A stretch of 63,988 nucleotides of DNA, counting the filler, from Sluysia triapertura (taxonomy: Eukaryota): the NCBI GenBank assembly GCA_046118255.1. It is 4 parts of 4 records of this genome, joined end to end, with 100 filler letters (N's around TTAATTAATTAA, not from the genome) between each part and the next. Parts side by side here need not be neighbours in the genome. Positions count along the whole stretch, not along the records: positions 1 to 19,882 come from JBJNIA010045459.1; 3 more parts are not named here. One strand, given 5' to 3'. This document shows, piece by piece, positions 1 through 63,988 of this stretch. Below the pieces are notes generated by a model. That model was not told where the DNA came from. It saw only the letters and a program-made list of their open reading frames with translations, and made no database searches. A program made the translations under genes and the position numbers. How positions within the stretch are numbered: position 1 is the first letter of the stretch; the number at the start of each line of letters is the position of its first letter.

Positions 1-149
1 AACAATAAAATTATATTATCTGAAGTAGTTTCATTGATGATAAACTTATGAAAATGAATCACTATTTGTACAATTAAATATTAATTATAATAATGAACAA
101 GAATATTCCAAGAAGGCACTTGCTGATTTTTCATCTTTTAAAGTGTGAT

Positions 150-760
150 TAAATAATTCGATTTTATCATTAAACTGGGTAAATATTAATAATGTTTATT
201 CGAATATTGATCAATTACAAGATTAGAAGATGGTGTATTTAGAGAAGAAATCATTTTTAGATACGGTTCACCAAAGAAATTAACCCTAGAAGGACCAAGT
301 GCGTCAAGTGAAGCAAATGACATATTTGAGTAATGCCATCACGGAGTGTATATGGGTAAATTATGAAAAAAATACTATGATGTCATAACCTTAATCCCAA
401 CACACTTCTGAAAGTATCAGCCAATTTGCAAGTATTTGAGCACGTGGGTCTTCTAAGTATTAAAAGTTCTGGCCCTTTCAATGTTAAGAGATGAAGGATC
501 AATTTTATAGGAAGTACGATTTACACTAAGTAAGTAAATCCTAGGTTTATAAAATATTGTAAGCAATGGGTACCAAAGATCTTGACGCTTTCGATGTTAC
601 TTCATAATGTTTCACTTGAAGATAATTAGAAAAGAAAATTTTAATAAAATATTTAGTAAACAATGAATGCATAACTAATGATTTTTGTGCCCAACATTAT
701 TGATTCATATTTAACCAAATTTAAAATACTCCTGATTATGCATGCTAATCATTCATTCGT
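150..760 (+). mobile_element. Highly degraded Ty3/Gypsy integrase remnant
   Basis: Fragment EEIIFRYGSPKKL (about 244-285) resembles the integrase 'I.RYG.P' motif. The nucleotide run gaagaaatcatttttagat also occurs on the opposite strand in the clearer integrase remnant near 4065-4085. Many stops. Confidence 0.45.
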
Positions 761-1619
761 AAAATGTTTTCACTACGAAATTATTTTGAAGAATTTGATG
801 ATGCAAGTGTTTAAATAAAAGGTATAGATATTTACGAATACATAACAAGTTTTAGAATCTTAAAACACAATGTTAATTATATTTTGGAAAAATCTATTAA
901 TCAAGGACTTGCAAAAGTGGTTAAGGCGATATTATTTTGTTTTAAATAATGGAACCTCCAACAGTCTAAAATCAAGCCGACTTCAAATCTCATAAACAAA
1001 AAATTAGTAAAAAATAAAAATGAAAAATAAAATTAAGAAAGAAATAAAATAAAGAATAGATAAAATAAAGATGTAATTTTATAATTTTTTATAAAGAGAT
1101 AAAAATAATTTAAATTTTATAAATTTTGAACTTAAAATATTTTATATCAGTATATCTAGATTTATAAAAATTGTCATTAATTATATACATTAGAAGATTT
1201 TTATATCTTATTTTGATGTATTTCATCGGAATCATTAGACGAGTTGTTTCTTAAAGTGTAGAAATTATTTTTTTTGTATTTTTTTACTTCTATTTTTATG
1301 AACAATTATAGATTCATATTTATTCTTTTTATATAATTATATTTATATATTCGGCAGAGTGACGTCATCTACAATGAATGTACTATCATAAGGTTTGGGA
1401 AATGTATTACTTAAACCCTTTCATGTAAATGGGTATGTAATAATGTGAAATCACTGTAAAGATATTATTACGATTATTATATTTTTACATTTAGTGACTT
1501 TACCAAAATCATCATAATACATGAAATACAAAATTGTATACGTAACTTTATTGATATTAACTGATTTTAAATAAGGCAAACTAATAAAAGAAAAATTAAT
1601 TTTATCAATTTTATGTTTT

Positions 1620-2107
1620 ATTACATCAAAAATATATATTGAATCCAATTTTTTCAGTGTATGCCTTCTGACCATGTTTAAGATTTCAACACCTGAAATA
1701 AAATTATAGATAATAAAGTTTTGTTAGAAAATCTGTAATTTTTTTACTTCGCTTGTCTCATCATCGTGGTTTTGGCATAGTTGTTTGTTCTTCAGTACGA
1801 TTTGCGCATTAATTGATTGGGTGTTGAGCGAGAGTAGCAGTTGTTCCAATCTGGTGTTGTGTGACGTTGCCGAATCGTCATAAGATATTGAATCTTCGAG
1901 TTGTTCGATATTGTCAGCAAGACTACAAGTAATTCCATGTTTTAAACACAATCCATTGAGGTCGGCTTTGTAAGTACACATCATAATATAAAAATAGTTT
2001 TGTTGAGGTAAATTATGAAACTGTTGATTAACAGTTCTGCTATTATATGCTTATGCATGTCTGCCTTCTTTTTAAGATCATAAAATAGTTTTAATGCTGT
2101 AGCTCTG
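1620..2107 (-). pseudogene. Unidentified coding-like fragment with splice-acceptor-like sites and a frameshift
   Basis: ORF 1724..1984 has protein-like composition. An upstream frame reads RATALKLFYDLKKKADMHKH. Acceptor-like aaacag (about 2106) and tttcag (about 1695) on the minus strand. Family not recognised. Confidence 0.3.
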
Positions 2108-2299
2108 TTTAAATTAAACACGTAATAATAATGAACCTTTATTATATTTTAAGAAGAAATACCAATTTATTCTAAAAAAGGATTTTTTAAAATATGCAGA
2201 ATTTTTTTTCTTTTTGATTAAATTGTTAACTGAGACAAAAATTTTGTAACACACGATGAATTTCAAAACACGCATGTTATGAATTTTATTTTATTTCTT

Positions 2300-2545
2300 T
2301 TATTGGTTGTCCATTTAATTTTTAGTAATGTAATTTTAGAACAATTAATTTTAGAACAATGTAATCAGAAATGTGTTTTGATTGGTTGTCCAACCAGGAA
2401 TATATAAAATTAATGCAGAATTCATTTTTATTGGACAACCAGTAATAGCGTCATACAAATTGTTTGATAAAGAAGCCGCTATCAGTGGTGACAGTAATTA
2501 AAATGTAGTTTGATGAAGTTGCCACTGATAGTGGTAGTTACTGAA
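2300..2545. promoter_or_regulatory. CCAAT/TGACG/hairpin module at the end of a PLE remnant (candidate pseudo-LTR)
   Basis: ATTGGTTGTCC at about 2302 and 2381, ATTGGACAACC at about 2430, GCGTCA at about 2448, and an 18-nt imperfect inverted repeat (2475-2492 / 2518-2535). Same layout as 13286-13490. Confidence 0.45.
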
Positions 2546-2879
2546 TTGATAGCTTTGCGAAATTAATTGGAAATAAAAATAATAAAAATTAGATGGTGAT
2601 ATTAATAATAATAACAAATTATTATTATTATTATTTTATTATTATTATTATCCTATAAACACAAAGTCTTTATCTTGTAATAGCTAAGACGATCTTTCTT
2701 TTACAATCTTAATTTTCTGAACATGCTAAAAATCAAAGAAAATTAACTATGACTGTAATAATAATAACAACAATGGCATTGTCATTATTATTATTATAAA
2801 TGAATGAAGTGTTGATATTACTTAAAACATGATCTTTCTTTAAATACTTTTTGATTTCTTGACATACTTAAATTTATTT

Positions 2880-3530
2880 AAAACTGAAGATCATTAAGTG
2901 AAATTTGGTTTGAGTTGGTTTTAAATATATAATTGATGTTTCAAGATGCGATTGTAGTTCTAATGCTATGCAGTAATGTGTAGAACGTTTAAATGAATTT
3001 TTTAAATGCCGATTAATGTTCTGGCTGAAGATAATGTTTGGATATTAGGAGATTGTGACCATAAGATACATTGAGAAGAGTGTGGTTTAGTGAATGTGAA
3101 AAATATAAATTATAGTCTAACTTTTAGTATGTTCAAAAGGTGATTGTGATTTATTCCCTTGTTATTTTTAAGTGATATTGTCTCTTGTGCTGTAAGGGAT
3201 TAAATTATAACGAATGATGAATTTAAAATGTTTGAATTGATTCGAAGGTGTCGGATAGATAATTTCGAATGTGGTTATAGTTTGATTATTTTGAATGTCG
3301 AGTAAAATATTTTTGATGAATCAGTTAATGTAAATTGATGGTACTGGATTTCGTTGTGGTTTATATGTTATGAGATTGTGGATATGAATTGACTTTAGTG
3401 GATGAATTGTTTTAGTGAATGTAGAGGAGATAAATATGAGAATGTTAAAATGTTAAAGATTATGGTTTTATGTACAATGTGTTGATTTAGTTTAATATTG
3501 TTTTATGTTAATTTTTGAATGTGCATTGTA
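2880..3530 (-). mobile_element. Penelope-like element remnant (RT thumb plus GIY-YIG C-terminus)
   Basis: Minus-strand fragments HKTIIFNILTFSYLSPLHSLKQFIH*SQFISTIS (PLE RT thumb-like), SARTL, LNVLH and HLETSIIYLKP (PLE GIY-YIG-like). Heavily decayed. Confidence 0.5.
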
Positions 3531-3819
3531 GATTTTGATTGTGTATTTGATTTTGTTATATTATGAAGGAAAGATTTTTATAAAATTTAATAATAGTGAA
3601 AGGTTGACCACCATAATCACCCTTTCAAAACTCTCTTGGACTGACTTTATTATCATAATATTGCTTACAAGATACCTGATAGAACTTTACTTTAGTTTAA
3701 CGTTGTTCCATGTTTTGTTCAATCTTTCCTTCATTATTTAAAGATAAATTTCTTCTCTCTAAGTATTTTCTTATATCTGCTATCATAATTAAACCCATAA
3801 GTAATGTACTTTATCGATG

Positions 3820-4210
3820 ACACATTAAATGAAACCACATTTCTATCGTAATTTCTTAAACTATATTGCAATATGCAAATAAACAAGGTGCAATAAACCC
3901 TCGTCCCGATAATTCTGATGATAGTTAGGATACGCAGTTAACATTTATATTAAATCTTTCAACCAAATCATTGCTTTCTGAATGATAAGCCGATTTTGTT
4001 ATTTTATTAATGCGAAAAGAATTGCATACTTCTACATTATTTCATAATGCAATTAATAACTTGATCTAAAAATGATTTCTTCTATAAAATTATTTTCTGT
4101 CCTAGTGACTTTAGGTCTTGAATTGTTTTTTCAGGCCATTTTGTAAAATAATCCAAAAATACTAAAATATATTTATTTCCTTTTACAGTTTTAGGCATCA
4201 TCCACAGCTG
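3820..4210 (-). mobile_element. Ty3/Gypsy integrase core (rve) remnant
   Basis: Minus strand: MPKTVKGNKYILVFLDYFTKWPE ... FIEEIIFR ... EVCNSFRINKITKSAYHSESNDLVERFN ... APCLFAY. These are typical Gypsy integrase motifs, with frameshifts. Confidence 0.8.
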
Positions 4211-5309
4211 AAAATAAATATTTTTAAAGTGATTTAAGGATTATAAAAGATTTCAAAATGATTGTAGAATGTTATAATGGTATTTTAAATGATTTTAGAT
4301 GGTGATGATGATAAACTAATGTCATAAATTAGGAAACGACTGTTTACGAATTAACAAACTGCAAGATCTCGACCTACTAATTTCTTAAGTATATCATACT
4401 TTGTTCCTCATCTTCTTTGTAAACATAAAACATGTATTAGGTCATAACCACAATAAGCACACTTTTTATCACAAGAAAACAATTTATGCAACTATACTTT
4501 AAACATCTGATTACTAAAGTGCACCAAGAACTCATTTCAAAACTTTCATCGATAAAGAAATAATTATTCGCGCATTTAAAATATTTTGAAAAATAAGAAG
4601 TCTAAAATAATTACCAAAGATGATCTATTCTTTTTGACTAAGATAATGATGGGGATACTGAAAAATAAAAGTAAAAAATCAAAACACACGAAATACCAAA
4701 ATTTAAACAATAATAATAATAAAAAGCAGACTTGTTTCTAAAATTTTTAATAATTTCTAAAATGTAGATATTTTATTTAATTAATTTAATAATATTAAAA
4801 TTAGTATTAAAAATTTTATATCTTTTTGAAGAATTGAAGTTGACAATGTTCAGAAAAAAAAAGTAAAGATTTACGAAATTAAATGATACAGAATATAATT
4901 TGTAAGCAACTGCATGTTTTTTAAAACATCTGAAGACAACTGCAATTATTCAAAGGAGTTATCGATTGTTTATCACAACAAGCTTGCCAGTCATCTCAAT
5001 TTTTGTCCTTGATTTCTAGATTTTTTACTTCACTACTTATCGTAACTCTTTAAAGTTCTTACTATCTTTAAACATGCATTACAATCAAATTAGAATGCAA
5101 CTACAAACCCGGATATCTAGTTTTATAAAATAAAATAATAAACATGACATCACAATAATTTAATTAATTATTATTTCCCATTACTTCTAAATGTTATTTT
5201 TAATATTATTTATAAAATTAAATAAGTTGTAAATACTAAAATCAAACTTTATTGAGCCTTCTTTGAAAATAGTTGTCATACAATCCTTCATAATAATTAG
5301 AACTAGCTG

Positions 5310-5715
5310 CAGAGAGTAAGGTTCTGATCATGCATACTAACACAAATGTTTATATAATGAATCACGAGATTAATCATACATTGTGTTCATGAGGGTTTCT
5401 ATTATTATTCTCTATATTATTGAAAGTTTACCAATTATTTATTGATTTTACAATCGAACCATTCAGACACATCCAGTTAGATTTACTGTTATATCTTTCA
5501 AACATTAAATCACTTACACCAGTTCAATAACTATTTTTAAATCCAAGTTTATTGAATTGATCTGTATACACCAAAGAACCTTTATTTTCGGCACAGTCTT
5601 TCAGTTTAATTATCAAATTGCGAACATTATTCAATAAAGTATACGGACTTGGACAAGCTTGTGTAATCGGTAATTCTAATAAAATTAGAATTATTTTTAT
5701 TATAAAAATCAGCAT
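5310..5715 (-). pseudogene. C-type lectin domain pseudogene (secreted)
   Basis: Signal-peptide-like MLIFIIKIILILLE, then ACPSPYTL, C-AENKGSLV, SY*TGVSDL (YWTGLSD-like, TGA at the Trp position), WMCLNGS, NNW* and NPHEHNV, in canonical CTLD order. Confidence 0.55.
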
Positions 5716-7001
5716 AGTATTAATTTAATTTGTTTAAATTTATATAATAAATTTCCATTACCATCATGTGTATCTTTTATATATTTTAATACTTTGAATT
5801 ATTGCATTGCGATGATATACCAATTTTATAAAATAAAAAATTAATAGAAAATGGATATACATATAGATCTATCTCCACAATTTTTGTTATTGAAATTTGA
5901 ACAATTAAATTTAATGTATTAATCAATTAATGTAATTGAAAAAATGTACAATGGAATGTTTTATCAAGATGAATCTAATAGTTCTGGCACTAACAAAATA
6001 AATAGTATTAATATTATTGTCTGTTATGTTTGCTTTCATGGAAATTTTGAAAATAATTTAAAAAACATTAATAAAATAAAACTAAAATATGTTAGTAATA
6101 TCTGTAGCTTTAAAATAAAAGCTGAATATTTCTTAAATGCTTCTTTTGATAAATATACAATACTTTCTATTACAAAAACATCATATATTCGAAGAAAATG
6201 AAGTGTATTGAAAAAATAGAAATTAACAAAAACAGAACAATATAAACAATAATAAATTATAATAATGACAAAATGTGATGACCTGGAAAAACATGAATAA
6301 AAATTTTATCGTTATTTTTATATTAATAATGTCTCATTAACAAATAAATAATATGTAAATAATTTTTTGATTGAATTTAAATATTTTATTTTAAATTTAC
6401 ATATCACATAAATAATCTTTTATTTCGAATTTAATTATCAATTTTAAAACAATGCTATTAGAATTTTATATCACGGTTTCGTAAGCAAATGTGAAACAAA
6501 ACAATCATTTGCCCATAGACACTGTTATGATTCAGTCACTCCAGTAGTCATGAAGTAATAAATAATAATTATTATAATAATATTCTGATAATCTATAAAT
6601 ATATTATATATCGTTGGTAAAATTTTTTAATTCCATTTAATTATGTGTTATCCCGCTTTAATTGTAAGTTTACAATAGTTGTTAAATACATTTCTGTGAA
6701 TTAAAAGAATCTTTCATTTTTCCAATAACAGAGACAAATTAAAAGAACTCACTTTTAATTGTGTGTGTAGTATGTGTTCAAATTCTTAATATTAATATAA
6801 AAATATTTATTTGAATTAACATTATTTACGATTTCATGATGCTTAAGGCGCCTTATTAGAACCCTAATTTCAAAATTATTGGAAGTATATATCAAAAAAT
6901 AAAAGTTCTGTTTGAAACATTTGATGATACTAATTTTAACTAAAAGGCTTTTAAAATTTTGCTTCATATTCAGAGTCAATTTCATAATAATTAATACGAA
7001 A

Positions 7002-7070
<69 letters not shown>
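7002..7070 (+). repeat. (AAT)23 microsatellite
   Basis: Read directly. Confidence 0.97.
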
Positions 7071-10000
7071 TATAATTCACTTATTGAAAACTTAAAATTT
7101 ATGACGACAAATTAAGTGTTATCAATAGTACACTTCCACAACTTATAAATTATAAAAACTGTCGATTACTTTAAATAATAATGTATGGAAAGTGATATAT
7201 GATAAAACATGGTAAAAATAAATTTAAATTTAAGATTAAATTTAAAATGAAAATGTAAATTAAAAATTTTTAATCCTATACATTTCTTAAATGCGGAAAA
7301 GTATTTTTGGCCCTTATTGTTAATAGATATGTTTTATAAATAGTTTCGAAAAATAAATAAAATTTGTAATTTTACTTTACATTTTGCATTACATTGATTA
7401 AAATGGTGTGACGTTAAATAATTTTGCAAAAGATGTTTGTAATAATTTAAAATAAATAAATAAATAAATGTGTGCCTAAATAAATGATTTTATTTTAATG
7501 AGAAATGAAATATGTAAAAAATATGTACCATTTCCTTCTCACAAATCACTTATAACAAGATTAAGATTTGTGAGAACTTAGATCAAACTCTTTAAATAAT
7601 TAATGCTTTGTTAATTAATACTTTGTAAATATTGTGATAATAATTTCACATGATTAATAATGACGACACAAAAATATTAAATTTGAAGAAATAACAATTA
7701 TTAATTATTATTTAATTATTAATTATTATTTAATTATAATTTACATTTCGAAATTTTATTCTTTTACCTATTTATATTTTCAGAACATGTTTTGATTGGT
7801 TCCTTTTAAATGTTGATGCCTTATGTGAATTGTCAAATGAATTTTTATTTCAGTATTTCTGTATCTGCTTATGAAGATTATAAATAAGCCTTTCTAAATT
7901 TAATTTATTCTATTAGTTTATTTTTATTATTATTGATATCTTAATTTAAATTAAATTAATATTAAGTAGCAATATTAAAAATAAATTTTGATTGTGTTCA
8001 AATGATATCGCCATACTAAACATTGTTCTTTCATTCGTCAGCATTATTCGAAGTAGTTTTTAATTATATTTTACGACATTGTAATAACTATATATTGTTT
8101 TGATTTTGACTGAAATAGATTTAATAAAATTTTTATAATCATAATACATTAACAATTAATGTTTTAGGGTTATTTTACCAAAATTGTATCAGATTGTTTT
8201 AATTTTTTAATTTAGATAATTCGATTTAGTTTAGATAATTTAAAAATTGTTTGTTTCAAAAAGTTGCTCGTTTCTTTATCATATATAACGCAAACAGGTG
8301 CGCAGTGATCAGATTACCTTCATACGATACTTCTCATGCGTATACTGCTCGTTCAAAAACACGATGTGATTAAGTTTATTATATAATTAAAAAAAGAGTA
8401 TTTGTACAGATTTTGTCAATGAATTGCTGCTTAAAAATCTATTTTTATTCAAAATATATTTTTAATATTTTCTGTTTATCTTTTATATTTGAATTTTATT
8501 TCTATTCTTTGATGTTAATTATATTGTTAAAAAATATTTCTCATATTTGCTTACTTTATCTGTATAAAGGAGTTGTATGTGCCTAACATAAATTTTAAAT
8601 GTTTAAATTACCAGAAAATAAAAAATCATGAATATTTTTTGTTAAAAGGCGATATAAATTTTTTTTGAAGAAATAATGACAGAAAATACTGTTGCAATTA
8701 TTGCTTGGTTTTCGATAAATTAAAGAAATCAAAGAAATTATACTTTGATCAATCATTAAAGCAAGATTTTCTGAAAATTGTTCTTTTACCAAATATGCAA
8801 TAATTGAAAATAATCAATAATAAAAAAATACAATATAGGACAAAAATTAAATATTTATAAAGGATTACAACATCCAAAATTTATTATCTTTCTATTTTAA
8901 AATAAAACATTAAATGACTAATTAGAAAATGCTTTTTTCAGAACAAGAAATATCGTGTCAGAATTAACTGTGAAGTTTCGTCTTTCTTTTCATTTTAAAT
9001 AAACTTATTTTTATAAATAAACTAAGTCTATATCAAATTAAATACAAAATAAATTTTTACATTTTAACATTTACTAATTTCAACTCAGTAACTAAAATAC
9101 TATGTAAAACATATATGTAATTATCAAAGATAATAATTAATATACAATAAAAAACTATAATACTTTTTGTTTTAAGGTAATAAAATGATTATGAAATTGT
9201 ACTTCACAAAACGTGTTTCGATGAAATTTAATCATTATTGTACAAATTATTTATTGTAAAATCATTTTAAATAATCAGCGCCTTGCATTAATTGTACAAA
9301 TTTGAGGATGAGTAGAAAAAATATTGCACGAAATAAATTTTAATATTAATTAGTAAGACCAAAACGCCAAAAATAATTATATATAATAATAACACTATGT
9401 TCAGATTACGAACACAATAAGAATTTAGGACAATACACATATTACTATGATATAAATGTAGGACCATACAAATCTTTTAATATGAGTTCAGATAATCATA
9501 AAAATTATCGTACCATCAGTGTAGGAAATAATAAAATAGGTGTTCATAAAAATTATAAAATAAATCAAGAATTTGGTACAATTATGAAACGCCGGCTAAA
9601 CGTTTAATTCCCTATAATCAATTAGTTTATTAGCATACTTTTACAAGTACTATATTTTTAAGACAACCCGACGTTCAAAAAGATAGACCCACATATAGTA
9701 ATTGGAAGTATGAAGGTTAATATAGATTTTGGTAAATTTTATTAAGCTCAAATCTATCGCCACTATTAGTAATAAATTATTCTAAAAATTTTAAACGGCT
9801 CACATAAAACTAAACTTCCATCGCGTATGAAAATACCAGTATTGCGAATGTATTACCTCAAAGAACAAAACCTAGGAAACTCTTAACACAAGAACAATGA
9901 TATAAGCGAAATGTATGAATGTGAGAAAAATATAGATTGAAAAAAGCAGGACTCATATTTGAAAAATAAAAAGACGTATATAATTTAAATAAAACACCAA

Positions 10001-10508
10001 AATAATTTATTACTTATTAATTATTTTTTAGATTCTTTACTAAACATTCGAAAATGTCTTTAATCACACGGAGGGCTATTTGCGTTTTCAACATTTCGTA
10101 ATATTCACAAGTTTCGGACGAAAATGTATGCTTAAATGTATTGGTGATGACTATTTGAAAAAATATTACGTATTATTAATATTCAGGCATATATTTTTTA
10201 ATACTAGTCATTCTTTAATTATTGATTAAAATGAAACTTTGATATTCAAATATAAACTGTAAATACATGAAATTGTAACTACCATCCTGTCAATTACTTG
10301 AAGCTAAATTAGTATAAATGAAGGTAAGCCTTTATTAATTTTCATTTATTTATGCATGAAGTATCTCCATACACTGATCTTAAATTAATTGCGTGGTTCG
10401 AGCATATGAGATAGAGAAAAATGAAGAAGATTCTCAAAGAATTACTAGAAAAATTTAACAACAAAATGTAAATAAATAATTAATAAATGAATTTTATGTG
10501 TTATAAAA

Positions 10509-11030
10509 ATGGATTTAAATAATAATGCAAATTACCAAATTGTAGGCTCAAACGGTTTTGGAATTTTGTATATAATTTACTATAATGTAATAAATTTAAA
10601 AATATCTTTAATAAAATATATTGTCATCAAGTGGGTGTGAAGAAGAAGGATTAACTCAAACTGAATTTTTTAAATTAAAAGTTATTAAAGTAAAGAATAG
10701 TTTTAGCAAAAATGGGTCAAGGAGACTATAAAATCATGATGAGTTTTGTGAAGAGGTTAATGAAAGGAAAGATTTTAATAATTCAATCACTAAATAGCTA
10801 GACATAACTCAAAATCTATTTTGTCAAGGTAGTAATAATCGTACTCCAACTTTAAATGTACGTTATATAATAATATTTAAAGATTCTAGAGATCAAACTG
10901 TACATTGTTAGTTACCACGAAAAACCAAATGATTTCTAATAAATACTTTCCACAATGCAACAAAAATACCACACAAATATTTCTTTTTAGATTCTTCACA
11001 ATCACGTCTACTGATATTTTTATTCCTAAA
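10509..11030 (+). mobile_element. Polinton/Maverick (adintovirus-like) packaging ATPase, decayed
   Basis: MDLNNNANYQIVGSNGFG (eroded Walker A), then ITQNLFCQGSNNRTPTLNVRYIIIFKDSRDQ at 10804-10896 and FLINTFHNATKIPHKYFFLD. These match the Polinton ATPase pattern ITQNLF.QG...RTISLNA.Y...FKNPRD / DAT..PY.YL.ID. Confidence 0.8.
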
Positions 11031-11489
11031 GGTATAACTTATTTTAAACAATTTACTAAACAATATATCAGTTAATTATGACAAATTTTACAGTCAAACA
11101 CGTAAAACAATTAATTTCGACTGTGTTTCAATAAAATAAAAAACGTAAAATTTGAACCTAATTTACCATACTTGAAAGCATTATTGAAAGCACAAAAATC
11201 TCGTAAAATCACAATTTTAATATCATTTCTTACATTTTTAATTGATGATTTAATTATATGTTGATGCAAATAAATGTTAATAAATCTAAAAAGAAACAAA
11301 CAGTATTGAATCATATAAAAATCATTTAAAAAAGTAAATTCTAAATTCTAAGACAAGTAATTTACAAACAAAATGGTAGTTTTATTGGTGAAAATTACCA
11401 ATTGTGGTATTACTTGAAGGTGAATTAATAAGTCAATTAATAAGTCTAGTTTACCTAATTTAAATTTCAGTATAGAAACATTATTGTAA

Positions 11490-12060
11490 TGAAGGATCAA
11501 AAACCCAGTTCGTTACACCAGAGTTAAAAAGCAAGCAAGCATGTGAAAAAAACAAAGAATGGTTGAGAAATCAGTTGGTGTACTTATTTAACAAACTAAT
11601 GAGACATATTTGCAACACGTAAATACAAAATAAAAAGACCTAATGAATTATGATAAGCTGATTTGATGGAAATGCTTCCATATTCAAAAATTAATAATGG
11701 TTACAAACAAATTTAAATTGCCTTGATGTTTTTGGCATTTACAAGAACAGTATCAGTTAAAAAAGCGTGGTAAAGATGTGAATGAAGCATTATCGACATT
11801 AAATAAAACGACTAAATTTTCAAACTGATTTATATAAAGAGTTTTACAATAAAGATGTGGAAAACATTAACAAAATATGAATTTAACAAACACTCTGTTT
11901 AGTCATTACAAGGCAGCATTAGTTGAACAATTTAATTATACCATAAGAGAAAGATAAAAAATAAAGTTTACAAAACAAGATAATAAAAAATGGATTGTTT
12001 TACCTAATATAAATGATGCATGTAATCACATTAAATACCGAAGACTTGATGTCGTATATC
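11490..12060 (+). mobile_element. Polinton/Maverick retroviral-like integrase, decayed
   Basis: KEWLRNQLVY ... ADLMEMLPYSKINNGYK ... LDVF ... FQTDLYKEFYNKDV ... KAALVEQFNYTIR ... KFTKQDNKKWI. This is the Polinton c-integrase pattern (WQADL.DM, QTD.GKEFYN, KASIVERFNRT). Stops and frameshifts. Confidence 0.85.
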
Positions 12061-12599
12061 TATAAATATTAATTCAATTAACTTTATGGAAATGTGACAT
12101 CAATGTATTTTAATTTAAATTAAATATTTAAATTTATTTTTAAAGACTATAAAACTAAGATCGACATCAAATTTTTTTGAAGGCTGCGAACATTTTGCAT
12201 ACTTGATACTGATATCATTAGTTTGTTTGATCCTAAAATAAAAAACATCACAATAAGATCGTTCTGGTTGAAATTCGTGGCAAGTTTCATTTACATTTTC
12301 AATTAGTTTTCGTGTAGAATCGATATTCGAAATCTCTTCGGCCACCGAACATCAAGGTAGAATTACCTGCAAAATGTTTAATTCCATTAGTTTTCTGCAA
12401 CATCTTGTCAAATCTCTCAATAACCAGTGTTGATATGTTTGAATTGGCAAGCTCTGTTTGATTATCAACTAAATACTTTTTATCTGACTTGATTTATTTA
12501 TGGGCATGTAGTACACTCCTTTAGATGAAGTTGATTCAACGATATTTTATGATTGCCAGCTCTTTTAAATGTTTTTTTATCGTCACCCAATTAATCATA

Positions 12600-13140
12600 T
12601 TAATTGAATCTAATTGTTGAGCATTAATTTCTATAGATCTTATGATAGAATTATTGGATTGGATAACTAAATTATTCCAATTTATGACATAACCAGAAAT
12701 ACAGAGTTTCTTAACATTTACAAAGAATACGTTGCCTTTAACTGTGCCAACATAAAGCTAAGTAAGCACGGATAAGCACCTTTAACTTGCAAACTTTATA
12801 CAAGTTCCAAAGGTTTCGTCTGATAATTCCATTGGTGAATTGTTTCATCATTATACGACGTTAAAAATGAACCTTGATTGATTAAAATTATAATTTGAAT
12901 AATTTCACATTTTGAAGGTTGTTGGAAATGGTAATCAACTCCAGGTCGACCGAATATTCGACAAGTACCAATTATTAATAATGGTTCATGAGGGAAACCA
13001 TGCTGAACAATCTTTCTAAATTTAAAATGGTCTGATTTAAGAGTTTTTTCAATTTCTCATTTCTGACTTGATGATATCGAACTTATATTCCGTACTCTGG
13101 TACCATCTTTTTAGATTTTGAAGCATTGAATGATTTGAAA
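12600..13140 (-). pseudogene. STXBP5: Intronless tomosyn (syntaxin-binding protein 5, Lgl family) N-terminal pseudogene
   Basis: EIEKTLKSDHFKFRKIVQHGFPHEP-LLIIGT-CRIFGRPGVDYHFQQPSKCEIIQIIILINQGSFLTSYNDETIHQWNYQTKPLELV*SL ... LYVGTVKGNVFFVNVKKLCISGYVINWN is colinear with the tomosyn N-terminus (ETLQSEHF..TVRHGFP, LFGRPGV, LINEGAL, LYVGTERGN, SGYVIMWN). It carries stops, a frameshift and deletions. More eroded sequence may continue to about 12120. Confidence 0.85.
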
Positions 13141-13285
13141 TTTTTTTATAAATAAACAAATAAAAAGAATCTTAAGCGTATAAATTCAGTTGATTCGGTT
13201 TTTTGTAATATAAAATTAAGATTTTCAATTAATATGAATTTATAATTGTTATTTTTAGTAATCACTTTGTACCATTATTAATGTC

Positions 13286-13490
13286 GATTGGACTTCCAAT
13301 TTACTAACTGCTAACATATAATAGCGTTGATTGGACGTCCAATCAAGTACATCAAAAGTTAGACAGAAACACTGAAAGAGAAATTGTAAATGCGTCAACA
13401 CAAATGACGTAGTACTTAGTAACTGTCATCAGTCGACAGTTCATACAGTATGTTGATATGTATTAAATTAAAATTGTCGACTGATGACAA
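13286..13490. promoter_or_regulatory. CCAAT/TGACG/hairpin module at the end of a PLE remnant (candidate pseudo-LTR)
   Basis: GATTGGACTTCCAAT (about 13286), perfect palindrome GATTGGACGTCCAATC (about 13329), TGCGTCA and TGACGT (13391-13410), and a perfect 15-bp inverted repeat TGTCATCAGTCGACA (13424-13438 / 13475-13489). Confidence 0.5.
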
Positions 13491-13699
13491 ACTGTAATTT
13501 GAATTAGTAATTAAATATAGCATAAAAATACTAATAATTTATGAAGGTAAAGCTACTTAGTTAATTAATAATAATTATAATAAAATAGTGAATAAAATCA
13601 AATAATAATATTCGAAATAAATTGCATAAATTCTTTTAATTTCTTTGGTACATAAACTTTCTTTCTTTGTATTCTTTCATAATATATAAAATCAAATGA

Positions 13700-14100
13700 A
13701 CTTTTATTTGTATTAAAATGTTTATGATGGTCTTGAAGTGCGTGTTAAATGGTTTTCCCAGATGTTAATGATTAATTGTGAAGGATTGGGAACTTGAAAT
13801 GTTTTGGTAAAATTTCAACATTTTCTATGATAATTCAAGATGTAAATTATGATTCTATTGTTGTAGAATATTGAGATAAAATTGTTTTAAATGAGATTTG
13901 AAACGTGCATTAATGGTACGAATGATGTTAAGGTGTTTAAAATTGAAAATAGAATATAAAATTAAAATAAATAAAATAAAATTAAAAATAGAATGTAGAA
14001 TATAAAATGTTAATAATTGAGATCTTACGGATGAAATGATTATTTTGAATTTTTTAAGTTGAAAAGGTTGACCACCACAGGAGTTATTTTTGCTAATCAC
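13700..14100 (-). mobile_element. Penelope-like element GIY-YIG C-terminal remnant
   Basis: Minus strand: NSCGGQPFQLKKF, IRTINARFKSHLK, NHNL, then frameshifted ENVEILPK...L..*SL. This resembles the PLE endonuclease pattern R.L..RFKEH / NVEIL / LESL. Confidence 0.55.
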
Positions 14101-15039
14101 TATGTAAAATATTACCTATATTGCAATCAGATGAAAATAAATGAGAATAATATTATTGCTCATTATACATAATTCATCAACATAAACAAAGAATTTGATT
14201 TGATGAATTTGAGTTAATTCTCCAAATCGAGCTTGTCGCTCATATCTTGCTTCTTCCGACTATTATCAGCATCGGTGAATGGCTGATGTTTATAAAGAAT
14301 GTGACCTTCAATAATTGTTGTGAAGAACTTAAACAGTATTAAGCTGTTAGTAAGATGATAGATCACATTTTCACTTAAATGTTTTTCGAAAATTATGCAA
14401 AACTTTTGTGGCAACTTTACATTATATGTTTGTCACACACGTCACTAACTTTGTTAATTTATGTCAATAACTGTGTTTTGACTAATTTTATAAAACAATA
14501 AATCAATAATACATATTAATTTATTTGTATAGTTTAATAATATTTATTGGATCTTTGGATAATTATATTAATAATTGGACAGTTAAATAATATTTCTACA
14601 TTTGGATAATTGTTAGTAATTTTATATTTGATTTTAAATTTTATTTTAAATTTTATATTAAAATAAATTTGAAAAATTGACTAACATTAAACATTTGTTT
14701 TAATAAATTAAAATGAAATAAGTAAACAGGGTCAAAAAAAACCATATAAAAGCATGTAACTTTACAATTCTTTCACTTTACAATTTTTGCATATAATTCT
14801 TGTACATCTAAACAAGTTGAAAAAGTGAAAATATTGGAAATTCATTACAGAACTTCGTATTTATTTGACAAATGACCCCTGAAATAAGAAAAAAATTTAA
14901 ATTGCTTTTGTTTTACAGGAAATTGCAATTTACCAGCATTTTCAGCTTAATACATTCTCTTATTACTTTACTAATTTTTAGATTTAGTAGGTATATTTTG
15001 CTTCTAATTTGTATGCCTGTTATTTATTTAGAACAATAT

Positions 15040-16210
15040 ATTGAATGTTTTGTAACTTAATGTCTGCTCTGCACTCTGTATTTGGCGATGCGAGTGAACT
15101 TCCTCACAATGTACTGCCAACAAATCTTCAAGTTGCACAGCATTTCTTGCATATAAAAAAAGAAAGAATGATTCAAACAAAGACAAATACAGAGCTGTGT
15201 CAGATGCTGTTATCAGTCTGCGGAACAAAGCTTCCATTCCAACGATGCATTACCGATCTGTAATCAAACGTGTGGAAGCAATGATTTCAACAGGTTCAGA
15301 ACTGTCTCGTTCTAAATCAAGTTCAACACGTCAGTCTACCTTTCTAGCCACTTTGGACTCATTGTTTGATATAGCTGCATGTAAGTGCAGTATGTCTTAT
15401 GACAATTCTACAAAACAAGTAAGCGTATCTTGTCATTGTCCTAGAAATTTGAAAGTTCCACCAGATGAAATGTTTTTATGTGATCAAAGAAACTCGCAAA
15501 ATGTTTATTGCAAATATGGACTTTCAAGCAACAACCAGATTCAGAAGCGCTTACAACGGAAAACTAAAGAAAAATCGAGATGTAAAATATCAAAATTTTC
15601 AGAGGCTGAGAGTAACTTAAATCTTAGTGAAGAACAATCTAGTAACAGTTGTGCAAGTGATCAAAGTGTTGTAGAGGAGAGCGATGACGAGGTACTTCAT
15701 GATAGTGATGATAAATACATCATAGTAGTGATGATGTAGCTGAAAGTCAGATGCGAATATCCCTTCCAAATTTTGCAAAAGAAGCAGACAGAGCTGCAGC
15801 ATCCCTAGCAACAGCAGTACTTATCGATGTTGGATTCATAACTAAGCAGAATCAGAGCTTTGTGATAGACAAGAATAAAGTACATTGTGAGAGGTTGAAG
15901 TTAAGAAAGGTTTTGCAATGTGATATGAGACAGTCACCAAATGTTATCACAGGTATTTACTTTGATGGTAGACGAAACACAACTTTGGTCAAAGCAAACA
16001 GAAATGCAAGTGGTATGGTGACACTACTGTTGAAGATGATTATGTTTTGGTGAAGAACCAGGCAGTAGCTATCTTACACATGTGATGCCTTCATCAGGCA
16101 AAAATATTGATATTGCTACCAGTATTGCAACTGTAATTAGAGAGCAAGATACAAGTGATAGTATCTTAGCAATAGTCTGTGACAATACAAATGCAAATGT
16201 TGGCAGTAAA
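15040..16210 (+). mobile_element. DNA transposon transposase pseudogene, Sola2-like, 3'-truncated
   Basis: Overlapping frameshifted ORFs: LPHNVLPTNLQV, LFDIAACKC..CHCPRNLKVP..FLCDQR, LPNFAKEADR, VIDKNKV, GIYFDGRRNTTL, YVLV-EPGSSYLTHVMPSSG and LAIVCDNTNANVG. GC is higher than the flanks. The superfamily assignment is from memory. Confidence 0.75.
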
Positions 16211-18969
16211 GTACGTACCTATATTCTGTGTGTAATTATCATTGCTTGACTGTTTATATTTGCAAACAATATTGATTTACGTTAGGTGTGTCTTATTATT
16301 TGATAAGTCTGCTTTGGTTGTCAATACCATTAAAGTGAGTATTTACAAGTGTCCAGAAATAATTTCTTTGTAATTTTCTTTCATTTCACATGCAAACGCA
16401 AAGTTTTCCTTTTAAAAGTTTTATTTTCAATTCACCCTAATATATTTTCAACCCACCCAAAAAAATATAAACACATCAAAAATAATTCTAAACGCGGCAT
16501 TTATTTACCAAATGTTAAACCCACGAAAACTAATGATATTGATTAGTATTAAAAATCACTTGTGTATATGCTTATAATTATTGCTTAAATATTGATCTCG
16601 AAATAGTTAATTTTATTTTGAAAATTTAGATATTATTTTAACGGATTTGATGGATTATTAATTGTGGAGATTGTAATCGTAATAACGGAAATGAATGGAA
16701 TATGCACATTCAATATGTAATGTCCCACGAATATTTAGGGAAAGAAAAATTTTGATAAATATTATCATTGTTAATAAATATAATCAAAGATGATATTAAA
16801 TATGGAACAGCATAATGAAAAATAAGTAAACAATATAATTGTTGATTCTATTGGAAAAATATTTTTTCCAGAATATGTGCTTTAAAAGACCCAAATAAAG
16901 AGTAAAGCCAAAATTCAGAAATTATATTCGTGTGAAATTGTGTGTGTATGTGACATTGTTTTTATTTGTTAGTGTATTCTGACACAACTTATTACGTAGG
17001 TTGCGATGAAATGGTGCACTAGATCTCATTTTTCTTGTTTGAGACCATTTTAAGTGGAATAAGTCAAGGGCTATTTTTGGATTGATCGAAAAATAGTTGA
17101 GAAATTCGGAGTAATGTCATGTACTATCCGACATTAAAACAGACAGTTCTAAGTATGATAAAATGTAGCAAATAATGTAGCAACTACTTTTATTATGTAA
17201 ACATGATCATACTTAACATGCTTCGATAGCTTTAGAACTGCAAATAACTTTAAAACATACTGTCTAAAATATAAACTTTATTTAAAACATCATTAAATGT
17301 TAAAATACAATTTATTTAATTTTTTTAATAAAATTAATATGTAAATAAAAACTGCAGTTAAATTCTTAATTTTAATTTTCCCACCGAGGATCCTTAAAAC
17401 ACAAGAAGCAATAAACGTGTGAATATCTATTTAACAAAAGTGGATGTAAAACATTGTTAGAAACAAACCTTATTAAAACACTAATGCATTCAATAATTAA
17501 TTCTACAAATACAGATGAAGATAATATTATAACTAGTAGTGGAATATTATTACCGTAAATAATTGGAACAATTTAACTGCAATAATTGTAATATCATTTA
17601 ATTTTAAATAAACAAAAGATGCGCGTAGAATCAATAGGATTATGAAAGTATGGAATATTACTTATAACGAACATAGTGAGACGACTAATGTAAATCATTA
17701 TATTGGAATTTGTGTTGAAGATTGTTGTGAAATAGTGTTAGTTAAATAATGAAGTACGATGGCGTAGGCTCACCACTATGATCAGAATTATAAATGGATA
17801 AGCAATGGTCAGGAATGTCAAATGATCAAAATAAATTTATTTAAGATGTAAATGAAAATTTAGAAAAATATTAGAATTTTAAAGTGATTTATGAATTTAT
17901 ATCTATTTTAATTATATGAATGTTTGAATTATGATACAAATTAATAAAATAAAGTAAAATCTTAATGATTAAATAAGAAAACTAATTGCTAATTCTCTTA
18001 ACAAACATTAAAAATATTATATATAAAATATCACGTGAAAATATTATATAAATCTAATTATACTAAAAATTTAAACTGTATTTCATTGTCTATAATATGA
18101 ATTTATTTAATATTATGTCATATGGGAAAAATAATGGATCAACAAATCATAACAATTAAATTTCATTCTAAAATTATAATATTAAGCAATAGACATTGTT
18201 TCTCACATTAATTAATTATTGTTCCATGATATTTATTACACTAAATGTTAGCATTTTTATAAGTTTGGTTTCTTGTATTGATGCTAGTTCTCAAAAATAC
18301 TAAATAAATCTATTTACAAACTTTGGCTATGCATGTTACAGCAATTGCTCAATTGGGAAGTCATGTATTTTTAGGGCCTCATTTTATTTTAGTATCATAT
18401 ATTTTCTACTATTTTATGGAAAGCTTCTTTATTTTAAGATATCCTGAATAATTTATGACCAATGAGTGATAATGATTCTTAAAAATTTGGAAAACTTTGA
18501 AATAAGAAAGATCAATATATTGATCTTTATTAATATACTGATTTCACAGAAGACACAAAACTATGATGACTTTCTTTTTTAAGAAATTTAGTTACATTAA
18601 GTCTATTGTATTTGATAATTTTCAATTATTAATCGTTAGCTGATATTTATGTTTATTTATACAGTTAGATTTGATTTTTTTTCAACGGATTTTTAAGAAG
18701 CATTAATTGTATTTAAATCATGGTTTTAATTTTTAATTGCGTAAAATATTTTTTAAAATTCTTATAATTTTAATTTCATTTTCTATCAGATAGATTATTG
18801 GTTCAAATATAATTTTATTTTTATTGTATTGATATTTTCACATGTTTTATTTTATGTAATTTTTATATTATTAGGTTTGAAAGATTATTCTTTATGGAAA
18901 AATGAGAAATCTCGAAATATATTTAAAGAGTATATGTTTAACTTTTTATTCCATTCATGTAAACAAACT

Positions 18970-19110
18970 TTGGCTATCATCTATTTTTCGGAGAAGTGTT
19001 GTATGAAACAAAATGTGTAGAGCAGTAACTGGACTATACCTGGGATGTGGCAGAAGAGTCCAATTAAATTCTGTTGGGACACTCTGAGTGACTTTTGAAA
19101 TATGTGATCT
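18970..19110 (-). mobile_element. mariner transposase C-terminal fragment
   Basis: EFNWTLLPHPRYSP matches the mariner WEVLPHPPYSPDL motif. Confidence 0.65.
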
Positions 19111-19882
19111 TTAAACATTTTCGAACTTTAACTTTTTTTGCTTAATCTACGTAATTTTTAACGTAGATGTCAAACAGCATCTTCAATAATTCCTAATGTA
19201 TGATTGCAGTTACATTCAGCAGTCCGTAATCAGACTGACCTAGATAAATTGATTCTTATCATTCCCATTTTTAATCTCCAAAAAAGTTCATTTCTCAATC
19301 TTGATGATAATTAAGTTATATTTGCTATTCTTCGATACTTCTTACCAAAATATGTAGAACCAAAACGCTGCATTTTAATCTTTCGGAAGAGTTTTAAGTG
19401 ATACATAATATTGTATGACTGTTTCGAAGTATCATGATTATTCTTCTATTTGTAATTCTTGGATTTGATTCAGCGAGAGTTAGAGCATCATTCTAAAGTT
19501 CCGAAAGTGTATCCTGTAAGTTGTACTTCTATCTAAATTTTTGAAACCACATTTCAACTCTATTAAGGCTTACAGATCTGATAAGTTTTTGAAATTTTAT
19601 TAAAACCTTCAGTGGATTAGGAACCATCGCTATACTGGAAATGAATGAAATGTCGAATATAAACCTTAACATGAAACGAAGCGTAATAATAAAACAAAAT
19701 AAATTTAACTTTGAAATTTAAATATAAGATTACATGTTGCTTATAATTATAATGAATATTTAAACAATATTTTACAATCGATTTAATCAATTTGAAGTCT
19801 GTATAAAAACTTTCCCCAAGGAATTTATTTACAACCTAATTAATTTTAAGTAGATAATTTTATATCTTTTTAATTTATTATA

Positions 19883-19982
19883 NNNNNNNNNNNNNNNNNN
19901 NNNNNNNNNNNNNNNNNNNNNNNNNNTTAATTAATTAANNNNNNNNNNNNNNNNNNNNNNNNNNNNNNNNNNNNNNNNNNNN
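19883..19982. other. Artificial contig spacer (N44-TTAATTAATTAA-N44)
   Basis: Exact 100-nt structure with stops in all six frames, repeated three times in the window. Confidence 0.95.
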
Positions 19983-22900
19983 AATGAAAATTAAAATTTA
20001 TATGATGACAAAGTTAATTATTAAAATATTTATAATTATTTTGAATGTTTATTATTTATATGATGATAAAGTTTTAAATTAGACTAATTACAATCAACTA
20101 GACTTTGATTTGGAAACTGACCTTGTGACTTTACTAACTTTACATAATTATTAGTTTAATATGGGTCTCACTATTTTTTTGAAGTATTTCTTCGAGTCTT
20201 GCTTGATTCGTTAATAGTTTTTTCTACTCTAGGATTATAGTATTTATACTAACGCTCTTTTTTAATACTAAATAGTACTCACATTGTTAATTACTCTGTT
20301 CTCTTTGAACTATATTTTTAAAATTTATCTTCAAACTTGTACTTTAATCTTTGTCAGATAAATCTGTAATTATTTGAATTTTTCTTTAAATACTTTTGAC
20401 AAATGTGTATTAATTATAGTAATTATTTCCCATCTTCAGTGTTACGGAAAAACTAAGTTACTACACCAAATTATCTAAATATTTCTTAAGCATATATGAT
20501 TAAAATTTGAATCATACACGATTCAAATAGAAGCAAATATTGAACGAATAGTAACGAGCAAAATCCATAGTAACAATTAATTGAATAAATGTTTTCTTAT
20601 AATTTTAGTCGTAACCAATAATGCTTAAGATATTTTGAATTGATATTATTTGCAGCTTTAGGATTTTATGTTTTTTATAAGCAAAAACAACTTATAGAAC
20701 AACTTACGATAGGTATACTAAGTAGAAATAAATGATTCATAATATTTCTTACGTTCAGTTACTCGGATACTACGTTCATTGGATTGTTTAAGAATGATCT
20801 TGTAGCTACAACTATCATGGTTCATTAACCTGTACAATAAGCTTTTAAAAACGGTGTTACATCCCAATTAATCGCAAAAGTATTAAAATACACACTAAAA
20901 TAAGATTAAATTTTAGTTATTATCTATTATCATTGTTATTTAATTTTATTAATGACATATACACCTCCACTGATTATATCTGAAAGTGTGTCGAAAGTCT
21001 CTAGTTTTAAATGTATGTTTCGTAAGGTCTTAATCATTAATGATCTTTCTTTTATTTTCACCTATTGGTCCCAATAAATCCTTTTATACATTTTCACATT
21101 TAAATTAATATTAATATCAAACAATACATTAACGATTAAGAAGTGATGAAAAATAAATTATAAAACAACTACGACTATTCATAAACAAAAAAATTAAATA
21201 CATAAAATAAAAGTATCCCCAAGTATCCAATAAATGTTATTAAAATTCAATTTTTATTATTTTTGAAATTAAATTATTCAACTAACATAGTTAAAAAAGC
21301 ATTAAATTGCCTGTTAAATTTATTTGGATTTTATAATAAATTACGATAAAATTCCAAAACAATTTCATTGTAATAAATTTAATAAAAAATTCATTTGAAA
21401 TTCTTATCCAATCAGATAAAATTCTATTATAAATTTTGTTATTTAGTTATATAATTATTAAATTTAGAATATAAAATTTATTAATATTATTATTATCCAT
21501 TAAATAAAAATTTCAAAATAAAATTTTAAATGTGAAAAATATGATAATATAAAAATAAAATATAAAAGTAAATAATTTATTAAAAAAATCAAATGAAAAA
21601 GAAAGTAATTTAAGCTAAAATGTAGAACAATTTTAAAAATTTATTCTACCATTTTTCATTTTATATAATATAATATATAATAATTATTATTTCTTTGAAA
21701 GAAAAGTAACATTTTTTGTTAATATTTCGTTATTAAAAGCATTTGTACTTTAAAAACAGTTTCCTATTGAAATTTAAATGAATATTTCGATTTCATTATT
21801 TACAAATTTTATTTTTTTAAGCTAAACTTTGTATTATAAAACAGCATATTTTTTGTTATATTTATATTGTTAGATAGCGAACAAATAAATATTATAATAA
21901 TATTAACAAAATAATATTTATTTACATAATATTAACAAAATAATTAATAATAATGAAATAATAATATTCAAATTTCATTAATAAAAATAATTATAATAAT
22001 AATTATATTAAAAGTTCATATAAGGCTCAATGCCTATTATGTTTAGTATGAGAAATGTGTAATATTGAAGTAATAGTACTACTCACTGAAAATAGTAACT
22101 ATTTTGACACAACAAAATTATTTATAAGTGTAATAAAAGCATCGATAGTAACAATACAAATTTAGAAAATACAACAACAACGCTACAAATCTTTTACAAA
22201 TTTCTACACAGCTTTACACCAACTGGAAAATAAAAGTAGTCTATCACTTTACCGTCTTTGAAATAAATAAAACATCATCTGTATTACTTATTTAAACACT
22301 ACTTTAAACAACTGATATAATCTTTATTAATTAAACCTTTTAAATAACTTTTAATTCATCATTTTCTTGTAAGGATTTCGATATATCTTAATTGTAATAT
22401 TTATTTTATTTTATTATTTAGTTTATTATTTATATTTATTATTTAGTTTAATTTTATTTATCACTTAGATAATAGAAATTCGGTTTTCAGCACCATTTTA
22501 AATAGTCGTTCCAGTTATAGCCAAAATCATTTAACAAAATCATTTAATTCTAAATGTGCATTAATCGTTCATGTACTACAATGACTATTAAATAAGAATT
22601 TACATTGCAATTAAGAAGATTAAAACATGATTAAATCATTTTAAATCATATAGGCAAGTATATGGCCAGTTGTAAGGCTTGGATAACATACGAATTTGAT
22701 TTATTTTATCAAAGTTTAGCTCGGAAACCCATAATTATTAATATATTTGGAATAATAAAAATAATTTTCTACTTAATGGTATAAAATTAGAAATATTTTT
22801 TTAAAATCTTTTTTGTTATTCTATTTCTAAGTAGTTATTATATTACTAGATAAATTGTTAATATTATTTACATTTTACTTTAAATATATTTGTTTAAATG

Positions 22901-25900
22901 CATTATTTGTTTTAAATTAGTACATAGTAACAAAACAGTTTGTATTGGTTTTGTAATAAAAATATTAAGAAAGATGATATTGTTTAAGCATTGAAACTAC
23001 AGTAAATATTAAATATATTTTTCCTAAACTATTTCTTGATTAATATTTTAATATTATAAAAAAAGGCTTTAAAATATTTATCTTATTTTTTTTATAATTT
23101 TAAAGTTTAAAATCATTTTCTTTTTTTTACAAATTTTTCCCCGTCTAATGTTTAACAACTTATACTTATGTTGCTTCTTGATACCACTAGTTGAATTTAT
23201 AAAATGTAAATAAATTTTATAATTTTATTTTATTTTACTACTTAATTGCAAACTATATGTGTTATTTCCTTTTTTGGGCTTTTAATTTTTGTCTCATTTT
23301 ATTTTCATTAATTTTCTTTTCTCTGTTTTCTTTTTCATTTTTCATTTTCTTCCACTTTTTCGTTTCTATGATTTATTAATTTGATATTATTTTATAATTA
23401 CATAAATAGACAAAAATGAGAAAAATTTTATTCAAAAATGACAAGACTTTATCATTATCAATATCATCAATATCATCATCATCATTATTATTATTATTAT
23501 CAAAATTAAAATTTTCTATTTCAAGTTAACAGTTTTCCTGTATTTCTGAATGCATATTTCAATATAAAAGTTAAATAAAAGTTATTAAAAAAGACATTTT
23601 AAATCAATTAAGAAATAAAAAACATAAAACTTTTCTTATTTTTTGTTTGTTTGTAATTATAATGCTATTTATTTTTTTAAATTTAAATTTAAATGTATTT
23701 CTAAAATTTAAGCAATCTTTGAAAAAATTTAAAGAAGATGTATATGGCAAATTAATTATGTAATAATTAACAAATAATTGATAATATCTAAAGTTTCAAA
23801 CATACAAGATAATCAATAAATTCTTATCTATTTTGTTTTTATTTCAAAATATACTTTTAATTGATTGGTTTGTATTTTTCAATTTTTCAGTAAAAATTTC
23901 GTTTCGAAGACAAGATATTGTGAAAAAGTATAAAGATTTGCTTAAACAATAAAATGAATAATATATTATACGATTGTAGTTTTATGAGTTGTAGGATTTT
24001 AAAGAATAATAGAAACGAGAACTAACTCGAGGTAAATAAAGTTGTGATTAATTTAAAATTCTCTTTCTTAAGTAGTTTTGATACGATCTTTTTAATTTTA
24101 TACTTAATAAAGAATTGAGGGTTATTTTACTTAGGTCACTTTTGTACATGAGACCTTAAAAATGTTATTTTAGTAGGTATCGTCTTAAATGAAACCTTAA
24201 AAATCGATAATTTAGTTGTTTTTTAAATCAAATCTTAAGAAATAATTTATGGAAATTTCTTCTAAAATGGAATCTTAAAAGAATTATTTTGAATATTATA
24301 AAATTTATTGGATAGATTACTCGGATTTTTTTATTAAACTAAACCTCTTAAAGATTTTAGGGTTAATTTATGAATTATTTTAAATACTAACAAAATATCT
24401 AAAATTTATTCAACAAAATTTATAAACGGTTTAATAATAAAAATAAAAAATTACAATAATTTAAAGCATAATATGAAATTTCAAGTATTTAAGTATAATC
24501 TCAAAAGATTTTATATCGATTTACTAGATTATTCTAATCTGATAATCCTTAGATTTAAGAATTTGAAGAAATTATTTTACTATGTTCCCACTTTAAAAGG
24601 TAATTGAAATGATTGAATATAGATTTTGAGTCCAATTTACAAAGCAATTTTAAATATTGCAAAAAACGAATAGAGAACAAACTAACAATGATTTCAGCCG
24701 AAAATATTTCTCAAGTACATTCATCATTTATCAGTAATTTAGAATTGTATTTCTGAATGAACAGCTAATTGATTTAAACTTTAAAACTGTATTTTTAAAA
24801 TTATAAGTGAACTAACTCATGGTTGTAAACACTAATTGCGTTTATTTTTATACTTAAATTTGACCTTAATCAAATTTAATTAATCACCGTTAATTAATTT
24901 AAACATTTTTTTAATAATTGTTTTATAATTTTATAATATAATATAATAAAATAAAACTATAAAATAATAAAATTAAAAATAAAATATTTATACATAAAAA
25001 ACCAAATATTCAAAATTATCATAAAATTGTCAGTTATTCAAAAAAGAATAAAAATGTTATATTATAAAATGTTATCATTATATTAATTACAATATAGTAC
25101 ATAGTAAACAAAATATGGAATGATAGAGTAATAAGAGCTTTTTTATAATAAATTTATTGAAAAAAAGGTTAGTTTTCGACTTCTGACAGGCCTAAGAATA
25201 AAGAAAATTCAAAGAAATTTTGAATAATGAAGAACAGTATTTTTACATTAGTAGATTAGTAGATTAGTAAAAATATCCGAGTATCACATGGATCATAACA
25301 AAATACACAAATATACCATAAGAAACACACACAATTCGTCAATTCTTTGATAAGATAATTTTGAGTAAGATAAATTAAGTGACAAATATCTCCAAACGCA
25401 CATCAACTGTCGCATAAGTATGCGTAAAGTGCAAGTAATAAAAACTTTAATAAATATTTAACGCATTATGAGTTTTTTAAATGAGTTTATTATAAAATAC
25501 GAAACGATGTACAAAATATTCTATATTATGAAGTTAAGCGAATCTTCTCAAATGCACCAAAAAAAATTTCGAATCATTATTTTTAAAAGTACAATTAATA
25601 ATGCATCATATAATGAACTTAAAAGGCGATCAGAATGCCAGTCAAACTTTAACCTTTGGATTAAAATGATAAATCTTTCGAAATTGTTATTTAAAATTAT
25701 AATAATCTTAGGGACTCGTTCCCTCATTAATATGAGAAAACATTAATTGTAAAACAAATTACGAAATTATGAAAATAATTACACCTAGTAGAGAACTACT
25801 CACATCTTTTGTAAAAATTATTAAACTTTACATGACTTCGATAATTTAACAGTTCTACAGAAAATTATATAACATTTTTCTATATAAATTATACAATGCA

Positions 25901-25946
25901 AGTTCAGTCTTCCAAAATTTTAAATAACACGAAAATACATACTGTA

Positions 25947-26109
25947 NNNNNNNNNNNNNNNNNNNNNNNNNNNNNNNNNNNNNNNNNNNNNNNNNNNNNN
26001 NNNNNNNNNNNNNNNNNNNNNNNNNNNNNNNNNNNNNNNNNNNNNNNNNNNNNNNNNNNNNNNNNNNNNNNNNNNNNNNNNNNNNNNNNNNNNNNNNNNN
26101 NNNNNNNNN
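25947..26109. other. Scaffold gap (163 N)
   Basis: N run without a linker. Confidence 0.97.
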
Positions 26110-27434
26110 AAAATGTTATTAAAAATCTTTTCAGATGGAAATAATACATTTATTATTGTAACATCAAATTTACGTAAATTTTATCTTTTGGAAAACATCA
26201 ATTTTACATTTTAACTAGATCAAAATAATTCACATTTGTAAACTGCACAATTAGCTGCTTGACTGAATCTCAAAAAGTTCTCCATTTCCAATCAAATTGT
26301 AATGAAAAATTTTATTTCTTAAACAAAAATTAAAACAATAATAAAGGATAAAAAAAAATTTTGAAAAATAATAATTATTATTGCAATAAAATAACAAATT
26401 TATTTTAATAATTATTTTATTATGTAAAACATAATAGTAAAATTTATACTACTGACAATAATAATAGTGATTACTATGATATTAAAAATGATTATAATGA
26501 TAATTATCAAGAAATTAGTATGAAATAAGAATAAATTCAATATATTTACTTTAATTTATGTTAATAATTTAAATAAATTAACCAATATTTAAAGTTTATA
26601 AGAGATACTGGCTCACTAGAAAATTGATATTTACTTTTATACTGTTTATATTTTTAATGGTAGAATATTTATTAATGATTTTTGATATGTTAGAGTTTAT
26701 ATGCAGGTAGATTATATAATGAGTTTGATGTTAGGTAACTTATTACTGATGAATTAATGTTTAGATTAAAGTTAAGTAACATTTATCTATTGTTATCTTG
26801 AGACTTTGACAACTATGTTCAGAAACAAACTAAAGAAGCAAAGAAAATAAAGATTGATTTACAAAGACCTAATGGTTTTATATCTTGAACGTTTGTAGAC
26901 AGCCATTTTATTCTGTCTCACAAACTGGTTTAATCAAACAAACCATCAAGAATAAAATGAAGAGTACTCAATCGGTATTTATATATACAGGAGACAAAGA
27001 AACTACTTCATATTTTGCTTCCTTATATGATAAAATCATTATATTAAAACTCATCCAATTTTTTGTTTTTATACTCATTTTGCGCTAGACACTCATTTAA
27101 CATGTATACAGTTTTTTTATTGGGCAAAGTGAAACTACTCTGAAGGAGGGGGAAGTATCAACAAAAATTTTCATACAGAATAAATATAATATAGTAATAT
27201 TTTTTTTATTTTTAACATAAGATTTACCTTAATTTTCTATGGTAAGTAGCAGATTTGTAATATTTGTTTGTTTAATTAGCTTGCTAGCACGCAATACAAA
27301 CACGAAGTGTATCATCTGAGAGACAAATACAATGTAACTGGGTAGAAAAAGCAATATATTAGTCATCGTAGCCCATAGGATTCTTAGAACGCAAAACAAT
27401 GATTTTCATAAATATAAAATTTAACTTAATTCTA

Positions 27435-27498
27435 AAAGTCGGGACAACTTGTGAAAAATCGGGACTGTCCCGCCAAAAGCGGACGTCTGGTCACTTTA
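27435..27498 (-). mobile_element. hAT (Blackjack-like) terminus
   Basis: The reverse complement reads TAAAGTGACCAGACGTCCGCTTTTGGCGGGACAGTCCCG with repeated CGGGAC subterminal motifs, resembling TAGGGTGACCA-type hAT ends. Confidence 0.6.
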
Positions 27499-28157
27499 AT
27501 AATGCCTTGTCTATATATTGTGCCTTAACGAAAAATCTTCTAATAAATACTGGTTCCTTGGATTTTTATTTTCGTCTTTCACAATATTTTTAAAAATTTC
27601 ATTTGTAATATTGTGATAAATTAAATCACATTACATAGTATGGTAAAACAACCTTAAGCACCAAAATTACCAGACATTCTTTAGATTTGTAGACATTTTT
27701 CTGTCATTGTAGACTAATTAAATTTTTGAAATATTAATAAAATAAGATGAAACAAATTTTTTTAATATATATCAATAGTTATTATTATTATTATTATAAA
27801 AATATTAAATAAGAAAACAATGATCGAAAAGAAAAATTTATATCAGTAATAATAAATATGTTAAAAATAATAGAAATAAAGTCTTACAATAATAAAACAA
27901 AATAAACAATGATAATTATACTAAAAATAATACAAAATAGGAAAGATAAATTTATCTTTTAGGTGATATTAGCGTTAATTCATTAAAATATTTATTTTAT
28001 GATGGGTGTTAGTGCTAATAAAAATAGATAATGAAAAAATGAACATGAATTGATAAAATCGAATCTTTTAGTGTGCGAAGGTTTGAAAATGTGTAATAGT
28101 TGATGTTGAATATAATTTTATGACTGTTTAATATCTACATTATTTGTGAATGATGAA

Positions 28158-28213
28158 TAACATTGTATTATAATAACATTGTATTATAACATTGTATTAT
28201 ACATTGTATTATT
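28158..28213 (+). repeat. Short tandem repeat (ACATTGTATTAT, about 4 copies)
   Basis: Read directly. Confidence 0.8.
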
Positions 28214-28385
28214 AGTATAACATATTATTTATTAATTTTTAAAATCTAAAATTGATTTAATTTAAATTTATGTAAAATAAAAATTATTTCAAAGTAAAAT
28301 TAAAATCATAATCATTAAGATTATAATGCTTTATATCAATTTAAACTGCGATTTGATAAAGTTAATATAAATTCAAAATTTAATA

Positions 28386-28503
28386 TACAAACCTGTTTTT
28401 ATGCGATTTTTTATTTGTGCTAAGTTTTTTGTGCGATCTCAAAATTTAATTACAATTATGAGATCGCATAAAAAAAGGACCGAATAAAACAGGTTTAAGT
28501 GTA
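28386..28503. mobile_element. Small palindromic MITE (Tc1/pogo-like)
   Basis: Inverted ends AAACCTGTTTT / AAAACAGGTTT with TA at both flanks, plus an inner inverted pair TGCGATCTCA / TGAGATCGCA. Confidence 0.6.
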
Positions 28504-29070
28504 ACAAATAACAATTAGTTTTAGATTGAAATAAAATAAATAATCTTTTTAAAAGAGATTCTATAAAGACAGTATAACATTAAATTTTAAGAACATAAAG
28601 ATTATTCTAATATGAGAGTTAAAATTAAATTAAATTGAGATTGATTAAAAATTAATATCATTATTCTCGATCAAAATTAACTTAAATTAAAGATTGAGAG
28701 AATAATGTTAAATCAAATTTAGAAGCATTATAATCGACAAAAATCACATTAAAATGAGATTTAATATAAACAGTATATAATTAAAATTTATCAACAATTT
28801 TAGATCAATACAATTTGTATGTGTCACTTATACATTACTAATAAATTATTATTACTATACATTATTAATAAATTACTTATTATTACTAAAAATTTCAGAC
28901 AACAAACAATAATTACTACATGTATTACTATTAGTTACTACTTGTAAATTATTACTATTAAACGATATTTTATAAAAAATTATTACTAATTTTATTACTT
29001 CTATACATGGAATTTAATAAATTTTTGTAATATGTAAAAGTAGTATAAATAGACAATTTGATTTTCAACC

Positions 29071-29185
29071 CACACAGAATTTGACACAGTACTATTCAGT
29101 ATTTCACAGTATTACGTAGTATTTGGCATAGTATTTGATACATAATTTGATACAGAATTTGGCACAGTATTTCACACTGTATTCT
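29071..29185 (+). repeat. Degenerate minisatellite, unit about 12 nt (TTTGRCACAGTA-like)
   Basis: Recurrent cacagaattt, cacagtattt and tacagaattt units. Confidence 0.6.
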
Positions 29186-31408
29186 GACGAATTTTTATAT
29201 GAAATTTTATTGAATTTTGGACGGCGAATTTTTTGGACAGTACAAATTATTATTAGCGGAATTCGTTCGAGCATCCCGAACTCAATTGGAACAATTCAAG
29301 AAATATTTAATTTCATCATTGAACATAACGATATTTTTTATTGTTTTTTCTGGAAAGTTAAAATATTGTATTTTATTAACATTAAAAGTTATTATTAAAC
29401 TATTTGTCATTTTATATTTTATTATTAAGTGTTTAAATCATTGTTGAATAAATTTTCTTGTGAGTTTATTGCCTTATTAATTAATTGTTAAATAGAAAGA
29501 GAGAGCCCGAAAGGAAGGATAAAACAAAATAGAATAAAATGAAATAAAGTGACACAAAAAATATTTATTCATATAAAAATCAAAGTCAAAGTGGAGTATC
29601 ATCGCAAATAAAACAAAATAAAATGAAACAAAAAACTTATTTGCGTTTCCATTCAAGATCATCGGAACGAGTATCCGAACTCAGACTTCTAGATAGAATA
29701 AACAAATATTATTGAATAGTAAAACGATAAAAAGAACAGTAATTTATATAAGTGAAGATATTTAAAATATTGTTGAGGACTAAAGTGTGTATTGACTATA
29801 GTTGAGAATCTATTATAAAGTAACTTAAAGATATTGAGGAACAGTAACGTTTGACAGAATTTGTATTGAAAGCCTAATTGTTTACATTTATTATAAGCAT
29901 ATATAAAATACGTGAGTATATGTTAATTTATTGACACAAAAAGTATCGAGAGCCATTTTAAGTTGTGCAAATAATAATTATTATTAAACTAGTGAATTTT
30001 TATTAAATTCAACATTAGAGTCGTTGTTGCAATGGTTTTAAAAAAATTACTTCCTCTAGCTAAAAAGTTTTAGTTAAATTTTAAATGTCAAATATTTAAA
30101 TATTTGTAATGCTTTATGTTTGATGATGTATAAAAATGTTATTTATTAATTATGTGTTAATTATAGATTTTTTAAATGAAATTGTCATTGTTCGCTATTG
30201 TATGTGGATAAAAATAGTTTAATAACTGCAATATTATTTAATTCTGAAGCTTCAGACGAAATGATGTAATCAAACTCTTCTTATAATCTAAGAATATTTT
30301 AAAAAATCAAAGAATAAATCAGTTGCAACAATAAATTTAAATATTTTCATCTTCATTATCTTTTGAAATTGTTCGATTTTAGAAGTTCTTTCCGAGCATT
30401 CAAATTCAACTGCATTTCTAATTTTTCATTTGGTTGTTAGAATTACATTCAAATTGTTAAATGCAAATTGTACTAATATCAAATGGTTTTATCTCATCTC
30501 TTTTACCATATTGTTCTACAACTTCTAATTTGTTACACAATAAATAGGATTTTTAATTTTTGAAATTTAAAATTGAAACAAAATATTAAATAAATGTTAC
30601 TTTTTGGAATTTTATTAATTTTAATTAATTTCAGTATTGTAGAAAGAATCTATTTAAAATAGTAGTTATAATAGTGTTGATTTAAACATATTTACATTTT
30701 GATTAGATTAAAAATGAATCATTTTTGACAATTTATTTATCTAAGCTTCAAAATTAAGTACAATTTATGAGCTGAGTTTTATTAGATGCAGTTTAAGAAA
30801 AGTTACCATAAAAAAATTCTTTTTACGAGCAATTCTCAGATATTGGGATTTATGTTGTCATTTTTGTTTAAATAAATTTATTAAAAATATCACTTAAATT
30901 TTATTAAATTTTACTATTATATAAAATACTTTATCAAAATAAAACAAATATGTTACGCAAATTTTTGTTTCATTAAAATAAATCAACAAAATTTTATTGG
31001 TTTATTCAAAACACATTTTACTTGAAAAAAATTAATTTTGTTAAAAAATTGATTATTTTATCAGACAAAATTAAGAATCGTTAATACAAAAAAATAGTTT
31101 AATTTTATGTGGATATTTTTTTCATTTTTATTATTTTTATTTTGTTTTATAAACATTAAAATTTATGTGAATATTATTTTTTATTTTTCTCTACATAATT
31201 AATTACATATTTGAAATTAAAACAAATAATTTTGTTCAATAATTTTGAAAATATTAACACAAAATATTATTTTCAATTCAAATCTAATCTAAGTTTAAAT
31301 TAAATTTAATTTAATGATTATACATTAATTTATAAGCTAATATCTATTACGAAATACGTATTCATTTGTCACAATTATTAAAATGATTTATAATTTTCCT
31401 ATTGTTTA

Positions 31409-33020
31409 TTAATCACACAAATGGTATATAACATATATGGGCGTAAGGGTATTTATTTGTTTTTCATGCTTGAGTTTTAAAATCTTATCTTTACTCTTAT
31501 TATGCAATGATTTAATATTGTGATCATTATGTACTGGTTTGTTGTTACAAGTTATGTGCTTAAGGCACTTAACAATTTTTAAATTTAAATTTCGAAAATA
31601 TAACTCAACATAGAACGTGAAAATTTTATTAATAACATTCCTAAATATATCTACCATTATTTTATTATTAATATTGTAATGTACGAACACTGTAACCAAA
31701 AGCGAACCAGGTTCTCGATCCCAAGTTCCAACCGTCTCGTTATCAAACTCGTGAATGATACTATAGCTAATCCTAACATTCTCGATACAACATGGTGATA
31801 AAAATTCACCTTTAATATCTTTTAGTTTGATATGACATAAAATATCTTTAACATCTTTTAGTTTGATGTAACATAAAATATCTTTAACATCTTTTAGTTT
31901 AATGTAACATAAAATATCTTTAACATCTTTTAGTTTAATGTAACATAAAATATCTTTAACATCTTTTAGTTTGATGTAACATAAAGTATCTTTAATATCT
32001 TTTAATATAGAATTTACAAATAAACATAACACGTATTTGACATGACTTAAATCGCTGTATAGAAATGAACAAAAAATATCTTCATCACTCTTCAACTTTC
32101 AACGTTCTTACATGATTATCAGATGAAAATATAATATTCATGTACAGTTTACTAACAGTTGAAAATAGTTATGACAATGACGGTAGCTGTAGTAACGAAC
32201 CTATTAACTGAATAAATTCTAAAATATTTCTCACTGTCGGAATATTCGTTATACAATAAAATGCGAACTTTGTACTAGTCTGTGTATTTTTGTTGTCAAT
32301 ATAGGGTATTCGAGTTCGGATAATGGGTATGAATGGTTATTGACTCTGTTCGAAAGTAAAATTTTAAGAACTTTTTTGTGTTTAAAAACATCATTTGAGA
32401 TTTCGACACATACATGTCGAATTTTTAATTAATATTACTGGATAATAGATTGAGTTTTTATTTATTGGATTGTTGAGGACGAAATAAATCATTGAGCCTT
32501 TTATCTTTTTAAAAGTTTTCATATTCATACATATTTTTATTAACTAAGAATTGATTAAATATAACTAGACTAATAGTTATTAACATATTCAATAATTTAA
32601 GAAATTTGTTACTAAAATTTAATAATTCGAAAACTGATTTTTTGTAGGCCAACATTTTCTCGACTGCATCACTGGGCATATCGTCAAATTCAGGTCTTGA
32701 ACATAATTCTAAATAAGATACATGGTTAAAGAAATGATAAAGATAGAAAGAATAAAATTTTACTATTACTATCTTCTTTAAGTAATAACAACCATCTGTA
32801 TTTTCCACTAGGTCTGCGACTAAAATTTGAAAACATAATTGGAATTGGTTAAGAAGTTGTGTCATTCTTATCTCCATTCCATTAGACAATTTAGGGATGA
32901 CTTTACATATCTTTGAATAGATGGATGTTGTTGATGGTTAATTTTGTTAAATGGCCGCGAAATTCCATTGGGGATATTGACGTCATCTTTTGAATTCGAG
33001 TACCAAACGTACTTTGACAT
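31409..33020 (-). pseudogene. Degenerate, apparently intronless MED25-like paralogue (VWA-like plus ACID-like segments)
   Basis: Colinear similarity to the MED25 exons in this window: DVNI..FN vs DVII..FN; YSFYLYHFFNHV vs YTSLYSLYFFNHV; EKMLAYK vs EKIDSFK; KIRHV vs RIRHI; IIFSSD vs MLFSGD; SFL..LFVN vs SFL..HYVN. Several frameshifts and stops. Confidence 0.45.
31811..32003 (-). repeat. In-frame 36-nt tandem repeat, about 5.3 copies (KDVKDILCYIKL)
   Basis: Near-identical units visible in the DNA and in ORF 31409..32095. Confidence 0.95.
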
Positions 33021-33028
33021 ATTAGTGA

Positions 33029-34069
33029 TTATTTCCTATATTTAACATTTGTTCGTTTAACACTATGCGTATCTTCAATGGGATTATCAATTTCTATATT
33101 TAATTGTATAACTTTATAAAAACATTTAAGAAATCTATCTTTTTCTAATAATTGTAAATAGCTAAATCGCTTGGTTGAATTAGATGCATTAAATACAATG
33201 GAATCATCTACAATAATTAACGGTGATTGTTCCTTTCTTTTTTTTCGGAAGCATCGACAAAATCCTAAATTTGACAATCTTTCCACTATTAAAGTATTTA
33301 ACATTAAAAGGCCAGAGTCGAGTTTTAAGTCACGTTTTATTCTCGACCGAAATTTGTAACATACACAAATAACATTTAGAATGTAGAGAATTAAAAACAA
33401 TGGCATTAATTCAAGTACTAATACTACTGCATTGACGTGACGCGTTCGATCATTCGATCGGAAGTATGTTGTATACCGATTTTGTTTTTCATATTCAATT
33501 TTCAAAGACATTCCTGAATATTTAGTTGTAACTGTTAGCGTATTCATCGTAAAATACAAAACTTCAATGCAAAGGTATAATATAATACGTGGCGGTTTTA
33601 CTTGAATATATCTATAAGTTGTCGGGATGCAAATTGAAATTGTGAAAATACAAATTGAGAAGTATATGAGATAATCTTGTGCCTCATTACTTAAGGTCAT
33701 AGACTTTGAACTAAATAAGATATTATTAAATGTGGTATTAATTAAAGCATGATCAAAATAGATAAAACTTTCTTTAATGTTAAATATAAAATCTTTTCTT
33801 TGTTCTAAGTTTATCATACTGACGATATCATCCACCTTTGGTTTTGTATAAATCAAGAACTTGACATCAACATTTAACAGATAAGATATTGTTGGGATCG
33901 CCAAACTGTGGATCTGGAGATAAGTGAAATCATATAAAATCATAAAATTAGGGAAAACTGATACAAGTAATAGATTGAACATCATAAACGTTGTTGAAAT
34001 TAGAATCATGAAAGAGGAAACATTTATAATAATCTTAACAGCTAAAGAATATCTTAAGGTTCCAAAGGC
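33029..34069 (-). CDS. Terminal exon of an unidentified multi-pass membrane protein
   Basis: Open frame over 1 kb in very AT-rich DNA with several hydrophobic segments and a basic, Cys-containing tail. The frame stays open 60 nt upstream of the ATG to an acceptor-like ctcttatatag at 34070. The contig ends at 34491. Confidence 0.65.
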   Translation of the reverse strand, partial: AFGTLRYSLAVKIIINVSSFMILISTTFMMFNLLLVSVFPNFMILYDFTYLQIHSLAIPTISYLLNVDVKFLIYTKPKVDDIVSMINLEQRKDFIFNIKESFIYFDHALINTTFNNILFSSKSMTLSNEAQDYLIYFSICIFTISICIPTTYRYIQVKPPRIILYLCIEVLYFTMNTLTVTTKYSGMSLKIEYEKQNRYTTYFRSNDRTRHVNAVVLVLELMPLFLILYILNVICVCYKFRSRIKRDLKLDSGLLMLNTLIVERLSNLGFCRCFRKKRKEQSPLIIVDDSIVFNASNSTKRFSYLQLLEKDRFLKCFYKVIQLNIEIDNPIEDTHSVKRTNVKYRK

Positions 34070-34491
34070 CTATATAAGAGTTTGAGACCTTATGAAAGCT
34101 TGAGATGGACTTGAAAATCATTTGGAGGTATTAGGGTACCTTTCGAATCTTGAAACCTTTAGATCATTTAAGTTCTTATTAACCTTTGCATATTCCTGAA
34201 ACCTTGATAAGCATCTAAGATCTTTGAGCAATATCGTAAAGTGTATAAAATCTTTGAAATGATTGAGAAAAAAATCTTTGCTCAATATAATAAAGATAAG
34301 TTTAACATAGTAATAATTAACATGAAGAGGTAGAAAAAGGAATCAGAGAGGTGAAGTTGAAAACATCTAGAGCCTCCTGAGTGCTTTAAAAACTATCAAA
34401 TAACTTTAAACCTCAATAAAACCTTTAAACGTAGAATAAGATTAAGTCTAAAAATAGATTAATTAATTAAAAATCTTAATTAACTTAATTA

Positions 34492-34591
34492 NNNNNNNNN
34501 NNNNNNNNNNNNNNNNNNNNNNNNNNNNNNNNNNNTTAATTAATTAANNNNNNNNNNNNNNNNNNNNNNNNNNNNNNNNNNNNNNNNNNNN
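34492..34591. other. Artificial contig spacer (N44-TTAATTAATTAA-N44)
   Basis: Same 100-nt linker. Confidence 0.95.
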
Positions 34592-35245
34592 TCAGAAAAT
34601 AAATTATATAGATTTAAAGTTAAAAAATCAGTCTTTTGTAACATTGTTTCTGCACCGTTTTAAATACTGTTAAATGCTTTTTACAGTAACGAGTTTTATA
34701 AAAATTACATTACATTAGTGTTTCATAATAGCAAAGCAAAAGTTTCGTGTACATAAGTTTCTTACCACCTCACTAACTTTACATTTAAAAATTCTGTAGC
34801 CGAGTCCTTATTTGTGCAAGATTCCGATTACAGACGAACTCTTAAATTATTAATACAATTGTGATAGTAGGATTTCTTTAAAGAACCACTCAATAATAAA
34901 AATGATTGATCTACATATGTATGCACGTATCATAAATATTGTGAATGCAATTTCTGAGCGTGGATTGCACGTATTTAATTGAATTATGTTCGTGAAAAAT
35001 TATCTAGCATAAAAATAAAAATTACTCTAAAAAATCTCAATTTATTGTTGTTAAAATATTATAGATTTATTTAAGTACAGTAGATTAATAAAATTAATAT
35101 CTCAAAATCTCATAATGGTATTTTATGCTTGAAAAATTAATCAATGGAATCATCTAATAATTTCCCTAACAAACACAAAATACAAAGTACTAATGCATGA
35201 AATTACTACCATATTTATTATCACATAGATAAATACTAACATTAC

Positions 35246-35289
35246 ATATCGATGTTGACATGGATTCAATTGGAACCATGGAGATGACA
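35246..35289 (-). CDS. NAB: Probable small downstream exon of NAB
   Basis: Acceptor ttttaatttag and donor gtaatg. Reads (N)VISMVPIESMSTSI in phase with the donor at 35462. Confidence 0.45.
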
Positions 35290-35462
35290 CTAAATTAAAA
35301 ATATATTATTTTAATATTTAATACATTAAATTTTATTTTATTTAACTAATTTTTAGTTATATACCTTATAATTTAACATGCAGATTATTAAATTATTAAT
35401 TTCTCAAATGAAACTACAAAACGATTTTATTAGTTTAAAAAACTCGAATGTATAATACCTAC

Positions 35463-35737
35463 TTGGTTTTATAACTGTTATAATTATTTAAACTAGTAGT
35501 TTGAATTTCTTCAGCCATCTTAACGACTTGACGTGCTAAATGAAACAAATTATCTCGTCTGGTGATTAATTCTGGTATTTGTAGACACAACTGACCAGCA
35601 GCTTCATTAACTGATACTTCGTGATGATTCATTGGCTTACCAGTTCTACGTGGTGCATTAAATCTTCCATAGATGGCCGAATATTTGAATATCTCATTAC
35701 GACGCTCTGGATCGTCTTTATCCATTAATAATACATT
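35463..35737 (-). CDS. NAB: NAB (NGFI-A/EGR-binding corepressor) exon, NCD2 core
   Basis: EIFKYSAIYGRF...HEVSVNEAAGQLC...LITRRDNLFHLARQVV matches NAB NCD2 (IRKYSAIYGRFD, ELTVNEAAAQLC, LLTRRDELFALARQ). Phase-0 acceptor gattttag and donor gtaggt. Confidence 0.92.
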
Positions 35738-38700
35738 CTAAAATCGCAGAAAATTAAATTTAATTGGAAATAAAAAAGAAAAATAGTTTCCAAATTTTAC
35801 AAATATATTTTAACCTTACTCAGGAGAATGTAAAATCGGTTTTAGATCACACTTAACTAACGATGTTATAATTACTGTTTTTGGATATGGTACTTACCGT
35901 GGAATCATTAAGTCACATTAAATTGTTGCACAAGTAGATTCATACGATAGGTGCCTACAAGAGATGTCAATCCTTCTATAAATAATTCTTTTAGTCGAAG
36001 TTACTGTTACTTTCTTCTACATTTGTTCAGTATATAGTATTTTTCACTGACATTACACTATATCCAATAATTTTATTCCATGATAATTTTCCAATAATCA
36101 ATTTTTGTCATAGTTCATTTCACTATTTGGTTAATTTCACTCCATAAACAAACGTACATATTCATACCTATTCTATATATTAGATTGCCGATTTCTTCTA
36201 TATAATAATCATTTCATTTATGTCTGCTTTGTAAAATTGTAATACTTATGTATGCTAGTGTTTGATCTGCATTTCTGTTTTACTAGTATGCCTACAGTAT
36301 TTCTGCTCAATCCATAGATTTCTTTCTTGTTAATTCATTATCATCATCATCATCATTATTATTATTATTATTTTCCTTTCGTTTTCATTAATTTTTTTCT
36401 AAGCGTAAATATATTTAAAAAGTATTTTTACAATTTAAGTTTTTCTCGAAAGTATTAGAGTTACTTATTCTGCACAACTAAATTTAAATACTGACCAAAA
36501 CAAAATAACAATTGACTACCAATTACTAAATGCTGACCAAAACAATGATAATTCTCCAAATTAAACGTAATTGTCATTCTAAAAATACCATTCTTGAATA
36601 CCTTTCTCCAGTTAATCGTTCTTTATAGTCAGTATCATGGACAAATTCTTAAAATCTTAATATAAGGATTTTCACGATGAAACGACATCATTTTCTTCTA
36701 TATAATGATTAATTTCATGCTGCATTATAATGTTGGCCGCAATTTATTTTCATGTCTTGCTAGTTAGACTATTTTATTAACGTTTCATGTCTTCTCATTT
36801 CTACGACTCTCATCAAATAAGTACAGTAAGTGCTCATTTATATTTCTTTGCTTGTGCAAACTTGTCTTTTAAGATTGTAAATTGGAGCAAGTTTCAGTTT
36901 ATATAATATTTTACATTACAAATTAAATTATTTTATTAGATATTTTATACATTTAGTTTTAATAAATTACAGGCGAAATTGTTTTACAATTAAAAATTAT
37001 TTTTTAGGCTAGAAATGTGTATTAATTTTGATACATTCATAAATTCATTAACTTTATTAATCCTTCAAATTTTAATTCTTGAACTATGCTTGCACAATGG
37101 AATTCAAAAATTCGTAATATTAATTACAATATTCATATAAAATATAAATTAAAATTTAAGCACCATAAAATTACAATAACGATTTCAATATAGATCATAT
37201 TAAAATACAAAAAAAATCACGTGATCAATACTATAAATTTTGTATTAAACAAAACACTTATATTATAGTGTTAAGAGACAGACGCAGTTATGTATATCTC
37301 TCATTCTGTCTCACCCTATGTACATTGTAAACACAATACACGAATGTGAATACTTTTCAGACGGTTTGCATGCTACAAATAATTATAAATATTCTAAACA
37401 CACTAATTTACTGAAACAGGCCCCCATGAAATTATTGATTTAAATCATATTGATTAAAAGGTGTGCAAGAATATAAAAGATTTACTTTAAAAATAAACTT
37501 AATATTCAAAGTTATTAAAATTTAATATAATTTTTACATTTAAAATAAGCACATATTTTAATGTCACTTATTATTTATATAGAATATAGTAAATAGAACA
37601 AGTTAAGCGATCTACAAAGTCAGTTTGATATAATACTTTCACAAAATAAAGATTAAATAAATATTAATTTAAGCTTTAATTAAATCAATTCAAATTATTG
37701 AGTTAGTGAAATATTTAATTTTGACTTATTTATAAAAATTAAAAATTTGTCAACTTTAAGTTATTCCCACTTTTGTCATTTATGTCTACACATTACGTAT
37801 TTCAGTGATGATGAAGAAATGTTTTGATTTTATGAGTTGATAGTTAGGTATTACAGGTTTAACTGATTTATGTAAATTTTGACATGTTACTTTGTTATTT
37901 CGGAATAAAATGTATGTTAAAAGACTGGATGTTAAAGTATCTCCTAGTCCTTAGATTGCGCAGTCAAGGTTTATATTCGTCGGGGAGTTGATTAATGAAT
38001 AAACAAATAAATAAATACGTAAAATATATAAATATACAATATATAATAAAGTCTCTGTACTTTGTTTGAGAATTCATTACAATTGCTCAATGAAGTTCAC
38101 GTTTAAGAAGTTTTACCGTCATCGAAATTAAACTTCATCATGTCTGAATTGATTTCTATTTTACATGGAGCTTGAAAACTGTAGCTAAATCAAGAAATTG
38201 ATTTTCAGTATTCTGCAAGAGCTATTCCATCAGAATTTGTCAACAGACATAGTCAGTGTGATGTTTTACTGTTAGTTACGTGCAAGCTTTACTTATAGTA
38301 TTGCGTAAACAGCCTGATGGTTATATAAAAGTTTAACGGGATATGCACTAAAATTGCCATTATTAAAACAAATCATTAAATTATTCAAAAAAAATCATTT
38401 ATTATCAAATTCATTAACGGAACAAATCCACCAACTTTTGACTCAGATTAATTGTCTCGGCATACTAATCTAAATATATTTCCATAAAAGTGTATAGTTT
38501 TAATAAAAATTATTTTATCGGGTGCAAAAGTACATCTAAGGCAATTAAATTCTATCTATTTTTAAGCCTAATAAAATCGAACACTCTCATATTCGGCAAG
38601 CAAAACTTGTAATGTATACCAAAAAGACAATTTTCATTTTAGATACATTTCAAACAATTGATACTATTAGTGGAATAATTATAAACCATACATCAAACTT

Positions 38701-39642
38701 TGCATATGTAATGTCGAATCAAAAAGTTTAAATCTAAATATATACTATCGAGAAACTTAAATTTTATTTGCATTCTATTAGAAACTTTGGATACCTTAAT
38801 AAATATTATATTTATCATTTATATATTTGACATCGTTCAAAAACAAATAAAAGGTTTAAGTTAAGTAAATTGATTTATTCTTCGTTATAATTTAAACAAG
38901 TTATGTAAATATTAATCGAATTGGTACAAAGTTTGAAAGTATCCCGTGCACAAAACTCTATTATATTTATACGAAGGTAGTTATATTTTAACTACACGTA
39001 ATGGAAGTATGTGTGATGATGAATTTAAACAATAAAAGTTTCTATTATCAAAATTCTTTAATCAATCGTCTTATTCAAATATATAAATTCAAAATACTCC
39101 TACTTATTATGGACAATTATGTCTTAATATTTTGTAAATAATTTTAATTTTTTTTCAAATATGGCAATGTCTTTTTTATAAATAAAGATTTTTTTGTACG
39201 AAAAATATAAAATCAGTTTTGTTTTAGTGTTATTGAAAGTATAATATCAAACAAGCATTAATTTACACGTAAAAACATAATGACCAAATAAAAAGCAATA
39301 AATATTTGCCGTGTTTGAATGAATTATTTATTCAAATATTTTTTGCAATTAATACATTTGAAAGTAATAAGTTTTCACATTTAATTCTGTCATTGAGAGC
39401 GATTATTATAATGATAGTAAAAAAGTCTAAAAATTCACACGTTGATTTTACAAAGTATAGCTAATGACCATTATCATTTTTTTGGTATCATAAATTTAGA
39501 CTATCTAGCACGACCTAAATGTTATAAATGCTTTTGTGGACTTCAATTTAAAACTTTCACTATGTCCAACCAAGTCATTACTTGGCTAATTATATTTCAC
39601 TAAATAAGTTGCAATTAAGATTCATGTAACAAATTTAATTTC

Positions 39643-39708
<66 letters not shown>
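39643..39708 (+). repeat. (AAT)22 microsatellite
   Basis: Read directly. Confidence 0.97.
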
Positions 39709-39711
<3 letters not shown>

Positions 39712-42700
39712 CAAAATTCGGGAAAATGTTAAGTTTAATAAAATTATAACTGAAATATATTACTTTGTGTACATATAAAGTATATACTGTTATTTTATGT
39801 AGATATTGATTTGTAAAAATTAATTATCACTGCATTCAATAACCAAGACAATTGTCAAAAAAATTGGTCAGAGTCGCAGAAAGCATGACTGGGCCACATA
39901 TGGCGGACATAATATAATACCAACAAATGATAATTGTGAATGGTAAAATGATTTCTTTGACTTATGTTATATTTTGTGATTTTAAATCATTAATCATTAA
40001 ATCATTAATTGACAGTGTGTTTGTAGAAATTTTATTATTATAAAAACTGTCTAATTTTAAGTTTTAGTGGTTTTTATGTTGGTGTGCTAAGTCTATATGC
40101 GATTGTACACATGTTTAATATTTCGAGTGTTAATTGCGGTGTTTTGTTTATTTGTTTTGGATGAAATTTTAAATGATAGGTTTGAACCGCCACAAATATA
40201 ACAATGCATATGACGAATCATAAATGTGAAAAAGGTAGAATGAATGGTTGAAATTCGAAATGAAAAAGAGTAATCATTGATAAAAATTTGCACCGATGAT
40301 AAAGTAACTATTTCTAAAGGCTAAATAAAATTTTTTGCTTTGTTGTGATTCAGGGGATAGCAAACACTGTCCATACTGCAACTTTAGAATAAATAATGGG
40401 TTCGCTTACAGTAAATTCTAATGGAAGACACCTCTTTCCTATATATACTTTCCAATATGTGCTCTTTTTGTATATAGAGGTTTAAAAATTTTTCTGTAAC
40501 ACTTATTGATGCAAACTAATTTAACTCAAACTCCACTTTCGCTTGACTTCACAAATTATAGAGGTAATTTTTCATACTATTAAACTACACATTTATTAAT
40601 ATAAAATTTATTCGGAAAAAATGTTTAGTTATTGCCAAAAAAATTACGCAGTGACACCATCATTACTCTATGTTGATAATAATTTATACGAGTAGGCGTC
40701 GTCTCAATATATACTTAGGTGCAGTAGTAAACAAAAATAGAGTCAGATGGATGATGTGTTTGATAACTACAGTAGAATCCGAAATTTGGATTAACTGAAC
40801 AAATGTTTACAAAATAACCCTAAGTAAATCAGGGATTAAAAATTAAAAATTTAAATTATCTGTATTTTAGGAATTCCATACTTACTAATTTATGAATATT
40901 TTTCCAAAAAATAATAGTAGCAAATACAATGCCTTCCATTGACAAAAATTTCGATTAATGAATTGTGAACTCTAAAAATCGTATTGTTAAATTGTGATTG
41001 TAAATGTTTCTTATGCCAGTATATATTTACCAGTCGTTAGCCATTCAAAATAAACCCAGAATTTTCAGTTTCTTTTTTAGAAACCGGATTTCTTTCACAA
41101 AATTATCAACATTTTAGGGTTGCGATGATAACCTAACAACACCAAAAGCGGTATGGGGAGTATAAAACAAAAATATTGGATTACTAAAAATCAATTTGTT
41201 GACATAAGTATTTATATCGTAAATTTAATGTAATTTATTATGATTATTTTTTATATATAATTATTCATTTAATAACTTCTGTGGCATTACTTTCAGTTTT
41301 GGTAAAAATTTATTTTAGTAAGGTAATTAAGAAAATTCATTTTAAAGCAACACAAATAATAATTTGAATAAAATTAAAAAACTAATTAATTAATGAAAAT
41401 CACTTAAGATCATGCTAACTGAATAGCGTAAAAAAAGTTCGAATGATATAAAAGAAAAAAATATTCGTTTGGTATGTCAGTGTATGCGGTAGGTCAAAGT
41501 AATCAGTTATTTGCAATTTATTTAGCTTTTCAATATTTTAAATTTATTAAAAAATGCCCAAAACACGTTTTGCCACACACTTTTAATTCAGGTACCTTTC
41601 GAATTAAACGTGCAAGTCAACATTCATTAAATCAGATTTACTCCATTTTGATTGGCTTAAACTCAATGATTCCAGACAGATTACTTTAAATTTAGTAACA
41701 CCTTCAGCATTCCAGAACACAATTTTTTTGATATTCGGTAATGATTACTATAATCTGACTCTATAACATTATTATTATTGTACCTTGTGTTCTGTTTGGC
41801 TAATGGGTTCTAGAATCCAGCAAAATGACCTTGATAATTATAAAATATCCAGACGAGGTCATGTAGTGATAAAGAATCTACAGAGTTTTAGCTATTAGCA
41901 TTTTAAAGAGAATTACAAAGGTCATACATAATTTAGTTAACGTTGCTTTTGAACCACTTAAGACATGTTATTAATTTTCACTATCCTTTCTATTGACTGT
42001 AATTAAAATTATCATACGTTGTCTTACATAAAATCATCATAAATGATTGCGACATTTTTAATGAGTTATGCTATTAAAATTTAATGCAGTAGTCAATCAA
42101 GTGTTACTTATAAGACTATTAAGATAATGTAGTAATTACTAAATTTAATTGATTGTTTGACATTTCTACAAAGTACAATAAATAACAATCTGTATATTAT
42201 TAATATTCTTCAATTAAAAATTGTGTAGTTTTCAAAAACACAAATAAAATATTAATGGGTTCTCATTACATTTATTGTTTTGTGATTTAAATAATTGATG
42301 GAATAACTCAATTAGAAAAATAAAGTACATTATTTCAAATCATGCAACTAACCTTTAAAATATGCAAATAATAATTGGATTGACTAAATTTATCCATCGT
42401 ATTTTAATGTTAAAAGTTCATAATATTTACGATAATTTTAGTAATAGCAATGAACCCGTAAAATAATAGAAGCCTAGTAAAATTATAATTTTATAAGTCT
42501 GGAATAATTCTGTGCAACCTAATAAAGATAAACTTTACAATCTAAATATAAAGTATTTTAAAGAAATTTAATTAATACAGTTAACATAATTCAAGCATAC
42601 CATTCCATCAGTTAAAATACATACTAATAAATTACTAATAAATTACATTTATCCAATTAAAATAATACATCCACACTTCATAAATTATTGTTCATATCAT

Positions 42701-43533
42701 AAATTAATTTCGGCATAATTTTCAATTTATCTTATACTGAACACGGATTCAATGTCATAAAACTTTGTTCCACTTTTATGACACAGTTATTTTCATTGAT
42801 AACTATATTAAATGATATAGAACCTTTCACAGATTCATATCGTGATCAATAATAATTTTTCCAAAAACAAAAATATTATCTATAACGCAAGACATCATCA
42901 AGATCATGCAGAATGTGTTTGGTGAATTTAGAAAATATCAGATATTCTTTATCTGAAATCCTGTCTTTATATAAAACAATTCTGATGTAATTTCTCGTAA
43001 AAATGGCATATAATGTGGTTTTCTATTTACAGCAGTACATGTACACCTAGAATCTATGAATTAACAAGTTTCTGTGTTCAATAATATTTTTTTACACTTA
43101 CCATCTATTGTATAATATATTCATGTCTATTACTTTGTTATTATATTCGACCCTGAAACCAACGCAGCAAAGTATTTCTAAATAAGTGTTAACTTCAAAT
43201 TAGACAGTTTACATCTAATTTCAGGAATGAACTTTTAGTAATCGCTATCGAACTGACTAAAATTAGAATATCTCACTTCATATCCTTATTTAGTTATTTA
43301 CAAAAACCATTTCTGTTTTTTGTTATATAAATACTTTATGTGATAAAATAAGTTTCAAATTAGTAGTTACTAATTATAACTACTAATCAAACCAGTATTA
43401 TGCAAGTTCATAACTTTTCTTAATAACCATTTAAATTACGCTTATAAAATGACCTACCTTCATTTATTTCTAGTCTGTTGTCATGCACAATACTATCTTC
43501 TTTACCACAGTAAGCAAGCAAGTAAGCGCTTAA

Positions 43534-43693
43534 CCCATTAACTGCCACGTACACCAATTAACGCGAAGAATATGTAGATGAAGTTGACAGTTTAATGTAA
43601 CTTTATGCATCAGTCAATATTGTTTATGGCAGATACTGTGTATTTTGTGTTTCGTTTCTTTTCAGCAAATTAAAAAATTGGGCAGTTAATAAC
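43534..43693. mobile_element. piggyBac-like MITE with an eroded right end
   Basis: TTAA-CCCATTAACTGCC at left and inverted GGCAGTTAAT at 43681-43690. Confidence 0.55.
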
Positions 43694-44080
43694 TAGCTTA
43701 TAATTGAAACAATGGTGTGTTATCATCACAATAAATCGATTTTAGCATAAATTTTTCCAATACGTTAAATTTAATAATTATGTCACAACAATCTAGTAAG
43801 CACACATAACCACATAACAAGATTTCCGCATTAATTAACACATTTTTTGTAAGATAAAAAAATGAAAGATTTATTTTTTGCGTAAATGTCCAAAAATCGT
43901 CTGCTTTTGGTTGAGGTAAAATAGTCCGCATAGAATGTGTTAAAAAGTGTTTTAAAAATTTAAAATACTAATAAAATAATTTAGTCTCCAATAAATTTCA
44001 ATAATTTAAATATATAATTATATTAATATATCTAAATTGTATAAGCTGTGCTTCCAGTTCCAATAATATATCTTCTTTAA

Positions 44081-44284
44081 CCCTTTGAGTGCCAGGAGTG
44101 CGATCGCGCTTGTTAGTTATTTTCACTTATTATGTTGAAATTATAATATATTAAATTTATTTTATGATTTTGTAATACTTTTTGTAATAAAATGCTTAGA
44201 AAATTATTTTTTTAATTTTCAATTTTGTGTAGCATCCTGGCACTTTTAGATAATTCTCTAAAAATCATGTTGGACCTCAAAGGG
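44081..44284. mobile_element. piggyBac MITE (204 nt) in NAB intron
   Basis: TTAA on both sides, TIR CCCTTTGAG / CTCAAAGGG, and an inner inverted AGTGCCAGGA / TCCTGGCACT. Confidence 0.85.
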
Positions 44285-44820
44285 TTAAATAATTGTATAT
44301 CACAATTTTAATCTATATCATTTTTTTAATTTTCTCAATATTACGTGCATTAAAGCGAAATAAAATCCAAGATCACTTCAATTTTATCGTTAAAAAGTAT
44401 GACTACGAAATGCGAGAGAATTGTAAGGTTCAAGCATCATGTAATGATTTTTATTGCTAAATTTAGTAAATATTTAGTAAACAATATCTTCAACAAATTT
44501 TGATTTAAATGAAATTTGAAAAAGTAGATTAAAACCGTTGGGAAAAAATTTTAGTCGAATCACATCGACAATTTTTCCGCCTGATTATTTTAAGTTATTT
44601 TACTTTTTCAGTTTTTTGCTCCCTAATTTTTAAAACCTGCTAAGTTGTTCATTTGCATGAATAAGATCAACTTAAATCTAGTCTTTGTAACCTTTGATGG
44701 ATCCGGTGTAACGAAGAATTAAGTATATTAATGTCTGTTGGATAAAAGTACGTAGTACAACTATTATTGTAGTAATATAATGGTATTACAAAAAAACATT
44801 AATAATCAAATAAATCATAC

Positions 44821-45212
44821 CAATACTCCTTTATTAACATCTTTACGACCAGAAGATGTAGTCCGAGCATCAATTCTAGGTAAAGTGATGGCCAAATTCT
44901 CAGCAGCTACTCTAATTTTTTCTTTTTCTGATTCTGATAAAACTGCATTTGGCAATAAACTAACTGGAATACCTATTCCTGTTGTTGTTGGAGTCATATT
45001 AGGTGTGCCAGGTCCATTATGAGGCTTAGAAATAATATTTGAAGGTGCTAGATCAAGCAATGGTTTCAATCGGCTGGAATTTGTTATAAAAGCTGACATT
45101 GCAGCTGCAGTTGCAACCGTGCAACTATTAGTGGCTGTATTAGCATTGGTATTGATCGGTGTAGATCCAGAACCAGGAAATAGAGTATTATTTAAAAATC
45201 CCATTAAACTGG
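44821..45212 (-). CDS. NAB: NAB exon (low-complexity linker and start of NCD2)
   Basis: ORF 44815..45204 with acceptor tctaatttag and phase-0 donor gtatga. It joins in frame to 35737 across an intron of about 9.1 kb, giving AAENLAITLPR..RKDVNKGVL|NVLLMDKDDPERR, as expected for NCD2. Confidence 0.85.
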
Positions 45213-45518
45213 CTAAATTAGAAATAGTGTAAGTAATATGTAAATATAGTGTAAGACATCTTTTAATACAAAATAAATAATTATTTTAAAATTGAGAATA
45301 TTCCAAAAAATGAATCTTACACAAATATTAAAACAATTAAAATCTAAAACCACAAAAGTAACACTCGAACACTCAAAACAATTGTAATGTTTACTGGATA
45401 AATTTTGTAGTAATTGTAGTAATTATATTATTATTAGCAAAAATATGACAATAAGATAATAACAAATAATAAAATAATGATAACGATAGTGTAATAATAT
45501 CGGCTAATAACATCTAAC

Positions 45519-45560
45519 CTTTGCTTGGATGCCCAAGAAATTCTCTCACCAGAAATTCTG
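45519..45560 (-). CDS. NAB: Probable 42-nt symmetric exon of NAB
   Basis: Acceptor tttatag, donor gttaga, phase 1/1. Reads EFLVREFLGHPSK in frame with the next exon and loosely resembles the NCD1 end (LREW..NP). Confidence 0.5.
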
Positions 45561-46235
45561 CTATAAATAGTAGAGTATTGTATTAATTAATAGAGGAATA
45601 CAGTAATTTTTGGAGGAAATCTAATAATTGTAGTAATTCGTATAAGCAATTTAGCAAAGAATTCTACAAGCATTAATCTTAATTATTTAGTGCAGTCACA
45701 TATTTAGTGCTGCCTGACGGACAAATATACGAAATTTAGGAATGACTAAGCTTATTATTTAAATCCTGCAAACAAGCCTACGATCAGCTATAAGACTTCG
45801 ATTACAAGTGATCACAAACAAATTAATTTATATTATTTATCATCAAAGTTTTCGTAATAAAATCCATCACTAAAAGTGTAAAACAAAAAAGAAAGACATT
45901 TAATAAACAATGGACAAGAATCAAATAGTATTAATCAAAAGTATTAATTCAAAATAAAAATGCACAAAGGCAGACCATCATAAGTAAAAAACAATTCAAA
46001 ACGAAGTATTTAATAAATATACAGTCAAGCAAATATTAAATAAAAATTAGGTTGTTAAACTTTCAACGGAGTTCTCAGTAGCAAAATTTGTCTAGATCTT
46101 GTTATTAAGATTAAAAAAATGTATGTTTTTAATAGTCTGTAATCTCTAGTTTGTTAAATAATTTGATTTTTTTGTTATAAAATTTTGTTTGATCAATTCG
46201 TAATATTTAGGCTTTATGTAAAATTTGAGGTTCGT

Positions 46236-46770
46236 TAGATTGGCACGATAAAATTCGTAGTTAATAATATTATCAACATTAACACCTTTTTATTTGACAG
46301 TAGCTTAATATTAAACAGTTCCGTTTTTTGTTGGAAAGTTACGTAACTCAACTGTTTAAAGAAATCGTAAGTTCTAAAAATATTTAAAGCATTTTTTAAA
46401 TTAATTGTGTTGAAAATGGAACGGTAGGAAATTTACACTATTATGAGTTCTGACGTGGAACTACGGTATCAGGGACCGCGAGAAGCATCATTAGTGCATT
46501 TGGATCTAGTGTCACTACGCAGTAGAAAATATCAAATTGGTTCATGGTTGCCCAGAACTAAAGGTCAACTCTAAATCTGATCCATTCCACAGTGTCTATG
46601 AATTATTTGAAATTTTGTATTAACAAACAAACAAACAATAATAACTCATTTTTGGCTCAAATCGGTAAAATCAAAAATTTGATAAGTGGGTTCCACATGA
46701 ATTGAATGAAAAACAGAAATAAAAGCGTTTGGAAGCTTGCTTGATGTTACTTTTGAATCGAATTGTCTCT
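46236..46770 (+). mobile_element. mariner element 5' remnant
   Basis: TIR-like TTAGATTGGCACG, then YEF*RGTTVSGTARSIISAFG..NWF and QIGKIK..DKWVPHELNEKQK*KRLEACLMLL (WVPHEL motif). Confidence 0.85.
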
Positions 46771-49700
46771 TAATCACAAATAAATTAAGCTACAGAACAA
46801 TTTAGATACGCGACAGCTGACCTTGTGTGGTGACTGACCTCTATCCACTAAGGATCATGTAGTGAGACCAATTAGTTCAATTCTTTCGTAGCCTGTAAAT
46901 AGCATAGTTTTGAAATAATACAATTTTACATAGTCGTTAGGACATATTTTATTAATTATAATTAAAGTTATTTCTTGTCTTATAACTTTTTATGCTTAGA
47001 ATGCAGCCTATAACAATGCGCTTTTCTGTTTATTTTATATGTTTATTTTATATAAGAACTCTTGAAAAATATCGTGCTGTTGCTCGTCCTTCACGCATAA
47101 ATTCCACTTGTATTGTCTTTTCTTTCTTTTCGACTCTTTCCCCATGCCCTTTCCCTATTGTCCTGTGTCCTTCTGTAGTAAAACGCTGTGACATTTATTA
47201 TATGAAGAAATGAGGTACATCATAATCATATGATTCTTCTTCTTCTTTTTGGAGGTGTTGTATTAAAATGATATAATATATTTAGTGATGTACTACTGAA
47301 TTTTGCGATAATTTCTTCTTAACTGTTATTTATCACTTCCTCTTTTCTCACTTGGTTCAGACGCATCAAATGTGCCCAATCTTCTACAATGTGGTTCACT
47401 TCCGGCAATACACAAGTTCCAGATGGCCAAAACTCACACCACATCTCCTCGGATAACGACATTGACAACGACTCGGATTTCCCCATCGATTTGGACACCT
47501 GATTTACGAATTATCAACATTATTCTTTAATTTACAATATCTTATTTTTATTTGCTATTTTTATTGCTATTCATAAATTTTTTAGGATTTGAGGACAAAT
47601 TTTCCTGTGATGGGATATATTTGTGAGAATTAAAAGTGTATAATAGTGTATAATTCAGTTTAAACTATTGGTAACACATGTATTTGAATACGTTAGTTAT
47701 TTTATTAGATTGTGAATGTCTAAATTGTAATATCATTCTTGGAGATGTGCGAGATATTTTAACTGTATCTATGGACAAAATTTACTAAGTGTAATCTTAC
47801 TCTATTTTGGTAAAAACTACTTAAACATACTGACTTATGTCACATATTTTCGTTCAAAATTTTATTGTTCAAAAATATTTATGCTGTTTTGAATAGACAA
47901 CTTATTATTATTATTATTATTACAATCATAAATAATAAATATTGTGAGTTATACTAGTCTGATTATTATTGTTATAGACTTAACATTGTTTTTTCGTGCC
48001 TGGATGCGGAATTTTATGTAATCCAATATTATATAATAGTATATTATGTATTCTAATATTATGCAATGTGTCATTTAAGTCAATATTAATTATTTTTACT
48101 CTAAGTACTTTAAATTTAGATTTTTATTTTACAAAATTTGATTTAGTAATTATCAACGTGGCTTGTAAAAAATTCAGTAAAAGAAATTCCAAAAAAGAAA
48201 TGTCTCTGGATAGTTAAACTAAATTGTTCGGATTGTCCGTCAATGAAATATGGTCAATTCAAATTAGTTAATATATTTTTCAAAAAGAAAAAAATATTCC
48301 AATTTAAAAATATCAACCAGTCGATTAAATTCTACAAAATATTTTTCTTTTGTAAAATTTTGCTTTATACAAAAACATCTTATAATTAATTTTATTACAT
48401 GATGAATTTTGTTTCACACTTGATTAATATAAATAAACTCCTGACTTATTTCTTCTATATAACTTAAGCCATAAAATTTATTTACTTTATTTATTTATTT
48501 ACTTTACTTTACTTTAATTTCTTATTGATAATTAAGTGCTGTTTTCTATGAGAATGTGAATGTTTGAATTTATAAAAATGTTATAAACATGTTAATGATT
48601 TAAGAATGTTAAGGTAATTAATGAACGTTTTAATGAAAGTTGAAACAATAAGGTGAAAATGTTGAGGAATTTCAAGAATTTCTAATTATATTGATATATA
48701 TAAATAAATAAATGGAATGCTTTTAATCGAATGTTTGATCAATAAAATGTGTTGGTTACTAATTTTTAAGTAATGAACGTTCGAAAATTATGAATTCGAA
48801 TGTTAATAATTATTTAAATTTAATTTAAACAATAATATTTAAAGTTATGATGAACCATCTAAAAAATTAAATCCATTAAACTCTGAACCACTAAATTACA
48901 TAATCAAATTAATAAGTGAAGATCAAATGAATAATATATTTTAATTCGATAAAATTTAGTGTCTGTAATATGTATGTACAGAATTAATAATACGATATGT
49001 ATGTAGAGTTGAATCATTTATGTTACTAGATTTATAAGTAAAAAATTATAGTTGAATAATTTTCAGTAATAATAATAATAATCTCTAAATTAATTAGTTA
49101 ATCTTCATAAAATTTATAATGTTGAATATTAAAATACACATTTAAAATTTATAATCAGCTATTTTGTAAAATTTAAATGTGAATATTAAATATTATTAGT
49201 AATTTTGCAAATAATACATTAATTTTGTAAATTAAAATTTAAGTTAAATATTAAGATATAAAATAAAATATTAATTATACTAATAAAATTTAGAAAATTT
49301 TAAAATATTATTTAAAATACAAATTGTTTAAATAAAAGAATCTAAATTTTAATATGAAGAATTAGTTTAATCGAAATAATTCGTTTAATATAAATTTAAT
49401 ATAAATTCCAAGTGGATTTTTAGTAGAGACGCAATTAGATAATTAGATTTTCAGCAACACAAATATATTAACAAAATTAATCGTGACACAATAATATGAT
49501 TTTTAAAAGTGATAAGAGAAAAAATTACACGATAAATTAGAGAAAAAATTTCAAAATTTGGTTTCAGATATTTTTAATACTAATTTTTATCAATCCCCAT
49601 GTACATGCATAAGTTCATTTTGTTAAGTTTATACATGCTTCTTTTTTAAAGGAAGTCAAAATCACACTTATCTCTTAAGTATATTTCTAAGTAATTACCA

Positions 49701-50268
49701 ATTAAATCGATTGATTTAATAATGTAATTTATTTAATTTTTGTATTTAAATAAAAATAATTATTTGTTTAAATTAAGGAATATTTTTTAAAAATTTACTG
49801 CGAAAATAAAATAATATGAATATAAATAATGTTTCTAATTAAATAATTTTTTATGGCGTGATATAAATTTTTAAAAAATGTGGTATGATCATGTCCACAA
49901 AAAATTTCAGTATAAAGCAAAGACAAATACATAGGCAAACACGAACAAACATCTTTATTATTAAAAAACTGTTTCATTATTTGCAAAGGAAACACCTTAG
50001 CAATTGTTGGTTGATCATAATCCTCTGGAGAAATTTTTATTCATTATTTAACCGTTCATTTAAATATTTATTTCAGCATAAAATATACTCATTCTTTTAA
50101 TAATTTGCAGGTAATTTAATAGTACCATAAAATAACATGCATCTTATTAAGCGCGAAAAACCTAATATTTAGTAGCAGATACCGTTTTATTATATATTAT
50201 AAATATCATGTTGCCAAGAGCTTATGGATTGTGTCATAAAAAAGGCTAACGGTAGTGAAATTAAGAAA

Positions 50269-50273
<5 letters not shown>

Positions 50274-50333
<60 letters not shown>
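50274..50333 (+). repeat. (AAT)20 microsatellite
   Basis: Read directly. Confidence 0.97.
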
Positions 50334-50334
<1 letters not shown>

Positions 50335-52079
50335 GATTAATAAAGGTATTGAAAAATTTTATGATATTTTATCCTTTGATATAATAAAAAGAATAATATT
50401 GTTTCGAATAACTGTTAAAAAAATAGTAATTGTTTGAAATAATGAGGCATTTAATGGTACAGATTCTATTACACAAAAGTAGTATAAATGAGAAACTCAA
50501 CAAAAAACGTAGAAAATTCTATCAAAATTTTATAGATCTAATTCGACGAACAGATATTACTAGTGTCAAATTTTCGATACAGCCTATTCTAACGAGAAAA
50601 CCGCATTCATATCTCATTTGACAATATTTCCATGATAAAATATACTTAAAATCTTCTCATAATGTATGTCCAGATATTAATAGCCTGTCAAAATCTTAAC
50701 AAATTCATTTCAGTAACTATTTAAAGATTTATTAAATAAATAAAATCCTTATTTTTTACTATTACATAGCTAGAGTTGATCGTAATATTGACTGGAGTCT
50801 TTTTTTTATAAAAATATTAATTACAGCGATTTTTCTGCATTCATATAAAACACACTGAAAATTATTGCTCATTTTACACCTAATTTTAAATAGAAGTTTA
50901 AACTCAAGAGAAGTATAAAATTAATAATAAAATCATCTAAAATCTTATTCAGCATTTGAATTCTCATTTTAAGTAGAGATAAAATCATTTTAAATCGAGG
51001 TTGAAAATCAGTTAAATTAAACTAATCAAGTTTGAACATTTATTTTGAGTTATAATTGCTATAAGACATATTTAAATCATGGTAAGTATGGTTAAGAGAA
51101 TTATAAACTAAAACCATTTTTTTGACTTCCATTTTTCATTTCAAGATTATTAGTTTGCAAAATCCTATGGATCACGTTTTTTATTTAATTTAATTTTTTC
51201 CTTATTAATAAAAGTTCATTTAATTGAAATTTTTGCAATTTGATTATGGTATTTTAATAAAACAAAAAAAATTTTCAGGTATACCTGCATTGAGTATAAG
51301 ATGCATGCTCTAGATGGATCCAGAATTTAGTACTTTCATTTAGCTGTAAGATAAAACAAAATGAAAATTCATCAACATTTTCAAGTAGTGATCAAAATTT
51401 ATCTCCTATAAACCGAGTGTTAGTTTTAAATTCGTCTACTTTGGACTTTAAATTCATCTTTATTTATGACTTAAATATGTACGAAATTTGAACTTATCTT
51501 TTAAGATAATAATTAATCAAATAATGGTAATAATTTAATAATAATTAATAATTCCAAAAAAACAAATATTTTAAGAAAATGATACACAATAATATTTTAG
51601 TAAAGTTTTGCTATGTTGTATGATATCACACCACCAGTTGATCAGAAGTAATATAAATGTGACTGAGTCAGCATATTGCAGAATTATTAAAAGAAAATTT
51701 TTGTTAAAAAACAAAATTAGGATATTATTTTATGAATTGTCATTTATAATTCATAATCAATTGAGCCAATTGATTCAGCACAATTGATTTTAGAATTTGA
51801 AAACCAAGGAAGATAAATGAAAAGACCAAAGCAACCCATATGAAGCTCTTGAAAAGAAAAAATTGAATTTCGTTAATAAAAATGCAATAAATACTTTATT
51901 GAGAGAATAACGTAAAATTTTATCATATCACGAATTATGCACAGCTATTTTTATGTTTGTGACCATTTTATTGTGTCTACACTGAATATATAAAAGAATT
52001 TTAAGTTACGGAGTAATTAATATTGAGAGCTTCGCGTATTTTGAAGGAATGAGCAATTCGAAAGTCGTAATGGTTGTGA

Positions 52080-52330
52080 CCTGCAAAAATTAAGGATGAT
52101 TGTGTATTTACTGATTTTGAGTCAATTTGTGACTGCTGAAATTGTACGTTGTGTAGATGTTGTAAAATTGTAAGTTTGTTGTTGAGTGTAGTGAATGATA
52201 AAAATTCAGTGTGCTAAAATGTTAAAGGATTGATATAAGCTAAGTTTGAATTAGTGAAAGTTAAAATTGTAAGCTAAGTACTGAGCCACCACAGTACTAT
52301 TGAATGTATTTATTGAATGTAAATAGCACT
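52080..52330 (-). mobile_element. Penelope-like element fragment
   Basis: Shares the ctgtggtgg (CGG) block and strand-biased composition with the 14060-14090 and 55220-55240 copies. Confidence 0.35.
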
Positions 52331-52867
52331 TTGACATTGTCTCTTTCAATAACATAATTTTGAGGTGTTGATTCTTTAAGACACTTTTTGTAATCAAGAT
52401 CAGTATTTGTATTATCATTGATCATCCACAATAACATTAAGTTGAATAACAGGTACTATTGTATCAGAACTGTTTCTTAATAACTTTTTTATGCATAATA
52501 ATTATTTTATGCATAACGTGAGAATCATCGAAATCTATTCCAAAAATGCTAAATTGATGTCGTTAAGGTTTCGAAATAACACCAGTTATATACTGAAATC
52601 CATTCATAAATTCAGATAATGTTAACTCTAATTGTTCTTTTGTACCTGTCATCTATTGTACTGTAAACGTGACTACGTAACTAAACTAATGTATTGATCT
52701 ACGTGAATAAACTAATATATTGATTATTAACAATGACCAATGATTAATATGTAAATAATTAATAACTATATGTTATATCAATTGTGATCATTAACTTTAA
52801 ATTACAAATTTTATTTCTTTGAACTAAATTATATTAATTTTGAAATATTTTATTTGATTTGGATATA

Positions 52868-52940
52868 CAGTGGAATCCGCTTAATCGGACCAGCCGCTTA
52901 TTTGGACCACTTTTAAAAGTCCCGAATCCAATCCAATATA
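52868..52940 (+). mobile_element. pogo/Tigger-like terminal inverted repeat cut by the contig end
   Basis: TA-CAGTGGAATCCGCTTAATCGGACC followed by a direct subterminal repeat CCGCTTATTTGGACC. Confidence 0.65.
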
Positions 52941-53040
52941 NNNNNNNNNNNNNNNNNNNNNNNNNNNNNNNNNNNNNNNNNNNNTTAATTAATTAANNNN
53001 NNNNNNNNNNNNNNNNNNNNNNNNNNNNNNNNNNNNNNNN
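52941..53040. other. Artificial contig spacer (N44-TTAATTAATTAA-N44)
   Basis: Same 100-nt linker. Confidence 0.95.
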
Positions 53041-53149
53041 GAATGAGATGTTAAATAAAGATAATAATAATTTAATGATGGATGATTCAATTATTATTAG
53101 AGTTATTATGGAATAAGTGTTCGGGACCTTTTGTTGACTGGTAATAGCA

Positions 53150-54085
53150 ATGAAAAATAAGGCGAGGAACTTTCCATTGGAAACTGTGGCCTTTAGCTGT
53201 TCAAAGGGGAGCAGGAGAGGAGTGTTTGTAGTATTTCAGCGTGGTTAGAGTTTCAATTTCAAATATAGGATCAATTGTAAAGTAATCCGTAAACATTGCT
53301 AGGTATGTAATCGTAGATTGGTCGAAGGGTGGAATTGTTCCATTGCTGGCAAAAGGGATCAACCTTAGGGTTGGTCGGAGTAGTGGCTGTTACAGTGATG
53401 TTTTGGGACGCTTTTGTTTGGTTTTCTTGAAAGACTTTGTCCATATTAGGTTTTGAGGGTTCATTGTGTTGAGCGAAGATATTGGGGAATTTTGGTGGCT
53501 TTAGCAATCGAATGACCTCGCAGAAATCGTTGAATCGGGACATTTTTTGTACTGTTTTGCAATGTCGCATATAAATGTTCCGCACTCTGTTGCGCCAACT
53601 TGATTTGGGTATTGTATGGCTTTATATTGATGCTCCTGTGTTTTCGGTATACACTAAGTGACTTACGGGTAGTGACGATGTTGCTGATGTAATGGCCAAG
53701 ATATATGAGGACCAATGATTGTGTATGTGTTGGCATTCTTGTTAAAGATCAATAGTATCCAGTGGTGATCAATATTTATACGTCAGTTTGGCAAGTTTGG
53801 ATAGTGAAAAGTTGTCAAGAATGCCTGTTTATCGTTGCAGATTGTGAAATTCGATGTGAAGCAATCAATCACCACTGATTCCGGATCGACGATATAGTTG
53901 TTAAAATAGGCCATTATAGCACAACCTGTTGGTCAATCTGACTCATGGATAGAGTCGAGATCGGCTGTTGTCACTTCGTCGGGAAGATTATTCGGGTTTG
54001 TATGACTCAGGAGATGTTTTACTACCTGGGCGTGGGAAGAGAAGATAAAGTCAGATGTGTACTTGATGATGGCTACCTTTCCACT
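53150..54085 (-). mobile_element. Ty3/Gypsy reverse transcriptase remnant
   Basis: Minus strand, in order: AIMAYFNNYIV (eroded YxDD), LIYLGHYIS, IRLLKPP and PFEQLKA (RT-RNase H connection). GC is higher than the flanks. Confidence 0.65.
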
Positions 54086-54089
54086 GAGT

Positions 54090-63988: not shown

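Follow-up and report, generated by a model that had tools for sequence, protein, structure and literature searches.

The locus described here lies on the minus strand of a window of 63,988 nucleotides from Sluysia triapertura, which comprises joined parts of the genome, is AT-rich (~25% GC) and contains assembly gaps. It carries a dead fragment of tomosyn, and no whole gene, which is likely to derive from the cDNA of coding exons 1-5, judging by homologue gene calls that serve as a proxy for intron positions. Three parts follow one another: a high-copy leader of ~0.85 kb (leader A), which holds a hairpin and a CCAAT module, then the tomosyn fragment, and then a multi-copy tail (Table 1). The fragment and the tail share a reading frame, sister contigs were found, and a second leader (leader B) stands before a different frame. 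Our favoured reading, held at about even odds, takes the tomosyn piece as the cargo of a non-autonomous leader–cargo–tail mobile cassette; this reading is based on the apparent loss of introns from the cargo, the position of leader B before another frame, the frame common to cargo and tail, the copies of the cargo and the intron in the tail. A second repeated unit adjoins the fragment on its 3' side, so that the proposed cassette has three parts and is not a two-part fusion.

Table 1. Features of the tomosyn locus and of leader copy B (positions count along the window)
Feature	Position	Strand	Remarks
Upstream copy of 24-nt direct repeat	14083..14106	-	21/24 identical; TSD or element-encoded terminal redundancy; brackets the leader
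Conserved start of leader A	14017..14077	-	matches copy B in 15/15 bases, then at 67% overall
G-poor, high-copy leader body	13520..14016	-	holds the words called 'GIY-YIG-like' in the earlier note (13920, 13758); no profile match
Hairpin/inverted repeat	13423..13490	.	15-bp perfect arms; z -5.1, 0/200 shuffles
Inverted TGACG pair	13393..13409	.	TGACG words also in leader B
Pair of CCAAT palindromes at a spacing of 43 nt, putative promoter role	13287..13346	.	20-bp perfect palindrome at 13327-13346
Downstream copy of 24-nt direct repeat	13248..13271	-	brackets the leader
Cargo: decayed, intron-lacking N-terminal tomosyn fragment, ~residues 1-180, probably coding exons 1-5	12661..13126	-	ends at a conserved gene-call break
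Multi-copy tail exon, protein family without match	12259..12660	-	X1 contigs; in tomosyn frame after sister-contig indel lengths
3' remnant of ~56-nt intron, donor half missing here	12233..12258	-	donor half in two sister contigs
Multi-copy post-intron sequence, likely last exon/3' end of tail	12120..12232	-	5-18 contigs at 12190 and 12218
Leader copy B, same start/body/hairpin/TGACG/CCAAT order as A	2300..3613	-	62-67% identical over aligned parts
Frame behind leader B, Unkempt-like CCCH finger	1727..2050	-	Pfam PF25427, E 1.1e-5, below curated cut-off

The homology to tomosyn covers model positions 16-178 of 1103, and hence the N-terminal ~180 codons, or about a sixth of the protein. The frame from 13056 to 12799 matches LLGL2 (E 1.4e-7) and has 91 matching representative proteins. 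A scan of the whole window with a profile from 32 homologues gave just two matches, namely, model 17-133 (13092-12781) and model 149-178 (12757-12668), with iE values of 1e-26 and 3e-10. The top representative matches either have a SNARE domain or go by the name of syntaxin-binding protein 5; since Synaptobrevin, the SNARE domain, is present in six of the ten best matches scanned, we assign the fragment to tomosyn (STXBP5) and not to Lgl. Four of the five best matches were looked up, and two of these four are flatworm proteins; flatworm matches come from Taenia, Echinostoma, Dicrocoelium, Cichlidogyrus, Schistosoma and Paragonimus, several of them lower-ranked. On these grounds, the source of the DNA is likely to be a flatworm. 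The parent of the piece was found neither among the representative matches nor in a word-index protein search, which counts as weak evidence.

An earlier note on this DNA, which dealt with the span 12120..14100, had described an uninterrupted tomosyn frame. The homology is real and the strand correct, but the copy occupies only 13126-12661 and is dead, and the stretch from 12660 to 12120 is different: it was considered as further tomosyn and ruled out, as the profile match ends at ~12661, the likeness fading at model 176-181 (12676-12661). The frame itself is interrupted by stops at 13059, 12798 and 12760 and by three deletions, of 10 codons, of 4 codons and, with a frameshift, at 12781-12758, there being at least one frameshift in all; what survives of the claim is the lack of an intron-sized insert at three junctions. 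A 22-nt GT..AG stretch at the frameshift was also considered as a mini-intron; its removal fails to restore the frame, and the stretch reads tomosyn-like by eye. The same note had the tomosyn frame begin near its N-terminus within about 150 nt of the module. An ATG does lie at 13126, ~160 nt downstream of the second CCAAT; by eye, the short frame that starts there looks like flatworm N-termini, but it is not the frame of the segment 13056-12799.

As a proxy for intron positions, we used the starts and ends of short homologue gene calls on the profile, which are truncated gene calls and not DNA. Among 57 profile matches in such calls, 23 start at model 76 and 4 at 41, whereas 18 end at 136-137, 4 at 102 and 4 at 181; the flatworm-labelled calls break at 41, 102, 136 and 181. 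These break positions agree with what we take to be the exon ends of the vertebrate gene. The window copy is contiguous across model 42|43, 75|76 and 102|103, with no intron-sized insert, and there is no intron-sized sequence at the fourth junction (136), which is masked by the deletion with frameshift. Moreover, the similarity ends at 178-181, at the last gene-call break. It is because the copy is gap-free across the gene-call breaks and ends at the last of them that we consider a cDNA origin likely. The poly(A) tail and TSD of LINE-made retrocopies were not found at the tomosyn copy, which is 3'-truncated at ~codon 181 and runs straight into the frame of the tail.

Within the tail, two sister contigs have 40 extra letters between 12257 and 12259, which read GTAAGT on the minus strand; the GT donor in these extra letters and the AG of the window at 12234-12233 together delimit an intron of ~56 nt. 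As the tail keeps this intron in the sister contigs, it is unspliced, in contrast to the probably spliced cargo. When all four indels listed in 12259-12757 are filled by length, the tomosyn frame has one stop in 174 codons. Left unedited, it has five, and the two alternative frames have 16 and 18 stops. The open frame of the tail alone (shuffle P 0.0002) needs all three frameshifting indels, and these variants are drawn from different contigs, with no single open copy among them; additionally, two sister contigs encode tyrosine where the last stop of the tail stands here. By chance, a fusion of cargo and tail would be in frame in 1 of 3 cases. No match to the tail protein was found in Pfam, NCBIfam or PDB, and by-eye likenesses to a PIF1/Helitron helicase or a CCCH finger found no match either.

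The evidence on sister copies comes from contigs of one public run (X1) at 80% likeness; the run contains 73% of the sampled words, is possibly the window's own sample and is not independent support. The variants listed comprise 40 of 324 substitutions and 12 of 59 indels, and depth, which was binned at 100 nt, does not equal copy number; conserved genes may be filtered out. From 14123 onwards, the depth is 16-20, corresponding to the single-copy level. Over 13416-14122, it is 240-1670, and each variant listed at 13816-14030 is carried by 20-29 contigs; for the greater part of the tomosyn piece, the depth is 42-55 (1-3 contigs, with 6-8 at 12857-12859), and over 12100-12700, it is 125-550 (mostly 5-18 contigs). 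With the leader in 20-29 contigs versus 1-8 for the cargo, the two are therefore not always together. One sister contig of 184 nt lies wholly on 12895-13060 and shows 16 substitutions and 18 gap letters; with so few gap letters, it too has no intron at either of the first two junctions. Five of the nine differences listed at 12931-13009 are silent (P 0.075). Two others among the nine, H-to-Y and G-to-R, hit residues that are kept in 30 of 32 tomosyns, which suggests that these contigs are likely to be further decayed copies, and not the parent; if so, the cargo itself has been amplified, as we consider likely from the contig sequences.

The CCAAT/TGACG/hairpin module, as described in the earlier note, is real. 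Its ATTGG..CCAAT palindromes lie at 13330-13343 and 13287-13300, and the changes in the hairpin arms between leaders A and B are compensated. The 24-nt direct repeat that brackets the leader has a score that is reached by 5 of 4892 random tile pairs. No second repeat of pLTR length was found in 11500-17500. A metagenome search with the hairpin pattern returned 121 loci, none of them like leader A, together with one 32-nt match to leader B; in viral contigs, 0 of 39 pattern matches were confirmed.

Leader B has its own hairpin (2479-2531), which folds with z -5.5. With composition-aware ranking of tiles, its start comes 1st of 2436 (z 7-8) and its module 1st of 1512 (z 6-7, reciprocal); the body comes 1st of 946 (z 5.6) at the looser setting only, and is absent from the top tiles at the stricter one. 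The start, module and body matches of the two leaders are collinear. With plain scoring, leader B is 7th of 1512 tiles; with strict scoring, it falls outside the top 10; and the nhmmer comparison of A with B is not significant (E 0.7-3.9). No shared sequence was found upstream of the two leaders, and alignment of the CCCH-finger frame behind leader B with tomosyn and with the tail of A revealed no similarity. Behind this frame, at 1692-1746 on the minus strand, there is by eye a possible GT-AG intron, with a size near that of the tail intron at A. A Gypsy integrase-like fossil, seen by eye at 3620-4260 on the minus strand and without a Pfam match, runs directly into leader B; such sequence is not seen upstream of leader A. 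A further G-poor, leader-like start is located at 51980-52290 on the minus strand, where the frame resembles a PLE C-terminus by eye; there is no hairpin or CCAAT module behind it and no significant match, and a word-index protein search with its frame 52004-52213 found nothing (weak evidence). A protein alignment of the three G-poor frames gave no conserved column.

The surroundings hold several other features. On the plus strand at 11400-12060, tail to tail with the proposed cassette, there is by eye a frameshifted, Maverick/Ginger-type integrase-like fossil, with high depth at 11800-11900 and no Pfam match, and decayed DNA-transposase-like frames without a Pfam match occupy 14900-16600 on the same strand. 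We take the latter label from a cysteine-rich motif in these frames. A Gypsy-type pol fossil lies at 53060-55000 on the plus strand (rve, E 5e-4; RT_RNaseH, E 9e-4). A strong GC-rich hairpin at 58640-58735 (z -7.5 on both strands) is downstream of a 255-aa open frame (56521-57285) that matches Med25 VWA with E 8e-7. On the minus strand, an open frame of 229 aa at 31412-32098 contains a 36-nt unit repeated in tandem (5.4 copies with 95% matches), and the end of an open frame at 44818-45285 resembles what is presumably a Nab corepressor domain, without a Pfam match.

The earlier note had seen a PLE GIY-YIG-like tail upstream of the module and had explained the locus as a pLTR-host cDNA fusion made by a PLE RT. 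The first claim was not confirmed: in the leader, no GIY-YIG match was found in Pfam (six frames), NCBIfam, PHROGs or PDB, libraries that are without a PLE-specific profile, and the likeness consists of by-eye words only. From the second, the probable cDNA origin and the adjoining repeated, promoter-like module can be retained; the PLE end and the PLE RT are unsupported. The corresponding explanation, in which the leader would be a PLE 3' end (endonuclease remnant plus pLTR), with the 24-nt repeat as the PLE 'tail', and a PLE RT would have joined it to the tomosyn cDNA, is in our view improbable. It could draw on one minus-strand leader frame with 6 stops in 188 codons (P 0.025 versus block shuffles), which holds a loosened version of what we take to be the GIY-YIG word (a post hoc observation, with two occurrences across the window and 0.15% of shuffles); however, the word [YF][IV]G.T, again as we assume it to read, is absent from the leader, the sister-contig indels leave this frame closed, and the A-B differences by codon position (17/22/20) show no third-position bias. 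A word-index protein search of the leader frame found nothing (weak evidence), and, upstream of the leader, where a PLE reverse transcriptase would be expected, none of the three minus frames of 14100-14700 has a Pfam match. Furthermore, no second pLTR was found behind the cargo. Neither strand of copy A has a hammerhead core, as CUGAUGA occurs there without a following GAAA; copy B has CUGAUAG on both hairpin arms and just one hammerhead core, without stem II; and no Rfam hammerhead family matches at E up to 10. In the accessible text of the sources, hammerhead motifs are placed in the pLTRs of canonical PLEs (PMC4209133), Naiads are described as being without them (PMC8557442), and retrozymes are linked to pLTRs in a preprint whose available portion does not address cargo (bioRxiv 10.64898/2026.07.22.740005). 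What is described there of PLEs, namely, a tail of 30-40 bp, palindromes at the pLTR ends and the retention of introns (PMC8557442, PMC11167929, PMC3846280), with the tail and internal initiation treated in the consulted part of PMC11167929, would suit this explanation, and the intron retained in the tail exon would be PLE-like. Against it, the host gene in the one published case of PLE mobilisation kept its introns and had pLTRs on both sides (PMC3846280). PLE ancestry of the leader as such is possible, if doubtful. Hardly probable is the wider proposal that the leader is a domesticated PLE 3' end, and that genome-wide non-autonomous cassettes repeatedly fuse exon-bounded pieces of spliced mRNA in frame with an intron-keeping tail and spread the resulting promoter-equipped chimeras, amounting to PLE-driven exon shuffling in a flatworm; a PLE origin, if true, would mean that PLEs mobilise spliced fragments in addition to whole genes with their introns.

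The leader may alternatively be no carrier at all: a tomosyn-tail chimeric retrocopy would have arisen first, and a high-copy repeat of ~810 nt would later have inserted ~120 nt upstream of its start with a 24-nt TSD. We regard such independent events as rather unlikely. The direct repeat, rarely equalled by random pairs, lies 5 nt from the start common to both leaders and follows the last CCAAT by 15 nt. It fits a separate leader insertion with a TSD, which counts against the cassette; yet the depth stays high through the bin 14022-14122, so that the upstream repeat fits membership of the family, and it drops to the single-copy level right after, indicating, with the coarseness of 100-nt bins, that nothing upstream is common to the cargo copies. 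Leader B, which is oriented alike and stands at a comparable distance from a frame, also speaks against independent events, whereas the excess of leader over cargo sister contigs and a neighbourhood full of unrelated mobile-element fossils are in their favour, and the lack of similarity between tail A and the CCCH-finger frame is a further point against the cassette. Very unlikely, in our judgement, is a history with no RNA step, in which the parent was intron-poor over its first 180 codons and was captured as DNA (Helitron/Pack-type capture or segmental duplication). The breaks in the flatworm gene calls and the end of the homology at the break at 181 both oppose it, as does the failure of the by-eye PIF1 likeness of the tail to yield a match; on its side are a cluster of 13 homologue rows that is unbroken over model 36/37-145, which means that intron-poor lineages exist, and the retention of the tail intron, as would be expected from copying at the DNA level. 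Many homologue gene calls also span model 102.

For the leader–cargo–tail cassette, we would envisage transcription from the CCAAT module and an RT acting in trans, for which an LTR/Gypsy element would be the most plausible source and a PLE a possible one. The RT would switch from the unspliced cassette RNA to a spliced tomosyn mRNA and back again, and its product would be a promoter-equipped chimeric gene, with a spliced cargo and an unspliced tail, which would then have been copied further and have decayed. Repeated DNA lies on both sides of the cargo; no LTR pair, primer-binding site, polypurine tract or gag/pol homology was identified around it, and neither the far end of the cassette nor the mobilising enzyme was found. 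Many similar cassettes probably exist in the genome; with the tomosyn copy itself dead, it is the family that is of value. The locus bears on the questions of which elements generate retrocopies outside mammals and of how these acquire a promoter and a reading frame: a spliced cargo, an in-frame unspliced tail, a reusable promoter-like leader and sister copies are together the anatomy that would be expected of a route to new chimeric genes.

A literature search with partial coverage found no paper on such cassettes in flatworms. Several known systems share parts of the arrangement. With respect to tomosyn/STXBP5 itself, a member of the Lgl family, the likeness is to the first WD40 blades, with up to 55% identity to homologues; the full protein has LLGL, Lgl_C and SNARE parts, whereas the fragment, disabled and only about a sixth of the length, is without all three. 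Helitron and Pack-MULE capture, as far as described in the available text of PMC6431247, shares a multi-copy non-coding hairpin end, captured host fragments and chimeric frames, but the cargo here is without introns, and no Helitron or TIR termini or transposase have been shown. LTR-mediated chimeric retrocopies, according to the accessible part of PMC5131818, also have a spliced partial mRNA between element-derived sequences, secondary amplification and the potential for exon shuffling; the present locus differs in that the 3' partner is an intron-bearing frame and no LTR-element parts were identified. Finally, the Penelope mobilisation in Adineta vaga, as given in the part of PMC3846280 that was accessible, shares the position of a host gene next to a palindrome-bearing terminal repeat and the retention of introns, here in the tail only. 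In that case, however, a whole gene was moved with its introns kept, pLTRs on both sides and an 8-bp TSD, whereas the tomosyn cargo is both spliced and truncated and has a single leader at its 5' side.
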